The translations under genes were made by a program, and so were the position numbers. Under the pieces are notes generated by a model. That model saw nothing but the letters and a program-made list of their open reading frames with translations. It made no database searches and was not told where the DNA came from. Positions 1 through 64,000 of a stretch of DNA of 64,000 bases are shown here, piece by piece (the first letter of the stretch is position 1; each line of letters opens with the position of its first letter). The stretch spans positions 5,257 to 69,256 of the forward strand of contig JBEKFE010000016.1 of assembly GCA_050013475.1 (NCBI GenBank), in the 5' to 3' direction. The DNA comes from Bacteroidales bacterium. Lineage in GTDB: Bacteria > Bacteroidota > Bacteroidia > Bacteroidales > VadinHA17.

Positions 1-532
1 TATTATAAACCGAGTAAACAATTTTGAAATTATGAAAAAGGGGATCATCGTTGTAAATGTTCCTCAGATAGACCGGCACAAGAGCGGTCATCCATCCATG
101 ACAGTGCACAATATCGGGAGCCCATCTCAGCTTTTTAACCGTTTCGATCACCCCCCTGGCAAAGAATAGTGCCCTTTCATCATTGTCTTCAAATTCAATT
201 CCGGTCGAATCGCTGATAATATGCTTCCTCTGGAAATAATCGTCATTGTCGATGAAGTAAACCTGCATTCTGGCAGACTGGATCGAGGCAACCTTGATTA
301 TCAGCGGATGATCGGTATCATCAATAATAAGATTCATACCCGACAGCCGGATAACTTCATGCAGCTGGTTTCTCCTTTCGTTGATACAACCATACCGCGG
401 CATAAATGTACGAATCTCTTTTCCCCTCTCCTGGATGCCCTGCGGCAGAAATCTCCCTATTTTTGATAATTTTGTTTCAGCCAGATAGGGAGTGATCTCC
501 TGGGAAATGAATAACACCTTCTTGCTTTCCAT
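1..532 (-). CDS. glycogen/starch synthase (GT5-type), N-terminal part; gene continues beyond the window start
   Basis: Hand translation of the minus strand from ATG at 532 gives MESKKVLFISQEITPYLAETKLSKIGRFLPQGIQERGKEIRTFMPRYG...APDIVHCHGWMTALVPVYLRNIYNDDPLF, open to position 1. This is typical of the N-terminal Rossmann half of bacteroidetal glycogen synthases. It is missing from the ORF track because it has no stop in the window. Confidence 0.75.
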   Translation of the reverse strand, partial: MESKKVLFISQEITPYLAETKLSKIGRFLPQGIQERGKEIRTFMPRYGCINERRNQLHEVIRLSGMNLIIDDTDHPLIIKVASIQSARMQVYFIDNDDYFQRKHIISDSTGIEFEDNDERALFFARGVIETVKKLRWAPDIVHCHGWMTALVPVYLRNIYNDDPLFHNFKIVYSVYN

Positions 533-678
533 TTAACCTGCCTGAATATATCATTTCATTCAGCTTGCAAAGGTAGTAAAAAATATTGAGATATAGATAT
601 TTTTGTATTCTATGGCTTTTTATCAGCTGCTATTCCGTACATGACAAAATTCACTTAGGTTTGCAAAATATATCCGTA

Positions 679-1536
679 ATGAAAAAGGTTGACAGTGTAA
701 AAGAGGTAAGGAGACATCTTGCGCTCATTAACAGGTCTCCTGTCGGATTTGTTCCAACTATGGGAGCACTTCACGGCGGCCATCTTTCACTTGTAAGGAG
801 AGCTGTCGGGGAATGCCCTGTTGTCGCAGTAAGCATCTTTGTAAATCCGACACAGTTCAACGACCCTGAGGATCTCAAAAACTACCCCAGGACACTCGCC
901 AGTGATATTGATCTTCTTTCAGGCGTTTTGCGTGAAAATGACCTCCTCTTCACACCGGAGGTAAAAGAGATATATCCTGAACCCGATAAAAGAGTATTTA
1001 ATTTCGGCGATCTTGAAAAGGTGATGGAGGGGAAGCAGAGGAAGGGCCATTTTAACGGGGTCGGCCAGGTAGTTTCAAAGCTGTTCGATATTGTACGTCC
1101 CGATATTGCCTACTTCGGACAGAAGGATTTCCAGCAGCTTACAATAATAAAGGAACTGGTAAGGCAGACGGGAAGCAATGTGAGGATAGCCAGCTGCCCC
1201 ATAGTGCGGGAAAGCGATGGACTTGCGATGAGCAGCAGGAATAAGCTGCTGGAGCCTGAGATCAGGAAGCATGCAGGAGTGATCTTCCGGACCATCAGCA
1301 GAGCTGCAGAGCTTGTAAATAAAACTGATATAAGTCAGATCCGCCTGCAGGTGCAGGCAAGCATTAACAGCACCCCCGGCTTCAGCCTGGAGTATTTTGA
1401 GATAGCCGACGATATTGAACTGAAACTCCCCGGATCATCTGCTGAAGCTGTTCCGGGAAGAAAATATTTTGCATGCATAGCTGTGAAAGCAGGAAAGATA
1501 AGGCTTATAGATAATGTGGAAATTCCATTGCTCTGA
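679..1536 (+). CDS. panC: pantoate--beta-alanine ligase
   Basis: PTMGALHGGHLSLV (HIGH-like PanC motif), FVNPTQF and GQKDFQQL are present. The ATG at 679 (MKKVDSVKE...) is preferred over the 586 ORF start because the upstream 31 codons look non-coding. Confidence 0.9.
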   Translation: MKKVDSVKEVRRHLALINRSPVGFVPTMGALHGGHLSLVRRAVGECPVVAVSIFVNPTQFNDPEDLKNYPRTLASDIDLLSGVLRENDLLFTPEVKEIYPEPDKRVFNFGDLEKVMEGKQRKGHFNGVGQVVSKLFDIVRPDIAYFGQKDFQQLTIIKELVRQTGSNVRIASCPIVRESDGLAMSSRNKLLEPEIRKHAGVIFRTISRAAELVNKTDISQIRLQVQASINSTPGFSLEYFEIADDIELKLPGSSAEAVPGRKYFACIAVKAGKIRLIDNVEIPLL

Positions 1537-1588
1537 ATCAAAAGGTTAATTAACTTTGCTGCGGGTTACAAAAGTAAATCTCTGAGGT

Positions 1589-1939
1589 ATGCTAATTGAA
1601 GTTGTAAAGTCGAAGATCCATAATGTCTCAGTAACCGAGGCAAATCTGAATTATATAGGGAGCATCACTATAGACCAGGATCTGATGGATGCCGCCGGTA
1701 TCGTTGAAAATGAAAAGGTTCAGATAGTCAATATAAATAACGGTGAACGACTTGAAACCTATGTAATAAGGGGCGAAAGGGGTTCAGGCGGTATCTGCCT
1801 TAATGGTGCAGCTGCCAGGAAGGTGGCTGTAGGCGATGTGGTAATAATTATTTCATATGCTTCAATGACCCCCGAAGAGGCAGCTTCTTTCAAACCCAGC
1901 ATCGTCTTCCCCGATACAAATACTAATAAACTTCTCTGA
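1589..1939 (+). CDS. panD: aspartate 1-decarboxylase
   Basis: [29 protein letters not shown] contains the Gly-Ser self-processing site. The 116-aa length fits and the gene is adjacent to panC. Confidence 0.92.
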
Positions 1940-1941
1940 AC

Positions 1942-2985
1942 TTGAAAAAGAAGATAATCAAGTTTCTTAAGTTTTTTGCATTTCTTGTTGTGGGATTGCT
2001 GCTCCTCTGGCTGGCTTTCCGCAATATCAATTTCAGCAAGCTTAAAAACGGATTGAAGGAAGCCAGATACATCTGGCTGATTCTTTCGATACTCTTTGCC
2101 ACCTTTGCCTACCTGAGCCGGGCAAGAAGATGGATCCTTCTGATCCAGCCACTAGGATACAATCCTAAACTTAAGAATTCCTTTTTCGCCATGATGACCG
2201 GCTACCTTGCCAACATGGCCCTTCCTCGTATCGGTGAGATATCAAAATGTGTTGCACTTGGAAGAAAAGAGAATATACCTGTCGATCAGCTTATTGGAAC
2301 TGTAGTTATCGAAAGAACCATCGACATTTTCACCCTTGCAACATTAATGGTCATAATGATCTTTGTAGAAAAGGGGATCCTTGGCCCTTTCCTGCTTGAT
2401 AATATCTTCACGCCCATTCAGCAGAGGGTCGCAGCAATCTTCGGATCAGCGATGGTTTTCTGGCTGCTTCTCCTGTTTTCAGGTTTCCTTATACTATTAA
2501 TTATATATATGCTCCGCAGGAGGCTTGTCAGGGTCAGGTTTTTTGCAAAGCTTTTCCTCGCCGGCAGGGGTATCATTCATGGGCTTAAGACAATTGCCCG
2601 GCTTCAGCGTAAATGGGAGTTCGTCTTCCATACAGTATTTATCTGGATAAATTATTTTCTCATGACGTGGGTCGTTGTTTTCGCCGTCCAGGCAACGTCA
2701 CATCTCGATATTGCTGACGGCTTATTTCTTCTTGTTGTAGGAGGACTTGCCATGACTGCCCCCGTTCAGAGCGGTCTTGGTGCTTTCCATTTTATAGTAT
2801 CAAGGGCTCTTCTTGTCATTTACGGGATAAGCACGGAGGACGGACTTGTCTACGCCATCCTGGCTCACGAATCACAGTTGATCTTTGGAGCAATAGTAGG
2901 GATCTATTCATTTTATGCCCTCCTTAAAAAAGATCCCGATCTTTCCCCTTTGGATGATACCGGAGTACTGGAAAAAATCCCTTAG
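1942..2985 (+). CDS. polytopic membrane protein, UPF0104 / lysylphosphatidylglycerol-synthase-TM-region-like family
   Basis: 347 aa with about 8 hydrophobic helices and a basic N-terminus (KKKIIKFLKF). TTG start. The family assignment rests on overall architecture only. Confidence 0.55.
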   Translation: MKKKIIKFLKFFAFLVVGLLLLWLAFRNINFSKLKNGLKEARYIWLILSILFATFAYLSRARRWILLIQPLGYNPKLKNSFFAMMTGYLANMALPRIGEISKCVALGRKENIPVDQLIGTVVIERTIDIFTLATLMVIMIFVEKGILGPFLLDNIFTPIQQRVAAIFGSAMVFWLLLLFSGFLILLIIYMLRRRLVRVRFFAKLFLAGRGIIHGLKTIARLQRKWEFVFHTVFIWINYFLMTWVVVFAVQATSHLDIADGLFLLVVGGLAMTAPVQSGLGAFHFIVSRALLVIYGISTEDGLVYAILAHESQLIFGAIVGIYSFYALLKKDPDLSPLDDTGVLEKIP

Positions 2986-2989
2986 TGTC

Positions 2990-3048
2990 CCCTTGTGATG
3001 ACCTTTGTGACCTTCGTGGTTAATTTCTTTTTTACCACAAAGGAAGAG
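2990..3048. repeat. word-stutter palindromic element (CACAAAGG/CACGAAGG word type)
   Basis: The sequence is cccttgtgatgacctttgtgaccttcgtggttaa-tttctttt-ttaccacaaaggaagag. The segment ccttcgtggttaa / ttaccacaaagg forms an 11-bp imperfect hairpin right after the stop codon. Confidence 0.6.
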
Positions 3049-3077
3049 TAAAGACAGCATCTTTTTAAGTATAAAAT

Positions 3078-4439
3078 ATGGCAAGATCAAAATCAGTTTA
3101 TGTATGCCAGAACTGCGGGGCCGAATCGGCAAAATGGATCGGAAGGTGCCCTTCATGCGGCGAATGGAATACCTACCACGAAGAGATCATTACCCCTTCA
3201 TCAGCTTCTGCGCCTTCCTTCGCTGCTGACATGCCAAAAAAGAGGCCGGAGCTTCTCGACAGCATAAGTTCAGACGAGAAATCGAGACAGAAAACAGGTA
3301 TCTCCGAGCTCGACAGGATACTCGGAGGAGGAATGGTAGGGGGATCGCTGATCCTGCTGGGCGGAGAGCCGGGTGTGGGAAAATCGACGCTTGCCCTTCA
3401 GCTTGCCCTTTCACTTAAAAACAGGAAAATACTTTATGTCTCGGGCGAGGAGAGCGAGGAACAGATAAGCCTGCGTGCCAAACGGATAAAAAGATCCAAC
3501 CCCGACTGTTACATACTTTGCGAGACAGAACTGGAGGCTATACTTACTCACTCAGGGAACATTCAGCCCGGACTGATAATAATTGATTCTATCCAGACGA
3601 TCAGGACAGGGATGCTTGAATCATCGGCAGGTTCGGTATCGCAGGTACGCGAATGTGCCGCGATGCTTCTCAAATATTCAAAGCTTACAGGCATCCCGGT
3701 ATTCCTCATCGGTCATATAACAAAGGACGGAACCCTTGCAGGACCAAAAGTGCTTGAACATATCGTGGATGTGGTTCTCTATTTTGAAGGGGACAATAAT
3801 TATGTCTACCGTATTCTCCGCTCCGTAAAGAACAGGTTCGGATCGACGTCAGAGATCGGGATCTTCGAGATGCTCGAGTCGGGTCTTCGCGAAGTCGAGA
3901 ATCCGTCAGAAATGTTCATCAATCAGCACGATGAACCATTAAGCGGGATCGCGATAGCCGCTACTGTTGATGGCATAAGACCGTTCCTTATCGAGACGCA
4001 GTCCCTGGTAAGCAGCGCTGTATACGGCACACCTCAGAGAAGCTGCACGGGATTTGATATCAGGCGGCTTAACATGCTCCTTGCCGTGCTCGAAAAAAGA
4101 GCCGGGTTCAGGCTCGCAATAAAGGATGTATTCCTGAATATCGCAGGAGGAATTAAGGTGAGCGACCCTGCTATCGATATGGCTGTGCTCGGGGCGATAC
4201 TTTCGTCAAATCTTGACATTCCGATTGAAAAGGATATCTGTTTCGCCGGCGAGGCAGGATTATCAGGAGAGCTAAGGCCTGTTGCGAGAATAGAGCAGAG
4301 AATAAGGGAATCGGCAAAAATGGGATTCTCGAAAATATTTGTCTCAAAATTTCACAGGAACATCAACATTGCTGAACCCGGTATTAAAGTGATACAGGTC
4401 GGCAAGATAGAGCACCTGGTCAGGCAGCTTTTTGCCTGA
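3078..4439 (+). CDS. radA: DNA repair protein RadA/Sms
   Basis: N-terminal zinc ribbon CQNCGAESAKWIGRCPSCGEWN, Walker A GEPGVGKST, KNRFG motif and a Lon-like C-terminal domain. Confidence 0.93.
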   Translation: MARSKSVYVCQNCGAESAKWIGRCPSCGEWNTYHEEIITPSSASAPSFAADMPKKRPELLDSISSDEKSRQKTGISELDRILGGGMVGGSLILLGGEPGVGKSTLALQLALSLKNRKILYVSGEESEEQISLRAKRIKRSNPDCYILCETELEAILTHSGNIQPGLIIIDSIQTIRTGMLESSAGSVSQVRECAAMLLKYSKLTGIPVFLIGHITKDGTLAGPKVLEHIVDVVLYFEGDNNYVYRILRSVKNRFGSTSEIGIFEMLESGLREVENPSEMFINQHDEPLSGIAIAATVDGIRPFLIETQSLVSSAVYGTPQRSCTGFDIRRLNMLLAVLEKRAGFRLAIKDVFLNIAGGIKVSDPAIDMAVLGAILSSNLDIPIEKDICFAGEAGLSGELRPVARIEQRIRESAKMGFSKIFVSKFHRNINIAEPGIKVIQVGKIEHLVRQLFA

Positions 4440-4443
4440 GCGA

Positions 4444-6804
4444 TCAGTAACGCTCCGTATTGTTACCTCTTCTGGAGGTCGATTTCTTGACCCTGCTGCA
4501 GTCAAGCTCCATATTAAATCCGGCCGGACGTTCGAATATTTCTGTTTCCATACTGCTGAACTGAGGATCGGCATAAAGCTTTTTCAGGAAAAGCCCGTAG
4601 ATCGGAAGAGCAATATGTGCCCCCTGCCCCTCATCAAGCGTCTCAAAATGTATGCTCTGATCTTCCCATCCGCTCCAAACACCTGCCACAAGATCCGGAA
4701 CCACACCCATGAACCAGCCGTTGCCGTGATTCTGGGTCGTCCCGGTTTTTCCCCCGATCTGGTTGGTCAGCTTATAGGTATACCTGAGTCCGATACCTGA
4801 CCCTTCATTCACCACTCCCTGCAGAAGATTAAGCATCAGGTAAGCCTGGTCTTCACTTATTACCTCCTCCACCTTTGGAGTGAATGTCGAGATCACATTG
4901 CCGTTCCGGTCTTCTATCCTTGTCACATACATTGGCCTTGTATAGACACCTTTGTTGGCGAAGGTACTGTAAGCTCCCACCATCTCTTCAAGCGAAATAT
5001 CCGAAGTCCCCAGGAAGATCGAGATAACAGGATCAATAAAGCTTCGTATTCCCATGCGATGCATCAGATCGACAACTGCCTGGGGAGTGAACTGTGTCAT
5101 AAGCCATGCTGAAATATAGTTTTCGGATTTTGCCAGGCCCCATTTGAGGGTTACCCATTTCCCGTGATAGGCCTTCGGACCTGAACTGCGAGGGGAATAG
5201 ACAGAATCCCTTCCGTCCACCTTAATCTCGAAGGTCCTGGGTATATTTTCAACTTCATAGCACGGTGAATATCCGTTTTGCATTGCCAGGGTGTATACAA
5301 ACGGCTTTATCGTGCTGCCAACCTGTCGTTTCTGGTCTGTTACGGCATCATATTTAAAGTACCTGAAATCGGGGCCCCCGACATAAGCTTTCACATATCC
5401 CGTGTGCGGGTCGGCGACCAGGAATGAGGAGCGCATTATATACTTATAGTATTTAATGGAATCGAGCGGTGTCATCACAGTATCCCTCTCTCCTTTCCAG
5501 GAAAATATTTTCATCCTGATCGGTGTATTGAAGTTGATCATGATGGAGTCCTCCGGCGTCTTTTTCCTTATGAGTGCCTTGTACCGGTCGGTCCTTCTTA
5601 TGGTTGTCTGAAGTATATCATCGATCTCCTTTTTGGTCAGATCGTCTGAATAAGGCGGGTTTTTGAATTTTTTTGCAACCCTGTAGAATGCGGGCTGGAT
5701 ATCCTTTGAAAGGTGTTCGGCCAGAGCTTCTTCGGCATATTTCTGCATCTTTGAATTGATGGTGGTATATATTTTTATACCATCCTTATACAGATTATAA
5801 TTCGATCCGTCAGGCTTTTTATTCTTTCTGCACCATCCGTACAAAGGATTATTTTCCCACTGCCAGAGGGCATCCTTGTACTGATCTTCATATGAGTACA
5901 TCCGTCTGTCGGGTTCATACCTGATCATCGTGGTCCGTAAAAACTCCCTGAAATATGTAGCAAGACCAAGATTATGGTCCTCCTCCCTGAAGTCGAGCGT
6001 GAGAGGAAGCTTTTTAAGGGAATCTGCAACTGAGGGTGTAAGGTAGCCATATTTTACCATCTGGCTCAGCACCACATTTCTTCTTTTAAGTGTCTGGTCA
6101 GGTCTTTTTACCGGGTTGAAAAATGCTGAATTCTTAAGCATCCCCACCAGCATTGCCGACTGTTCAATATTAAGCGAATCTGGAGTAGTATTAAAATATA
6201 TCTGTGCTGCCGATCTTATTCCCACTGCCTTGTTGACAAAGTCAAAAGAGTTGAGATACATCGTAACTATCTCCTCCTTGGTATAGTTCTTTTCAAGCTC
6301 AACTGCCGTGTACCATTCCTTGAATTTTGAAACCCCAAGGTTCATCTTCTGCCTTATCCTTGATGACCCGATGCTGTCTGTCTCCCTGGTCTTGTACAGG
6401 TTCTTTGCAAGCTGCTGGGTTATTGTACTCCCACCTCCTGCTTCCTGGCCAAGTATCACCGATCTTACGATCGCCCTTCCAAGTCCTCTTATGTCAATGC
6501 CTGAATGCCTGTAAAATCTTATATCCTCAGTTGCTATAAGTGCATCGATAATGTTAGGGGATATATCCTTATATTCGGTCCATGTCCTGTTCTGAAAATA
6601 GTATTTTCCGAGAAGAACCCCGTCTTCTGAATAGACTTCTGCCGCCAGGTTGTTTTCCGGGTTTTCAAGGTCCTCAAATGTAGGCATCGGACCAAGCTTT
6701 TCCTTCGAGATCAGAATGAACAGAACTACTATTAGAATAAAGGGGAGAGAGAAAAGTGACCAGAACCAGATCAGGTATTTTCTGTTATGGGAATTGCCTT
6801 TCAT
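4444..6804 (-). CDS. mrcA: class A penicillin-binding protein 1A (transglycosylase/transpeptidase)
   Basis: Glycosyltransferase motifs EDIRFYRHSGID and GGSTITQQL, transpeptidase motifs STIKP and KTGTT, and an N-terminal membrane anchor. The ATG at 6804 (MKGNSHNRK) is preferred over the TTG at 6828. Confidence 0.88.
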   Translation of the reverse strand: MKGNSHNRKYLIWFWSLFSLPFILIVVLFILISKEKLGPMPTFEDLENPENNLAAEVYSEDGVLLGKYYFQNRTWTEYKDISPNIIDALIATEDIRFYRHSGIDIRGLGRAIVRSVILGQEAGGGSTITQQLAKNLYKTRETDSIGSSRIRQKMNLGVSKFKEWYTAVELEKNYTKEEIVTMYLNSFDFVNKAVGIRSAAQIYFNTTPDSLNIEQSAMLVGMLKNSAFFNPVKRPDQTLKRRNVVLSQMVKYGYLTPSVADSLKKLPLTLDFREEDHNLGLATYFREFLRTTMIRYEPDRRMYSYEDQYKDALWQWENNPLYGWCRKNKKPDGSNYNLYKDGIKIYTTINSKMQKYAEEALAEHLSKDIQPAFYRVAKKFKNPPYSDDLTKKEIDDILQTTIRRTDRYKALIRKKTPEDSIMINFNTPIRMKIFSWKGERDTVMTPLDSIKYYKYIMRSSFLVADPHTGYVKAYVGGPDFRYFKYDAVTDQKRQVGSTIKPFVYTLAMQNGYSPCYEVENIPRTFEIKVDGRDSVYSPRSSGPKAYHGKWVTLKWGLAKSENYISAWLMTQFTPQAVVDLMHRMGIRSFIDPVISIFLGTSDISLEEMVGAYSTFANKGVYTRPMYVTRIEDRNGNVISTFTPKVEEVISEDQAYLMLNLLQGVVNEGSGIGLRYTYKLTNQIGGKTGTTQNHGNGWFMGVVPDLVAGVWSGWEDQSIHFETLDEGQGAHIALPIYGLFLKKLYADPQFSSMETEIFERPAGFNMELDCSRVKKSTSRRGNNTERY

Positions 6805-6925
6805 TTGAGCTCTCAGGTTTGGTGCCAAAAATAGTAAATAATAAAGAATCTTAACGGTTTATTTTGAAGTTTGGTACCTAATTGACTTACTTTGTCACGT
6901 TTTACAAGAACTAATTTTTGCGTAA

Positions 6926-9223
6926 ATGATCGAGAACCTGGTAATAGTTGAGTCGCCTGCAAAAGCAAAAACAATCGAGAAGTTTCTGGGAAAGGATTTC
7001 AGAGTTGTATCAAGTTTCGGACATATACGTGACCTGTCAAAAAAGAACCTCGGGATAGATATCGAAAAGGATTTTACACCCAACTATGAGATCCCAAAGG
7101 AGAAAACAAAGGTTGTAAATGAGCTTAAAAAGGCTGCAGCAGAATCCAAAACTATCTGGATCGCTTCTGATGAGGACCGCGAAGGGGAAGCAATAGCCTG
7201 GCATCTGATCAGGGTTCTTGATCTTGATCCGCTTACCACAAAGAGGATCGTATTCCACGAAATAACAAAAGAGGCTATCTCCGACGCTATAAAGAATCCC
7301 AGGATACTGGATATGAATCTTGTCAATTCGCAGCAGGCAAGAAGGATCCTTGACAGGCTGGTGGGATTTGAAATTTCACCCGTCCTATGGAAAAAAGTCC
7401 AGCCTTCCCTTTCAGCCGGAAGGGTCCAGTCGGTCGCAGTCAGGCTGATCGTCGAAAGAGAAAGGGAAATTATCTCTTTCAAGCCTGAATCATCGTTCAG
7501 GGTAACAGCGATCTTCCTTACATCGAAGAATAATGGTGAAAATGCGATCGTCAAGGCCGAGGCAGCAAAGAAATTCCCGACCGGGGAAGAGGCTGAGAAA
7601 TTCCTCTCACTCTGCTCTAAGGCTGAATACACGATAAATTCGATATCTGTCAAGCCGGGCACAAGATCGCCGGCCCCTCCCTTCACCACATCCACCCTAC
7701 AGCAGGAGGCTTACCGGAAGCTTGGCTTCTCCGTTTCTCAAACGATGTCAGTTGCCCAGAAACTTTACGAAGCAGGGAAGATAACGTACATGCGTACCGA
7801 CTCAACCAATCTTTCGAAACTTGCGCTTGCCAAATCGAGGGATGTCATTGTTTCGGAGTACGGCGAAAAATATTCAAAAACGAGACAGTTCAAGACAAGG
7901 ACGAAAGGGGCGCAGGAAGCACATGAGGCAATAAGACCTGCCTATACCGACCAACCTGAGGTTGGCGGGACTAAACAGGAGAAGATGCTTTACGACCTGA
8001 TCTGGAAAAGGACAATCGCATCCCAGATGGCTGATGCCCGTGTTGAAAGGACAAATATTTCCATTGAAATGAGCAATTCTCCGATCGGTTTTGCAGCAAC
8101 CGGCGAGGTGATCATCTTCGACGGATTCCTCAGGGTCTACTCTGAATCGGCAGATTCCGAAAACGGTGATGATGAAAGATATGTCATCCCTCCCGTGAAG
8201 AATGGAATGCCTCTCTGGTATGATAAAATTACCGCAGCAGAAAGATTCACCACCCCACCGCCAAGATATACTGAGGCAAGCCTCGTCAAAAAGCTCGAAG
8301 AGCTGGGGATAGGAAGGCCATCAACCTACGCGCCGACCATTTCAACTATCCAGAACCGTGGGTATGTTGCTAAGGAAGATCGCCCGGGAGAGAAGAGGAA
8401 AGCCAGGTCACTGCTCCTTTCCGACGGGACAATTACCGCATCTTCAAAATCAGAACTTGCAGGCAGGGAAAAATCAAAGCTGTTCCCGAAAGATATTGGT
8501 ATGATCGTTAATGATTTTCTGACGGAGAATTTTACCACCATCGTCGATTTTAATTTTACAGCCGGCGTTGAGGAGCAGTTCGATGAGATTGCCGAGGGAA
8601 GCCTGAAATGGACAGGAATGCTGAAGGAATTTTACTCGACTTTCCATAAAACTGTCGAGAATTCACTTGAGAAAAAAGACAGGAAGACAGGTGCAAGGGT
8701 GCTGGGCACCCATCCCGAGACTGGTGAAACTATCTCCGTCAAGATGGGCCGCTACGGTCCGGTAGTCCAGATTGGCGATTCGGGCAATGATGATAAACCA
8801 AGGTTTGCAAGCCTTCTGAAGAACCAGCTTCTTGAGACAATCACCCTCGATGAGGCTCTGAAGCTTTTCCGCCTTCCAAGGTCACTCGGCGAACACGATG
8901 GGGAGGATCTTGTTGCAGGTATCGGCAAATTCGGACCATATATAAGATATAAGGGCAAGTTCTATTCCCTGAAGAAAGGAACCGATGATCCCTATCTGGT
9001 GACAAAGGAGAGAGCACTTGAGGTTATCAGCGAAAAGAATGAAAGTGAGAAGCAGAAGATCATCAGCAACTTTGGAGAAATAAAGGTTGTGAACGGAAGG
9101 TACGGACCTTACATTACTTCCGGGGGACATAACTACAGGATCCCTAAGGGTACCGAACCGGCTTCTCTCACAAAAGATGGTTGCCTGAAGATCATGGAAA
9201 GCAATAATAAATCAGGGGCATGA
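6926..9223 (+). CDS. topA: DNA topoisomerase I
   Basis: Toprim LVIVESPAKAKTI and DEDREGE, plus the active-site tyrosine context ITYMRTDS. 765 aa. Confidence 0.95.
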   Translation: MIENLVIVESPAKAKTIEKFLGKDFRVVSSFGHIRDLSKKNLGIDIEKDFTPNYEIPKEKTKVVNELKKAAAESKTIWIASDEDREGEAIAWHLIRVLDLDPLTTKRIVFHEITKEAISDAIKNPRILDMNLVNSQQARRILDRLVGFEISPVLWKKVQPSLSAGRVQSVAVRLIVEREREIISFKPESSFRVTAIFLTSKNNGENAIVKAEAAKKFPTGEEAEKFLSLCSKAEYTINSISVKPGTRSPAPPFTTSTLQQEAYRKLGFSVSQTMSVAQKLYEAGKITYMRTDSTNLSKLALAKSRDVIVSEYGEKYSKTRQFKTRTKGAQEAHEAIRPAYTDQPEVGGTKQEKMLYDLIWKRTIASQMADARVERTNISIEMSNSPIGFAATGEVIIFDGFLRVYSESADSENGDDERYVIPPVKNGMPLWYDKITAAERFTTPPPRYTEASLVKKLEELGIGRPSTYAPTISTIQNRGYVAKEDRPGEKRKARSLLLSDGTITASSKSELAGREKSKLFPKDIGMIVNDFLTENFTTIVDFNFTAGVEEQFDEIAEGSLKWTGMLKEFYSTFHKTVENSLEKKDRKTGARVLGTHPETGETISVKMGRYGPVVQIGDSGNDDKPRFASLLKNQLLETITLDEALKLFRLPRSLGEHDGEDLVAGIGKFGPYIRYKGKFYSLKKGTDDPYLVTKERALEVISEKNESEKQKIISNFGEIKVVNGRYGPYITSGGHNYRIPKGTEPASLTKDGCLKIMESNNKSGA

Positions 9224-10392
9224 TGGTCAACCTGAACGATTATTTTGATCCTGTCAGTATCGATAAGACTTATCACGGCCAGCTTTCCGGATCAGCCTGT
9301 TTTTCCCATAATATTGTTATCCATACCGAAAACGGACAGATAAAGGATGCCGGCCGTTTCAGGATAGCAATTCTTGGTGTGCCCGACGGGAGGAATTCTC
9401 CCGATGAAGGTTCGGCAGGCGGGCCTGATGCTGTCCGTCATTCTCTTTACCAGCTTTCGCGCGTCCCCGGCAAATCAAAGATCATCGACCTTGGCAATAT
9501 GAAGAAAGGGGTGACCTTCGGTGATACTGTTGCCGGACTGACCGATATTCTTACAACTCTTGTCCAGGAAAATGTATTCCCTCTGATCATCGGCGGAAGC
9601 AGTGCCATGATAACTGCTGTTGACAGGTGCTTTTCCCTCTCAAAAACACCTTATACACTTGCATCGGTTGATTCGAGGATCGATTTTCAGCAGGAACGGA
9701 AGGAGCCCGATTCTTACAACTACCTCAATTATATTATCTATAATAACCGCAGCTCCTTAAATCACTTTATAAACATAGGCTACCAGACCTACCTTAATGA
9801 TCAGCAGACCATTAACAGGCTTCTCAAGAGAAGATCGGAGCTGGTAAGGATCGGAGATGTCAGGCAGGCGATCCACCTTACCGAACCGCTGCTGAGAGAT
9901 TCCGATGTGGCTGTATTTGATATTTCTGCGGTCAGACAATCCGATGCACAGGGAACCTTCAGTCCATCTCCAAATGGCTTTTATGGCGAGGAGATCTGCC
10001 TTCTGGCGCGATATGCCGGCATCTCCGACAGGCTTAAAGTATTCGGTCTGTTCGAGGTGAACCCTGATCTTGATATGAGAAACCAGACATCAGATCTTGC
10101 GGCCCAGATCATCTGGTTTTTTCTGGAGGGATTTGCTCAGAAACAGTATGAATCTCCGGCGGTTGGCGATTCCGGATCCGGCAGGTTCATAAAGTATCAT
10201 GTGAGAGTGACTGACCTGGAAGATGATCTGATATTTGTCAAAAGCAACCTTACCGACAGATGGTGGATCGAAATAAGTTCCGGGGATGAGGGAAGCAGCT
10301 ATGTTGCCTGCTCTCACGAGGATTATCTGAAGGCAAACAGGAATGAGGTTCCTGAAAGATGGATAAAAGCAACGGGAAGGATCAAATCCTGA
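9220..10392 (+). CDS. arginase/ureohydrolase-fold family protein (formimidoylglutamase-like)
   Basis: 390 aa. Its start overlaps the topA stop (ATGA). The segments GGSSAMI, DSRIDF and FDISAV are compatible with the arginase fold. The assignment is tentative. Confidence 0.5.
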   Translation: MMVNLNDYFDPVSIDKTYHGQLSGSACFSHNIVIHTENGQIKDAGRFRIAILGVPDGRNSPDEGSAGGPDAVRHSLYQLSRVPGKSKIIDLGNMKKGVTFGDTVAGLTDILTTLVQENVFPLIIGGSSAMITAVDRCFSLSKTPYTLASVDSRIDFQQERKEPDSYNYLNYIIYNNRSSLNHFINIGYQTYLNDQQTINRLLKRRSELVRIGDVRQAIHLTEPLLRDSDVAVFDISAVRQSDAQGTFSPSPNGFYGEEICLLARYAGISDRLKVFGLFEVNPDLDMRNQTSDLAAQIIWFFLEGFAQKQYESPAVGDSGSGRFIKYHVRVTDLEDDLIFVKSNLTDRWWIEISSGDEGSSYVACSHEDYLKANRNEVPERWIKATGRIKS

Positions 10393-10562
10393 TTTTTCCC
10401 CAATTAATCAATAACATTTTTTCGTTTGTCACGTTATAAGGATACGCTCATCAAAAGAGCTGCCGGTTATATTTAAATATATACTTGTAAATTTGTTTGC
10501 TTTTTATATTTTTATTTATTTTACTGGTTCATCAAATGCGAAGGACGCTGGCCACTGAAGAA

Positions 10563-11507
10563 ATGAAAAAACTAAAAATTGCATTTCTTTTTTTGATTGT
10601 TATTACTGTTGATTCCTCCGGTCAGCAGGATCCTACTTTCAGCCAGTATATGTTTAATACACTTGCCTATAATCCGGGTTACGCCGGTATCAACAATATG
10701 ATCTGTGCAACCGCCCTGTCGAGGCAGCAATGGGTTGGATTCACGGGCGCTCCTTCCACCACTGTTTTCAACGTGAGTGCACCAGTCTCTCTGTTCCACA
10801 TCAAGAGTGGCGTCGGTGTAAATGTTGAAAGTGATAACCTCGGTTTTGATAAGGATATTCTGCTTTCGGGTACTTACTCATACCTGATGGATATCGGCCA
10901 GGGCAAGCTCGGCCTGGGGATCAATCTCGGCATGTATAATATGGCGCTCTCCCCGAACTGGCAGATACCTACGGGCGATACGCATACGCCTGCATCGGGC
11001 GATCCGCTCATTCCGGAAACCAAGGAAAGCGATATTGCTTTTGATGCCGGCCTTGGTGCATACTTCAGGACCGACAAATATTATGCGGGGTTATCCGTGA
11101 CTCATATAAACGTACCAAAGATCAAATTTACTAAAGGAGAGACATACATAAGCAGGAATTATTATTTGACGACGGGATATACTTTCCAGCTCTCAAATCC
11201 GGCTTTTGAACTGATGCCTTCATTTTTCGCCTACAGTGACGGGAAAGTATTGCAGATGGCTTTGAATACTCTGGTGAGATATAATAAAAAAGTCTGGGGC
11301 GGCCTTACCTACAGGGAAGGAGATGCTTTGGTCGGGATCATCGGGGTTGAACTTTACAACGGCATCAGGATAGGCTACTCTTACGATTTTCCGCTTACCG
11401 ATATGAGACAAGGCACTAGTGGTACCCATGAATTTATGGTGAACTATTGTTTTGATTTAAGCACAGGTAAAAGCCCCATGAGATATAAAAGTATCAGATT
11501 TTTATGA
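10563..11507 (+). CDS. porP: PorP/SprF-family type IX secretion system membrane protein
   Basis: After the signal peptide comes QQDPTFSQYMFNTLAYNPGYAG, the hallmark N-terminus of PorP/SprF. The gene lies directly upstream of gldK, as in known porP-porKLMN operons. The ATG at 10563 is preferred. Confidence 0.8.
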   Translation: MKKLKIAFLFLIVITVDSSGQQDPTFSQYMFNTLAYNPGYAGINNMICATALSRQQWVGFTGAPSTTVFNVSAPVSLFHIKSGVGVNVESDNLGFDKDILLSGTYSYLMDIGQGKLGLGINLGMYNMALSPNWQIPTGDTHTPASGDPLIPETKESDIAFDAGLGAYFRTDKYYAGLSVTHINVPKIKFTKGETYISRNYYLTTGYTFQLSNPAFELMPSFFAYSDGKVLQMALNTLVRYNKKVWGGLTYREGDALVGIIGVELYNGIRIGYSYDFPLTDMRQGTSGTHEFMVNYCFDLSTGKSPMRYKSIRFL

Positions 11508-11554
11508 ATATTTAAAAAAAAATAACTTACTTGCAATATAAATCCTAACGCATT

Positions 11555-12901
11555 ATGAAAAAGGTGATTCTTATTGGTCTTGTCACGATAGTTCTGTTAA
11601 GTGGTTGTGGTTCTTCAAATAATGGAGAACTGACGGGTGTTATGGGAAGAAAGAAGTTCTTTGAACCCGAACCATTTCAGATGGCATTTATTCCTGCCGG
11701 AAGTTTCGTGATGGGGCCCAGCGATCAGGATGCATTCTTCTCACAAAACACAGTCTCCAAGACAGTTACAGTTGAAGCTTTCTGGATGGATCAGACAGAG
11801 ATCTCAAACAACAAATACCGTCAGTTCGTATACTACGTGCGCGACTCCATTCTCAGGACAAAGCTTGGACGCGCAGGAACCGTTCCAGACCGTAACTATT
11901 TTGTCGTTGACAAGGATGGTAACGTTGTTACGCCCAACGTCATAGACTGGGATGAGAAAATTGATCCTGAAGAGGAAAATACCGTGACCATTTTAGATTC
12001 GATGTTTTACCCTCCCGAAGAGAGATTCAATGGCAAGAAAGAGATCGATTCAAGGAAGCTGAACTACTCATATTTCTGGGTAGACTACAAACAGGCTGCT
12101 GCCGTTCCGTACAAACAGGATTATAAAGCAGCAACGGGACAGTATCAGGGGCAGGCCACAAACCTCGAAGGGGTGGTCTCAAAGGTTACGAACCGTTCAG
12201 CTTTCATTCAGCATGATATTATTAACGTTTATCCCGATACCCTCTGCTGGATCAGGGACTTTACATATTCATTCAACGACCCGCAGGCATCGATCTATTT
12301 CTGGCACCCCTCATTTGACGATTATCCTGTTGTAGGGGTTTCCTGGGTTCAGGCAAGGGCATTCAGCATCTGGAGAACAGATTATATGAACACCTACCTC
12401 AGGAAAGACAATATTCCCGATGTACAGGCTTACAGGCTGCCTACCGAAACCGAATGGGAATATGCCGCAAGGGGAGGCCTGGATCTTTCGATGTACCCAT
12501 GGGGCGGTCCATATACCAGGAATTACAAAGGCTGCTTCCTAGCAAACTTCAAACCTCTCCGAGGCAACTACGTGGATGACGGAGCAGTTTATGCACAGAA
12601 GGTCGGATCATATGAACCCAACGAATACGGACTCTACGATATGGCTGGAAACGTTGCCGAGTGGACCTCCACGGCATATCAGCCATCCGCTTATATTTTT
12701 ACCCACGACCTTAACCCGAATTACGAGTATAATGCAAAACCACAGGATCCGCCTGTCATGAAACGTAAAGTCATCAGGGGCGGTTCGTGGAAAGATATAG
12801 CCTACTTCCTTCAGACAGGTTCGAGGGATTATGAATATCAGGATTCGACTAAATCATTCGTCGGCTTCCGTAATGTAAGATCTTATATCGGTGTTAATTA
12901 A
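11555..12901 (+). CDS. gldK: gliding motility / T9SS lipoprotein GldK (PorK)
   Basis: Lipobox LLSGC, a formylglycine-generating-enzyme-like domain (RGGSWKD, YRLPTETEWEYAARGG), and position before gldL. Confidence 0.9.
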   Translation: MKKVILIGLVTIVLLSGCGSSNNGELTGVMGRKKFFEPEPFQMAFIPAGSFVMGPSDQDAFFSQNTVSKTVTVEAFWMDQTEISNNKYRQFVYYVRDSILRTKLGRAGTVPDRNYFVVDKDGNVVTPNVIDWDEKIDPEEENTVTILDSMFYPPEERFNGKKEIDSRKLNYSYFWVDYKQAAAVPYKQDYKAATGQYQGQATNLEGVVSKVTNRSAFIQHDIINVYPDTLCWIRDFTYSFNDPQASIYFWHPSFDDYPVVGVSWVQARAFSIWRTDYMNTYLRKDNIPDVQAYRLPTETEWEYAARGGLDLSMYPWGGPYTRNYKGCFLANFKPLRGNYVDDGAVYAQKVGSYEPNEYGLYDMAGNVAEWTSTAYQPSAYIFTHDLNPNYEYNAKPQDPPVMKRKVIRGGSWKDIAYFLQTGSRDYEYQDSTKSFVGFRNVRSYIGVN

Positions 12902-12925
12902 AATAACCCTAAAACAATCAGTTAT

Positions 12926-13807
12926 ATGAGCCTAGCAGAATTAGTTCAAAGCAGTGGTTGGAAGAACTTCATAGCTAAACTTTATGGTTTAGGAGCTTCC
13001 GTCGTTATTATCGGTGCATTGTTCAAAATACAGCACTGGCCATTTGCAGGGACCATGCTTACAGTAGGTCTTTGCACCGAGGCAGTTATCTTCTTCTTCT
13101 CAGCATTCGAACCCTTGCATGAAGAAGTTGACTGGACACTTGTCTATCCCGAACTCGCAGGTGTTCCCGAGGAAGAAGGCGAATTGCCGGCACACGGTAA
13201 ACATCGCGGCGGTGGCGGTGGAGGTGGCGGTTATGTAGGCGGCGGAGCAGGATCTGCAGCTCTCGCAAAATTCGACGAAATGCTCGAAAAGGCTGAGATC
13301 ACTCCCGACCTCTTCCAGAAACTGGGCGTCGGAATGAAAAAGCTGAGCGAAGCTACCGCAAACATGAATGCAATGGGCGACGTTTCTGCAGCCTCAACAA
13401 AATATATGAATACAATTAAATCCGCCGATGATTCACTCGGCAAGCTGTCTGATTCCTATCAGTCGACTGCCAAGGTTATCAACGAAACCGGATCAAACTA
13501 TAAAAACATTGCTGATTCACTGTCAGTTATAGAGGTTGGTGGAAAATCATACCAGCAGCAGCTTGAATCACTTAACAAGAATCTTTCTGCACTTAACGCA
13601 GCATATGAGCTCCAGCTCAAAGGCGCAGGAGAACATAATAAGGAATCTGATTCTCTCTACAAAGGATTACAGATACTTATGAAAGATCTTGCTGATTCTG
13701 CAGGCGATACCAAAAAATACCGCGAACAGGTTGGAAAACTCAATGAGAACTTAACAGCATTGAACAACGTCTACGGTAATATGCTTGCTGCCATGAACGT
13801 TAAATAG
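12926..13807 (+). CDS. gldL: gliding motility / T9SS protein GldL (PorL)
   Basis: Two N-terminal TM helices with the conserved acidic residue (GLCTEAVIFFFSAFEP), a Gly-rich linker and a coiled-coil C-terminus. Operon position fits. Confidence 0.88.
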   Translation: MSLAELVQSSGWKNFIAKLYGLGASVVIIGALFKIQHWPFAGTMLTVGLCTEAVIFFFSAFEPLHEEVDWTLVYPELAGVPEEEGELPAHGKHRGGGGGGGGYVGGGAGSAALAKFDEMLEKAEITPDLFQKLGVGMKKLSEATANMNAMGDVSAASTKYMNTIKSADDSLGKLSDSYQSTAKVINETGSNYKNIADSLSVIEVGGKSYQQQLESLNKNLSALNAAYELQLKGAGEHNKESDSLYKGLQILMKDLADSAGDTKKYREQVGKLNENLTALNNVYGNMLAAMNVK

Positions 13808-13847
13808 ACGTGACATCATTTCTATAACTAACTAAACTTACTGAAAA

Positions 13848-15518
13848 ATGGCTCACGAAAGGCTATCCCCACGGCAAAAGATGATCGGTATGATGTACCT
13901 GGTACTCACCGCCATGCTTGCCCTTAACGTATCAAAGGAGGCCGTGGAAGCATTCAAGAAGGTTGATAAAGGTCTTACCAAGACAATAGTAAACTATGTT
14001 GTCAAGAACAATGTAATATATGACGATTTCGACAAGGCAGCTGCCCAGAATCCTACCAAGGCGGGCCCATACAGGGATAAAGCGGGTAATGTGAGACAGA
14101 GAGCCGATGAGCTGTACAACTATATCCAGGATATTAAGATCGAAATTATCAATAAAGCTGAAGGACCGGTAAACGAAGCTGTAAAAGGCAAGGAGATCTT
14201 TATAGATAATGTTGATAAACATATTGATGATAACAATATACCATCAGAGATCCTTATCGGGGCCAATATGAATGGGAAGGCCTTTGCTCTTAAAACACTT
14301 CTTGCAAATTTCCGCGACGATATGATCAAGGATGTGATCGCAGGAAAGGATCCCAACATTGAAAAATCACTGAGGTCGATCTTCAATACCGACGATGGAC
14401 TCGATAAATCAGGGGAAAAGGAAAGGTGGGAAACACTTAATTTCCAGACTCTTCCTCTTGTTGCTGTAGTTTGCCTTCTTTCAAAAATGCAGGTAGACGT
14501 GCGCAACGCTGAAACTGATATCATCACATTCCTTTATCAGCAGATCGACAAAAAATCGTTCAAGTTCAACAAAATAATACCCATCGTCAGACCCCTCACA
14601 TCTACTTATGTCATGCAGGGTAATGAATATCAGGCAGAGGTCTTCCTTTCAGCTGTTGATACTACACTTCCCCTTGATATCAAGGTCGGTGAATACAAAA
14701 CTACTGTAAATGCCGACGGAACGACAAGTTATGAGATGGTCGGTAATAATCCCGCTTCCCTTCCTATCGATGAAACAACCGGAAGAGGTATCTATAAGGT
14801 CCGTCCTACAGGTAATATCGGACCAAGATCCTGGGGCGGTCTTATTTCAATGAAGGCTCCAAGCGGAGAGATACTCACCAAAGCTTTTCATGAAGATTAT
14901 GCGGTTGGGGCAAACAGCGTGGTTGTTTCGCCTACCGCTATGAATGTCCTGTATCTTAGTATCGAAAACCCAATTGATATTTCAGTTCCGGGTATCGGAA
15001 ATGATAAGATCATGGCTAAAATAACAAACGGCACTATCGGGAAAGGACAGGTCACCAGTTACAAAGGGGATATCTTCCCCGGAAGCTGGGTTGCGACACC
15101 TGCTTCTGAAGGAACTGCACAGATTCTTGTGAGTGCCGAGATGAATGGTAAATGGCAGCAGGTTGGGACGGTGAATTTCAGGGTAAGGTCGGTTCCCAAT
15201 CCTCTTACCTCTTTTGCAAGTCAAACCGGAGAAGGATCAGCAACAAAGGATGAAATTACAGCTCAGCGGGGATGTTTTGCCGTTCTCAAGGATTTCGATT
15301 TCAACCTGAGGTTCATAGTTACCGGATTTACACTCTCTTACATTGACAAGGGATTCACTGTGAAAGAGGCAAGCAGCAATAATCTTCTGACTGATGCGCA
15401 GAAAACCATGCTGGCAAAGCTTACAAGGGGAACACAATTGAATGTTACCGGTGTGAGAGCTGTTGGCCCTGATAAAAAGGAACGTATATTGAACCCTGTA
15501 ATTATAAAAGTTAATTAG
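13848..15518 (+). CDS. gldM: gliding motility / T9SS protein GldM (PorM)
   Basis: The N-terminus KMIGMMYLVLTAMLALNVS is characteristic of GldM. 556 aa with a single TM helix and a long periplasmic part. Confidence 0.9.
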   Translation: MAHERLSPRQKMIGMMYLVLTAMLALNVSKEAVEAFKKVDKGLTKTIVNYVVKNNVIYDDFDKAAAQNPTKAGPYRDKAGNVRQRADELYNYIQDIKIEIINKAEGPVNEAVKGKEIFIDNVDKHIDDNNIPSEILIGANMNGKAFALKTLLANFRDDMIKDVIAGKDPNIEKSLRSIFNTDDGLDKSGEKERWETLNFQTLPLVAVVCLLSKMQVDVRNAETDIITFLYQQIDKKSFKFNKIIPIVRPLTSTYVMQGNEYQAEVFLSAVDTTLPLDIKVGEYKTTVNADGTTSYEMVGNNPASLPIDETTGRGIYKVRPTGNIGPRSWGGLISMKAPSGEILTKAFHEDYAVGANSVVVSPTAMNVLYLSIENPIDISVPGIGNDKIMAKITNGTIGKGQVTSYKGDIFPGSWVATPASEGTAQILVSAEMNGKWQQVGTVNFRVRSVPNPLTSFASQTGEGSATKDEITAQRGCFAVLKDFDFNLRFIVTGFTLSYIDKGFTVKEASSNNLLTDAQKTMLAKLTRGTQLNVTGVRAVGPDKKERILNPVIIKVN

Positions 15519-15536
15519 AGTAAAAATATCTATAAG

Positions 15537-16379
15537 ATGAGTAGAAAGTTGTTAATAATAATTATAGCCGCTTCACTTTCCGGAGTTTTGAATGGTCAGA
15601 CTTTCAAGGATATCTATCAAAAATCTATTACTGATAACCAGAAGATAACTTACCCTTATCTCAGGGAAGCGGACGTTGTGTGGTCCAAGCGGGTATACAG
15701 GCTTATTGACCTGAGGGAAAAGTTTAACCAGCCGCTCTATTATCCGATCAAACCTGTCGGAGATAGCAGAAAAAGTTTTGTAAGGATCGTAATGGATGAA
15801 ATCAAGAAGGGCCAGATAAATGTTTATGCCGGTGATAGTGAATCAGCTGATACACTCGTTACTCCTACAACATATTCGGATGTTCTTGGTAAAATGGGCG
15901 AAGGCTATAAGAGACCAGGTAAAATTCAGGATATTAATACCGGTCAGGATAAAGATACTGTTTATGTACAGCATGCAACAATTGAGGATATTAAGCAGCT
16001 ATTAGTTTATGAAGAGTGGTATTTCGACAAAAAACTTTCTACACTCAACGTAAGGATCATTGGCATCTGCCCTGTCTGGATGAAGCTTAATAATGAAACC
16101 AAATCTGTTGACAGGCAAAGGGTTTGCTGGATCCGTTATGATGACATCAGAGACATCCTGTCTAAAAAAGAGGTATTTAATACGAATAATGATGCACAGA
16201 GAATATCTTTTGATGACCTTTTCATGCAGAGGAGATTCGACAGCTATATAGTAGCTGAATCCAATGTTTACAATGACAGGTTTATACAAGAGTTCACGAC
16301 TGGAAAGGATGCCATGTTCGAAGCCGAGCGCATCAAGAAGGAGGTATTTGATTTTGAACACGACCTCTGGGAATACTAG
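15537..16379 (+). CDS. gldN: gliding motility / T9SS protein GldN (PorN)
   Basis: 280 aa with a signal peptide. It is the last gene of the gldKLMN block and has GldN-like length and composition. Confidence 0.85.
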
Positions 16380-16400
16380 GAAATATTTATTATCAAATAA

Positions 16401-16436
16401 AGAAGGGCTTTCGATAAGAGCCCTTCTTTTATTTTC
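16401..16436 (+). terminator. intrinsic terminator after gldN
   Basis: A 9-bp stem (agaagggct, 16401-16409, pairing with agcccttct, 16419-16427) with a 9-nt loop, followed by ttttattttcc. Confidence 0.65.
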
Positions 16437-16870
16437 CGCCCCTAAATCCCCTATCTTGCTTCGCCGAAGCGGCTACGCGAAGGCGAAGAAGTGGACTTTA
16501 AATTACTTAATTTCAAGGCCCATTCAGTGGGTTAACTCTTTATACACATTTCATTATTATGCAAGTATATAAATAGTTGGTACAAAGTTCATGAATCACA
16601 GATAATGATAAATGACGGAGTCATTTAATTCCAATAGCCACGGTGACATCCGTGGTATGGGTAGAAAATGAAATATCACCCCGGAGTGGGTTGAAAAAGT
16701 TTGTTTTATTAAAGAGGCTTTAAGGTAATTTATTGGTTTAAATACAAGAGGTTATATTGGAATTCAATCCCTCCGGGATTGATAGCATATTATGCATTAT
16801 ACCCCGGATGTAACCGGGGCTATTGGATTCTCCAGCCCTCCAGGCTGGACCTTCTATTGTTTTATTCTCA
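16437..16870. repeat. cluster of short GC stem-loops (C-run/G-run mini-hairpins) in a 600-bp non-coding gap
   Basis: Hairpins are gcttcgcc..ggcgaag, ccacggtgacatccgtgg, aatccctccgggatt, ccccggatgtaaccgggg and cagccctccaggctg. A 27-nt motif (TTCCAATAGCC + hairpin) is present forward at 16629-16655 and inverted at 16802-16828. Confidence 0.6.
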
Positions 16871-16976
16871 AATTACACCTCTTTCGATTCCACTACCTAT
16901 TCAACTGCTATATCAAAAAAGTGTATAAAGAATAGTCAGGGGGGTGCGGGCGTTTCCTATTTGAGGAAAAATGGCA

Positions 16977-18062
16977 TTACAGGTACTCTTCTCCTGTCCT
17001 TTTCTTTACATCCTCTAAATAGTATTTTATCTTCTGCTCCTGATCCTTTCTTACAATCAGCAGAACATCATCCTCATCAACAATTATATAATCCTTTAAT
17101 CCCTGAAGAACGGCTACCTTCCCTTTTGCCACATTTATCACATTCCCGTTGTTATCGTACGAAAATATATTCCCCCTTACAACGGTATTCCCGTTCCTGT
17201 CAGGCGATGAATGCTCATAGAGTGTGCTCCATGTACCAAGATCGGACCATCCCACATCGGCACAGAGAACATAGACATTATCGGCCTTCTCCATAATGCC
17301 ATAATCTATAGAGATGCTCCTGCACGATGCATAGGTCTGCGCAATCGCACTCTCCTCCTTCTTCGTTCCGAATGATTTTTTGCTGTCATCAAATGAGGTA
17401 TAGATATCAGGAAGGTATTTTTCAAAAGCTTCCAGTATGGAATCAACGCTCCAGATAAATATCCCCGAATTCCAGTAAAAATCACCGCTTCCCAGAAATA
17501 CCTTTGCCAGCTCAAGATCCGGCTTTTCAGTAAATGTCTTTACTTTTACCAGCCCCTCAAACCCGGCTACAGGCTTCTTTTTATTGGCCTGTATATAGCC
17601 ATAACCTGTCTCCGGCCTGTCGGGCGTGATCCCAAGAGTAAGCAACGCCTTGCTGGCAGATGAAAAATCATAGGCTGTATTTATAACATTGATGAATATA
17701 TCCTCCTTCTCGATGATATGATCTGAGGGAGTAACGGCGACAATTGCGTCAGGATCTTCACTTTTGATCCTGAATATGCCATAGGCAATGCATGGTGCTG
17801 TATTTCTCCTGAGCGGCTCTGCAAGGACCCTGTCTGGTTTAATTCCGAGTTGCTCAATAACCAGCTCCTTATGCTCCGCGCTTGTGACCACGAAGATATT
17901 CGCTTCGGGACAGACCGACCTGAATCTTCTGAATGTCTGCTGAATGAGAGTTTCGCCTTTCCCCAGGATGTCCAGGAACTGCTTGGGTTTTTCCTTGCGG
18001 CTCAGCGGCCAGAATCTGCTTCCAACCCCTCCTGCCATTATCAGGACATATCTGTTTTTCAT
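16977..18062 (-). CDS. manC: mannose-1-phosphate guanylyltransferase
   Basis: Nucleotidyltransferase G-loop IMAGGVGSRFWPLSR, with PSDH and GYGYI segments. The ATG at 18062 (MKNRYVLIMAGG) is preferred over 18095. Confidence 0.85.
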   Translation of the reverse strand: MKNRYVLIMAGGVGSRFWPLSRKEKPKQFLDILGKGETLIQQTFRRFRSVCPEANIFVVTSAEHKELVIEQLGIKPDRVLAEPLRRNTAPCIAYGIFRIKSEDPDAIVAVTPSDHIIEKEDIFINVINTAYDFSSASKALLTLGITPDRPETGYGYIQANKKKPVAGFEGLVKVKTFTEKPDLELAKVFLGSGDFYWNSGIFIWSVDSILEAFEKYLPDIYTSFDDSKKSFGTKKEESAIAQTYASCRSISIDYGIMEKADNVYVLCADVGWSDLGTWSTLYEHSSPDRNGNTVVRGNIFSYDNNGNVINVAKGKVAVLQGLKDYIIVDEDDVLLIVRKDQEQKIKYYLEDVKKRTGEEYL

Positions 18063-18185
18063 AGGCAATAAATATATTCGGATAAACTTCTGCAAATATA
18101 TAATTATTTATCTTTTCGGGTTTTAAAATCGCTGCCGCCGGAAATATGGTAAATATTTGTAATTTTAACCCTTGAAAAAAGAGAG

Positions 18186-18935
18186 ATGTTAAAATATTTC
18201 TTCAGCGAGCTGGGACTGTATATTCTTCTTCTGAAAAAGATTTTTTCCAGGCCAGAGAAAATTTCAATCTACTACAGGCAGACTATGAGGGAATTTATGT
18301 CCCTTGGAGTCAATTCAGTCGGTATAGTCGCAATAATTTCATTCTTCATGGGTGCGGCGGTTGCCTTGCAGACTGCATATAACACCGAAAACCCCATGTA
18401 TCCGAAATATCTTATTGGTCTCGGAACCCGCGACTCTATGATCCTTGAATTCTCATCATCCGTGGCGGCTCTTATCCTTGCAGGAAAGGTCGGATCAAGC
18501 ATTGCTTCGGAAATTGGGACAATGAGAGTGACGGAACAGATCGACGCCCTTGAGATGATGGGTGTAAACTCAGCATCATTCCTAATACTTCCTAAAGTTA
18601 TTGCCGCCGTCCTTTTCAACCCGTTCCTTACGCTGTTAAGTATATGTGTCGGTATAGGCGGCGGATACCTGGCATGCACACAACTGGGAGGGATAACATC
18701 GGAGGACTTCATATACGGAGTACAGTATGGCTTTATTCCATTTTATGTCACTTACTCACTTGTAAAAACACTCTTCTTTGCATTTATCATTACGACAGTA
18801 TCTGCATACCAGGGATACTATGTTTCCGGGGGATCCCTCGAAGTAGGCAGGGCAAGCACAAAAGCTGTTGTCTTCAGCTGCCTGCTTATCCTCCTTTTCA
18901 ATGTAATATTAACCCAGCTTCTGCTTTCAAAATGA
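18186..18935 (+). CDS. mlaE: MlaE-family ABC transporter permease
   Basis: 249 aa and polytopic, with the conserved MRVTEQIDALEMMG segment of MlaE/Ttg2B permeases. Confidence 0.85.
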   Translation: MLKYFFSELGLYILLLKKIFSRPEKISIYYRQTMREFMSLGVNSVGIVAIISFFMGAAVALQTAYNTENPMYPKYLIGLGTRDSMILEFSSSVAALILAGKVGSSIASEIGTMRVTEQIDALEMMGVNSASFLILPKVIAAVLFNPFLTLLSICVGIGGGYLACTQLGGITSEDFIYGVQYGFIPFYVTYSLVKTLFFAFIITTVSAYQGYYVSGGSLEVGRASTKAVVFSCLLILLFNVILTQLLLSK

Positions 18936-19684
18936 TAAGGGTCAAAAACTTGTATAAATCATTTAATGGCAGGACTGTGCTTACCGATATTTCCGTAACC
19001 TTTGAACCCGGAAAAACAAATCTTATTATCGGACAGAGCGGATCGGGAAAAACCGTTCTGCTCAAGTCAATAATAGGACTTCTTGAAATCGATCAGGGAG
19101 AGATATGGTTCGAGGATATCCTTTTCAACAAACTCGATTTCAACGGCAAAAGAGCTATCCGCAAGGAGATAGGAATGCTGTTCCAGGGCAGCGCTCTTTT
19201 TGATTCCCTCACAGCGGAACAGAACGTAAGATTCCCTCTCGATATGTTCACCGATCAATCGCTGGAGGAAAAAACCGAAAGGGTAAATTTATGCCTTAAA
19301 AGAGTAAATATCCTGGATGTCAACGATCTTTATCCCGCAGAACTTTCAGGTGGTATGCGCAAAAGGGTAGCTATCGCAAGGGCGATCTCGCTTAATCCCA
19401 AATACCTTTTCTGCGATGAACCTAACTCAGGCCTCGATCCCAAAACGGCCATACTCATCGACGATCTTATAAGTGAGATAACCTCCGAGAACAATATGAC
19501 TACAATAATCAATACCCACGACATGAATTCGGTGATGGAAATCGGGGAAAAGATAGTGTTTATAAGTGATGGAGTAAAATGCTGGGAGGGTAACAAACAT
19601 CAGGTCCTCGATTCCGATTCTGAGAAGCTTAATGATTTTATCTTTGCAAATTCGCTTGCCAAAAGGCTGAAGGAGAAAAGGTAG
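18932..19684 (+). CDS. mlaF: MlaF-like ABC transporter ATP-binding protein
   Basis: Walker A GQSGSGKT, signature LSGGMRKRVAIARA and Walker B LFCDEP. The ATG at 18932 overlaps the mlaE stop (ATGA); the longer 18644 ORF is an out-of-gene extension. Confidence 0.85.
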   Translation: MIRVKNLYKSFNGRTVLTDISVTFEPGKTNLIIGQSGSGKTVLLKSIIGLLEIDQGEIWFEDILFNKLDFNGKRAIRKEIGMLFQGSALFDSLTAEQNVRFPLDMFTDQSLEEKTERVNLCLKRVNILDVNDLYPAELSGGMRKRVAIARAISLNPKYLFCDEPNSGLDPKTAILIDDLISEITSENNMTTIINTHDMNSVMEIGEKIVFISDGVKCWEGNKHQVLDSDSEKLNDFIFANSLAKRLKEKR

Positions 19685-19685
19685 C

Positions 19686-19874
19686 TTAACCCTTTTCTTT
19701 TACCTCTTCAAATTCTATATATTCGCCAAGCTCCTTCGGAACTCCCGTTTTCTTTGATGCTTTATACTTATCAGGTTCCTTCGCATCTCCTTCCCTTACG
19801 CTGGCACTTCCCATTACAACAAATATCCTGGCGATCAGAAAAATAATCAGGAATATCAGTATCATCCGGAGCAT
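19686..19874 (-). CDS. small membrane protein, DUF4834-like
   Basis: 62 aa with one N-terminal TM helix and an acidic C-terminus (GEYIEFEEVKEKG), as in bacteroidetal DUF4834 proteins. Confidence 0.5.
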   Translation of the reverse strand: MLRMILIFLIIFLIARIFVVMGSASVREGDAKEPDKYKASKKTGVPKELGEYIEFEEVKEKG

Positions 19875-19882
19875 AGAAGAAA

Positions 19883-21358
19883 TTACTGGTTAGTCTGATC
19901 ACCTGACTGAAGCATTGGAATATCTCTCTTCGGCGCTACCCGTTTGCCGAAAATTATGTTTAACCCTAACTGGAAATTGACCGTATTGAAATTATTCGGT
20001 AACGGAATGCCCGTATAATCTGTGGACCCCGACTTTCCGATATAAACTTTATCCCACTGCATGGGTATCTTGTCGACAATAAAATAGAACTGGGCCACTC
20101 CGGCAGTGACCGAAAGTCCGACTCCAAGGTTGTTGTAGCTGTTGTTTTCCATTGAATATGCTACACTTGCAGAAAATACCTGTCCTAAATGTGCGTTAGC
20201 TGACATTGTAAGAGATTCACTCGTGCTTCCGGCATAGATCTTTGAAACTGACAGCACCCCGAACGAAATAAATTTAAACGGATTAAAACTTGCACCAAAA
20301 GTAATATCCGTCGGAAGGTATGTTTTAAATGGCTGGGGTGAGGCTACCTGTTTGAAATTAGACTTTACACTGTCAGCCAGGGAATTGTACATTTGGTCGA
20401 TTGAAAATGACTGATTCTGCACATCCTGCAGGGTGATCCCCGGTAAAGTAAATGCTCCGTTTACATTCCAGGCCTGAAGGTCGCTCTTCCATTTTATGAA
20501 GCCCAGGTCCCTCACACTGAATGAAACCGTTACCAGTTTACCAAAATTATATTCAGCGCCAAAGTCAATGCTGAATCCGGGGTTAGTCAGGGGCATACCA
20601 ATATAATCATGCAAAAATCCGCTCATGCCGGCTGGACTGCCGATTTTGCTGAGCTCTTCGCTGCCTGATGTTTCCATTGTAGCATTTGCAGTGACTGTCT
20701 GGCTCAGATCATTATTCACCTTAAGAGTGAAGGATTGATCATCAAATGAAAGTGATCCTATCCCTGATAGTAAATTCAACCTGGCGCCAATCCTCAGATT
20801 TTGAATAATCTCTCCCGAAAAGCCAGCTCCGTATGATCTGAAAAACTGGCCCTGTACATTCATTTTCGAGATATCAATGGTCTGACCTATCAGATCAGAA
20901 CCTCCTGTCAGATAAAGGTCAAGAAGCGATTTCGGGAAAAGGACCTTTGATGTGAATCTGTCCATCACATCTATCATGACAGAAAAGTTCCTGCCGACCG
21001 GAAACCCTATTCCAAGGAGCTGTATGTTGACCTGGGCCGATATTGTATTATTCTTGTTAAGCTTTGATGCAAGATTTTTAAGGCTAAAGTTCGGATTCTG
21101 AAATGAAAAGATCGAATCTGCCTTAAGCCCGGGTGTGACAATGTCTTTAAGCTGCAGAAAATTATTGTCTATCCCTGCACCGATCCCTGTCAATACAGGT
21201 AGGCCGATATAAAACCTTGTTGATGTTATCAGGGCCGGGTTAAGGTAACTGCTCTGAGGCAAATTCATAAAATAGGCAACATTGCTTGTTTGCGCATTTA
21301 TGCTGCTGAACATCGCAAACAGCAGCCCTGTCAGGATTATTGTAGCTTTCCTTCTCAT
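19883..21358 (-). CDS. putative outer-membrane beta-barrel protein, family not confidently recognised
   Basis: 491 aa. Signal peptide ending INAQ, and alternating hydrophobic beta-strand-like pattern throughout. Confidence 0.45.
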   Translation of the reverse strand: MRRKATIILTGLLFAMFSSINAQTSNVAYFMNLPQSSYLNPALITSTRFYIGLPVLTGIGAGIDNNFLQLKDIVTPGLKADSIFSFQNPNFSLKNLASKLNKNNTISAQVNIQLLGIGFPVGRNFSVMIDVMDRFTSKVLFPKSLLDLYLTGGSDLIGQTIDISKMNVQGQFFRSYGAGFSGEIIQNLRIGARLNLLSGIGSLSFDDQSFTLKVNNDLSQTVTANATMETSGSEELSKIGSPAGMSGFLHDYIGMPLTNPGFSIDFGAEYNFGKLVTVSFSVRDLGFIKWKSDLQAWNVNGAFTLPGITLQDVQNQSFSIDQMYNSLADSVKSNFKQVASPQPFKTYLPTDITFGASFNPFKFISFGVLSVSKIYAGSTSESLTMSANAHLGQVFSASVAYSMENNSYNNLGVGLSVTAGVAQFYFIVDKIPMQWDKVYIGKSGSTDYTGIPLPNNFNTVNFQLGLNIIFGKRVAPKRDIPMLQSGDQTNQ

Positions 21359-21405
21359 AATTCTTTTCTCCGGTTCTTCACTCTCTAAACTATACTAACA
21401 TGAAA

Positions 21406-24108
21406 TCAGTTATCCGGTTCAATCTTGTAGTTATAAAGGAAATTATCCTCTCCGCCCACAATCAGGCGAAAATCGCCTTTTTCTGATAATTTCCCGATAG
21501 AGAACACTGAAGCGCCTTTAAGAGGAAATCCATTCATGATATTCCCTTTCCTGTCAACCAGGTATATCAGTTTCCTTTTGGCATCTGTCAACCCGATCTT
21601 CCTGTCAGTAGCCGAAAAGATGAAAAATACCGGGCCTTCAAGGTAAGCGGTTCCAAAATCCCTGGCGAAGATCTCTGATCTTTTATTATCATAAAGATAT
21701 AATTTACCACTGTCAGAAAAAACATATTCGCCAAAGCCATCGCCGTCTATATCAAAAAAATCGAATGAATGGTCAACTGAGAACTTCCTCACTGCAGTTT
21801 TTGATACCGTTCCGTCAAAGGCGACCTTTGTAATTATCCCCTCCGGAGAAGTAAAAACGATGCCAGGATAATTATTATTGTCCAGTCTTATTTCAGATCC
21901 GGCTGCTCTTACTGCCTGCTCCTTAAGTCTGATCCTCTGGTTCCCTGTGCGGTCGAGAAAATAGATCGACCTGTCATCTGCTGCAATTAAGTAATCCTTG
22001 CCTGAGATCCTGAAGAGCCTTATCTCTGTTTTCACCAGGCCTCCTGTTCTGAATGGTTTCCACCCTTTTACCACATTTCCCGATTTATCATAGGCATAGA
22101 TCAGCCTGTCCTCTCCCGGGATCAGGATCCTGAACTCGCCGGTACCATCATAGTCGAAGAGAGCAGGAGGTCCGGAAGCGGGAGACCTCAACCTGGCCGG
22201 GAATTTTTCGACATAATTACCGTTCCTGTCGAGAAGATAGAGATTGTTCCTGCCGGCAAAAAGAAGCTGGTATTTGCCATTTCCGAAATAATCGATCATA
22301 TAGACATTTCCAAGTATCTTTTCACCGGGTGAAACTTTCCAGAGCACCCTTCCTGCAGAATTTATAAGGTAAACATTGTTCTTATAATCCTGGATAAATA
22401 TCTCACGGGCACCGGTGTTGTGATTTGTAAAGAAGAATGGCTTTATCGATGCTGAGGTATCAAGCATGGTCTCCCACTCAGCGCCTGATGCCTCTCTTGC
22501 AGTATCTCCCAGGCTGATAGATAAAGTATTGTATATCATCTCGTTGCTCGCGGCAAACTGGTACCCTGTGGCCTGGAACTTTCTCAGAAGCGAGCTATTG
22601 GCTTTCAGCATATCTGCTAATGTGTCGCTTATAAATGATGAGAGGTATGTTATAATTCCTGAAGGCTGGCAATAGAAATAATACCCGGCCCTGCTTGGCA
22701 TTGTACTCTCAAAATCGCGATAGGCCAGGTCGTTGGCAAGGGTCTTGTTAAGAATGTTATCATATAATACCCTTTTGATGGCGGCAAATGAATTGCCTGT
22801 TACAAGATAGTTATCGGCAAATGCATAGAGTGAATCCCCTTCAGCTGAAACAAAGCCTTTCAGAAAAGCTGATGCCAGGTTTTTGAATGGTGTTATGTAG
22901 ACAGGAATTTTTGTCTGGTCATCAGGCTGAAAATAACTTATATAATCCGATTTCCTGATATCCTCCTTTTTTGCCCACCGGGAACAGTTTTCAGTCAGGA
23001 CCTGCTCCGCCATCTGCCTGTTTGACAATTTGAAAATAACGATATTGCTCTCAGATCCCTGGTCATCCTTCTGATCAATGAGAGCACGGGTGATTTCATC
23101 TCCCATGAAAGGCGACAGACCTGTTGCAAGGGTTGAGGTCAGTTCGTCACACTCACTAATACCTGCAGGGTCTGTTGAGTTATCTTTCAGGAGCATTGTC
23201 TCGAACAGAAGCACATCAGACGGAAGTATTTCATATGAGGTCAGCTTCCCGGTTTGCCTCGACTTGTACCTGTACAGATAATCGGATGAATCAAGGCTTT
23301 CTATATATCCGCTAAGGATCAGTCCGCTGGCATTAATATGAATATCTGCCTCAGCACAGCCGGCCAGCTTTTCAAATTTTTCAGCGATCAGCGGTGCCCT
23401 GTTGCCAATAAGAGGCCGTAGAAGAGTGGCGAAATTTCTGAAAATGACATAGATCTTGTCCTCCTTCCTTCCTGCAGCACTCATTATCCTGGTAAATCCG
23501 GGGACATTCCTTATGCCGGACCCCGGTTCCCTTTGCAGTGCGGCCCTCTGAATAAGAGAACTGGAAGAACTGCATAATAGCAGTCCCGATCTAAATGTAA
23601 GGTACACTGTATCCCTGCTCTGCCCGTCTTTCAGTGAAAAAGGGTTTATATCAACTCCTTTCACACTGATCCCGGCCATCTCAGTTCCACCCGATGACCG
23701 CAGAATCTCAAGCATCTGCCTGTACTTTGATCTTTGTCCCAGGTTCATCGACAGCAGAGGGGCGATCCTGCCCCCTTCAACCGGATGAAATGATATTATG
23801 CCCCTGTTTTTTTCGAAAATTTCCCTTGCCTCCTTCCCTCCGATAAAATTCCTCAGGTTCTTTACCTTTTCACAGAAACCAGCCAGCCCCCCGGTCTTTT
23901 CCAGGATTGTGAACAGACGGTTACCTTCAGTAACAGAACTCAGAAAGTCTGGGAGATTGACCGGTTCGATCACAAAGCAGGCATCTTCCGGTATGACGGA
24001 AAAGGGGTCGGTGGTTATGCTTTTACCATTATTCTGTACGAACCATATAAGAGCTGCCACCCCCGACAACAGTACGATCAGCAGAATGATAAAGCTTCGC
24101 TTTGCCAA
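21406..24108 (-). CDS. large N-terminally anchored protein with FG-GAP/VCBS-like beta-propeller repeats
   Basis: 900 aa with an N-terminal TM anchor. The C-terminal third carries repeated Ca-binding-like motifs (IDYFGNGKY, FDYDGTGEF, FDIDGDGFGEY). Confidence 0.5.
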   Translation of the reverse strand: MAKRSFIILLIVLLSGVAALIWFVQNNGKSITTDPFSVIPEDACFVIEPVNLPDFLSSVTEGNRLFTILEKTGGLAGFCEKVKNLRNFIGGKEAREIFEKNRGIISFHPVEGGRIAPLLSMNLGQRSKYRQMLEILRSSGGTEMAGISVKGVDINPFSLKDGQSRDTVYLTFRSGLLLCSSSSSLIQRAALQREPGSGIRNVPGFTRIMSAAGRKEDKIYVIFRNFATLLRPLIGNRAPLIAEKFEKLAGCAEADIHINASGLILSGYIESLDSSDYLYRYKSRQTGKLTSYEILPSDVLLFETMLLKDNSTDPAGISECDELTSTLATGLSPFMGDEITRALIDQKDDQGSESNIVIFKLSNRQMAEQVLTENCSRWAKKEDIRKSDYISYFQPDDQTKIPVYITPFKNLASAFLKGFVSAEGDSLYAFADNYLVTGNSFAAIKRVLYDNILNKTLANDLAYRDFESTMPSRAGYYFYCQPSGIITYLSSFISDTLADMLKANSSLLRKFQATGYQFAASNEMIYNTLSISLGDTAREASGAEWETMLDTSASIKPFFFTNHNTGAREIFIQDYKNNVYLINSAGRVLWKVSPGEKILGNVYMIDYFGNGKYQLLFAGRNNLYLLDRNGNYVEKFPARLRSPASGPPALFDYDGTGEFRILIPGEDRLIYAYDKSGNVVKGWKPFRTGGLVKTEIRLFRISGKDYLIAADDRSIYFLDRTGNQRIRLKEQAVRAAGSEIRLDNNNYPGIVFTSPEGIITKVAFDGTVSKTAVRKFSVDHSFDFFDIDGDGFGEYVFSDSGKLYLYDNKRSEIFARDFGTAYLEGPVFFIFSATDRKIGLTDAKRKLIYLVDRKGNIMNGFPLKGASVFSIGKLSEKGDFRLIVGGEDNFLYNYKIEPDN

Positions 24109-24186
24109 AAGTCAATAGAGATTAATCAGTGAACAAATTTATAAAATATTGAAGGATCTCAGCGGAATGAAGTATGTATATATGTC

Positions 24187-24253
24187 TGTCGTGGAGAATT
24201 ATCCTCTTTTTACCCCGAAGGTACACGAAGGTTAGCACAAAGGCTCACAAAGG
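24187..24253. repeat. word-stutter palindromic element (CACGAAGG/CACAAAGG word type)
   Basis: The sequence is tgtcgtggagaattatcctctttttaccccgaaggtacacgaaggttagcacaaaggctcacaaagg. It has the same cgtgg-NNaatt..ctttttacc junction as the 2990-3048 copy. Confidence 0.55.
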
Positions 24254-24398
24254 AAAGAATTAAAAAACATTTGTTGCGCTGATAGGTCGTGTATCATTAA
24301 CGGTTTGGCATGCAATTTGATTTAATGTCAGTACAACAGGCAATCTTCATCATATACTTGATTTTTCAGGGCAGCCAGGTCAGAAGCCTGGCTTTTTC

Positions 24399-25391
24399 TT
24401 ATATGAATTCCCTGTACCCTATGATCTTCCGGACTTCCCTGATGGTCTTTGCGGCGCTTGCCCTTGCCTTTTCTCCACCTTCCGACACAACCCTGCCAAG
24501 ATAACCTGTATCAGTCATAATATCGTTTATCCTTTCCCTTATGGGTTCTGTAAATCTTACAATATCTTCGCCCAGCTGCTTTTTGAGCTCACCGTACCTG
24601 ATCTCGCACGATGCATACTTCTCCATGAAATATTTGACAGTTGAGGGTTCTGAAACAACCTCCATGATGGTAAACAGGTTTTTAAGAGGCTCCGACATCT
24701 CCTGCCCTGGTACCGTTGGACCTGTATCGGTGACGGCCCTCATTACTTTTTTCCTGATATCCTCGGGCTTATCGGCAAGAAAAATGCCGTTCCCTTCACT
24801 TTTTCCCATCTTGCCGGTTCCATCAAGTCCCGGAATTTTGACCAGCTGCCGGCCAAAGTTATAAGCGTCCGGCTCAGGGAAATAGTCGACGCCATACATT
24901 GAATTGAACCTGCGGGCAAACCTCCTAGTCATCTCAAGATGTTGCTCCTGGTCCTTGCCTACCGGTACTTTAGTCGCCCTGTGAATAATGATATCCGCAG
25001 CCATCAGGACAGGATAGGTAAGAAGTCCTGCATTAATATTATCGGGCTGCTTTCTTATCTGCTCCTTGAATGATGCGGTTCTTTCAAGCTCTCCGACATA
25101 AGCGTTCATATTAAGGAGGAGATATAATTCTGTTACCTCAGGTACATCGCTTTGTATAAAGACGGTGGCAATCCCGGGATCAATGCCGCATGCAAGATAT
25201 TCAGCAAGGATCTGCTTTATGTTGCCATGAAGGTCATCCGGTTTGGGGTGGGTGGTAAGTGAATGATAATCGGCAATGAAGAAAAAGCAATTATTCTCCT
25301 TCTGCATTTTCAGAAAGTTCTTTATCGCACCGAAATAATTGCCAAGGTGCAGATTACCTGTAGATCGTATACCGCTTACTACTGTCTCCAT
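24399..25391 (-). CDS. trpS: tryptophan--tRNA ligase
   Basis: HIGH motif (GNLHLGNYFG) and KMSKS motif (GKMGKSEGN). 330 aa. Confidence 0.93.
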   Translation of the reverse strand: METVVSGIRSTGNLHLGNYFGAIKNFLKMQKENNCFFFIADYHSLTTHPKPDDLHGNIKQILAEYLACGIDPGIATVFIQSDVPEVTELYLLLNMNAYVGELERTASFKEQIRKQPDNINAGLLTYPVLMAADIIIHRATKVPVGKDQEQHLEMTRRFARRFNSMYGVDYFPEPDAYNFGRQLVKIPGLDGTGKMGKSEGNGIFLADKPEDIRKKVMRAVTDTGPTVPGQEMSEPLKNLFTIMEVVSEPSTVKYFMEKYASCEIRYGELKKQLGEDIVRFTEPIRERINDIMTDTGYLGRVVSEGGEKARASAAKTIREVRKIIGYREFI

Positions 25392-25434
25392 TTATTCAAT
25401 GCCGGATTATAATTCCCGCAAATCTACCAAAAAC

Positions 25435-25612
25435 GGTGCAATGGTGCAAAGGCTCAGAGGCACAAAGGCAAAAATTATCATATAAACTTGGATTAATTGA
25501 TATTTACCAATTCTTCCATTTAGCGTTTGCGAAGTTGAGCTAATGTAACTTTACACTGTTTCGTCATTGAGCTGCTGGCCGTTGTACCTTTGTGCCGTTG
25601 TGCCTTTACGCC
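25435..25612. repeat. pair of inverted word-stutter arms (GCACAAAGG word) around a 107-nt ORF-less spacer
   Basis: The left arm is ggtgcaatggtgcaaaggctcagaggcacaaaggc (25435-25469). The right arm is ggccgttgtacctttgtgccgttgtgcctttacgcc (25577-25612), followed by a T-run. Confidence 0.5.
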
Positions 25613-25650
25613 TTTTTTTATTACCTTTGCGCGGTTAATACGATCTATCG

Positions 25651-25989
25651 ATGGAATCGACGCGGCAGAAAAAAGTATCCAGGTTGATACAGAAGGAGAT
25701 GGCAGAGTTGCTTATCAGGAAAAATAACGAGATCGCTCCCGGAAAACTTGTTTCTGTCACCATAGTAAGAGTAAGCCCCGATCTCTCGTTTGCAAAAGTC
25801 TTCCTGAGCATCTTTCCGTCAGTAAACCAGGCTGAGATACTAAACACAATAAAGGAGCACGCTTCAAAACTAAGGTTTGAACTTGGACAGAAGGTCAGGA
25901 CACAGCTGCGTATCGTGCCCGAGATCGCTTTCTATATCGATGACAGCCTCGATTACATCGACAAAATTGACAAGCTGCTGAAATCGTGA
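25651..25989 (+). CDS. rbfA: ribosome-binding factor A
   Basis: 112 aa. RQKKVSRLIQKEMAELL ... VSPDLSFAKVF is typical of RbfA. Confidence 0.9.
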   Translation: MESTRQKKVSRLIQKEMAELLIRKNNEIAPGKLVSVTIVRVSPDLSFAKVFLSIFPSVNQAEILNTIKEHASKLRFELGQKVRTQLRIVPEIAFYIDDSLDYIDKIDKLLKS

Positions 25990-25993
25990 ATAT

Positions 25994-26806
25994 ATGCGAT
26001 ACGAACCGATCAAAAGATCTCTCGGCAGGTTATTCAGGAAATCCATTATTCTGAAGAAATTACTCTATTTCCTCCTCGATCTTCTTCTGCTAAGAAGCTG
26101 GCATGTGAGAAAAGCCCTGAAAAGGGTTGGACCATCTTTACCTCATGACGCATCAGTACTTGATGCAGGTTCCGGGTTCGGACAGTATACATGGAGAATG
26201 AGCAGTAAGCACCAAGGATGGAAGATAAAGGGGATCGACATTAACAGAGATGATATAGCTGAATGCAATGAATTTTTCAGCAGGACAGGAAGATCAGGCA
26301 GGGTGGTTTTCGAACAGGGCGATCTTACGGCGCTGGATGAAAAAGAGAGGTATGATCTGGTGATCACAGTTGACGTTATGGAACATATAGCCGATGATGA
26401 AAAGGTATTCGCAGGATTTTCCCGCGCGATGAAGAATGGAGGCATCCTGATCATATCGACTCCATCCGACAAGGGAGGATCAGACGTCCACGATCATGCA
26501 GGTACATCCTTTATTGATGAGCATGTTAGGGACGGATATGGCAGGGAAGAGATAATTTCAAGGCTGGAACATGCAGATTTTAAAGGTGTTAACGTAGCAT
26601 ATACATACGGTAAAGCCGGAACTCTTTCATGGCGTTTATCCATGAAGTACCCTGTGAAAATGCTAAATCTGTCGTACCTCTTCTTTATTTTTCTTCCCTT
26701 CTACTATCTTATTGCCTTTCCTGTTGCATTTGTGCTTAATATTATAGATGTCAATACATACAACGTGTCCGGCACTGGATTACTGGTAACCGCTGAGAAA
26801 AAATAA
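25994..26806 (+). CDS. class I SAM-dependent methyltransferase with C-terminal membrane segment
   Basis: Motif I VLDAGSGFGQY and post-I DLVITVDVMEHI, with a hydrophobic C-terminal tail. Confidence 0.75.
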   Translation: MRYEPIKRSLGRLFRKSIILKKLLYFLLDLLLLRSWHVRKALKRVGPSLPHDASVLDAGSGFGQYTWRMSSKHQGWKIKGIDINRDDIAECNEFFSRTGRSGRVVFEQGDLTALDEKERYDLVITVDVMEHIADDEKVFAGFSRAMKNGGILIISTPSDKGGSDVHDHAGTSFIDEHVRDGYGREEIISRLEHADFKGVNVAYTYGKAGTLSWRLSMKYPVKMLNLSYLFFIFLPFYYLIAFPVAFVLNIIDVNTYNVSGTGLLVTAEKK

Positions 26807-26807
26807 G

Positions 26808-28031
26808 GTGAGACTTTCCGTTTACATAGCAAAAAGATACCTGCTTGCAAAGAAATCGAGAAATGTGATCAATATCATTTCGGCTGTCTCGGTTACGGGG
26901 GTTGCTGTCGGAACCATGGCATTGATAATCGTTCTTTCAGTTTTTAATGGTCTTGAGTCTATGGTAAACAGCATCTTCAACACATTTGATCCTGAGCTGA
27001 AGATCACTGCCGTTCATGGTAAGGTCTTTGATGCTGATCCGGCCAGGCTGCTACGTCTGTCAGAGTTGAAAGGAATTGAAGCATGGTCCGCCACTCTCGA
27101 GGAGAATGCACTCCTTATGTACGAGAAGAAACAATTTATTGCTACGATCAAAGGGGTGGATGAGAACTATTCCAGGGTTACCGGGATTGACAGTGCAATG
27201 ACCGATAATGACAAATTCAGCCTCTGGAGCACAGGAAAGAGACCACAGGCAGTTGTGGGCGCGGGTGTTGCCAATAATCTGGGTTTGAATGTCAGCTTCA
27301 TTTCACAGTTGCAGATATGGGTCCCTAAAAGGACAGGCAGCGTCAACCTCGACCCGGAGGAGGCATTTATTAAAAGATACATAACCCCTGCAGGTATATT
27401 CAGGGTTGAGCATGATTATGATTCCAGGTATGTCTATATCCCACTTGAATTTGCAAGGGAGCTGCTGGAATATGACAACCAGGTAAGCTCAGTCGAGATA
27501 AAGACATCACGGCAGTCAAATATTGACAGGGTCAAACGTGAAGTTAAAAAGATCTTCGGGCCTGAGTATTTTGTCAGGAACAGGTTTGAACAGCAGGAGA
27601 TCTTTTACAAGGTGATGCGGTCGGAAAGGCTTGCAATATTTATTATTCTGACCCTTATACTTCTCATTGCTTCTTTTAATATTATCGGTTCACTTACCAT
27701 GCTGATCATTGAAAAAGAACGTGATATCGAAATACTCAGGAGCCTTGGGGCGGATAATACACTTATAAGAAAGATATTCATTTTTGAAGGCTGGCTGATA
27801 TCTATCACGGGAGCCGTTATGGGCATTATATTTGGATTCCTCATCTGCTGGCTTCAGCAGCGTTTTGGGCTCCTGAAGCTGAACAGCGAGACCCTTATGA
27901 TCCAGGCATATCCGGTTGTTATGAAGCTTAAGGATTTCATTGTCGTTCCTGTGACAGTTCTGCTGATCGGGTACTGGGCAGCATGGTACCCTGTAAGATT
28001 TCTGACGAAAAAATATCTTCTGAAAAATTAG
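26808..28031 (+). CDS. FtsX-like ABC transporter permease (LolC/LolE family)
   Basis: 407 aa. The architecture is an N-terminal TM helix, a large periplasmic loop (MacB-PCD-like) and a C-terminal 3-TM FtsX domain. GTG start. Confidence 0.8.
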   Translation: MRLSVYIAKRYLLAKKSRNVINIISAVSVTGVAVGTMALIIVLSVFNGLESMVNSIFNTFDPELKITAVHGKVFDADPARLLRLSELKGIEAWSATLEENALLMYEKKQFIATIKGVDENYSRVTGIDSAMTDNDKFSLWSTGKRPQAVVGAGVANNLGLNVSFISQLQIWVPKRTGSVNLDPEEAFIKRYITPAGIFRVEHDYDSRYVYIPLEFARELLEYDNQVSSVEIKTSRQSNIDRVKREVKKIFGPEYFVRNRFEQQEIFYKVMRSERLAIFIILTLILLIASFNIIGSLTMLIIEKERDIEILRSLGADNTLIRKIFIFEGWLISITGAVMGIIFGFLICWLQQRFGLLKLNSETLMIQAYPVVMKLKDFIVVPVTVLLIGYWAAWYPVRFLTKKYLLKN

Positions 28032-28045
28032 AAAAAGCATAAAAA

Positions 28046-28822
28046 ATGAATATCCGCCTGGTTATAAACACTGCTTGCAGCCTTTTGATCCTGCTTGCGG
28101 TCTCGTGCAAACATGATCCCAATAAGATCAGAAGAAGGGATCTCATACCGGTGAATGAGCTTGTTCCGTTAATGACAGACCTTTATCTTGGGGATGGCCT
28201 GCTGCAATATCCTTCTGTAAGAAACATGTTCGCTTCCAAGGATACCATCTCAAGTTATATTGATATAATTAAGCAACATGGTTATACAAAGGCACAGCTG
28301 GATAAGACTATCCAGTACTACTTTGTAAATGATCCCAAAAAGCTTCAGAAAATTTACGACCAGGTCCTTGCCAGGCTGAGTGAGATCCAGTTGCGCTTCC
28401 AGACTGACAAGTCGATGGCGCCAAAGATCACAAATAACCTGTGGAACCAGAAACCTGCAATTCTGGTTCCGGAAGATGGTACCGACAATTCCGTCTATTT
28501 CAATGTACCAATTAAGGATACCGGTTATTTCTCGCTTACTCTCTCTGTACTTATTTTCAAGAATGATCAGAGCGTCGACCCCAGGGTCACAGTTTACTTC
28601 TGGAAATCAGACAGTGCAGGTAACATGCTGAAGAAAATGTGGGGAAAAGCTGACCTGTCAAAGGATGGCATAATGCATAATTATAGTGTTACAGGCAGGC
28701 TCTCTGATACTTCATACAGACATATCAGCGGTTATCTCCTCGATAGCAATCCGCTGAAAGGACGGTGGCAAAAACATGCAAAAATTGTAAACATCCTGCT
28801 TATAAAGGGAGTACCTGAATGA
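28046..28822 (+). CDS. lipoprotein, DUF4296-like
   Basis: Lipobox LLAVSC followed by LIPVNELVPLMTDLYLGDG, which resembles DUF4296. Tentative. Confidence 0.45.
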   Translation: MNIRLVINTACSLLILLAVSCKHDPNKIRRRDLIPVNELVPLMTDLYLGDGLLQYPSVRNMFASKDTISSYIDIIKQHGYTKAQLDKTIQYYFVNDPKKLQKIYDQVLARLSEIQLRFQTDKSMAPKITNNLWNQKPAILVPEDGTDNSVYFNVPIKDTGYFSLTLSVLIFKNDQSVDPRVTVYFWKSDSAGNMLKKMWGKADLSKDGIMHNYSVTGRLSDTSYRHISGYLLDSNPLKGRWQKHAKIVNILLIKGVPE

Positions 28823-29994
28823 AATATTTTTCAGCACAGTATATATTCACCAATAACGGGCCACCTCTTAAAAGAGGGATCATTACAACAGATGATGATG
28901 GTACGATTATAAATGTAGAGGATACCGGAGGGAGCCTTCCTGAAAGACATTCTGTGACATTCTTCAATGGAATTATTGTCCCGGGCTTCGTCAACTGCCA
29001 TTGCCACCTCGAGCTTTCGGTCATGAAGGACAGGATACCTAAGGGTACAGGACTTGGCGGATTTCTTGCGGAACTTAACATGACAAGAAGCACAGGTATT
29101 GATGATCCCGGACCTGCTGCTTCGGAAGGCGATAAGATGATGGCAGACGAAGGGATCGTTCTTTGTGCCGATATCAGTAACTCGTCCATCACTTTCGATA
29201 TCAAGAAAAAGAGTAGGATAAAATATATAAGTCTGCTTGAGGTATATGGAATTGATCCGGCAGGTGCAGGTAAGCGTATGTACGAAATAATGAAAGTTGC
29301 CGGAGCGGCAGAGGAGGCTCAGCTGGATTGGTTTCTTGTGCCTCACTCGGTCTATTCCGTCTCGCTTCCGCTCTTCAGGCTTCTGAAGGAGAAGAGCGCT
29401 TCAAACAGGGTAACATCCATCCATTTCATGGAATCGGAAGATGAAAAGAGCTTATTATCCGACCATTCCGGTCCGTTAATGAATGCCTATGAACTGATCC
29501 TCTCCCCTTCTGCGGTCATTATGCCTGCTGCAGACCACGTTACTGCAGTAACTGAAGAAATGACATCTTCGGGGAGCCTTATTCTTGTCCATAATACTTT
29601 TATCGGGGCAGATCAGATAAGGCAGCTGAAGAAGAGAAAAGATCTTTATTATTGCCTCTGCCCGGGTTCAAACATCTACATCTCGGATACTGTTCCGCCT
29701 CTGGATCTGATCATAAGCGAGAAATGCAGTATTGTAATCGGGACCGACAGTCTTTCATCAAACAGCCAGCTTAGCATCCTGAATGAGTTAAGGATAATCC
29801 AGGAAGAGTTTCCGGGAACTCGGCTTACGGACCTTATCGCATGGGCAACAATTAACGGCGCCAGGGCCCTGGGGGCTGAGGATATGACAGGAAGCATCGA
29901 GCCGGGCAAGAAGCCTGGACTTGTCCTTATAAAGGATGCTGATCTCACCGGGATGAAGCTTCTCCCTTCCAGTTCTTCGGTAAGACTGCTTTGA
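28819..29994 (+). CDS. amidohydrolase-superfamily metal-dependent hydrolase
   Basis: The HxH metal motif FVNCHCHLELS, a later HNTF segment and a TDS aspartate region. The start overlaps the upstream gene's stop. Confidence 0.7.
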   Translation: MKYFSAQYIFTNNGPPLKRGIITTDDDGTIINVEDTGGSLPERHSVTFFNGIIVPGFVNCHCHLELSVMKDRIPKGTGLGGFLAELNMTRSTGIDDPGPAASEGDKMMADEGIVLCADISNSSITFDIKKKSRIKYISLLEVYGIDPAGAGKRMYEIMKVAGAAEEAQLDWFLVPHSVYSVSLPLFRLLKEKSASNRVTSIHFMESEDEKSLLSDHSGPLMNAYELILSPSAVIMPAADHVTAVTEEMTSSGSLILVHNTFIGADQIRQLKKRKDLYYCLCPGSNIYISDTVPPLDLIISEKCSIVIGTDSLSSNSQLSILNELRIIQEEFPGTRLTDLIAWATINGARALGAEDMTGSIEPGKKPGLVLIKDADLTGMKLLPSSSSVRLL

Positions 29995-30042
29995 TAAAGG
30001 TATATTCAATTAATAATTAATTTTGTGCCGGGGATAAAGAAG

Positions 30043-30825
30043 ATGGGAACATTCTTATTTGATAAAATAATTTTTGGCCCTGTCAGCAGCAGAAGGCTTG
30101 GCGTATCGCTCGGTATCAATTTGCTTCCGGGAGCAAAGAAGGTATGTAATTTCAATTGCATCTACTGCGAATGCGGCTGGTCTCAGCCCGTTGAAAAGAA
30201 AGGCGGCTATCTTCCACGCCGTGAAGAGGTGTCGGAATCGCTGGCTTCAAGGCTTCAGGAGATGAAGGTGAGAAACGAATCACCCGATGTCATTACATTT
30301 GCAGGCAATGGCGAACCGACGCTTCACCCCGATTTTCCTTCCATAATCGACGATAGCATCAAGCTCAGGAATCAGTTTTTCCCCGGGGCAAAAATTGCGG
30401 TGCTTTCAAATGCCACTACCATCAACAGTCCCGCGATCAGGGATGCCCTTCTTAAGATAGACATGAACATCCTGAAACTTGATTCTGCATTTGACGAGAC
30501 AATACGGATACATAACCAGCCCAGGGCTGAGGTTAGTGCCGCTGAACTGATAGAAAACCTGAGAAAATTCAATGGAAGGCTTATTATTCAGACTCTATTC
30601 CTGAGGGGCCGGTTCAATGGAAGGATAATTGACAATACGACGCCAGAGGAGATAAATGCCTGGCTTATGGCACTCGAAAGGATAATGCCTTCATCTGTAA
30701 TGATCTATACGATATCGCGCGATACGCCAGACGAAGGATTGCTGCAGAAGGTGCCGTCTGAAGAGCTGAAGCATATCGCATCAAGAGTGGAAAAGCTGGG
30801 GATACCGACCCAGGTATCGGGTTGA
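30043..30825 (+). CDS. radical SAM protein
   Basis: CNFNCIYCECGW is a CxxxCxxC cluster. The ATG at 30043 is preferred; a GTG at 30025 is possible. Confidence 0.75.
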   Translation: MGTFLFDKIIFGPVSSRRLGVSLGINLLPGAKKVCNFNCIYCECGWSQPVEKKGGYLPRREEVSESLASRLQEMKVRNESPDVITFAGNGEPTLHPDFPSIIDDSIKLRNQFFPGAKIAVLSNATTINSPAIRDALLKIDMNILKLDSAFDETIRIHNQPRAEVSAAELIENLRKFNGRLIIQTLFLRGRFNGRIIDNTTPEEINAWLMALERIMPSSVMIYTISRDTPDEGLLQKVPSEELKHIASRVEKLGIPTQVSG

Positions 30826-31916
30826 AGTTGCAGAAGGTAAAAAACATACTTATCTGTCCTCTTGAATGGGGACTCGGTCATGCAGGCCGCATGATACCCG
30901 TTGCATCTGAACTTATTGCGGCAGGTAATAATGTACTTATCGGATCTGGCACAGAGCTTGCCGAGCTCTTCAGAAATGAGGTCGACGGACTGAAATATAT
31001 AAGCTTCCCGGGCTTCAGGATAAGATACTCGGGATGGCTGCCACAATATCTGAAAATAATCCTGAGCGCTCCATCCTTCGCATACCATATTATAAAGGAG
31101 CACAGGTTACTGAAAAAAATTATAAAGGAGTATTCCGTTGATATAGTGATCAGCGACAGCAGGCCTGGATTATGGAATAAAAATATAAAGACTGTTTTCG
31201 TATCCCATATGATGAGGGTGCCCTGTCCAAAGGCCCTCCGGTTCGCTGATGCCGCAGGCATTGCGCTTATCAGAAAACTGATCTCAAGATTTGATTACTG
31301 CTTTATCCCGGATCTCCCAGGAGAATTGAACCTCTCGGGCAACCTGTCCCATGGCGTCAAATACCAGCAAAACGTAAGATTTATCGGGATCCTGTCGAGG
31401 TTCAGCCTGGAAAACCAGGAACCGGTCAATTTAACTGCGAAGTACTATTGCACGGTTATCTTATCGGGACCGGAGCCCCAGAGAAGCATGCTCAGGAACA
31501 AGCTTGCCGGCATACTTGAAAGATCAGGAAAGCCATCAGTCATCCTTGAGGGCAAGCCAGGAGGAAGATCGTATAGTGTTACCAGAGGCAACCTGTTATT
31601 TATCGATCATCTTCCCGCAGCGGAAATGAAAAAAATTATCCTCGGGAGCCAGCATATTATAACAAGGTCGGGGTACACCACCCTCATGGAGCTTGTAAGT
31701 CTGCAAAAGAGCGCGCTTATTATTCCCACGCCAGGTCAGAGCGAACAGGAATACCTGGCATGTCTGATGGTAGAACGGGGCTGGTTCGTCTCCGCAAGTC
31801 AGGATTCTCTTGAAGATGATCTTGTCCTGCCAGGTAACCATACAGGCTTGTCTGATGGGATCACCGTTGAAAGCAGAAGGCTGCTCAGGGATGCACTTAA
31901 TGAGTTACTGGAATAA
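30822..31916 (+). CDS. glycosyltransferase (GT-B fold, MurG/GT28-like C-terminal domain)
   Basis: WGLGHAGR near the N-terminus and ITRSGYTTLMEL ... PGQSEQEYLA in the C-terminal half. The TTG start overlaps the upstream stop. Confidence 0.65.
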   Translation: MKLQKVKNILICPLEWGLGHAGRMIPVASELIAAGNNVLIGSGTELAELFRNEVDGLKYISFPGFRIRYSGWLPQYLKIILSAPSFAYHIIKEHRLLKKIIKEYSVDIVISDSRPGLWNKNIKTVFVSHMMRVPCPKALRFADAAGIALIRKLISRFDYCFIPDLPGELNLSGNLSHGVKYQQNVRFIGILSRFSLENQEPVNLTAKYYCTVILSGPEPQRSMLRNKLAGILERSGKPSVILEGKPGGRSYSVTRGNLLFIDHLPAAEMKKIILGSQHIITRSGYTTLMELVSLQKSALIIPTPGQSEQEYLACLMVERGWFVSASQDSLEDDLVLPGNHTGLSDGITVESRRLLRDALNELLE

Positions 31917-32540
31917 GAGCATAAGGCCTGCCGGTACGACCAACCCGGTCAGAAATCCGGCATATACTTCGGAAGGGCTGTGGGAATTAAGTCTCAGTCT
32001 CGATGAAAGTATCAGGCCTGCAATCAGGACAGTCGCGCCAAGATAAAATGGCAATGAAGCGGACATCCTGAGTGAAAGTACAAGTACAACAGAGATCAGC
32101 GCTCCGGCTCCTGCTGAATGAAGGGAGATCTTCCACCATCTGTTCACTGTCAGAAGTATCAGGGAGAGGAACGTGAGCGAAAATGCATATACTCTGAGAA
32201 AGAGAGGTATCTGAAGCCTGGAAAGGATGAAGGCAGTTACCGCAAAAAGCAGTGAAACCGCCATGAGCGGGATCGTTCTCTCGGTCCGGTTTTCGATAAC
32301 CCATGATCTGACAAGGTTCCTGTACCTGAAAAGAGGCATGAGCAGTATTGGAATAAAAACATTGTTTACGACGAAAATAAAAAAAAGGATCTCCTTGGCT
32401 CTTATTGGAATGTACCAGAACAGGGTCGGTGCGGTAAAGATCACCAGCAGGCTGTAGAGTGGAATGAATAACGGATGAAAGATCACTGAAACCGTTCTTG
32501 CCATCAGCAAAGCCATTTTGCCATTCGTGTTTGTACCCAT
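31905..32540 (-). CDS. PAP2-like membrane phosphatase
   Basis: 211 aa with about 6 TM helices. SLHSAG and SRLRLNSHSPSEV resemble PAP2 motifs C2/C3. Confidence 0.5.
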   Translation of the reverse strand: MGTNTNGKMALLMARTVSVIFHPLFIPLYSLLVIFTAPTLFWYIPIRAKEILFFIFVVNNVFIPILLMPLFRYRNLVRSWVIENRTERTIPLMAVSLLFAVTAFILSRLQIPLFLRVYAFSLTFLSLILLTVNRWWKISLHSAGAGALISVVLVLSLRMSASLPFYLGATVLIAGLILSSRLRLNSHSPSEVYAGFLTGLVVPAGLMLLFQ

Positions 32541-34000
32541 CAGATCTCCTTTCTCATTCTTGCAACGGGTATATTAAGCTGTTCCCTGTATTTTGCCACA
32601 GTCCTTCTCGCGATCTGGTAGCCTTTTTCCTGGAGTATCTCTGTAAGCCTTTCATCGGTCAGCGGTCTGCGTTTTTCCTCGTTGCTGATGCAATCCTGCA
32701 GTATTCTTTTGATCTCTCGTGTTGAAACTTCTTCACCTGCATCTGTCTGCAGCCCTTCGGAGAAAAAGAATTTAAGAGGGAATATCCCGAAATGTGTCTG
32801 GATGTATTTGCTGTTAGCCACCCTTGAAACTGTTGAAATGTCAAGACCTGTCATCTCTGCGACATCTTTAAGGATCATCGGCTTGAGCTTCGTCTCATCA
32901 CCTTCGATAAAATACTCCTCCTGGTACTCGAGAATGGCATTCATTGTAAGAAGAAGGGTATTCTGGCGTTGCCTTATCGCGTCGATGAACCATTTTGCAG
33001 AGTCTATCTTCTGCTTTACGAACATAACGGCATCTTTCATTTCTTTCTTCTCACCCTTGCTCCTGCTGTATGTCTGCAGCATCTCCTGGTATGCCCTGCT
33101 CAGTCTTAGTTCAGGCAGGTTCCGTGAATTAAGATGAAGGTCGAATCCTTCCTCATTTATCTCAAGGATAAAGTCGGGGATGATCTGCGGGGATGACTTT
33201 GAGTAAGGGTCGTTAAATGAGCCTCCCGGCTTTGGGCTGAGCTTGAGTATCTCATCATTTGCCTCCTTCAGCTCCTCCTCGCTGATGCCAAGCCTGGCTA
33301 TAATCTTGTCGTAATGCCTTTTTGTGAACTCCTCAAAATAGTCGCTAAGGATGGTATGAGCAAGCCTGGCTGAAGGAAGAGCTAGATCCTTCTTTTCAAG
33401 CTGTAGGATAAGGCATTCCCTCAGAGAACGCGCTCCAACACCTGCAGGTTCAAGGTCCTGAATCACAGCCAGGACCTTTTCAAGCTCCTCCTCCGTGGTT
33501 GTAACATTTTGAAGAAAAGCCAGGTCGTCAACGATATTTGCAAGCTCTCTCCGCAGGTACCCGTCCTCATCTATATTCCCGATAATATAGTCGCCAAGTA
33601 TCCTCTGTTCGGGGGTAAGTTCCCTGAGCCCGAGCTGTGATTCAAGCAGTTACTGGAATGAAGAGCCTGAAGAGAACGGAATCTCCATCCGTTTGTCGTC
33701 GTCCCTGCTGTAGTTTGAAGTCTGGATCCGGTATTCGGGAATGTCGTCATCATCGATATAATCATCAATGGTGAACTCATCCTGGTCCTTATCCTTATCG
33801 TTTTCCCCGGTGACTTCCTCCTCCTCCGCCTGGCTGACCTCTTCCTCCTCATTTCCCTCCTCAAGGGCAGGATTTTCCTCGAGCTCCTTCTTGATCCGCT
33901 GCTCCATTTGCATCGTCGGAATTTCAAGCAGCTTGATCATCTGGATCTGCTGCGGGGAAAGCTTCTGAAGTAATTTCTGCTGTAACCGCTGTTTTAACAT
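32540..34000 (-). pseudogene. rpoN: RNA polymerase sigma-54 factor with one in-frame TAA (33650-33652)
   Basis: N-terminal ORF: MLKQRLQQKLLQKLSPQQIQMIKLLEIP (region I). C-terminal ORF: core-binding region plus RpoN box ARRTVAKYR. My hand translation shows both parts are in one frame, ...SSGSSFQ-TAA-LLESQLGLRELTPEQRILGDYIIGNIDEDGYL..., for 486 codons overall. Confidence 0.75.
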
Positions 34001-34036
34001 TATTCTCCCCTCCGGGTATTACCCAAAGTTATCTCA

Positions 34037-35425
34037 TCAAAAATCAGCATTCCTGGGTGTCCTGGGAAATGGGATCACATCCCTTATATTCGACATTCCG
34101 GTAACGAACAGTATGAGCCTTTCGAAGCCGAGTCCAAATCCGCTGTGAGGTGCTGTGCCGTACTTACGGGTTTCCAGATACCACCAGAAGTCTTTCTCCT
34201 TCAGCTTCAGTTCATTGATCCTGTTGAGAAGCTTGCTGTGCATCTCTTCGCGCTGCGATCCGCCTATTATCTCTCCAATCCCCGGAAAGAGAACATCCAT
34301 AGCCCTTACAGTCTTGCCGTCGTCATTCTGCTTCATATAGAATGCCTTTATATCTTTTGGATAATCGATAAGGATCACGGGTCTTTTAAAATGCTCTTCA
34401 ACCAGGAACCTTTCATGTTCGGCCTGAAGGTCACGTCCCCAGCCTACAGGATACTCCCATTTCTTACCCGATTTTGTAAGAATATCCATAGCTTCCGTAT
34501 AGCTGATCCTTACAAAGCTGTTTCCGAGCACGAACCTGAGACGCTCGAGCAGACCCTTATCGATCATGCTGTTAAGGAATTCAAGATCTTCAATGCAGGT
34601 GTCAAGCGCATATTTTATAAGATACTTCAGGAAATCCTCGGCCAGGTCCATGTTGTCGTTCAGGTCGTAGAATGCCATTTCCGGCTCTATCATCCAGAAC
34701 TCTGCAAGGTGTCTCGGCGTATTTGAATTCTCTGCCCTGAATGTTGGTCCGAATGTATATATTTCACCAAGCGACAAAGCTCCGAGCTCACCCTCAAGCT
34801 GACCCGAAACGGTGAGGTTGGTCTCCTTGCCGAAGAAGTCAGAAGAGAAATTTACAGAGCCGTCCTCATTTTTCGGGATATCGGTAAGCGGCATAGTGGT
34901 TACATGGAACATCTCACCGGCTCCTTCACAGTCGCTTCCCGTGATTATGGGCGTATGAAGATAAAAGAAACCCCTGTCGTTGAAATATTTATGAATGGCG
35001 TATGCCATTGCATGCCTTATCCTGAAGACGGCGCCGAAAGTATTTGTTCTGAACCTCAGGTGGGCGATCTCACGCATGAATTCCATCGAATGACCCTTTT
35101 TCTGAAGCGGGTATGTCTCCCCATCAGCCTTGCCGTAGAGCTCTATATTTTCAGCGTTTATTTCCACGGCCTGCCCTTTTCCATGAGATTCTATCAGTTT
35201 CCCCGATACGGCCATGCAGGCACCGGTTGAAACATCTCTCAGGATCTTTTCATCAAACTTGTCAGGATTAATAACAATCTGGATATTATTGATCGTGGAG
35301 CCATCATTCAATGCAATAAATATGATATTCTTGTTATCTCTTTTTGTCCTTACCCACCCTTTTACAAGTACATTTTTCCCCACCGGAGATTCCGATAATA
35401 ATTGTTTGATCTTTTCCCGTTTCAT
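34037..35425 (-). CDS. asnS: asparagine--tRNA ligase
   Basis: 462 aa with an N-terminal OB fold ([10 protein letters not shown]) and class II motifs (FRAE, GLGFERL). Confidence 0.93.
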
Positions 35426-35738
35426 GTTTTACCGTTGAATTTTCAAAAAATAAACATGCAAAAATAGTAAATTGTTAGCCGCTAACTCTCAATAAATCAC
35501 CATTATTTTCTCTCATCGGTCAATGAGCCTTATTTTCAGCCTTTAAAACTCCGCCTTCCTGATCAAAAATGGCACTATTTTTGAGCGATATGGCAGATCC
35601 TTTCCTGAAAAACCTGAGATCTTTTAAAATATTTCATTGCTGCACGAGTTTTTAATATGAAGAGTCCCTTTGCACCCCGGGCAACAGATTTGATAATTGC
35701 TAAAATCTGAATAACTTTACATATAAAATGAAAATAAA

Positions 35739-36596
35739 ATGGCTATGGAAGAACATAAAAAGCTCATTGTAGTTCCGTGGGATTTTACTCATGTGGCCGA
35801 ACATGCACTTGCACATGCCGTGAAAATTAGCCGGATGGTTGGGAATGAGGTCTGCCTGCTTCATATTATTGATGATAAGATCAAGCCTCACGATGAATCT
35901 GCCGTTACAGAGAAACTTGTAAATGTTGCCGGGGAACAGGGGAAAAAATATAATATGCACATTGCCTCGCACCTTTCAAAGGGTTCGATCTTCAGTGCAA
36001 TTTCTGCTTTTGCGAATGACAAGGATGCAAGTCTTGTGGTCATGGGTACCCATGGAATGAAAGGAATGCAGAAGCTTACGGGGAGCTGGGCCCTAAAGGT
36101 CATTGTAAAATCAAAAGTGCCGTTTATTGTGGTCCAGGATCCGCCGAGAGATCAGGAGAGATATCATAATATCGTTTTCCCTGTTGACTTCAGGAATGAA
36201 AACAAGGAGAAGATGAAGATGGCGATATTCATGGGAAAATATTTTGATTCCAAGATCCATATCATCAAGTCACTCACCACCGACAAGAATCTTGCGAAGA
36301 AGACAAGCGTGAATATGAATTTTGCGGTCAAGTATCTTATGCAGAACAATATCGAATATGAGGTTCATGAACTGGCAAAAGGTGATATTGCTCAGCAGAC
36401 AATAGATTTTGCCCTGAAGATAAATGCAGACCTCATCCTTATCATCACGACCAAGAATATCACTTTTGCCGATTACATGGTTGGCGCATCCGAACAATAT
36501 ATTATTGCCAACAGCTCAAAAATACCTGTATGCTGTGTCAACCCGAAGGCATCCTTTGCAAAGGTCGGCCAGTTCATGGGTGGCTGGGGCGACTGA
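35739..36596 (+). CDS. tandem universal stress protein (UspA) domain protein
   Basis: Two Usp-like halves, LIVVPWDFTHVAEHAL ... LVVMGTHG and a second half ending in ANSSKIPV. Confidence 0.7.
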   Translation: MAMEEHKKLIVVPWDFTHVAEHALAHAVKISRMVGNEVCLLHIIDDKIKPHDESAVTEKLVNVAGEQGKKYNMHIASHLSKGSIFSAISAFANDKDASLVVMGTHGMKGMQKLTGSWALKVIVKSKVPFIVVQDPPRDQERYHNIVFPVDFRNENKEKMKMAIFMGKYFDSKIHIIKSLTTDKNLAKKTSVNMNFAVKYLMQNNIEYEVHELAKGDIAQQTIDFALKINADLILIITTKNITFADYMVGASEQYIIANSSKIPVCCVNPKASFAKVGQFMGGWGD

Positions 36597-36599
36597 GAA

Positions 36600-37484
36600 T
36601 TATTCCTTTTCACTCATTTTGGCCAGTGAGGCGAGTCCGCCGATCACACCAAGGTTCATTGAATCGAGTGCCGAGCTTGGAACAATGACCATTGAGCCTT
36701 TCTCTTTCAATCCTTCGAAAAGCATGTTCATACCCCTGAGGTGAAGTGCTATCGGATTATTGATATACTGCTCGCTGGCTTTGGCGAATTTTTCAGCGAT
36801 CTCCGTTTCAGCTGTCCCGAGTATTACTCTTGCTTTCCTTTCCCTTTCAGCCTGGGCCTGCTTGCTCATTGCATCTGCGAGGGCCGGCGGGATGACTATA
36901 TCCCTTATACCTACTGCCTGGCATGTTATCCCCCAGGGATTTGTATTTGTATCGAGCGTCTTCTGAAGATCCTCTGCAATTTTTTCCCTGTCCTGAAGCA
37001 GGTCGGCAAGTTCATGCTTACCTATAATATCGCGCAGATCGGTCTGGGCAATGAATGATATTGCCTTCACATATTCCTGGACCTCCAGGGCGGCCTTTTC
37101 AACATCCCAGACTGTCCAGTACACGACTGCATCGACATTAACGGGAACTGTATCCTTGGTCAGGGTCTGTTCGGCCTTGAATTCCGTTACGCGGACGCGC
37201 TGGTCGACATACGTGCTTACCCTGTCGAGTATCGGAAGAATGAAGAAGAGACCGGGGCCTTTGAGTCCCTGGAATTTCCCCATTCTGAGGACAACTGCTT
37301 TTTCCCACTGATCAGCTATCTGGATGGAGCTGGCGATCAGTACCGAAAGGATGATTGAAAAGGCAAGTAAAGGTTCGCTTGTGATCTTAAGGATGTAAAG
37401 TCCAAGTGATATGGCAAGAAGGATCACCAAAACTGTAACTGATACAGGATTGAAATTTGTGAGGAAGATTGGATTTGGTTTCAT
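36600..37484 (-). CDS. SPFH/band-7 (stomatin-like) membrane protein
   Basis: N-terminal TM helices followed by an SPFH core (VVLRMGKF, PILDRV, DQRV, AEREKRA-like helical tail). Confidence 0.85.
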   Translation of the reverse strand: MKPNPIFLTNFNPVSVTVLVILLAISLGLYILKITSEPLLAFSIILSVLIASSIQIADQWEKAVVLRMGKFQGLKGPGLFFILPILDRVSTYVDQRVRVTEFKAEQTLTKDTVPVNVDAVVYWTVWDVEKAALEVQEYVKAISFIAQTDLRDIIGKHELADLLQDREKIAEDLQKTLDTNTNPWGITCQAVGIRDIVIPPALADAMSKQAQAERERKARVILGTAETEIAEKFAKASEQYINNPIALHLRGMNMLFEGLKEKGSMVIVPSSALDSMNLGVIGGLASLAKMSEKE

Positions 37485-37855
37485 TTTGTATTTTGTTTTT
37501 GAAGTTCATTTACAACGTCCTGTTTTGTAAAACCGTAACTGTGCGCAATAGTGAGAAATTCATTGCAGATGCTTTCCAGCTTGGCTTTCAGCTCACCTGC
37601 CGGTATCAGCACCTCCGTCCTGCCTATAAAGGTCCCTGTTCCCTGCTGGGTCTCGAGGATATTCTGTATCTCCAGTTCCTTATAAGCCTTGGTCACCGTA
37701 TTCAGGTTAACCTTCAGATCGACAGCCAGGAATCTTACTGTAGGAAGCTGTTCCCCTGCCTGGAGGTTACCTGAAGCAATCCCATATTTTATCTGGTCGA
37801 TTATCTGCCGGTAAAACGGGACACCTGCCTTAGGATCCAAAACAAACTTGATCAT
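37481..37855 (-). CDS. GntR-family (YtrA-like) transcriptional regulator
   Basis: 124 aa with the winged-helix motif LPTVRFLAVDLKVNLNTVTKAYKELE. It overlaps the SPFH gene by 4 nt. Confidence 0.85.
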   Translation of the reverse strand: MIKFVLDPKAGVPFYRQIIDQIKYGIASGNLQAGEQLPTVRFLAVDLKVNLNTVTKAYKELEIQNILETQQGTGTFIGRTEVLIPAGELKAKLESICNEFLTIAHSYGFTKQDVVNELQKQNTK

Positions 37856-37985
37856 AGCATTATTGGATTAGTGTATTATATATATAGTACAATATTACTA
37901 TGATATTTTTAATTATCAAAATATTTTTAAAGGGTTTTATTGATAAAATGTGTCCCTTTTCCGCAGAGCAGGACTATGTCGCGTT

Positions 37986-38128
37986 GCTCCTTGCCTTCGG
38001 AGCCTAAACCGCCGTCAGTGTCCCGAAGCCCTGAAAGGGCGAGTAAGCCCCGGGAGGGGCTGAATACCAATAACCCCCGGCGAAACCGGGGGCAAATACT
38101 CCCTCCGGACCATAAGCCCCAACGGGGC
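37986..38128. repeat. cluster of C-run/G-run mini-hairpins
   Basis: Hairpins are gctcc..ggagc, gccctgaaagggc, gccccgggaggggc, cccccggcgaaaccggggg and gccccaacggggc. The 46-nt core at 38047-38092 is 44/46 identical to 63086-63131. Confidence 0.7.
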
Positions 38129-38199
38129 GTGACAATATTTTGTGAAAACTCCTTAATCCCCTATCTTAGCGCACGGTTTTTATCATTAGAAGAGATACA

Positions 38200-39111
38200 A
38201 TGTCGATCGTTGTAAAAGAGGTAACAAAATTTTACGGGGAGCAAAAGGCCCTGGATAATGTCTCCTTTGAGGTAAAGACAGGCCAGATCGTGGGTTTTCT
38301 CGGCCCCAACGGCGCCGGAAAATCGACGATGATGAAGATCATTACCGGTTTCATTCCTGCTTCATCAGGCAAGGTTTTTGTAAATAATATTGAAGCTGGC
38401 ACTGATGATCCTGAAATAAGGAAGAAGATCGGCTACCTGCCAGAGAACAACCCCCTTTACCCCGAGATGTATGTAAGGGAATACCTCCGGTTCGTAGCGT
38501 CATTTTATATCTCAGGAAAGAGGAGTTCAAAAGCTGTCGATGAAATAATATCCGTAACCGGACTTGCTCCCGAACAGAATAAAAGGATAGGGGCACTTTC
38601 AAAAGGATACAGGCAACGTGTAGGCCTTGCGCAGGCCCTGGTCCATTCACCTGAGGTGCTCATCCTCGATGAGGCAACATCGGGCCTCGATCCAAACCAG
38701 ATAATTGAAATAAGGAACCTGATAAAGGAGGCCGGAAAAGCCAAAACCATAATGCTCTCCACGCACATCATGCAGGAGGTGGATGCTATTTGCGACAGGA
38801 TCATAATAATTGACAAAGGCGTTATAGTTGCCGATGAAGACAAGGCTGGTATCTATTCAAAGATTAAAAAGCCGCGCCAGGTGGTCACTGTCGAATTTGA
38901 CAGGGAACCCGGAGAAGCAGCTCTCAGGGCAGCAACAGGTGCAACTTCGCTGAAACAGGTAAAAGCCGGTACCTGGGCCGTTGAATCAGAAGGTAATGAG
39001 GATATACGTCCTTTCATCTTTTCATTCGCTGTTTTAAATAATCTCACCGTACTCTCCCTGCAGAAGCAGGAGAGCAACCTCGAGGAGATTTTCAGGCTCC
39101 TTACATCCTGA
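38200..39111 (+). CDS. gldA: ABC transporter ATP-binding protein, GldA-like
   Basis: Walker A GPNGAGKST, signature LSKGYRQRVGLAQAL and Walker B LILDEATSGLD. The N-terminus (FYGEQKALDNVSF) and the 303-aa length fit gliding-associated GldA. Confidence 0.65.
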   Translation: MSIVVKEVTKFYGEQKALDNVSFEVKTGQIVGFLGPNGAGKSTMMKIITGFIPASSGKVFVNNIEAGTDDPEIRKKIGYLPENNPLYPEMYVREYLRFVASFYISGKRSSKAVDEIISVTGLAPEQNKRIGALSKGYRQRVGLAQALVHSPEVLILDEATSGLDPNQIIEIRNLIKEAGKAKTIMLSTHIMQEVDAICDRIIIIDKGVIVADEDKAGIYSKIKKPRQVVTVEFDREPGEAALRAATGATSLKQVKAGTWAVESEGNEDIRPFIFSFAVLNNLTVLSLQKQESNLEEIFRLLTS

Positions 39112-39282
39112 TTTTTTTGTTTATAACGATATTTTTTATTTGCTTTGTCCCGTCAAAACGCGGTGGAAAGATTTGAGCTGATTGCAACCACGGAAAAAAA
39201 ATGCTAAAACGCGGATATTCCGGATTTTCAAGTCAACCAATCTACCCATCCTGTTGTTTAACAATAAACTTAATTTCATTAT

Positions 39283-40626
39283 ATGGGCTATTTTTTTACT
39301 TCAGAATCGGTTTCGGAAGGGCACCCCGATAAGGTTGCCGATCAAATATCAGATGCGCTGCTCGATGAATTTCTTCGCTGGGACCCTGAGTCGAAGGTTG
39401 CTTGTGAAACATTTGTTACAACCGGCCTCGTAGTTTGCGGAGGCGAAGTGAGGACGGAAGGCTGGGTCGATGTTCAGGAAACTGCCCGCAGGGTCATCAG
39501 GAACATAGGCTATACCAAAGCCGAATACCGGTTCGATTGCGACTCATGCGGCGTCATCTCAACGATCCACGAACAGTCGAGCGATATCAATCGGGGTGTT
39601 GTGCGAGATAAACCCGAGGAACAGGGAGCCGGCGATCAGGGTATGATGTTCGGTTACGCCTCACGCGAAATGGATAATTATATGCCAATGAGCATTGATC
39701 TCGCTCATCTCCTTCTCCAGGAGCTGGCAGCTTTAAGGCGTGAAGGCAAAAAGATGAAATACCTGCGTCCCGACAGCAAGTCGCAGGTAACGATCGCTTA
39801 TGATGATAAGGGTAAACCCTTAAAAATTGATACCATCGTCATTAGTACACAGCATGATGAATTCATCACGGCTAAAAACAGATCGGCAAATGCTGAGAAA
39901 GCTGCAGAAAGAGCGATGCAGAAACAGATAAAGGATGATGTCCTCAGTATTCTGATCCCGAGAGTTAAGAAGGATCTGCCTTCAAGAATTCAGAAGCTCT
40001 TCACTTCAGAACTGAAGCTGCTGGTCAACCCCACAGGAAAATTTGTGATCGGCGGACCTCACGGAGATACAGGACTTACAGGACGAAAAATAATTGTCGA
40101 TACATATGGCGGCCATGGAGCACATGGCGGAGGCGCTTTCTCAGGGAAAGACTCTTCAAAAGTTGACAGGTCGGCAGCATATGCTGCACGTCATATTGCA
40201 AAGAACCTTGTGGCTGCAGGCGTATGCGAACAGGTACTGATACAGGTTGCTTATGCCATTGGCGTGGCTGAACCGGTAGGATTTAACGTGAATACTTTCG
40301 GAACAGCAAAGGTCAGGGACAGCAAAGGGAAAACAGTTACCGACGGTGTAATTTCAACGAAGGTCAGCAAACTGTTTGATATGCGCCCGTATGCAATTGT
40401 GAAGCGTTTCGGACTCAAAAATCCCATCTTCATACCGACAGCTTCTTACGGACATTTTGGTCGCAATCCTTATACTGCAAATATTGATGTCTACTATGAA
40501 GTACCGGGCAGCTCCCCGAAAAGCGTTAATGGCAACGGCAGGAAGGTCTGGCAGAAGAAGGTAGAATTCTTCACATGGGAGAAGCTCGATTATGTTGACA
40601 GGATAAAAAAGGAATTCAAATTATAA
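39283..40626 (+). CDS. metK: S-adenosylmethionine synthase
   Basis: [27 protein letters not shown] and GGGAFSGKD. 447 aa. Confidence 0.95.
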
Positions 40627-40629
40627 TAA

Positions 40630-41511
40630 ATGAACCTTCTTGATGAGATTAAAACCCGTGTCTTACTATCCGACGGCGCCTGGGGTACCTTTTTACAGGC
40701 AAAGGGACTGCAGCCGGGAGAGTGCCCTGAACTATGGAACCTCTCTCACAGGAAGGAAGTTCTGGACATAGCCCGTAGTTATGTGAAAGCCGGCTGCGAT
40801 ATCATTGAAACTAACAGCTTTGGTGCAACAGGCATCAAGCTTGGCAATTGGGGATTATCCGGTAAAGCTTCCGAAATAAACCGGGCCGCCGCAGAAATAT
40901 CAAGAGAAGCCGCCGGCAATAAGATCCATGTTGCTGGCTCGGTAGGACCTACCGGGAAGATGCTCCTTATGGGCGACATTACTGAATCTGAGCTTTACGA
41001 GACCTTCAGCGAACAATCAGTTGCCCTTGAAAAAGGGGGATCTGATATAATTATAGTTGAAACAATGTCGGCAATTGACGAGGCCTCCATAGCTGTAAAG
41101 GCTGCCAGGGAAAATACCGGCTGCATTGTAATTGCCACAATGACATTTTCTGTTAACCCGAAGGGAGAATACAGGACAATGATGGGCGTTTCACCGCAGG
41201 AGATGGTTGTTGCCATGAAGAACGCGGGTGCTCATGTTGTGGGATCGAACTGCGGGAACGGGATCGCACAGATGACGGGTATTGTAAAAGCCATCAGAAG
41301 CACAGACAGGGAGATACCTGTTATTATACAGGCAAATGCAGGACTTCCGGAGCTTATAGAAGGAAAGACAGTATATCGTGAATCGCCTGAGATAATGGCC
41401 TCTTATGTTGAAGAAATAATTGCTGCCGGAGCAAATATTATCGGTGGCTGCTGCGGAACCACACCGGAGCACATAAAAGCCATCGCGAAAAAAATCAAGG
41501 ACAATAATTAA
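40630..41511 (+). CDS. stand-alone homocysteine S-methyltransferase domain protein
   Basis: 293 aa with a Pfam S-methyl_trans-type barrel and the zinc cysteines ([16 protein letters not shown]). It has no pterin or B12 domains. Confidence 0.8.
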   Translation: MNLLDEIKTRVLLSDGAWGTFLQAKGLQPGECPELWNLSHRKEVLDIARSYVKAGCDIIETNSFGATGIKLGNWGLSGKASEINRAAAEISREAAGNKIHVAGSVGPTGKMLLMGDITESELYETFSEQSVALEKGGSDIIIVETMSAIDEASIAVKAARENTGCIVIATMTFSVNPKGEYRTMMGVSPQEMVVAMKNAGAHVVGSNCGNGIAQMTGIVKAIRSTDREIPVIIQANAGLPELIEGKTVYRESPEIMASYVEEIIAAGANIIGGCCGTTPEHIKAIAKKIKDNN

Positions 41512-41540
41512 TTTATATATTTCTTAGATATTACCTTTCT

Positions 41541-41598
41541 GAGGGGGTGAGTGGGTGATGGGGTGATGGGGTGATTGTTATCCTGGTCTCCCCCTCTC
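41541..41598. repeat. 8-nt stutter repeat with inverted flank
   Basis: The units are gagggggt gagtgggt gatggggt gatggggt gattgtta. The downstream tctccccctc is complementary to the first unit. Confidence 0.6.
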
Positions 41599-41603
41599 TT
41601 TCT

Positions 41604-42557
41604 TTAAAAGGAAGCCTTTACGATCCTGGCGATATTATCGGATCTTCCGAGAGTATAGTAATGTATGCCGGGAACACCAAGCCTGATAAGCTCCTTTGAC
41701 TGGGCAGTTGCCCATTCGATCCCCACCTCCCTTGCCTCCTTGTCGCTCTTGCATTTTCTCACCGCTACAAAGAGATCATTCGGCAGATCAATATGGAAGG
41801 TTTGCGGGAGAAGGTTTATATCATTGAGCGCTGAAATAGGCTTTATACCCGGGATTATCGGAATATTGATGCCGTTCTTTGCACATTCATCACGGAAACG
41901 GCAGAACCGGTTGTTGTCGAAGAACATCTGTGTGACTATATAATGAGCTCCCGCATCCACCTTCTTTTTAAGATGTTCCAGATCGACCTGCCTGTTGGGG
42001 GCTTCAAAATGCTTCTCCGGGTAACCGGCCACGCCAATACAGAAAGAGGTCGGTTCGGCATTTTCAAGAGTCTCTTCGAGATATTTGCCCCTGTTCATTT
42101 CGGCGATCTGCTGGACCAGCTCAAATGTGTTCTGATGACCGTTCTTCTCTGCAATGAATGATCTACTCCCCTTCTGCGGATCTCCCCTCAGTGCCAGCAC
42201 ATCGTTTATTCCCAGGAATTTCATCTCTATGAGCACATTCTCTGTCTCCTCTTTCGTGAACCCCCCGCACAATACATGAGGGACCACAGGAATATTGTAT
42301 TTATATTTAACAGCCGCGGCCAGTGCTATCGTGCCCGGGCGAAGTCTCACCACCTTCTTTTCAAGGAGCCCGTCGGGACGTTCCTTGTAAATTATCTCAT
42401 TGCGATGCGTGGTGAAATTTATATACGCAGGCTGAAATTCTATAAGCCTGTCGATCGCTGTGTAAATTCTTTCGATGCTGTGCCCCTTGAGCGGCGGCAA
42501 AAGCTCAAATGTGAACAACGGCCCCTTTGCGCTATTAATTGATTCAATTACACTCAT
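41604..42557 (-). CDS. metF: methylenetetrahydrofolate reductase
   Basis: 317 aa. SFELLPP-like FELLPPLKG and the LRGDP motif (ALRGDPQKG) are typical of MetF. Confidence 0.9.
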   Translation of the reverse strand: MSVIESINSAKGPLFTFELLPPLKGHSIERIYTAIDRLIEFQPAYINFTTHRNEIIYKERPDGLLEKKVVRLRPGTIALAAAVKYKYNIPVVPHVLCGGFTKEETENVLIEMKFLGINDVLALRGDPQKGSRSFIAEKNGHQNTFELVQQIAEMNRGKYLEETLENAEPTSFCIGVAGYPEKHFEAPNRQVDLEHLKKKVDAGAHYIVTQMFFDNNRFCRFRDECAKNGINIPIIPGIKPISALNDINLLPQTFHIDLPNDLFVAVRKCKSDKEAREVGIEWATAQSKELIRLGVPGIHYYTLGRSDNIARIVKASF

Positions 42558-42567
42558 TTTCTAAAGT

Positions 42568-45500
42568 TCAGATATTTTGTGAAAGCCATCTTTCGGCCTC
42601 CTTGTATGTCATCTTCTTCCTGCCGGCATACTCTTTCAGCTGGTCATCTCCAATTTTTCCCAGGTTGAAATAAGTTGATCCGGGATGTGAAAAAACGTAA
42701 GCGCTGACAGACGAAACAGGAACCATGGCATAATTCTCAGTAAGCGTCACTCCTGCATTCTTCTCTGCATCCAGCAAGTCAAAAATAGTTCTTTTCTCGG
42801 TATGATCGGGACAGGCCGGGTACCCTGGCGCAGGACGGATCCCCCTGAAGGCATTCCTGAAAAGATCCTCAGGCTGGAGTTTTTCATCCGGTGAATATCC
42901 CCAGTATTCCTTACGGATCTTCTCGTGCAGAAGCTCAGCGGCAGCCTCGGCTATCCTGTCGCCAAGGATCCTTATAATGAAGTTTGCATAATCATCACTG
43001 GCGTACTGCTTCATCTTCTCCTCGTCAATGTCAGCGGCAACGACAAATGCTCCTATATGATCATCAGCTCCTGACGATTCAGGTGCAATAAAATCCGAAA
43101 GACACAGGTTTGGTTTCCCCTTCTCTTTCACCTCCTGGTTCCTGAGGAATCTGAGAGTGACAGTAACTTCCTTTTCTTTCCCCCGGGTGCGAACAAGTAC
43201 ATCATCATCTGAAGATGCTGCAGGAAAAAGTCCGAAAACACCCCTCGATCTGATGATCCGTCCCTTCTTTATATCCCCCAGGTATTTCTGAGCATCATCG
43301 AATAATTTCCTTGCCTCTTCACCCTTGACAGGGTCATTGAAAATTGCCGGATATTTTCCATTTAATTTCCATGCAAAAAAGAAGAATGTCCAGTCGATAT
43401 ATTTTTCTATCTCTGAAAGATCAAATTCTTTAATGATATGAACCCCCGGCTTTAAAGGTTTTGCAGGCACATATGACTGCCAGTCTGTAACCAGCCTGTT
43501 CTCCCTGGCCTTTTCAAGCGTGAGAAGGCTTCTTGATCTCTGCACAGCATTGTGCTCAACTCTCAGCCTTTCATATTTTTCAGATACTCCTGATGCAAAC
43601 TTCCCGGTTTTATCACGATCAAAAAGTCCCGCCAGCACACCTGCCGTTTTTGATGCATCCTTAACATAGACCACAGGTTGTGAGTAGGCAGGAGCTATCT
43701 TAACGGCAGTATGGATCTCCGATGTGGTGGCGCCTCCGATCAGGAGAGGCAGCTTCATGTTTCGCCTCTGCATCTCCGAAGCAACATGTACCATCTCTTC
43801 AAGCGAAGGTGTTATAAGTCCGCTCAGACCTACGAAATCGACTTTCTCCTGTATCGCGGTGTCGATTATCCTGTCGGCAGGAACCATTACTCCCAGGTCT
43901 ATTACCTCGTAATTGTTACAGGAAAGCACAACTCCCACAATATTCTTCCCGATATCATGGACATCACCCTTCACCGTTGCAAGCAAAACTTTGCCCGCGT
44001 TGCTTTTACCCGTTCCTTCATTTTCCAGTTCAATATAGGGAGTAAGTTTTGCCACGGCCTTCTTCATCACCCTTGCGGTCTTCACAACCTGAGGCAGGAA
44101 CATCTTCCCGGCGCCAAAGAGGTCGCCGACCTCATTCATCCCCTCCATAAGAGGTCCCTCGATGATGTTTATTGCTTTTGGGTAATGCTGCCTGGCCTCT
44201 TCGACATCCTGCTCGATGAATTCATCAAAACCCCTGATCAGGGAATGCTTTATCCTTTCAAGGAGCGGCATGTTCCTCCACTCATTTACCTTTTCCTCTT
44301 TTTTGTCTTTCTGCTTCAGCCCTTCTGCAAATTTCACCAGCCGCTCGGTGGAATCCTTCCTCCTGTTCAGCACAACATCCTCGGTAAGCTGCAGTAGGTC
44401 GGGTGGTATCTCGCTGTAAACCTGCAGCATCCCGGCATTCACAATTGCCATGTCGAGGCCTGCCTTTATAGCATGAAAAAGAAATACCGAGTGCATTACT
44501 TCCCTTACCGGATCTGTCCCCCTGAACGAAAACGAAAGGTTGCTGATACCCCCGCTCACTTTGGCATAAGGGAGGTTTTGCTTTATCCATTCGGCAGCCC
44601 TGATGAAGTTAACGGCATAATTGTTATGCTCCTCGATGCCGGTAGCAATAGCCAGTACATTTGGATCGAATATTATATCCTCGGGAGGAAAACTGCCTTT
44701 TTCTGTAAGAAGCCTGTACGACCTGGAAGCAACCTCGATCCTTCGCTCGAAGGTGTCTGCCTGTCCCTTCTCGTCAAAAAGCATGACAACAGCCGCTGCC
44801 CCGTACTTCCTGACTTTTTTTGCATGCTCCAGGAATTTCCCCTCACCCTCTTTCAGGCTAATCGAATTAACGACCGATTTTCCCTGAATGCATTTAAGGG
44901 CAGACTCAATAACAGCCCATCTCGATGAGTCGATCATCAGAGGCAGCCTGGCAATATCAGGTTCCGACATCACAAGATTTACGAACTTCACCATTGCTTT
45001 TTCGGAATCGAGCATAGCCTCGTCCATGCAGATATCGATCACCTGTGCGCCTCCCTCTACCTGGGTTCTTGCCACGGCAAGCGCCTCAGCATAATTCTCA
45101 TCGCGTATGAGCCTGGCAAACTTAATCGACCCTGAAACATTTGTCCGTTCGCCTATATTTACAAAGTTCGTCTCAGGAGTGATCACAAGAGGTTCAAGCC
45201 CGCTGAGCCGTGTATATTTTTTTATTTCCGGTATAATTCTTGGTTCATAGTCTCCTGCTGCGGCTGCGATCGCTTTTATATGGGCAGGAGTGGTGCCGCA
45301 GCATCCCCCGATGATATTGACCCATCCATTTTTCATAAACTCACTCACGACTGATGTCATGAATTCCGCCGACTGGTCATACTCTCCGAACTGGTTGGGA
45401 AGACCGGCATTGGGATGAACCGAAACATAAAAGCTGCTCTTTGCCGAAAGCTCTTCAATGAATGGCCTGAGCTGTTCAGCTCCGAGTGCACAGTTGAGTC

Positions 45501-46221
45501 CAAGGCTGAACAGCGGAAAATGCGAAACAGATATCATAAAGGCCTCGAGAGTCTGCCCGGTAAGAGTTCTTCCGCTAGCATCGGTAATTGTTCCGGATAC
45601 CATCACCGGCAGCCTGATTCCCTTTTCCCCGAATACAGTATCTATTGCAAACAATGCAGCCTTGCAGTTCAGAACATCAAAGATCGTCTCCACGAGCAGC
45701 AGGTTCACGCCACCGTCGATCAGGCCCCTGGCCTGCTCAGAGTAAGCTTCCGTCAGGTCGTCAAACGAAACCGAGCGGGCACCCGGATCGCTTACATCCG
45801 ACGACATAGAGGCTGTTTTGTTTGTGGGACCGAGTGTCCCTGTAACAAAATGACCCTTCGTGCCTGTCCTTGCTTCGTATTCCTCAACGGCGGAGATCGC
45901 AATTCTGGCTGCATGCAGATTAAGCTCATAAACAAGATCTTCCATCCCGTAATCGGCCATGGAGACCCTGTTGGAGTTGAAGGTGTTGGTTGTAATAATA
46001 TCAGCGCCTGCCTCAAGGTACCCGGTGTGTATTGACCTGATGATCTCGGGTTGTGTAAGTACGAGAAGATCATTATTTCCCTTAAGCGACCTGGGGTGAT
46101 CCTTAAAACGATCGCCCCGGAACTGCTCCTCCGAAAGCCTGTGCTTCTGGATCATGGTCCCCATCGCCCCATCGAGGATAAGGATCCGCTGTTTTACAAT
46201 ATCTTCAATTTGATTTTTCAA
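42568..46221 (-). CDS. metH: cobalamin-dependent methionine synthase (full length)
   Basis: 1217 aa. It has the Hcy domain ([11 protein letters not shown]), a pterin-binding domain, the B12 motif GDVHDIGKN and a C-terminal reactivation domain. Confidence 0.95.
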
Positions 46222-46257
46222 GATAACATAATTTTCTGCTTGTATATTTCTGCCCCC

Positions 46258-46363
46258 GGGCCTGATATTAAACGTCAGGCCCTGCCCCCTAAAGGGGGCC
46301 TAGTACACGAATAATAACCGGAATCCCGGCTGAAACTCGTGAATTAGCCCCCCTTTAGGGGGG
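46258..46363. repeat. C-run/G-run mini-hairpin cluster between hom and metH
   Basis: Hairpins are gggcctga..tcaggccc (46258-46282), gccccctaaagggggc (46284-46299), ccggaatcccgg and cccccctttagggggg (46348-46363). The second and fourth are inverted copies of each other. Confidence 0.65.
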
Positions 46364-47575
46364 ATGGGGGGCGGCTTTTTTAAATTTCCTCCCTGTATTC
46401 ACTATAAAAACATCCATGCCGGGGAGCTGTTCTCTAAGTTCGTAGAGTCTTTCGAGATTGACCACCCCGATAACATAGTTGCAAATCTTGCTGCTAAAGT
46501 ATTCTGAGACTTCCTCAAATCCAAATAATTCCCTGTCCTTCTCGTCCCTGTACCTCAAATATATCTCAAGCCTGTGGTTGCGGGTATAATTCTGTACTGT
46601 GCCCTGCTGGTACTTCTTGTATTCGTACCTGTAACCGTACGAATTAGCTGAGATATCAGAAAGCACTGCACTTCCAGTTGCATGGCCTCCGGCACCCTTG
46701 CCCGAAAAGAACTGCTTGTCGGCAAATGCCGCCTCAGCAATCACTCCGTTATATTCATTATCGACATTATAGAGGTATTTATCAGAAGAGATGAACCGTG
46801 GAAGAACAAAGCTTGTGATCGTATTCTCATTGGTTTTCCCCACGAAGGGAACAAGCTTGATCTTGAATCCTTTCTCCTTCGAATACTTAATATCAAATTT
46901 TGATATCGTTTTTATTCCGTAGTGAAAAACCTCTTCAGGTTCAAGAAATAGTCCATATGCATGCCCTGTTATGATGCAGAGCTTGAATTTTGCGTCATAT
47001 CCTTCAACATCGAGTGTCGGGTCCGATTCTGCAAATCCCTTGTCGATGGTTTCCCTCAAGGCTTGCGAATAAGGCATTCCCTCGTTATGCATCCTTGTCA
47101 GGATATAATTTGTTGAACCGTTAAGGATTCCCCTGAGAGAATAAAGAAGCTCATTGTCGTAGTATTCCTCGAGATTCCTGATGATAGGTATACTGGCGCC
47201 TGCCGAGGCTTCATAAAGTAATGAGACTTTGTATTTCTGCTGCAGATCAACCAGTTCCCTGAAGTGGTTTGCGATCATCCTCTTATTGGCAGTCACCACA
47301 TTTTTTCCCCTGCTCATGGCTTCACTTACAATATTGAAGGCCTCATCATGGTCATCGATAAGCTCAACAACGAGGTTTATGGATTCATCGTTGAGTATAT
47401 CATTTTTGTCAAAGGTAAAGTTTGACATCGCGATCCTTCTCTTTTTTGTACGGTCCTTTACACAGATCCTTACAATGTCGGCCTTGAATCCGCTGCTGCT
47501 GTTCAGCACATCATGGAGACCCTGTCCCACGCAGCCGTATCCGAATAATCCAATTCTAAGTTTATCTCTTGTCAT
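46355..47575 (-). CDS. hom: homoserine dehydrogenase
   Basis: NAD-binding N-terminus IGLFGYGCVGQG, a catalytic domain and an ACT-like C-terminus. It sits between metX and metH. Confidence 0.85.
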   Translation of the reverse strand: MTRDKLRIGLFGYGCVGQGLHDVLNSSSGFKADIVRICVKDRTKKRRIAMSNFTFDKNDILNDESINLVVELIDDHDEAFNIVSEAMSRGKNVVTANKRMIANHFRELVDLQQKYKVSLLYEASAGASIPIIRNLEEYYDNELLYSLRGILNGSTNYILTRMHNEGMPYSQALRETIDKGFAESDPTLDVEGYDAKFKLCIITGHAYGLFLEPEEVFHYGIKTISKFDIKYSKEKGFKIKLVPFVGKTNENTITSFVLPRFISSDKYLYNVDNEYNGVIAEAAFADKQFFSGKGAGGHATGSAVLSDISANSYGYRYEYKKYQQGTVQNYTRNHRLEIYLRYRDEKDRELFGFEEVSEYFSSKICNYVIGVVNLERLYELREQLPGMDVFIVNTGRKFKKAAPHPP

Positions 47576-47582
47576 TTGATTT

Positions 47583-49939
<2,357 letters not shown>

Positions 49940-50103
49940 TTATTGATTAAAATAATAAATCCGTCTGCCGGGGCGATCGCCTCCCCGGTCCGTACAGGAG
50001 ACAGGATTAGCAGTGGATCATTGCATGCACATGCACATAGGCATGAGCGGCATGATGAAATTGTTGTGAGTCAGATGAATTGAATTCATTGTTTCCGTGT
50101 TTA

Positions 50104-50218
50104 TTTTTATCATCTCCCGGATTTTCCCCGGGATTAGGTTTTGGCACCTTTATCACTTATCAGGCGATGGGTTGCCAGGGTTTCTCAGAGCCTAATCTCT
50201 CCGCCCTTCTTAATAAAA
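50104..50218 (-). promoter_or_regulatory. SAM-I (S-box) riboswitch aptamer upstream of metY
   Basis: The minus-strand RNA is UUAUUAAGAAGGGCGGAGAGAUUAGGCUCUGAGAAACCCUGGCAACCCAUCGCCUGAUAAGUGAUAAAGGUGCCAAAACCUAAUCCCGGGGAAAAUCCGGGAGAUGAUAA. P1 (UUAUUA/UGAUAA), the GGCGGAG kink-turn region, the CCCUGGCAACC junction and GGUGCCAA all match the S-box consensus. Confidence 0.85.
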
Positions 50219-50370
50219 CCAAACACCTTTCGAATGGAAAGAATATTTGATCAGTGGGTGCAAAAATAATGAAGTTTTTTTAAATTCCAAAAAAAACAGC
50301 CCCCAACTCCCTAATAAGAAGTTTTATATTAATAATATTAGCTTTTTATAGTGTAAAATGGATTTTTTCT

Positions 50371-50507
50371 AACCGCAGAGAACGCAGGGTCATGGCGTTC
50401 GCCGTGAAACGCGGAGAGCGCAGAGTGTATAAATCCTATAAAGCTTTTTCTCTGCGACCTCTGCGTTTCCCGATGGAAATCGGGACTTTGCGGCCCCTGC
50501 GGTTAAA
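50371..50507. repeat. ORF-less word-stutter palindromic element (CGCAGAG word type)
   Basis: Left arm: aaccgcagagaacgcagggtcatggcgttcgccgtgaaacgcggagagcgcagagtg. Spacer: 22 nt. Right arm: ctctgcgacctctgcgtttcccgatggaaatcgggactttgcggcccctgcggttaaa. The arms are mutually complementary and each has an internal mini-hairpin. Confidence 0.7.
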
Positions 50508-50589
50508 TCTTCATACCCAAACCTACCGCCTATAATTTAAATCACAAATTCAAATTATCATTAACTTTGCTGATCCAACTTTTCCGACA

Positions 50590-52062
50590 ATGCAAAACGA
50601 ACTTTTTATATACAACAGCCTTACAAGAAAGAAAGAGGAGTTCAAACCCCTTAACCCGCCTTTTGTGGGAATGTACGTGTGCGGTCCTACGGTCTACAGC
50701 GATCCGCACCTCGGGCATGCACGTCCGGCGGTGATCTTTGATCTGCTCTACAGGTACCTTCTGCACCTTGGATATAAAGTACGGTACGTAAGGAATATTA
50801 CGGATGTCGGTCACCTGCAGGATGAGACAGCCGATGCCGGTGAGGACAAGATCGAAAAAAAGGCCAGGCAGGAACATCTGGAGCCGATGGAGGTGGTTCA
50901 GAAATATCTCAATACATATCACCGCAATATGAATCAGCTCAATCTGCTGCAGCCTTCGATCGAACCCCGCGCAACCGGACATATCATTGAGCAGGTGGAG
51001 ATGATCAAGGTGCTTATTGAAAAAGGTTATGCGTATGAGTCGAACGGTTCGGTCTATTTCGATGTTCCCGAATACAATAAGAAATATAACTATGGCAAGC
51101 TGTCCGGCAGGGTACTTGAGGAGCTGCAGGTAAATACAAGGAATCTTGAGGGGCAGGATGAGAAGAAGCATCCCTTCGATTTCGCACTCTGGAAAAAAGC
51201 GCCTCCCGAACATATAATGAACTGGCCCTCTCCCTGGAGCCGCGGTTTCCCGGGATGGCACCTCGAGTGCTCGGCAATGAGTATAAAATATCTTGGCGAT
51301 ATCTTCGATATCCATGGTGGCGGGATGGACCTTCAGTTCCCACATCACGAGTGCGAGATAGCTCAGTCGACAGTTGCGCTCGGTCATGAATCGGTCCGAT
51401 ACTGGATACATAACAATATGATCACTATCAACGGGCAGAAAATGGCCAGGTCCCTCGGCAATTTCATAACTCTCGATGAGTTGTTCAACGGAAAGCATAA
51501 TCTGCTGACACGGCCCTACAGTCCAATGACCATCAGGTTTTTCATACTTCAGGCCCACTATCGCAGTACAATAGATTTCTCTAATGAAGCCCTGCAAGCC
51601 GCAGAAAAGGGTCTTTCGAGACTATTGAAGGGAGCCGAAACACTGAAGAAGATCCCGGTCTCAGTCAAATCTACGATCGATGTTGAGCTGCTCAGCTCCA
51701 AGCTCTACGAAGCGATCAACGACGATCTGAACAGTCCTGTCCTGCTTGCATTTCTTTTCGAGACAGTAAGGGTTATCAATTCGGCATACGAGGGTGATGA
51801 TACACTAAACAGCGATGATCTGAAAGTGCTCAGGGATCTCTTCAACACCTTTGTTTTTGATATACTCGGATTGAGGGACGAATCATCAGAACATCAGGAT
51901 ATGACCCTCACAGGGAACCTTATCAGGATGATCCTCGATTCGCGGCAGGAAGCCAAGAACAGGAAAGACTGGGCCACTTCCGACGCGATACGCGAGGAGC
52001 TCACCAGGCTCGGTATCACTATCAAGGACAGGAAAGACGGCACCGACTGGGAATTGAGCTAA
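50590..52062 (+). CDS. cysS: cysteine--tRNA ligase
   Basis: HIGH motif (DPHLGHARP) and KMSKS motif ([10 protein letters not shown]). 490 aa. Confidence 0.95.
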
Positions 52063-52076
52063 GTCTAAGAGTTTAA

Positions 52077-53945
52077 ATGTCAGACAGCCCGTTTATATAT
52101 CGGTCTTCTGTAGTAATGATCGGAGGGGTGGCTCTTGGAGGAGACCATCCGATCAGACTGCAGTCGATGACGAACACCAACACACTTGATACCAGCGCTT
52201 CGGTAGCCCAGTGCATCAGGATCATCGAGGCAGGAGCTGATTTTGTCAGGCTTACTGCCCAGGGAATAAAGGAGGCCGAAAACCTTGCGAGCATAAAAAC
52301 TGCCCTGAAGAAAGCAGGATTTGAAACGCCTCTTATTGCAGACATACATTTCAATCCGGCAGCGGCTGAAACAGCAGCAGCGATCGTTGAAAAGATAAGG
52401 ATCAATCCCGGAAATTATGCCGATAAAAGAGCCTCATTCGAAAAAATTGAACTTACCGAAAAAGAGTACACCGGGGAGCTTGAGCGGATACATTCAAGGC
52501 TTCTCCCCCTGATAAATATCTGCAGGGCAAACAGCACAGCTATCCGGATCGGCGTGAATCATGGCTCCCTTTCCGACAGGATTATGACACGCTATGGCAA
52601 TACTCCTCTCGGAATGGCAGTATCTGCAATGGAGTTTATAAGGATTTTTCAGGCTGAGAATTTCAACAACTTGGTCCTGTCAATGAAATCTTCTGATATT
52701 GGCGTGATGATCGGATCGGTAAGGACAGCCATAAAAATGATGCAGGAGGAGGGCTTTGCCTGTCCGATACATCTTGGTGTTACCGAGGCAGGCGAGGGTG
52801 AGGATGGCAGGGTACGGTCGGCAGCCGGAATAGGAGCCCTGCTTACTGAAGGAATCGGAGATACAATAAGAGTCTCCCTTTCCGAAGAGCCCGAGAATGA
52901 GATACCTGTTGCACGGAAGCTTGTTCAATTTATACCGAGAGGTACATCAGCATCAAGACCGGTTAGGCCGGCAGCAATTAAATCACTTCCTGAAAAACCG
53001 GAAATTCTCAGGCAGATAAAAGGACCTCTTGTCATTGCCAACATGACGCAGTATGTCACCCTCAACCCTGAGGCTTACAGAGATGCCGGCTACACTGTTG
53101 ATGAGACATCAGGCACCATTGTCAGGGGTGATGGCGCAGCCGATATGATAATTGCACGCGATTGCCCGGAAGTGATCCCGGCAAAGGTATTGATGGTTGT
53201 ACCCTTTAAGATCTGGCTTCAAAACAGGGAACGTGAAAATCTCTTCCCGCTTTTCTCACCGGAGACATATACAGGATTACCTGACAGATCGGAAAAGCTT
53301 AACCTTCTTCTTACAGGTTCACATTTCAGTAAAGAACTCGTTGCCAGGATTGATCCCCCAACCTCTTTGCTGATCTTCACCTATGATCCGACGAAGGAGA
53401 GATATGCCCCTGAGAAGCTCTTCACAGCGCTTGATGAGACCGGCACACCTCTTAATGTAATTCTCAATCCTGTTTTTGCAGAAAATGATCCGGAAGATCT
53501 TATGGTTAAGGCTTCTTCGATCCTTGGTGCTTATCTTACCGACAGGAGGATCGCAGGTTTATCGGTTACCAACAGGGGAGAGATCCGCTACAATTGCATA
53601 AACAGATTATGTTTTTCGATCCTCCAGTGCACCGGAACGAGGATAACGCGAACGATCTATCTTTCATGTCCCACATGCGGCAGGACAAAATTCAACCTGC
53701 AGGAGGCCGTGAAAAAGGTAAGAGAAAAGACTGGTCATCTTAAGGGTCTAAAGATCGCGGTAATGGGCTGCATTGTAAACGGACCCGGCGAGATGGCAGG
53801 CGCCGACTGGGGATATGTGGGGGCAGCTGACGGAAAGGTTCATATCTATAAAGGCACCCTGCCTGTCCTTAAGAATATTCCCGAAGAAGTTGCAACTGAC
53901 GAGTTACTAAGATTAATACAGGAAGATATTAAATTAAAAGAATAA
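52077..53945 (+). CDS. ispG: 4-hydroxy-3-methylbut-2-en-1-yl diphosphate synthase (long, insert-containing form)
   Basis: N-terminal TIM barrel (IRINPGNY, GVNHGSL) and C-terminal 4Fe-4S cysteines (CPTCGRT, GCIVNGPGE). The 622-aa length fits the three-domain type. Confidence 0.93.
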   Translation: MSDSPFIYRSSVVMIGGVALGGDHPIRLQSMTNTNTLDTSASVAQCIRIIEAGADFVRLTAQGIKEAENLASIKTALKKAGFETPLIADIHFNPAAAETAAAIVEKIRINPGNYADKRASFEKIELTEKEYTGELERIHSRLLPLINICRANSTAIRIGVNHGSLSDRIMTRYGNTPLGMAVSAMEFIRIFQAENFNNLVLSMKSSDIGVMIGSVRTAIKMMQEEGFACPIHLGVTEAGEGEDGRVRSAAGIGALLTEGIGDTIRVSLSEEPENEIPVARKLVQFIPRGTSASRPVRPAAIKSLPEKPEILRQIKGPLVIANMTQYVTLNPEAYRDAGYTVDETSGTIVRGDGAADMIIARDCPEVIPAKVLMVVPFKIWLQNRERENLFPLFSPETYTGLPDRSEKLNLLLTGSHFSKELVARIDPPTSLLIFTYDPTKERYAPEKLFTALDETGTPLNVILNPVFAENDPEDLMVKASSILGAYLTDRRIAGLSVTNRGEIRYNCINRLCFSILQCTGTRITRTIYLSCPTCGRTKFNLQEAVKKVREKTGHLKGLKIAVMGCIVNGPGEMAGADWGYVGAADGKVHIYKGTLPVLKNIPEEVATDELLRLIQEDIKLKE

Positions 53946-54083
53946 ACCACGGAGTGACACAGAGTTAAAACGGAGTAACACTGTCCCGATAATCATAAAT
54001 ATTCAATAAATATTTCACTCCGTGCAACTCCGCGTTGTCCTCCCCCGATAGATCGGGGCAAGCTGTGAAACTCCGTGGTTAAA
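53945..54083. repeat. ORF-less word-stutter palindromic element (CACGGAG word type)
   Basis: The left arm aaccacggagtgacacagagttaaaacggagtaacactg (53945-53983) is 36/39 identical to 56466-56504. The right arm tcccccgatagatcggggcaagctgtgaaactccgtggttaaa (54041-54083) is 42/43 identical to 57085-57127. Confidence 0.8.
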
Positions 54084-54193
54084 TTCTTCGATTTGGATAA
54101 AAATCTCCCTCTCCTCCCATCACCCTTCCGCCTCGCGGAACTTCGTCACGGAGTTTATCCCGCAAAGCGGGGTTCCTTGTCTCCCACTCATTT

Positions 54194-56323
54194 TTATGCA
54201 AGCCGGTAGTCCAGCTGCTTTTTCTGAAGGTCGGCTTTTACGACTTCAATATCTATCCGGTCGCCAAGAGTGTAAACCTTCCCTGTATGCTTTCCCTTAA
54301 TGCAATAATTCTCCTCATCATACTCAAAATAGTCGTCAGAAAGCTCACGGATATGTATCATACCCTCGCACTGGTTTTCGATAATCTCGACATAAATGCC
54401 CCATTCGGTAACTCCCGAAATGACCCCTGCAAACACTTTCCCAAGCTTGTCGCTCATGAACTCGACCTGCTTGTATTTGATCGAAGCTCTCTCGGCTTCA
54501 GTAGCGAGTCTTTCCATTTTTGAAGAGTGCTCGCAGAGCTTTGCGTACTTGTCGTGACCCGTTGGTGTTTCACTGTCGAGATAGGCTGTAAGCAGACGGT
54601 GAACCATCATATCAGGATAACGGCGGATCGGAGAGGTAAAATGGGTGTAATGCTTAAATGCAAGTCCATAGTGCCCTATATTATCTGTTGAGTACACGGC
54701 TTTTGCCATTGACCTCAGGGCAAGTGTTTCGATTATATTCTGCTCCTTTTTACCGGTAACATCCTTAAGCAGCCTGTTCATTGCCTTGGGGAGAGAGGTC
54801 TCGGATTCTCCATCAAGCTTATACCCGAATCGCTTTATGAAATGACTGAATGAATTGATCTTATCCGGATCGGGCTTGTCGTGTATACGGTAAACGAATG
54901 TCTTCCCCTTTAATTTCTTACCGACCAGTTCGGCTACTTTCCTGTTTGCAAGAAGCATGAATTCCTCGATAAGCTGGTTTGCTGTTCCGAAATCGCGGAA
55001 CCTTATTCCGACTGGTTTCCCGTTTTCATCCAGATCGAACTGGACTTCAACCCTTTCAAAACCGAATGCTCCTGCAGCAAATCGCTTTGCCCTTAAAAGC
55101 CGTGAGAGCCTGTGAAGTACCTCCACCTGCTCTTTCATATCACCCTCACCAGAGTCGATCACCTTCTGGGCATCGCCATACGAAAACCTCTTATCGGAAT
55201 TTATGATCGTCCTGCCGAACCACTCCGACAGCACCTCTGCCTTGTCGTTAAGTTCAAATACTGCCGAATAGGTAAGCTTATCTTCATTAGGAATAAGTGA
55301 ACAGATATGGTTTGAAAGTCTTTCGGGAAGCATTGGTACCACCCTGTCGACAAGATATACGGATGTGGCTCTCTGCCTGGCCTCCTTTTCAAGCAGGGAT
55401 TCAGGTTTGACATAATAGGTGACATCTGCTATATGTACCCCTGCCTCCCAGTTCCCGTTTTCAAGCTTACGGAGTGAAAGGGCATCATCAAAATCGCGCG
55501 CGTCCGCAGGGTCGATCGTAAATGTGGGAATATTCCGGAAGTCCCTTCTCCCTTTCAGATCTTCTTCGGTTATCACTTCGGAGATAGACTCTGCAGCCTG
55601 CTCCACCTCTTCGGGGAAGTCGTAAGGAAGTTCAAACTCGGCCAGGATGGCATGGATCTCAGTCTCATGCAGGCCGGGATATCCGAGCACCTGGATTATC
55701 TCGGCTACCGGGTTTTTCGATTTCGGATCCCATTCGATCACCCTTGCCACTGCTTTCTGTCCCTGCAATGCACCGTTTATTTTGTTACCCGGGATAAACA
55801 GGTCGAAGGGCATGTTCTTGTTATCGGGCATTAGGAATGCAAAGGTTGGCATTATCTCGACCGTCCCGACGAATGTTGTTCTTGCTCTTTCAATTATTTC
55901 CACCACCTCACCTTCGGGTCTTGCTCCTTTTCGCTTTGCATAAAGCCACACTTTTACCTTGTCGCCGTGAAGGGCTGTTTTGAGGTTCTTTGCAGTCACG
56001 AACACATCCTCCTCCATCTCTTCTGTCGAGATGAATCCGTAACCCATCCTGGTAAGATCGACTGTGCCCGTTACATATCCTCTGGTGGCCCTGGCTCTGA
56101 ATTTGCCTTCATACAGCTCCTGGATAAGTCCCTGGTTTTTCAACTCTTTGAGTATATCGGGGATCAGTTTCCTCTCCGGTTCTTCGGATAGATTCAGCTT
56201 TTTTGATATCTGCTTATAATTGAAGCCTTTCCCGTCGCCTTCGGTAAGGATAGAAAGAACCTGTTCTGTAAGAATCTTTCTGGGGATGCCTGATTTCTTT
56301 CCCCCTTTGTGTTTTTTTGACAT
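54194..56323 (-). CDS. rnr: ribonuclease R
   Basis: 709 aa with cold-shock/OB domains, RNB domain motifs (DPADARDFDDA, YLVDRVVPMLP) and a C-terminal S1 domain. Confidence 0.93.
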   Translation of the reverse strand: MSKKHKGGKKSGIPRKILTEQVLSILTEGDGKGFNYKQISKKLNLSEEPERKLIPDILKELKNQGLIQELYEGKFRARATRGYVTGTVDLTRMGYGFISTEEMEEDVFVTAKNLKTALHGDKVKVWLYAKRKGARPEGEVVEIIERARTTFVGTVEIMPTFAFLMPDNKNMPFDLFIPGNKINGALQGQKAVARVIEWDPKSKNPVAEIIQVLGYPGLHETEIHAILAEFELPYDFPEEVEQAAESISEVITEEDLKGRRDFRNIPTFTIDPADARDFDDALSLRKLENGNWEAGVHIADVTYYVKPESLLEKEARQRATSVYLVDRVVPMLPERLSNHICSLIPNEDKLTYSAVFELNDKAEVLSEWFGRTIINSDKRFSYGDAQKVIDSGEGDMKEQVEVLHRLSRLLRAKRFAAGAFGFERVEVQFDLDENGKPVGIRFRDFGTANQLIEEFMLLANRKVAELVGKKLKGKTFVYRIHDKPDPDKINSFSHFIKRFGYKLDGESETSLPKAMNRLLKDVTGKKEQNIIETLALRSMAKAVYSTDNIGHYGLAFKHYTHFTSPIRRYPDMMVHRLLTAYLDSETPTGHDKYAKLCEHSSKMERLATEAERASIKYKQVEFMSDKLGKVFAGVISGVTEWGIYVEIIENQCEGMIHIRELSDDYFEYDEENYCIKGKHTGKVYTLGDRIDIEVVKADLQKKQLDYRLA

Positions 56324-56465
56324 TTTAAAAATTTTTGCAAAGTTAGCAAAATCTTAACCCATCCTATGTCTTCACAATTCTATTAATATCAAACTATTCA
56401 TAATACTTTGGGGATTTATATTAAGACTTCTAATCAATTGAATTTTGAATTGACTTTTAAGATAT

Positions 56466-56504
56466 AACCACGGAGTGACACTGAGTTATCACGGAGTAAC
56501 ACTG
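56466..56504. repeat. left arm of the gene-carrying word-stutter element
   Basis: aaccacggagtgacactgagttatcacggagtaacactg lies 75 nt upstream of the GxxExxY gene. Confidence 0.8.
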
Positions 56505-56579
56505 TTTTGAGATTAATAAAAATTTGGCATTTGTGTTAGAAATATTTTATCTTTATTATGTCTCGCTAAAACTATTTTT

Positions 56580-56957
56580 ATGCAGCTATTACATCAGGAA
56601 CTTACCAGCTCCATCTTAAAATGTGCTTATAAAGTACATAGTGCCCTTGGACCTGGTTTATTGGAATCTGCTTATGAAGAATGTCTTCATTATGAACTTG
56701 ATAAAATTGGTCTTTTTGTAATTAAACAAAAACCCATGCCGCTGGTTTATGAAGACAAAAAACTTGATCTTGGCTACAGAATTGATCTCTTTGTTGAAGG
56801 CAAAGTCATAATTGAGATAAAATCAGTAGAATCATTTAACCCTGTTCATATGGCTCAATTATTGACTTATTTAAAATTATCGGGCTGCAGAGTTGGCTTT
56901 CTAATTAATTTCAATGTACTTTCCTTGAAAGAAGGTATTCAAAGAGTAATAGTTTAG
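56580..56957 (+). CDS. GxxExxY protein (PD-(D/E)XK nuclease superfamily)
   Basis: 125 aa with the motif GLLESAY, then DLFVEGKVIIEIK (D..E.K nuclease-like core). This is the typical length and layout of the GxxExxY family. Confidence 0.85.
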   Translation: MQLLHQELTSSILKCAYKVHSALGPGLLESAYEECLHYELDKIGLFVIKQKPMPLVYEDKKLDLGYRIDLFVEGKVIIEIKSVESFNPVHMAQLLTYLKLSGCRVGFLINFNVLSLKEGIQRVIV

Positions 56958-56987
56958 AATTTATGCAGTAAATATTTATTAAATATT

Positions 56988-57150
56988 CCACTCCGTGTTT
57001 TACTCTTTGAGACTCCGTGGTTAAAACTTTTTCCCGGAATGACGGAGGTTGAAATGTCCCACTCCGTGTAACTCCGTGTTTTACTCCCCCGATAGATCGG
57101 GGCAAGCTGTGAGACTCCGTGGTTAAAACTTTTTCCCAGAATTACAGTGG
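56988..57150. repeat. duplicated right arms of the gene-carrying word-stutter element
   Basis: The first right arm is cactccgtgttttactctttgagactccgtggttaaaac (56988-57025). The second is the longer cccactccgtgtaactccgtgttttactcccccgatagatcggggcaagctgtgagactccgtggttaaaac (57058-57127). Each is followed by tttttccc(g/a)gaat. Confidence 0.8.
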
Positions 57151-57248
57151 TGGACTGAAATTTACAATCATTAACATTTTGAAGTTCAGAATTTCCCCGA
57201 TTATGTAGTTCCTCTGGCAGGTATCACCCCCGAAGCCGTATTTTTTTA

Positions 57249-57256
57249 TAAATTTG
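57249..57256 (+). promoter_or_regulatory. possible Bacteroidetes -7 promoter box
   Basis: TAAATTTG matches TAnnTTTG exactly and lies 22 nt upstream of the ATG at 57278. I saw no clear -33 TTTG, so support is weak. Confidence 0.3.
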
Positions 57257-57277
57257 ATATATAAACAGTTTGGAAAG

Positions 57278-57559
57278 ATGGATCTAAGATCGGTGCCCTC
57301 ACGCTCCCCTTCGGTTGTGACCCGGAAAACAGGAAATGAATATGTGCTTGTGCCTGTTACAGATAACATTGCCGATATGGACAGTGTTTATACTCTGAAC
57401 GAGACCGGTGCCTATATCTGGGAACAGATCGATGGCAACAGGACCATTTCCGATATCATTGCCCTTCTCACAGGTGAATTCGATATCGATAAAAAAACCG
57501 CTTCTGCCGACCTGCTTGACTTTTTAAGTAAAATGAGTGCCTATCTGATCATTAAATAA
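57278..57559 (+). CDS. PqqD-family peptide chaperone (RiPP recognition element-like)
   Basis: 93 aa. VVTRKTGNEYVLVPV...YTLNETGAYIWEQIDGNRTISDIIALLTGEFDID...ASADLLDFLSKM is the classic PqqD layout. The ATG at 57278 is preferred over the TTG at 57254. Confidence 0.8.
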   Translation: MDLRSVPSRSPSVVTRKTGNEYVLVPVTDNIADMDSVYTLNETGAYIWEQIDGNRTISDIIALLTGEFDIDKKTASADLLDFLSKMSAYLIIK

Positions 57560-57570
57560 GAGGAAGTATT

Positions 57571-57625
57571 GTCTTGCAGTCCTGCAGTCCTGCAGTCTTG
57601 CAGTCGTACCACTCCTTCGTACCGG
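57571..57625. repeat. 8-nt stutter repeat between the PqqD and kinase genes
   Basis: The units are gtcttgca gtcctgca gtcctgca gtcttgca gtcgtacc actccttc gtaccgg. Confidence 0.7.
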
Positions 57626-57637
57626 TAACTATTTATA

Positions 57638-58525
57638 ATGAAAAGCTATAATCTGAATATTGCTGATTATAAAATTAAGATCGAATCTGCGGAAAAAGGG
57701 TTGGAACTGGTGCCTTCAGAAAGATTCGCCGGATATATCTGTTCAGATGAAAATTCGGATATTTCAATAAAGGTCCATCCGGAAGCTTACCGGCTACCCG
57801 ATGGCACCGAAAGGGTGTTTCATGCACCGCTCGTTGAAGAGATCGACGGGTCATATATTCAGAAGGATGATAACTTCTGGAGCATTTACAGGCATCGCTC
57901 CGACCTGTTTATAAAAACCATATTTCCCTATGCGGGGTCAGAAAAGAAAGCTGTTCTGAAATTCTCCCTCACCAGCCGGGAATGGGACCTTTATTTTGAG
58001 GGAGCCGGATCCTCTACCGATCCGCTTGATTACCCGCTCGACGGACTTATCCTCTATTATCTTGCCGCAATGAACGGTGATATAATGGTCCATGCCTCCG
58101 GGGTGAACTATGCCGGGAAGGGATACATTTTTTCAGGGGTATCCGGCAAAGGAAAAACCACGATGGCAGGCTTATGGAACAAGACAGGCAGCATGGTCAT
58201 CCACGACGACAGGCTGATAATCAGGAATATTGACGGAAAATACTTCATGTATAACACTCCCGTCTATAAAAATGACCTGCCCTCACAGTCGGAGATATCC
58301 AGGATATTCCTGATAAATCACGGAAAGGAGAACAGGCTTGTTCCCTTAAAGGGCGCCCGGTCAGTAAGCCTTTTTCTGGCCAACTGCATACAGCATAACT
58401 GGAACAGTGAGCTCATTGCCAGGCTTATTGGTTCTGTATCAGTAATGTGCTCCACGCTTCCTGTCGCACAGCTTTTCTTCAAACCCGACAAAAGCATAAT
58501 TGATTTTATCCTCTATTATGAATAG
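57638..58525 (+). CDS. HPr kinase/phosphorylase-like (HprK-related) serine kinase
   Basis: The C-terminal half has MVHASGVNYAGKGYIFSGVSGKGKTTMAGLW, the HprK C-terminal-domain P-loop context. 295 aa. Confidence 0.75.
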   Translation: MKSYNLNIADYKIKIESAEKGLELVPSERFAGYICSDENSDISIKVHPEAYRLPDGTERVFHAPLVEEIDGSYIQKDDNFWSIYRHRSDLFIKTIFPYAGSEKKAVLKFSLTSREWDLYFEGAGSSTDPLDYPLDGLILYYLAAMNGDIMVHASGVNYAGKGYIFSGVSGKGKTTMAGLWNKTGSMVIHDDRLIIRNIDGKYFMYNTPVYKNDLPSQSEISRIFLINHGKENRLVPLKGARSVSLFLANCIQHNWNSELIARLIGSVSVMCSTLPVAQLFFKPDKSIIDFILYYE

Positions 58526-58970
58526 TAAAAAGAATTTCCGCGATTCGGTAAAGAATATCGGTACCTCCCTGCTTTCGGAAGGGACAACCATCAGGATAAA
58601 GGCTCACGGGTACAGCATGTATCCGTCAATCAAGCCCGGTTCTCTCATAATTATTGAACCGCTAAGGGTAAAGGGCGATCCGGTAAGGGGAGAGATCGTT
58701 GCAATTAAAAGGGAGAACGGACTTGTTGTGCACCGGATAGTTAAGATCCTCATCAAAAACGGGGTAAGATATTACGTGGCCCGCGGCGACAGCAATGCCT
58801 ATGCCGATCATCCTGTACCTGCTTCCTCCATCGCAGGAAGAGTGATAAAAGCAGAGGCAACAGGTGAAAATCCTCATCCGGCAGATATTGCAATAAATAA
58901 GAGACCAAGTTATTTCCTTAACAGGATAAGAGTTATTTTTATAATGATCCGTAAGAAGCTTGGTTCATAA
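58518..58970 (+). CDS. S24/S26-family Ser-Lys peptidase (signal-peptidase-I-like)
   Basis: The catalytic serine motif HGYSMYPSI, then GEIVAI, VHRIVK (lysine region) and GDSN. The ATG at 58518 overlaps the kinase stop by 8 nt. Confidence 0.7.
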   Translation: MNSKKNFRDSVKNIGTSLLSEGTTIRIKAHGYSMYPSIKPGSLIIIEPLRVKGDPVRGEIVAIKRENGLVVHRIVKILIKNGVRYYVARGDSNAYADHPVPASSIAGRVIKAEATGENPHPADIAINKRPSYFLNRIRVIFIMIRKKLGS

Positions 58971-60768
58971 AACCCGCGAATTGAAGAAAGTTAAGCTATT
59001 CACAAAATCGCTGAGGCTCGTATGGGTAAGCGCTCCTCTCTGGGCTACCGTCAATGTGGTGGTCTCAGTGGTCAGAAGCATCCTGCCGCTTGCCCTGGTC
59101 TTTCTTGTCAAATATCTTATTGATGCAATTACATCAAGAGCCGGCAGCGCCAATGATCATTCTTTAATGCCTGTATTATACCTTATTATCGCTGTTGTGG
59201 CCGTATTTTTCCTGGATGAGATCTCTTTCGAGTTTTCAAATTTTGTCAGGAAAAAGCAGTCCCTCAGGCTCGAATCATACATGTACGACCTTCTTCATAA
59301 AAAATCGGTGAGCCTCGATCTTATAAATTTTGAAAATCCCGCCTATTTTGATATTCTTTCCAGGGCCTCCAGGGAGGCTACCTGGCGTCCGGGCAATATC
59401 CTGAATAATCTTGTTTCTGTCTTCAGGGGACTGCTGTCGCTGCTGCTGATGTCGGGCCTGCTGGCATCACTAAGCTGGTGGGTCGTGCTGCTTCTTCTGG
59501 TTGTAAATATCCCGGGGGTATGGCTGAGGCTCTGGTTTGCGGATATCCTTTATAACTTCCAGCGCGATCAGACTCCGGAAGCAAGAAGATCGGCCTATTA
59601 TAACTGGATACTTACAGGCGACAGGCCATCGAGGGAACTGAGGCTGTTCGGCCTGGGAAATTATTTCATTTCACTGTTCAGGGAATCATTCACAAGGCAG
59701 AAGGAGGAGGAGATCAATATCCTGAGAAAAAGGACAATTATCGAGACCATATCCACCCTGTTCAAAGCTGCAGCCCTGTTTATTGTTCTGTACGAGGTGG
59801 CGGTCAGAACAATTTCCGGCCGTCTGTCGCTCGGACAGATGGCAATGTTCATCCTGGCGTTCCGCCAGGGGATGATGTATATCAGGGAGACATTCAGCTC
59901 CCTTGCCTCACTGTATGAAGACAGCCTTTTCATTGGCGATACCTTTGAATTCCTGGATCTGAAGGAGAATATCACCGCCCTGCAGCCTGAAGTAAAGCCA
60001 GTTCCGCTCATATCAGAGATCGAAGCAGGAGGAGTTACCTTTACCTATCCTGGCAACAGCAGGCCTGCGATCAGTAATGTATCCTTTAAAATAAGGAAGG
60101 GAGAAGTTGTCGCACTTGTCGGTAACAACGGTTCGGGAAAGAGCACGCTTGTGAGGCTGCTTTGCAGGCTTTATGACCCCGATAGCGGACAGATACTTTA
60201 CGACGGGGCAGATATCCGGAATATGGATCCCGGGACTTACCAGAAAATGTTCTCTGTGGTTTTCCAGGATTTCATGCTTTACAACCTCAGCGCCGGTGAG
60301 AATATCAGACTTGGGAATATTGACGGTCAGGGATCTCAGGAGAAGATCGAATCTTCAGCTTCCATAACCGGGGTTGATGATCTTGTCAGGAGTCTTCCCA
60401 GGGGTTATGATACCGTTATAGGCAATCTGTTCGACGACAGCCGTGAACTAAGCTGGGGCGAATGGCAGAAGATTGCAATTTCCAGGGCGTTGTACCGTGA
60501 TGCTCCCGTGCTCATCCTCGATGAACCTTCTAGTGCGCTCGACGCCGGCACTGAATATGAGATCTTCAGCCGCTTCAGGGAGATCGTAAGAGGAAGGACA
60601 GCGATACTTATAAGCCACAGGTTCACAAATGTGAAGCTGGCCGACCTCATCATAGTGCTCGATAACGGGGTTGCAGCGGAGAGCGGATCGCACGATGAGC
60701 TTATGAAGAGACAGGGTATCTATTATAATATGTACCTGAAACAAAGCAGCCGCTTCGGTGATGAGTAA
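58960..60768 (+). CDS. ABC exporter, fused permease/ATPase
   Basis: A 6-TM exporter domain, then Walker A GNNGSGKST, signature LSWGEWQKIAISRA and Walker B LILDEPSSALD. There is no N-terminal C39 peptidase domain. The start is non-ATG (TTG at 58960 or 58981). Confidence 0.85.
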   Translation: MVHKTRELKKVKLFTKSLRLVWVSAPLWATVNVVVSVVRSILPLALVFLVKYLIDAITSRAGSANDHSLMPVLYLIIAVVAVFFLDEISFEFSNFVRKKQSLRLESYMYDLLHKKSVSLDLINFENPAYFDILSRASREATWRPGNILNNLVSVFRGLLSLLLMSGLLASLSWWVVLLLLVVNIPGVWLRLWFADILYNFQRDQTPEARRSAYYNWILTGDRPSRELRLFGLGNYFISLFRESFTRQKEEEINILRKRTIIETISTLFKAAALFIVLYEVAVRTISGRLSLGQMAMFILAFRQGMMYIRETFSSLASLYEDSLFIGDTFEFLDLKENITALQPEVKPVPLISEIEAGGVTFTYPGNSRPAISNVSFKIRKGEVVALVGNNGSGKSTLVRLLCRLYDPDSGQILYDGADIRNMDPGTYQKMFSVVFQDFMLYNLSAGENIRLGNIDGQGSQEKIESSASITGVDDLVRSLPRGYDTVIGNLFDDSRELSWGEWQKIAISRALYRDAPVLILDEPSSALDAGTEYEIFSRFREIVRGRTAILISHRFTNVKLADLIIVLDNGVAAESGSHDELMKRQGIYYNMYLKQSSRFGDE

Positions 60769-61933
60769 GGAGCTGGAAATAAAGGATGATGAGATATTGC
60801 TGCTCGGGCTTTGCAGACCTTTTTTTACAGCCGAACAGGCTGAAAAGCTGAAAGGGCTTGCAGCCAGGATAAGCGACTGGGATCATTTTGTTTCGCTGGC
60901 CAATGAGCACGGAGTAGCATCACTTGTATATAATAACCTGCTCGGGCTTTCACTTCTTTCATATCTTCCCCCGGCATCTGCAGAATTTCTTCAGAAAACA
61001 CGGATGCTGAATATAAGCCGTAATGCTTTTCATATTACGGCTATCGAGGAGGTCCTTTCGATCCTTAACAGGGAAGGCATAAAGGTGGTACTGCTTAAAG
61101 GGCTGGCGCTTGAGTTCTCTGTATATGGAAATTCCAGTCTGAGACAGATGACCGATGTTGATATCCTTATAGATCGCCGTGATTTCATAAGGGCCAGGCA
61201 TGTTATGATGGAAAACGGGTATGATTCAATGCCTGTCAAGTCGGGTCTTCACAAGCCGATCATTGCCTTCACCGGTAAGCATCTGCCCACGATGTTGAAG
61301 AACGGGGCATCAATCGATATTCACATAGAGCTTTTCCCCGGAAAGAGGAACAGGCTTACAGATATGCTGTTTGATTCATCGGCTGAAATAAAGGTTGACA
61401 GGGAGAGGGCCTTTATCCCGTCGCCGCAGCTCTTTTTCCTTTTTCTTGTAAAGCATCTTTACCAGCACGAGATAAATAATGAATCACAGCTGCGGTTATA
61501 CTCCGATCTTGTATTTCTCCTCGGGATGCACAGGGATGAAATAATAAACTGGGACCTGCTGGCCAGGGCTTCGGAGGCGGGCATCACTAAGATCCTTGCG
61601 TGGAAGCTTGAGCTCCTTCGCGATCTGTGGGGGATACAGTTTCCGCAGTGGATCGATGATTTTATTGATAAGTGGTTCATCCCGGATTCAATAAACAAAT
61701 TCGTCTTTTTCCTCAAGAGTCCCAAGAATAACAAGCCGGATCGGCCGGGTTATGTCTACAGGCAGATCATCAGGGATATTCCGGGCATCCACCGGAAGCT
61801 GCTTTTCATTGCCGGTGATATTTTTCCTTCTGTCAGGTTTATGAAGGAGCGGTATGGGTGTAAAACCAATTGGAAAGCTGTTCTTTATTATCCAGTCAGG
61901 CTGGGGAAGCTGATCCTGCTGGTTTCAAGATAG
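60758..61933 (+). CDS. nucleotidyltransferase-fold protein (uncharacterised NTP_transf_5-like family)
   Basis: LKGLALEFSVYGNSSLRQMTDVDILI is the G[SN]-x(n)-DxD pol-beta-type NTase motif. 391 aa. It overlaps the ABC gene by 11 nt. Confidence 0.7.
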   Translation: MMSKELEIKDDEILLLGLCRPFFTAEQAEKLKGLAARISDWDHFVSLANEHGVASLVYNNLLGLSLLSYLPPASAEFLQKTRMLNISRNAFHITAIEEVLSILNREGIKVVLLKGLALEFSVYGNSSLRQMTDVDILIDRRDFIRARHVMMENGYDSMPVKSGLHKPIIAFTGKHLPTMLKNGASIDIHIELFPGKRNRLTDMLFDSSAEIKVDRERAFIPSPQLFFLFLVKHLYQHEINNESQLRLYSDLVFLLGMHRDEIINWDLLARASEAGITKILAWKLELLRDLWGIQFPQWIDDFIDKWFIPDSINKFVFFLKSPKNNKPDRPGYVYRQIIRDIPGIHRKLLFIAGDIFPSVRFMKERYGCKTNWKAVLYYPVRLGKLILLVSR

Positions 61934-62042
61934 TCTGAGGTCTGGGGGTCTGGGGGTCTGGGGGTCTGGAGTCTTAGGTCCTGGGGTCATAAAGTGTTTC
62001 TCTGCGCTCCCTGCGTAAAAATCTCTGAGAACTCTGCGGTTA
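61934..62042. repeat. 7-8-nt stutter repeat plus a CGCAGAG-type right arm
   Basis: The stutter is tctgagg tctggggg tctggggg tctggggg tctggag tcttagg tcctgggg (61934-61986). It is followed by ctctgcgctccctgcgtaaaaatctctgagaactctgcggtta (62000-62042). Confidence 0.7.
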
Positions 62043-62172
62043 CAAGAAATCTATCTGCTAATTTTTTAAATATTTTTAAGTCTCGTCAGATTTTTCTTTA
62101 ACAAAACATTAGGAATCAATATTTTTTCTTATATTTATGTATCTGACAATACAATAACAAAGAGCGTATCCC

Positions 62173-62376
62173 ATGAACAAGTTTGTAAAAGCCTGTATCA
62201 AGGAGAGAATTATCAGGCTTGTTAGGCTAAAGTCTACCGGAACTCCGTCGCAGCTGGCGCAGAAATTTGAAATAAGTGAACGGAGTGTCAAAAGGATCAT
62301 CAGGGAGCTTAAAGAAGACGGGATGGTCATCAGGTTTGATCACAACTGCATTTCGTATATAGATTCAGACGGCTGA
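62173..62376 (+). CDS. small helix-turn-helix protein
   Basis: 67 aa. STGTPSQLAQKFEISERSVKRIIRELKEDG is a typical HTH (DeoR/HTH_11-like). Confidence 0.6.
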   Translation: MNKFVKACIKERIIRLVRLKSTGTPSQLAQKFEISERSVKRIIRELKEDGMVIRFDHNCISYIDSDG

Positions 62377-62635
62377 AAACATGTTGTATAACATATACCT
62401 CGTTCACTTTTGTGTCCCCGGTGCTTTTTAATATTGTCATATCTGCAATACAATTTAGAAAATGTTTAGGAATGGGAGTATCATTATGTTCCATCAAAGG
62501 GAGAGCCTCACAAATCAGGTTTGTTTCTTCACTCGTTATTCAGGTTTTGGTAATCAGTCTATTAGTTCTCGCTGCATTTCGTGCTGATTATCTTGTTCGT
62601 TAAGAACAGTTGGTCGTTCTGACCAGAGGCCCCAT

Positions 62636-62673
62636 CCCGGAAGTCTAGCCAGTCTTCCGGGATTCTCTTTTTT
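62636..62673 (+). terminator. intrinsic terminator
   Basis: The stem is cccggaag (62636-62643) pairing with cttccggg (62654-62661), plus 2 more bp. It is followed by attctcttttttg. Confidence 0.7.
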
Positions 62674-62957
62674 GCGCTATTAGGTTTGTGGTACGCATTG
62701 TGAGGGGGGCAAAATCTTTTCAGGCAGGAACAATATAAATGAGATTCCTTGACATATTGCGCTGGGAACCGTTTGGAAAAATTCTATTAAGACCCCGGTC
62801 CGGCGCGGGAAACACTCATTCATCCATTTACTATGATTGATGCAACCCCCGGAGGGGGTTGCAAATATTTCGCCATTGAGGGGTGGGCTCATTACAATGA
62901 CTGAATAAATAAAAGACATTGTGCCTTTTAAAGTACCAATACTAATAAGTTGCTAAA

Positions 62958-63248
62958 GTCATTACGAGCCCGACTACTCCTTAAGCCGTACCATTCTACA
63001 AATAGCATTAGTCGGGAGAAGCAATCGAATTCAGCGGATCGGGAAGCTGTAGATGTAGTCACCGAAGCCCCGGAGGGGCGAGGCAGCCCCGCGAGGGGCT
63101 GAATATCAATAACCCCCGGCGAAACCGGGGGTGAACCTGCACATTATAATTGTGAGCCCCGAAGGGGTGAGACTTCATTCAAACATCACTTAAGTATCCT
63201 GAATCCGATTGCTTCGTCGCCCTGTTGAGCAGGGCGCCTCGCAATGAC
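62958..63248. repeat. 290-nt nested imperfect palindrome enclosing a C-run/G-run mini-hairpin cluster
   Basis: Outer arms are gtcattacgag (62958-62968) and ctcgcaatgac (63238-63248). Inner arms are gaagcaatcgaattcag (63018-63034) and ctgaatccgattgcttc (63199-63215). Central hairpins are gccccggaggggc, gccccgcgaggggc, cccccggcgaaaccggggg and gccccgaagggg. Confidence 0.7.
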
Positions 63249-63290
63249 CTGTTTGAAATCAAATTTTGTATTAAATTGTGCTCAATATTT

Positions 63291-63983
63291 TTAAAAATAA
63301 CTTGTTAAAGTTTCAAGCATTGATCCATTATTGTCACAATCCATTATAATTTTCCCTTTATTAAGTACAATTATCCTTTTGCATATTTCATTAACATGGT
63401 TCAAATTATGACTTGAAACTAGGATTGTTGTACCATCATTTCTATTTATATCTATTAACATTTTTTTAAAAACAATTTGAGCTGATGGATCAAGGTGATT
63501 GAATGGTTCATCTAGAACAAGAACTTTGGGATTAAAAAAAAAAGCTGAAAAAATTCCAATTTTTTGCTTATTCCCATCCGAGTATTCTCTAATATATTTA
63601 CCATTTTGATTAAGTATCTCATTATTAAAAAAATGAATAAATGATTTTAATTTTTCTTCAATTTGTTCATTCGTAATATGATATATCTTCCCAAGGAAAG
63701 AAAAAAACTCCTCAGGTGTTAAAAAATCAATTAGAAAACTTTCATCTAAATACGAACCCGTAAAACTCTTCCACTTCTCGGAGTTTGAAACTGAAATATT
63801 ATTCAGGCAAATGCAACCACTATCTGCTCTTATCAAATCTAAAATTAATCTGAAAAATGTCGTCTTTCCAGCTCCATTATTTCCCACAATTCCCAAGAAT
63901 TCACCTTTATTGATCATAAGATTACCAATATCAAGTACATTTTTACCAAGATAGGTCTTCTTAATATTTTCAACTTTTATCAT
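63291..63983 (-). CDS. ABC transporter ATP-binding protein (ABC-2/bacitracin-type), AT-rich gene
   Basis: Walker A GNNGAGKTT, Walker B VLVLDEPFNHLD, H-loop SSHN and an atypical signature YSDGNKQKIG. 230 aa. Confidence 0.85.
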   Translation of the reverse strand: MIKVENIKKTYLGKNVLDIGNLMINKGEFLGIVGNNGAGKTTFFRLILDLIRADSGCICLNNISVSNSEKWKSFTGSYLDESFLIDFLTPEEFFSFLGKIYHITNEQIEEKLKSFIHFFNNEILNQNGKYIREYSDGNKQKIGIFSAFFFNPKVLVLDEPFNHLDPSAQIVFKKMLIDINRNDGTTILVSSHNLNHVNEICKRIIVLNKGKIIMDCDNNGSMLETLTSYF

Positions 63984-64000
63984 TTAAATTTCAAGTTTTC

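Follow-up and report, generated by a model that had tools for sequence, protein, structure and literature searches.

What ties a small nuclease gene to the palindrome that surrounds it, and why does the same palindrome stand nearby without a gene? The question is raised by a Bacteroidales genome in which rnr is flanked by two palindromic elements, copies A and B, which point the same way and are separated by 2.4 kb, with ispG and pqqD-like genes as further neighbours. We analyzed them within a 64 kb window (the whole stretch of DNA under study). All features placed by a preliminary description of this locus were recovered at their coordinates, and the parts of both copies are as follows.

53945..54083: copy A, a gene-less ("empty") palindromic element of 139 nt (repeat and folding analyses)
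53945-53983: left arm of copy A, with three cores
53984-54015: AT-rich loop of copy A
54016-54083: right arm of copy A
54042..54058: side hairpin CCCCCGATAGATCGGGG, 17 nt, GC-rich, nested in the right arm of copy A
54133..54156: solo forward core (CACGGAGT at 54147) with complementarity to the outermost part of A's right arm, apparently a decayed additional half-element
56466..56504, + strand: left arm of copy B, with cores CACGGAGT, CACTGAGT and CACGGAGT
56505..56579, + strand: AT-rich 5' region of copy B, probably a promoter or 5' leader, carrying TCTCGCTAA (56561-56569), a motif conserved across the family, 19 nt ahead of the ATG
56580..56957, + strand: GxxExxY gene, 125 aa, PD-(D/E)XK fold, PF13366
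56988..57025, + strand: inner right arm of copy B (R1), with two reverse cores, terminating in ACTCCGTGGTTAA, without side hairpin
57005..57154, + strand: tandem duplication with a 102-nt period, comprising the right-arm end and outside flank (57005-57052 versus 57107-57154, 88% identical)
57059..57127, + strand: outer right arm of copy B (R2), with a side hairpin at 57086-57102; over 68 nt it agrees with A's right arm at 92.6%

The first bases of copy A coincide with the TAA stop codon of ispG, and the sequence 3' of the arms at A and B is AAATTCTTCG or AAAACTTTTTCCC. As first described, the left arms (53945-53983 and 56466-56504) agree at 36 of 39 positions and the right arms (54041-54083 and 57085-57127) at 42 of 43. 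Overall, the arms of A and B are 92–93% identical, idiosyncratic side hairpin and loop end included, and within this genome the two are sister copies. The loop of A is homologous to both inner ends of the B interior, its end matching the stretch 3' of the B gene at 90% over 29 nt, a resemblance that had already been pointed out. Most simply, A would be a B-type cassette minus an interior of ~444 nt (gene and 5' region), plausibly a non-autonomous form, and the view of A and B as versions without and with a gene of one element type is upheld. The second, shorter right arm reported for B is real (56988-57025), but it proved to be no independent arm, belonging instead to a ~102-nt tandem duplication of the right arm and ~35–45 nt of outside flank; the duplicated 37-nt tail (57012-57048 and 57114-57150, 33 of 37 identical) is likewise contained in its 48-nt repeat. 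Within the window, CCACGGAGT occurs five times, always within A and B (0.30 expected), and CACGGAGT occurs 12 times, 11 of them in 53948-57121 (0.91 expected); no shuffle equalled either count. Since only two elements occur in 64 kb, and genomes with 85–95% identical RNase R carry neither A nor B, the bracketing of rnr looks incidental. In the closest relative (95% RNase R identity) the whole intergenic region is replaced, and both sites hold palindromes of a different family.

The only ORF between the arms of B is the 125-aa PD-(D/E)XK gene, and any transposase family is absent from the element, which agrees with the earlier view that it is not a classical IS. Identification of the ORF as GxxExxY was borne out by TIGR04256 (146.7 bits against a cut-off of 35, E 3.4e-43, profile positions 1-116 of 116 covered) and by PF13366 (PDDEXK_3; 141.4 bits against a cut-off of 22, E 2.1e-41), its sole Pfam match. 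No substitution occurs at G26-L-L-E29-S-A-Y32, D69, E79-I-K81 or Q93 in 32 close homologues; a set of 66 diverse ones keeps D69 without exception and E29, E79, K81 and Q93 in at least 90%. An AF2 model built from the diverse alignment (pLDDT 93.3; a model from a shallow alignment, pLDDT 54.6, was discarded) has an alpha-alpha-beta-beta-beta-alpha-beta core, and among solved structures it comes closest in fold to Cas4, lambda exonuclease and RecB-type nuclease domains (Foldseek, all E > 1e-3, TM 0.45–0.52). From alignment and model, the PD-(D/E)XK nuclease site of the B protein is predicted to be intact. The protein shares with these enzymes the common core fold and the E...D...ExK...Q motif but lacks both Fe-S cluster cysteines and a helicase partner. 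It had no match in the PDB, by sequence or by profile, nor in PHROGs, and PADLOC returned nothing beyond weak Cas4-type motif matches. PF13366 / TIGR04256, one of the large families without an assigned function, was entered as unknown in a 2012 survey of the PD-(D/E)XK superfamily (PMC3424549).

The GC content of the gene is ~0.31–0.35 against ~0.47 for the host. With dN 0.11, dS 1.58 and a dN/dS of about 0.07, the gene is by this measure under strong purifying selection, its function evidently maintained. The family has many paralogues and a very large number of clusters (19,373 at 50% identity); dS between gene copies is saturated, so the copies are old, and the cassette persists at orthologous loci whose flanks are only 68–83% identical. 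GxxExxY homologues were not found in phage genomes and IMG/VR yielded a single match; the element is therefore not phage-borne.

Each arm consists of an array of two to four direct repeats of a lineage-specific 8-nt core (CACGGAGT here; general form CRCRRAK), and the two arrays are inverted around the gene module, with the outermost core closing the element (CCAC...GTGG). Core 2 follows core 1 after a step of 10 nt in 83% of arms, the next step, to core 3, has its mode at 11 nt, and the mean core step is 10.36 nt (~10.4; n = 225 arms), about one DNA turn. Left and right arms match at 90% in their cores and at 46% in the spacers between them. Their complementarity thus stems from the shared 8-nt core, and constraint on the arms appears to act on sequence rather than on pairing. 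The gene module that they enclose comprises a conserved 5' motif and a 375-nt ORF. Of 66 upstream regions examined, 51 carry this motif, TCTCGCTAA, and in 47 of these it lies inside the arms at a fixed distance of 19–22 nt upstream of the ATG; in the Bacteroidales clade there is no orientation bias towards neighbouring genes; both observations are compatible with a transcription start within the left arm. A sigma-70 promoter scan is uninformative for Bacteroidota.

Other lineages use other cores: CACAGAGG in Bacteroides finegoldii, CACAGAG in Bernardetia, CGCAGAGG in Gemmatirosa, CGCGAAG in Sphingomonas, CACGGATTCG in Treponema and CACAAAG in the IMG/VR contig. In every lineage compared the left arm is the reverse complement of the right, so that the arms are terminal inverted repeats with defined ends, and although the core varies with lineage or gene clade it always frames the gene. 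Where arms and gene are co-inherited, gene clade and core type will correlate in any case, which is not proof of recognition.

The association extends well beyond this genome. At least two forward cores within 200 nt upstream together with at least two reverse cores within 200 nt downstream were present at 47 of 58 non-identical GxxExxY genes, drawn from metagenomes and replicons of five phyla, as opposed to 0 of 240 control windows from the same loci. The arm-to-arm gap measures 443–537 nt in 43 of 45 cassettes. Conversely, among ORFs of 70–260 aa framed by arms in ~1.2 Mb of loci, 49 of 50 encode GxxExxY proteins, and cargo of other families between such arms was not found among the loci examined; these had been chosen either by protein or by arm pattern and so form a biased sample. 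Genes for PF05635 four-helix-bundle proteins may use similar arms. Pairing of gene and arms was seen in Bacteroidota, Planctomycetota, Spirochaetota, Gemmatimonadota and Pseudomonadota, and in the searchable papers on GxxExxY, PF13366, the IVS protein, Bacteroidetes REP and the cores we found it nowhere described, although the NCBIfam or InterPro entry text of TIGR04256 may refer to it. Contigs carrying the gene are mostly ~1 kb long.

Empty hairpins are intergenic and outnumber occupied ones: among the matches listed for arm-selected genome loci (including Phycisphaerales and Treponema), ~37 were empty and 2 gene-bearing. The underlying scan of genome contigs with AACCACGGAGTNNCAC is a sample rather than a census, in which real elements are mixed with chance matches, estimated at thousands in 596 Gb. 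A 50 kb stretch of Gemmatirosa holds six empty hairpins and one gene, with an identical core in both. There, as at loci L189, L190, L192 and L217, the gene follows a second layout, lying between complete hairpins as opposed to inside split arms. At one further locus (L191), a group II intron sits at the hairpin end.

Arms and gene move as one unit of ~585 nt. Loci L141 and L148 have 585 nt in common at 90% identity, from AACCAC to GTGGTTAA, within unrelated flanks, and L124 and L136 likewise share a unit between unrelated flanks; the cassette boundaries fall at AACCAC...GTGGTT. The element ends are themselves palindromic and TTAA-like (TTAACC...GGTTAA), such that a target-site duplication is not definable against the available sites. 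Occupied loci L170 and L173 and the empty locus L007 adjoin the same gene, and an empty and occupied pair with near-identical flanks was not found among the loci compared. Nor were any two near-identical gene copies, as recent movement would leave, seen in different contexts among these loci. Vertical inheritance over long periods is as much to be expected of a domesticated gene as of a mobile one, and mobility, if any, requires host functions, as a 125-aa nuclease is unable to rejoin DNA alone.

How are these observations best explained? Copies A and B might be no more than a local duplication around rnr without wider meaning, for which their proximity, direct orientation and arm identity speak. 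Arm searches beyond the window and the flank survey of GxxExxY genes refute this: the arms form a dispersed family, whose type recurs across several phyla in dozens of genomes and accompanies most of the GxxExxY genes examined, so that a purely local origin is practically ruled out. The preliminary description had further likened the element to the intervening sequences of 23S rRNA. On that reading, read-through transcription would bring the two arms together as a long stem for RNase III or the GxxExxY protein to cut, which would insulate the host operon and release a stabilised mRNA. The stable pairing of left and right arms that it presupposes is indeed predicted: copy A folds at −49.5 kcal/mol as RNA (z −6.5), −59.9 kcal/mol on the opposite strand (z −6.0) and −31.5 kcal/mol as ssDNA (z −7.1), and the whole B cassette at −180.8 kcal/mol (z −5.0) with its outer arms paired. 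Distant family members sit tightly in co-directional operons with gaps of ~3–60 nt (fabD|X|fabG; radA|X|FAD-dependent protein), where the arms must hence be transcribed, and the arms lack U-tract terminators, with no intrinsic terminator (GC-rich hairpin plus U-tract) at A or B. Against this, conservation is far higher in cores than in spacers; an arm pairs with its partner in the element no more stably than with an arm of another element (−31.8 versus −33.2 kcal/mol, permutation p 0.97); mismatches in the cores are not skewed to G·U on the gene strand (14 versus 18, p 0.6), 39 of 71 being transversions; and the period is ~10.4 nt, not 11. Orientation relative to neighbours shows no preference in the Bacteroidales clade, a conserved 5' motif lies inside the arms, and the 3' region alone is unstructured (z −0.67). 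An rRNA context is also missing, rRNA signature motifs being absent from ~200 loci; a gathering-threshold Rfam scan of the window found two riboswitches only and nothing at A or B, and Rfam 15 searched up to E 10 gave only chance miRNA-type matches (E 2–8) at the elements. Processing at the RNA level was therefore not borne out, and we judge it unlikely.

Two DNA-level alternatives were also weighed. The palindromes could be host REP-like elements, serving as nucleoid-protein sites, mRNA 3'-end stabilisers or insulators and spreading independently, at which GxxExxY genes moved by another enzyme insert or survive. The intergenic placement and great excess of empty hairpins fit this, as does the different palindrome family at both sites in the close relative, and other mobile DNA targets hairpins too, as the intron at L191 illustrates. 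Yet an unrelated host factor would leave unexplained why it is this one small family of genes that stands between such arms in five phyla, and the idea has further to contend with the near-exclusive identity of framed ORFs, with the joint travel of arms and gene up to the outer arm ends, and with cores that change between lineages or gene clades while always framing the gene; it is improbable to a similar degree. A homing-type selfish gene, whose nuclease cuts the centre of empty palindromes so that repair from an occupied copy inserts the gene with the arms as homology, would account for the finding of full and empty forms both within a single genome (A and B) and at an orthologous site (L170 and L007), for the position of the gene at the loop within a tight size range, and for the many paralogues and clusters. 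I-Ssp6803I is a homing endonuclease with a PD-(D/E)XK fold, and like such genes the present one is small and has occupied and empty versions of a repeated site, but an intron or intein is lacking, the target is a palindrome in dispersed copies, the arms co-travel and vertical persistence is long. The loop of A, homologous to both inner ends of B, also looks more like the product of cassette deletion than like an untouched target; many genes are flanked by complete hairpins instead of occupying one; the copies are old and stable at their loci; and empties remain much commoner than occupied copies. We consider homing the less plausible still.

On balance, and with moderate confidence, we favour an explanation that joins the build of the element, how specific and how widespread the association is, the joint movement of arms and gene, purifying selection and absence from relatives: B and A are a gene-bearing and a gene-less member of a widespread palindromic-element family tied specifically to GxxExxY nucleases, and the nuclease would act on the arms. 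In the mechanism we propose, the small PD-(D/E)XK nuclease would bind the phased cores as an oligomer and cut DNA at or in the arms; cutting might let the cassette and, in trans, the far commoner gene-less palindromes be copied or moved via host repair, and selection would then retain the gene long-term. More tentatively, GxxExxY proteins may be the enzymes of an unrecognised superfamily of bacterial palindromic mobile or maintained elements: a minimal Cas4/RecB-like nuclease that recognises phased arrays of ~8-nt cores and propagates or maintains its own cassette and a larger gene-less population, an analogue of REPIN-RAYT systems on another catalytic fold in five phyla. A fixed, family-wide DNA partner provides the first testable hypothesis for a GxxExxY substrate, with the core array readable beside each gene. 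If true, it would account for a class of intergenic palindromes that are abundant in Bacteroidota, Planctomycetota and other phyla and disrupt metagenome assembly, and if the nuclease is programmable by the core array, it would be a second enzyme class in the theme of repeats plus a domesticated nuclease, so far represented by RAYTs. The arms also offer a simple annotation signature that tells real cassettes from read-through "two-domain" gene calls.

By analogy, the relation between palindrome and nuclease resembles that of RAYTs with REPINs or of autonomous transposons with MITEs. MITEs and autonomous transposons with terminal inverted repeats, including eukaryotic ones, have subterminal arrays of binding-site-like repeats, gene-less derivatives resembling internal deletions and defined outer boundaries. 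The GxxExxY element shares terminal inverted repeats with repeat arrays, gene-less, deletion-like forms and defined boundaries, but it encodes no transposase of the DDE, serine or tyrosine type, and neither a target-site duplication nor recent transposition could be demonstrated. With REPIN-RAYT systems (PMC3116915, PMC2817692, PMC3333891) it has in common short, dispersed intergenic palindromes that far outnumber a single associated gene, a conserved, vertically kept gene framed by inverted repeats, and a lineage-specific repeat with matching copies beside the gene; the hairpin clusters at L189 and L190 resemble BIMEs. It is nevertheless not a member of that group: the enzyme is a 125-aa PD-(D/E)XK nuclease instead of an HUH/Y1 (IS200/IS605-like) transposase, the arms hold two to four phased 8-nt cores in place of a single imperfect REP palindrome of 20–40 nt with a GTAG or CGTC tag, and the gene often lies within one split palindrome, with many paralogues and clusters. 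Intervening sequences of 23S rRNA with an ORF of PF05635 (23S_rRNA_IVP) are mentioned in PMC11270868; they likewise frame a small ORF with inverted repeats, can form a long stem and are tolerated inside transcription units, whereas the present element lies outside rRNA, carries PF13366 rather than PF05635 cargo and has arms made of motif arrays with poorly matched spacers and no signs of selection at the RNA level.

The side hairpin of copy A has counterparts elsewhere: its module recurs at locus L154 (95% over 37 nt), and similar side hairpins are present in the arms of L162, L139 and L166.

Two palindromic elements of one type lie on either side of rnr, the gene-less copy A and the gene-bearing copy B. 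Sequence reading (53700-57400) together with repeat analysis bore out the anatomy given in the preliminary description, and the cargo of B, proposed there to be a GxxExxY gene, encodes a full-length GxxExxY / PDDEXK_3 protein.

Features of copies A and B in the window
53945-54083: copy A, gene-less palindrome starting at the TAA stop of ispG (gcpE), from sequence reading and repeat analysis; left arm AACCACGGAGTGACACAGAGTTAAAACGGAGTAACACTG, AT-rich loop of 32 nt, right arm ending ...GAAACTCCGTGGTTAA
56466-56504: left arm of copy B, 36/39 identical to the left arm of A
56580-56957, + strand: ORF of copy B, 125 aa, between the arms
56988-57025: inner right arm of copy B
57059-57127: outer right arm of copy B, its final 43 nt 42/43 identical to A
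57005-57154: tandem duplication, period 102 nt, of the right arm plus ~35-45 nt of outside flank, from repeat analysis
54042-54058 and 57086-57102: GC-rich side hairpin (CCCCCGATAGATCGGGG or variants)

For the 8-mer CACGGAGT, the 64 kb window has 12 occurrences compared to 0.9 expected, and 11 of the 12 sites fall within A or B, or immediately beside A. Folding recovered the stem anticipated between left and right arms: a long branched hairpin is predicted for A on both strands, as RNA or ssDNA (z -6.0 to -7.1), and the outer arms are paired in a whole-cassette fold of B (z -5.0). The second right arm and duplicated tail reported for B are present, and their nature is now redefined as the 102-nt-period tandem duplication of right arm and outside flank, which may be a by-product of end processing. 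Additional right arms also occur in other cassettes (loci L130, L151, L156, L160, L170/L173). Side hairpins like CCCCCGATAGATCGGGG were likewise seen in loci L154, L162, L139, L166, L134, L181 and L178; nested in just one arm of many elements, with either arm possible, the hairpin looks like a separate mini-insertion module. The GxxExxY gene of B is AT-rich (GC about 0.31-0.35 vs about 0.47 in its surroundings).

Arms of the A/B type, put forward as parts of an insertion module, were found by a pattern scan beyond the rnr locus, in further Bacteroidota, Phycisphaerales and Treponema. The arm-pattern scan covered one genome per species, and the matches listed are a mix of chance and real ones. 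Among them, real palindromes are 60-140 nt long, comprise 2-4 copies of CAC(G/A)GAGT followed by an equal number of ACTC(C/T)GTG, and stem from Bacteroidales, Rikenellaceae, Saprospiraceae, Cytophagales, Phycisphaerales and Treponema, with several genomes giving more than one palindrome locus. In a set of 225 distinct arms, a C stands before the outermost core (CCAC...). The first step (core 1 to core 2) measures 10 nt in 83% of these arms, the second (core 2 to core 3) is most often 11 nt, and core-to-core steps average 10.36 nt. Complete palindromes also stand in tandem groups of two to three, 3' of the gene in loci L189, L190 and L192; these groups, with a conserved ~20-nt spacer and the core CACGGA(T/G), resemble BIME clusters of REPs.

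The association of arms and GxxExxY genes is statistically specific. A metagenome scan with the GxxExxY protein yielded 80 loci. In nearly all close relatives, the ATG is preceded by forward cores at a distance of 80-135 nt and the stop codon is followed by reverse cores at 20-70 nt; 43 of 45 cassettes measure 443-537 nt from arm to arm. At least two forward cores upstream plus at least two reverse cores downstream accompany 47 of 58 GxxExxY genes (non-identical genes with sufficient flank) compared to 0/240 control windows from the same loci, and 49 of 50 arm-framed ORFs of 70-260 aa in all loci are GxxExxY; these counts rest on loci selected by protein or by arm pattern, which are biased samples and not a whole-genome census. 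The association is also phyletically broad: in a family of 19,373 clusters at 50% identity (E up to 1e-3), distant homologues (35-57% identity) on closed replicons from five phyla share this layout and have cores of their own.

Cores and cassettes in other genomes
Bacteroides finegoldii: core CACAGAGG
Bernardetia: core CACAGAG
Gemmatirosa: core CGCAGAGG
Sphingomonas: core CGCGAAG, cassette between fabD and fabG
Treponema saccharophilum: core CACGGATTCG
IMG/VR contig: core CACAAAG
482837-483265 of Sphingomonas parapaucimobilis NZ_CP155749.1: cassette L212, in the fatty-acid synthesis operon
L217:413-1294, and P0241-P0252 and similar: two-domain gene calls of 270-295 aa, tandem cassettes in a single ORF

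In L212, whose arms have the core CGCGAAG, 34 nt separate the cassette from fabD upstream and 3 nt from fabG downstream. Tight co-directional insertions were also seen in B. finegoldii (radA / GxxExxY / FAD-dependent protein) and Bernardetia (ade / GxxExxY / mannose-1-phosphate guanylyltransferase). Some 'two-domain' GxxExxY members are two read-through cassettes whose linker includes translated cores.

Gene-less copies are frequent, with ~37 empty elements vs two gene-bearing ones (L109, L095) at arm-selected loci among the matches listed. A 50-kb stretch of Gemmatirosa contains six empty palindromes and a single gene, located between two complete palindromes, with one core common to all. Since loci L141 and L148 have 585 nt in common at 90% identity, from AACCAC to GTGGTTAA, in unrelated flanks, arms and gene recur, on sequence comparison, as one moving unit. 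Sequence divergence marks the gene copies as old (nucleotide identity 77% in the median; dS 1.58, dN 0.11) and under purifying selection (dN/dS 0.07), and several locus groups retain the cassette at the orthologous site with flanks diverged to 68-83% identity. The occupied loci L170/L173 and the empty locus L007 adjoin the same downstream gene. The absence of any orientation bias relative to neighbouring genes, together with a conserved motif (TCTCGCTAA) fixed 19-22 nt upstream of the ATG, suggests that the GxxExxY gene is expressed on its own.

The preliminary description left two directions, A as B minus the gene or B as A plus a cargo, and the relationship itself holds, as the loop of A is homologous to both inner ends of B. 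The reading best in line with this homology is that A is a B-type cassette minus its interior; copying of the gene into an A-type palindrome is the possible reverse course, and we prefer deletion. Palindromes are also targets of other mobile DNA. A 1.9-kb insertion (L191:540-2472), which encodes a reverse transcriptase of the group II intron type (459 aa, YADD motif), lies at the exact outer end of a palindrome that follows a GxxExxY gene; the uninterrupted allele is L192 (3389-3493), whose gene is 99% identical.

The arms had been suggested to form a structure-defined RNA stem, or an RNase III-processed cassette, and several analyses gave no sign of selection for a stem. Pairing of an element's own arms is no better than with foreign arms (-31.8 vs -33.2 kcal/mol, p 0.97), left arms match the reverse complement of right arms at 90% of core positions and just 46% of spacer positions, and the 3' part alone has no structure. 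Core mismatches show no G·U bias on the gene strand (14 vs 18; a cruder test agrees), and over half of them are transversions. Although cores vary between lineages, the left arm always equals the reverse complement of the right. Inverted symmetry has thus been preserved, the pattern to be expected of terminal inverted repeats that a single protein binds. An RNA helix has 11 bp per turn; from established helix geometry we infer that the ~10.4-nt period is a better fit to one turn of B-DNA. The layout had also been likened to that of rRNA intervening sequences, an identity we rejected given the lack of rRNA and the different cargo family. By analogy, REPIN-RAYT systems and MITE/autonomous-element pairs would be the nearest functional counterparts. 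The element belongs to neither, as these use an HUH and a DDE transposase, respectively, whereas a PD-(D/E)XK protein is found here.

In this protein, E29, D69, E79, K81 and Q93 show no variation across 32 close homologues. A set of 66 diverse homologues retains D69 throughout, and conservation of the other four residues is at least 90%. A Foldseek search with an AF2 model from a diverse alignment (pLDDT 93.3) found no solved structure that is close; Cas4 SSO0001, lambda exonuclease, Bax1 and AddAB/AdnAB nuclease domains matched best (TM 0.45-0.52, E >1e-3), in agreement with weak Cas4 motif matches in PADLOC. PDB sequence and PHROG searches gave no match, and phage genomes no homologue. A 2012 survey of the PD-(D/E)XK superfamily lists PF13366 with function unknown (PMC3424549). 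The literature searched holds no description of the association with arms, the free text of the TIGR04256 curators aside, and prior informal knowledge of it is possible. In the mechanism we propose, the nuclease would recognise the phased cores and cut at or within the arms, as the basis for propagation or maintenance of both cassette and gene-less palindromes.

The identical locus occurs on two short contigs from other metagenome samples, one of which breaks inside the left arm. Five relatives with 85-95% identical RNase R keep the cysS-ispG-rnr neighbourhood and lack both A and B, which marks the two as lineage-specific additions; the rnr-ispG gap is 248 nt in the window vs 1, 4, 4 or 63 nt in relatives. 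The flank comparison proposed earlier thus gave a presence/absence difference and no readable target-site duplication, the spacers being too reshuffled among the relatives compared. That A and B flank rnr appears to be incidental; the two direct copies could recombine and delete rnr, and we saw no sign that they do. In the closest relative (L203, RNase R 95% identical), the pqqD-rnr spacer of 219 nt is occupied by a different, GC-rich palindrome (…ACCCCGACCGAAGCGTCGGGGGGAGGTGG…), which occurs on both sides of rnr.

Palindromes of the other family in L203, at positions equivalent to A and B
2780-3000
5130-5305

Directly downstream of cassette B, a RiPP-type cluster (window 57254-62000) encodes a PqqD-like protein, a ScmC-like protein, an S24 peptidase, an ABC transporter and an NTP_transf_5 protein; its position adjoining rnr is conserved in relatives. 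The window also holds two riboswitches.

Riboswitches in the window
50104-50219, - strand: SAM-I riboswitch, 70.8 bits
39157-39217, + strand: SAM-II riboswitch, 58.3 bits

Follow-up and report, generated by a model that had tools for sequence, protein, structure and literature searches.

Which pathway is served by a five-gene operon that combines a PqqD-type protein with a kinase, a peptidase, an ABC exporter and a nucleotidyltransferase? Such an operon lies in the 64-kb stretch of DNA analyzed here (the window), from an uncultured Bacteroidales. A preliminary description had placed five co-directional genes there, read them as a leader-dependent peptide modification and export system, and considered the set unassignable to any described class. 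The ORF read-out recovered all five on the plus strand where they had been placed, confirming a real, co-directional operon (Table 1). The same five enzymes, however, define the RiPP family of linear polyphosphorylated peptides (LPPs; PMC13381572), and the operon probably supplies an LPP-like RiPP pathway with its machinery for maturation and export.

The LPP family is known from lppA-K-B-S-D-N of Paenibacillus alginolyticus DSM5050 (Popov et al., Nat Commun 2026; PMC13381572). By co-occurrence and heterologous expression, its core set is an SpI-like peptidase, a standalone RRE, a kinase resembling HprK, an uncharacterized NTP transferase and a transporter like MsbA. LppK polyphosphorylates Ser3 of the core, and leader removal by LppS depends on LppB (PMC13381572). 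These experiments on the Bacillota homologue support both the leader-dependent reading of the window operon and the proposal that its S24/S26 peptidase is the leader protease.

Table 1. Features of the operon and of the conserved region downstream (window positions).
Feature	Position	Strand	Basis
TAAATTTG, Bacteroidetes-type -7 promoter box (TAnnTTTG)	57249..57256	+	direct sequence reading
Discrete PqqD-type RiPP recognition element, 93 aa, LppB equivalent	57278..57559	+	PF05402
HprK/PEPCK-fold P-loop kinase homologue, 295 aa, PF27840 ScmC family, LppK equivalent	57638..58525	+	profiles, motifs, fold
Soluble archaeal/SipW-type signal-peptidase-I-like leader peptidase (predicted), 150 aa, LppS equivalent	58518..58970	+	PF00717, TIGR02228
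Fused TMD-NBD MsbA/ABCB-like ABC exporter, 595 aa, LppD equivalent	58981..60768	+	ABC_membrane + ABC_tran
PF14907 nucleotidyltransferase, 390 aa, LppN/PsmN equivalent, optional member	60761..61933	+	PF14907 1e-45
HTH_11/winged-helix protein, 67 aa, closing the conserved block, putative regulator	62173..62376	+	HTH_11 6e-7
Conserved non-coding unit 3' of the HTH gene	62379..62673	+	kept in 28 loci
Operator-like palindrome within the unit	62379-62396		
Promoter-like TTTTTAATATTG, then a roughly 230-nt stretch, within the unit			
GGTCGTTCTGACC hairpin within the unit	62612-62624		
Intrinsic terminator within the unit	62636-62673		

Two of the three overlapping gene junctions described previously hold. 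The peptidase start codon overlaps the kinase stop codon at 58518-58525 (ATGAATAG), and the nucleotidyltransferase start overlaps the ABC stop at 60761-60768 (ATGAGTAA). The third, at 58960-58970, is most likely a 10-nt gap, because the orthologue starts align at TTG 58981, a start also backed by the gene call. Of 74 orthologous loci, 65 have a counterpart of the box noted at the operon start that matches TAnnTTTG; with four exceptions it lies 22-29 nt 5' of the PqqD match, suggesting that it serves as the operon promoter. Consistent with the preliminary description, neither a lasso cyclase or B2 gene nor a precursor-sized conserved ORF was found in the operon or its gaps.

The 93-aa protein belongs to the PqqD family as proposed, matching PF05402 with E=1.9e-18 (67 bits; cut-off 23.4). 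Its closest NCBIfam model is lasso_PqqD_Bac, with a score under the model cut-off. An RRE profile built from the orthologues matches the solved RREs PbaB1 (9x90), TbiB1 and LppB (9x8z), the two lasso RREs outscoring LppB. In the alignment, N41, D78 and F82 line up with N33, D70 and F74, through which LppB binds Tyr and Pro in the YxxP leader motif. The assignment of the 295-aa protein as HPr-kinase-like fails by the Pfam Hpr_kinase_C model (15.7 bits; cut-off 33.3) and stands on family annotation, motifs and fold. NCBIfam matches are HprK_rel_B (8e-8) and ScmC (4e-5), and the precomputed annotation is PF27840 ScmC. The protein aligns with the P-loop and DD region of HprK/P (1jb1), and 20 homologues all retain H152, the GxSGxGKT loop and H189-D190-D191-R192. 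Its AF2 model (pLDDT 89.7) retrieves PEPCK and HprK/P in Foldseek with E of 1e-4 to 5e-6. Close homologues number more than 1000, with 209 clusters at E<1e-30 in a 50%-identity library.

The peptidase had been taken for a Ser-Lys enzyme, but its triad is Ser33-His72-Asp97, making it a Ser-His-Asp enzyme of the ER/archaeal/SipW kind (S26B). It matches PF00717 (4e-7), the SipW model (1.4e-8) and, just above the cut-off of 51.85, the archaeal-type signal peptidase I model TIGR02228 (52.5 bits). Residues S33, H72, R73, G90, D91 and D97 do not vary among 75 orthologues, and the S33/H72/D97 spacing is identical to that of the catalytic S29/H68/D93 of LppS. The GxSMxP, HR and GDxN…D motifs are those of SipW and the archaeal-type enzymes. 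Unlike them, the window enzyme lacks a membrane anchor, as no 19-aa window reaches the hydrophobicity of a TM helix, and its gene is grouped in one operon with those for an RRE and a kinase; the prediction is a leader peptidase of the cytoplasm rather than a secretory signal peptidase.

As described before, the exporter is a fused TMD-NBD protein, and domain profile searches found no C39 peptidase domain in it. Its top NCBIfam model is MsbA and its top PDB matches are ABCB1 and MsbA. The fifth gene is a nucleotidyltransferase, also as described, with a counterpart in about 34 of the 57 orthologous loci having enough downstream sequence (32 before two overlapping starts were added by hand). It is thus optional, being dispensable in about 40% of loci, and in Paludibacter and two other clades it lies on the opposite strand. 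Natural fusions join kinase to peptidase (six clusters), PqqD to kinase, and the peptidase to the ABC N-terminus in Paludibacter propionicigenes WB4 and locus L093, indicating joint action of the fused partners. Like the peptidase-containing ABC transporters (PCATs), in which a C39 peptidase is fused to a bacteriocin exporter, the Paludibacter and L093 proteins physically couple a leader peptidase to an ABC exporter. The enzyme here is of the S26B serine type rather than a C39 cysteine type, its leader would be presented by the RRE rather than marked by a double-glycine motif, and in the window peptidase and exporter are separate genes.

To determine how widely the block is conserved, we scanned species genomes and found relatives in 193, from which 80 loci were fetched. 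All 80 encode the PqqD-kinase-peptidase-ABC block at one chromosomal site adjoining RNase R, ispG and cysS. Genes are missing mostly at cut contig ends; six full-length loci lack one gene, and the peptidase or ABC gene is lost in a few loci. The catalytic residues are unchanged in about 75 species. In the window, cysS-ispG-RNase R lie upstream of the operon and the downstream region is variable. With its fixed position in a vertically inherited region, the operon behaves like a core-genome locus. It had been asked whether orthologous operons always sit next to lasso B2 or cyclase genes; none of the 80 loci has lasso genes. The HTH gene follows the operon in 43 of the 80, with or without the nucleotidyltransferase, and by this synteny its product is putatively linked to the operon. 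Compensatory changes preserve the pairing of the terminator and the hairpin in the non-coding unit beyond it, which has no Rfam match. A coding role for this unit was rejected, as its small ORFs drop start codons, acquire stops and shift frame between loci.

In three sister clades, a small ORF sits between the PqqD and kinase genes. These ORFs are homologous and part of a family of about 100 peptides with the motif YxxPx[IV]xx[IV]x[IL]DxxIS[ML][VI]MM[ST], which resembles the leader motif [Y/W]xxPx[L/V/I] of LPP and lasso precursors (PMC13381572). The Bacteroidota precursor genes usually lie apart from the machinery: by eye, from a table, about 14 of the 20 precursor loci with good flanking sequence have none of it within 5 kb. 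In one MAG three precursors are spread over three contigs; one adjoins the operon and a second, which we looked up, does not. Motif, tblastn and HMM searches of the 64-kb window and the next 2.5 kb, and of 10 kb on either side in 80 orthologous loci, found no precursor; the substrate of the window clade may fall outside the sister-clade family.

The window enzymes match those of LPP family for family (discrete RRE, HprK-like kinase, SipW-like Ser-His-Asp peptidase, MsbA-like exporter and PF14907 NTP transferase), with LppB compared directly by sequence and LppK, LppS, LppD and LppN matched by enzyme family. Neither set includes a macrolactam synthetase. The peptidase triad spacing, the Tyr/Pro-binding RRE residues and, in the sister clades, a YxxP-type leader are shared as well. 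The two systems differ in phylum, in genomic setting (a fixed, vertically inherited site outside any capsule locus, against a patchy, HGT-like distribution) and in the precursor, which is absent in or near the window operon and mostly unlinked in its relatives. The Bacteroidota precursor motif reads …IDxxIS[ML][VI]MM[ST]… where that of LPP reads …VLxHQxIxFETxxS. Dispensability of the nucleotidyltransferase and the peptidase-ABC and kinase-peptidase fusions also set the Bacteroidota members apart, whose chemistry is predicted from that shown in Bacillota. As the lasso RREs outscore LppB and only LppB was compared, the kinship to LPP may reflect common descent or parallel assembly from lasso accessory genes.

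That the set resembles accessory genes found with phosphorylated lasso peptides was recognized previously. Paeninodin-type clusters and pseudomycoidin (PadeK/PsmK, PsmN) share with the window operon an RRE (B1), an HprK-like kinase, a PF14907 nucleotidyltransferase and an ABC exporter; their kinase phosphorylates a precursor Ser and the nucleotidyltransferase adds a hexose to the phosphate. The window operon lacks their cyclase and B2 cysteine protease, its leader would be removed by a serine peptidase, and its product is presumably linear. An adjoining PqqD-family and ScmC-family pair is also found in the SynChlorMet system (ScmC/ScmD; TIGR04249/TIGR04248; PF27840), but the window operon has no ScmE/ScmF radical SAM/SPASM enzymes and its NCBIfam scores are well under the SCM cut-offs (23 versus 125 bits and 30 versus 100 bits).

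The shared accessory genes and an RRE closest to lasso RREs could mean that the operon is a decayed paeninodin-type cluster that lost cyclase, B2 protease and precursor. We find this barely credible: no cyclase- or B2-like neighbor recurs in the 80 orthologous and five sister-clade loci, catalytic residues are under the invariance described above, and a SipW-like leader peptidase stands in for B2 as in the functional LPP system (PMC13381572). A self-protection module, phosphorylating toxic peptides of foreign or own origin and expelling them, is very unlikely. Resistance often works by pairing a kinase with an exporter, and the locus is core-genome-like, but detoxification has no need of a leader-binding RRE or a leader peptidase, and sister clades encode cognate precursors beside the RRE. 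Defense-system models match none of the RRE, kinase, peptidase and nucleotidyltransferase, and match the ABC protein and the neighboring HTH protein only as generic ATPase or HTH domains. Equally, there is little chance that the operon tailors or exports the bacteriocin-like peptides with double-glycine leaders whose genes lie a few kb downstream. A 66-aa peptide with a MKKLSIEQMIETQGG leader does lie about 4 kb beyond the operon (L001, 18390-18590, minus strand), and about 16 syntenic loci have double-glycine-leader peptides 5-10 kb downstream. Their adjacency weighs little because the whole region is vertically inherited; they lack the YxxP motif, vary in sequence between loci, and are encoded on the other strand, within a variable region that, by sequence reading, has its own transporter remnants, ABC-2 pairs and bacteriocin-locus-like genes.

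It is also possible, though unlikely, that the operon is linked to polysaccharide or the envelope, with kinase and nucleotidyltransferase placing a phospho-glycosyl decoration on protein or lipid and the MsbA-like exporter flipping the product. MsbA is the exporter's best model, the Paludibacter nucleotidyltransferase gene runs in the same direction as Bac_transf, Epimerase_2 and DUF354 genes, and the LPP clusters of Bacillota sit inside capsule loci, their final product being unknown (PMC13381572). However, polysaccharide genes flank neither the window operon nor any of the 80 syntenic loci, and the RRE, the leader peptidase and the adjoining sister-clade precursors indicate a peptide substrate. 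This possibility is partly compatible with an LPP-like pathway because the peptide itself could end up glycosylated.

For the LPP-like pathway, we infer that the window lineage performs the same chemistry as Bacillota LPP. The PqqD-type element would bind the YxxP-type leader of a ribosomal precursor peptide and hand it to the HprK-like kinase, which would phosphorylate Ser/Thr near the core start, probably repeatedly. The soluble SipW-like peptidase together with the recognition element would remove the leader. The nucleotidyltransferase, if present, may then attach a further group to the phosphate, and the ABC exporter would carry the linear product from the cytoplasm. The precursor would be encoded outside the operon, at another place in the genome, as is usual in the related Bacteroidota family.

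LPPs were held to be restricted to Bacillota (PMC13381572). The LPP-type enzyme set is now seen in Bacteroidota as well, where one fixed site, the lack of lasso genes, an optional nucleotidyltransferase and natural fusions are new.

The preliminary description placed five co-directional ORFs behind a TAAATTTG box. Both held up: reading the window's ORFs gives the five genes at 57278-61933, and the box is real, at 57249-57256. A TAnnTTTG box is present in 65 of 74 orthologous loci and, with four exceptions, lies 22-29 nt 5' of the PqqD match. Three gene junctions had been described as overlapping. The kinase/peptidase and ABC/transferase junctions do overlap, by 8 nt each, while an overlap between the peptidase and ABC genes is doubtful. 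With the gene call and the orthologue starts coinciding at TTG 58981, a 10-nt gap is more likely there.

Genes of the operon and the evidence for each assignment
Feature	Coordinates	Strand	Evidence
PqqD-family RRE	57278-57559	+	PF05402, 67 bits, E 1.9e-18
HprK/PEPCK-type P-loop kinase	57638-58525	+	NCBIfam, PF27840, motifs, fold
Signal-peptidase-I-like peptidase	58518-58970	+	Peptidase_S24, TIGR02228, SipW
MsbA/ABCB-like half transporter	58981-60768	+	Pfam, NCBIfam and PDB matches; no peptidase domain
PF14907 nucleotidyltransferase	60761-61933	+	Pfam

The spacers of the operon differ greatly in length across species (0-250 nt and more) and have palindromic filler inside. This is often GC-rich (ccccc…ggggg), which suggests REP/MITE-like elements. 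Tandem arrays of 8-nt units, perfect or nearly so, occur at 57571-57605 in the PqqD-kinase spacer (GTCCTGCA x4.4) and at 61933-61988 just past the nucleotidyltransferase stop (GGTCTGGG x4-7). Upstream, 56459-57131 holds a GxxExxY / PD-(D/E)XK_3 gene (56580-56957) between imperfect inverted repeats (AACCACGGAGT… / …ACTCCGTGGTT), together with duplicated 48-nt segments. About 10 orthologous loci have a GxxExxY gene, 42-45% identical, between PqqD and the kinase instead. Because of its flanking repeats and this alternative site, the gene behaves like a mobile cassette inserted in the operon region.

To profile searches, the PqqD protein and the kinase responded differently. PqqD passes PF05402, and the kinase scores 15.7 bits against Pfam Hpr_kinase_C, below the cut-off of 33.3. 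The kinase is nonetheless recognizable from its ScmC annotation, motifs and fold. It matches NCBIfam HprK_rel_B and ScmC and has a precomputed PF27840 ScmC annotation. Its H152, GxSGxGKT and HDDR motifs are invariant and line up with the HprK/P core of 1jb1, and its structure model (pLDDT 89.7) retrieves PEPCK and HprK/P structures. Judged by sequence and modelled fold, the second ORF is recognizably an HprK/PEPCK-type P-loop kinase. It has over 1000 close homologues, all in uncultured Bacteroidales or Bacteroidota.

The peptidase scores 52.5 against TIGR02228, the archaeal-type signal peptidase I model, just above the cut-off of 51.85, and also matches Peptidase_S24 and SipW. It had been taken for a Ser-Lys enzyme. 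Its signature, GxSMxP, HR and GDxN…D, is instead that of a Ser-His-Asp peptidase, with S33, H72 and D97 invariant in 75 orthologues. No membrane anchor was found over these 75 orthologues: their top 19-aa Kyte-Doolittle windows score 0.48-1.47, and they start with a hydrophilic N-terminus. A housekeeping type I signal peptidase (SipW/archaeal) has a membrane anchor that puts its active site outside the cytoplasm, whereas the window enzyme has none. The nucleotidyltransferase, counted after correction for two overlapping starts, is present in about 34 of the 57 loci with enough sequence and missing from about 23.

The window comes from a JGI metagenome contig of 70,160 bp (3300037993, Ga0427919_0000814). 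A scan with one genome per species turned up relatives in 193 genomes. In 80 fetched loci the gene order is cysS, ispG, RNase R (on the minus strand), PqqD, kinase, peptidase, ABC exporter, an optional nucleotidyltransferase and a small HTH gene. This order is held wherever the contig extends, except in six full-length loci that have no peptidase or ABC gene. Past the HTH gene the sequence varies between loci. These comparisons show the operon to be a unit that is inherited vertically and maintained by selection. In the window itself the annotated genes at 18.8-40 kb and from 47.6 kb to the end are mostly housekeeping. The stretch 28819-31916, some 25 kb from the operon on its upstream side, is a tight run of genes for an amidohydrolase and a 266-aa radical SAM protein and a glycosyltransferase-28-like gene in housekeeping surroundings; nothing evident links them to the operon.

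Searching 1.84 billion representative proteins with a profile returned 209 clusters below E=1e-30 and 3162 below E=1e-10. Several of these are natural fusions of the kinase to an S24-type peptidase, and one is a PqqD-kinase fusion. In the cultured species Paludibacter propionicigenes WB4 (CP002345.1, fetched as 1351790-1372668), PqqD and the kinase (Palpr_1117) are followed by a 747-aa peptidase-ABC fusion, in which residues 12-107 are the peptidase and 179-738 the exporter. The WB4 PF14907 transferase is encoded on the other strand, where it leads a row of polysaccharide genes (Bac_transf, Epimerase_2, two DUF354 genes and a FemAB-like gene).

The gene set has a close counterpart in the linear polyphosphorylated peptides (LPPs), a RiPP family of Bacillota found via its archaeal-type SipW-like signal peptidase (Popov et al., Nat Commun 2026, PMC13381572). 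LPP clusters carry one to three precursor genes each, with a YxxPxVLxHQxIxFETxxS leader (PMC13381572). In B. subtilis core Ser3 receives as many as four phosphates from the kinase LppK, the peptidase LppS removes the leader, and deletion of the NTP transferase LppN had no effect (PMC13381572). LppS (S29, H68, D93) cleaves only with the recognition element LppB, whose N33, D70 and F74 hold the leader Pro and Tyr (PMC13381572). The P. alginolyticus cluster, expressed in B. subtilis, is the only one for which a linear peptide without its leader and with several phosphates on a single Ser has been demonstrated (PMC13381572). The family was described as restricted to Bacillota, with a patchy spread driven by horizontal transfer and often inside capsule loci (PMC13381572). 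The WB4 transferase beside polysaccharide genes echoes that embedding.

The window holds the core LPP features: a discrete RRE with the YxxP-holding residues, an HprK-like kinase, a Ser-His-Asp SipW-like peptidase, an MsbA-like exporter and a PF14907 NTP transferase. The spacing of S33, H72 and D97 is identical to that of the LppS triad. LppB (PDB 9x8z) was the one LPP protein compared directly at the sequence level; N41, D78 and F82 of the window RRE align to the three leader-holding residues of its chain B, and in this comparison the lasso RREs PbaB1 and TbiB1 outscore LppB. Like LPP clusters, the operon has neither a lasso macrolactam synthetase nor a B2 protease among the called genes around it, going by their Pfam families. 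It differs from the Bacillota systems in its phylum, its fixed chromosomal position, the lack of a local precursor and a mostly unlinked precursor family, and also in the optional transferase, the domain fusions and an HTH gene with an sRNA-like companion. Sister Bacteroidota clades have a YxxP precursor family of their own, related yet distinct and often unlinked.

Two other known systems share parts of this set. A paeninodin-type lasso cluster is defined by a cyclase (C) and B2, and the preliminary description had noted that both are absent here. A survey of Pfam matches of called genes and of recurrent families extended this: neither an asparagine-synthetase-like cyclase nor a transglutaminase-like B2 protease was found in the window operon, its flanks or the 80 syntenic loci. 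The sole Asn_synthase gene met contains a GATase domain and lies about 10 kb upstream in Paludibacter, and the genes in between have no RiPP-related Pfam match. Among the Pfam-annotated called genes, no Radical_SAM gene is in or beside the operon. The conserved gene order and the lack of lasso or radical SAM companions therefore argue that the operon is not a truncated lasso cluster, a possibility that had been raised and that the 80 loci contradict. The SynChlorMet (SCM) system places the radical SAM/SPASM maturases ScmE and ScmF beside ScmC and ScmD; the window operon has no such maturases, and its kinase and PqqD score far under the NCBIfam ScmC/ScmD cut-offs. PADLOC defence models gave no specific match. 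We consider it probable, from the sequences and by analogy with the Bacillota enzymes, that the operon encodes the machinery of an LPP-like pathway. The earlier functional reading, leader-dependent peptide modification and export, appears right in light of the LPP system, while the statement that the genes fit no described class no longer stands now that the LPP family has been published (PMC13381572).

The expectation that no precursor-sized ORF lies in the operon was borne out, as the RNase R-PqqD, PqqD-kinase and peptidase-ABC gaps have no conserved ORF. Regex, tblastn and HMM searches found no YxxPxVLxHQxIxFETxxS-type precursor in the window, in its own locus reaching about 2.5 kb past the window end (L001), or in the 80 orthologous loci. 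ORFs with a YxxP motif conserved over the 80 loci were all antisense shadows of conserved genes.

Three other clades do have a small ORF separating PqqD from the kinase, and it encodes homologous peptides in all three. Protein and metagenome searches expanded them to a family of about 100 distinct peptides, with the motif K-x-Y-x-x-P-x-[IV]-x-x-[IV]-x-[IL]-D-x-x-I-S-[ML]-[VI]-M-M-[ST] followed by a variable Pro/Gly/Asp-rich tail. With Tyr at -16 as in the LPP precursor LppA, we infer that the invariant I-S would be at -2/-1 and the invariant MM[ST] just inside the core. An HMM of about 97 Bacteroidota precursors, run against the six-frame window and the fetched loci L001-L092, recovered only the four known (L086, L090, L091 and L092) and gave no match in the window, among the 80 syntenic loci or around the Paludibacter operon. 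For the majority of precursor loci with good flanking sequence, the machinery is not within 5 kb. One MAG carries three precursors on three contigs; one is beside the operon and the single other inspected is not.

Directly 3' of the 67-aa HTH gene, the stretch 62379-62673 (L001 14742-15036) begins with a near-perfect 7+4+7 palindrome (consensus ATATGTT-GTAT-AACATAT), which is operator-like and is followed by a promoter-like box and a unit of about 230 nt. In the unit, GGGTTTTAATTTAG on the 5' side is conserved and a TCGCTGCATTT block is present. The unit ends in two elements with covarying base pairs, a GGTCnnnnnGACC hairpin and an intrinsic terminator, the loop of which (GCTGATTAT) is likewise conserved. 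It is present in 28 loci and is non-coding. A 16-aa (MLYNI…) and a 41-aa ORF (62462-62587) in this stretch, at first promising as precursors, show start losses, in-frame stops and 1-2-nt indels across loci, and what is conserved is therefore the DNA or RNA. Rfam has no match in the operon or this unit, only a DUF805b motif past the window end. The unit may be an sRNA or regulatory transcript under control of the HTH protein. Further on, 62840-63250 is an AT-rich, ORF-poor stretch (GC 0.37) with a run of short GC-rich hairpins (cccccggaggggg, ccccggaggggc, cccccggcgaaaccggggg and cgccctgttgagcagggcg, for example) that may be REP-like elements.

Past the window end, the L001 stretch 18390-18892 (-), equivalent to window 66027-66529, includes the gene of a 66-aa bacteriocin-like peptide with a double-glycine (GG) leader (MKKLSIEQMIETQGG|SWRS…). 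The DUF805b RNA motif (RF02914, 54 bits, E=1.7e-13) immediately precedes it, as does the C-terminal part of an ABC transporter gene that runs into the end of the contig. After it come a 138-aa membrane protein, DUF5687 and an ABC ATPase (window 63291-63983). About 16 syntenic loci also have GG-leader peptides 5-10 kb downstream; we judged such peptides unlikely as substrates of the operon.

A broader and more tentative proposal, to which we give somewhat less than even weight, is that Bacteroidota have their own ancient LPP-type branch. A fixed operon of RRE, kinase, SipW-like peptidase and exporter would serve dispersed, unlinked YxxP precursors as a trans-acting hub core to more than 190 species, coupled in the window's clade to a small HTH protein and an sRNA-like transcript. 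Its products would be physiological or signalling phosphopeptides rather than accessory antibiotics.

The locus shows the enzyme logic of LPPs in a conserved operon that is passed on vertically within a large lineage of uncultured Bacteroidales and has relatives across Bacteroidota. A complex that physically couples modification, cleavage and export gains independent genetic support from the natural fusions: kinase-peptidase, RRE-kinase and, above all, S26 peptidase-ABC. Because the precursors are mostly unlinked, genome mining that works by cluster would overlook such systems or misjudge them. The precursor family supplies about 100 candidate substrates, and the cultured and fully sequenced P. 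propionicigenes WB4, through its Palpr_1117 region, offers an experimental entry point in Gram-negatives.
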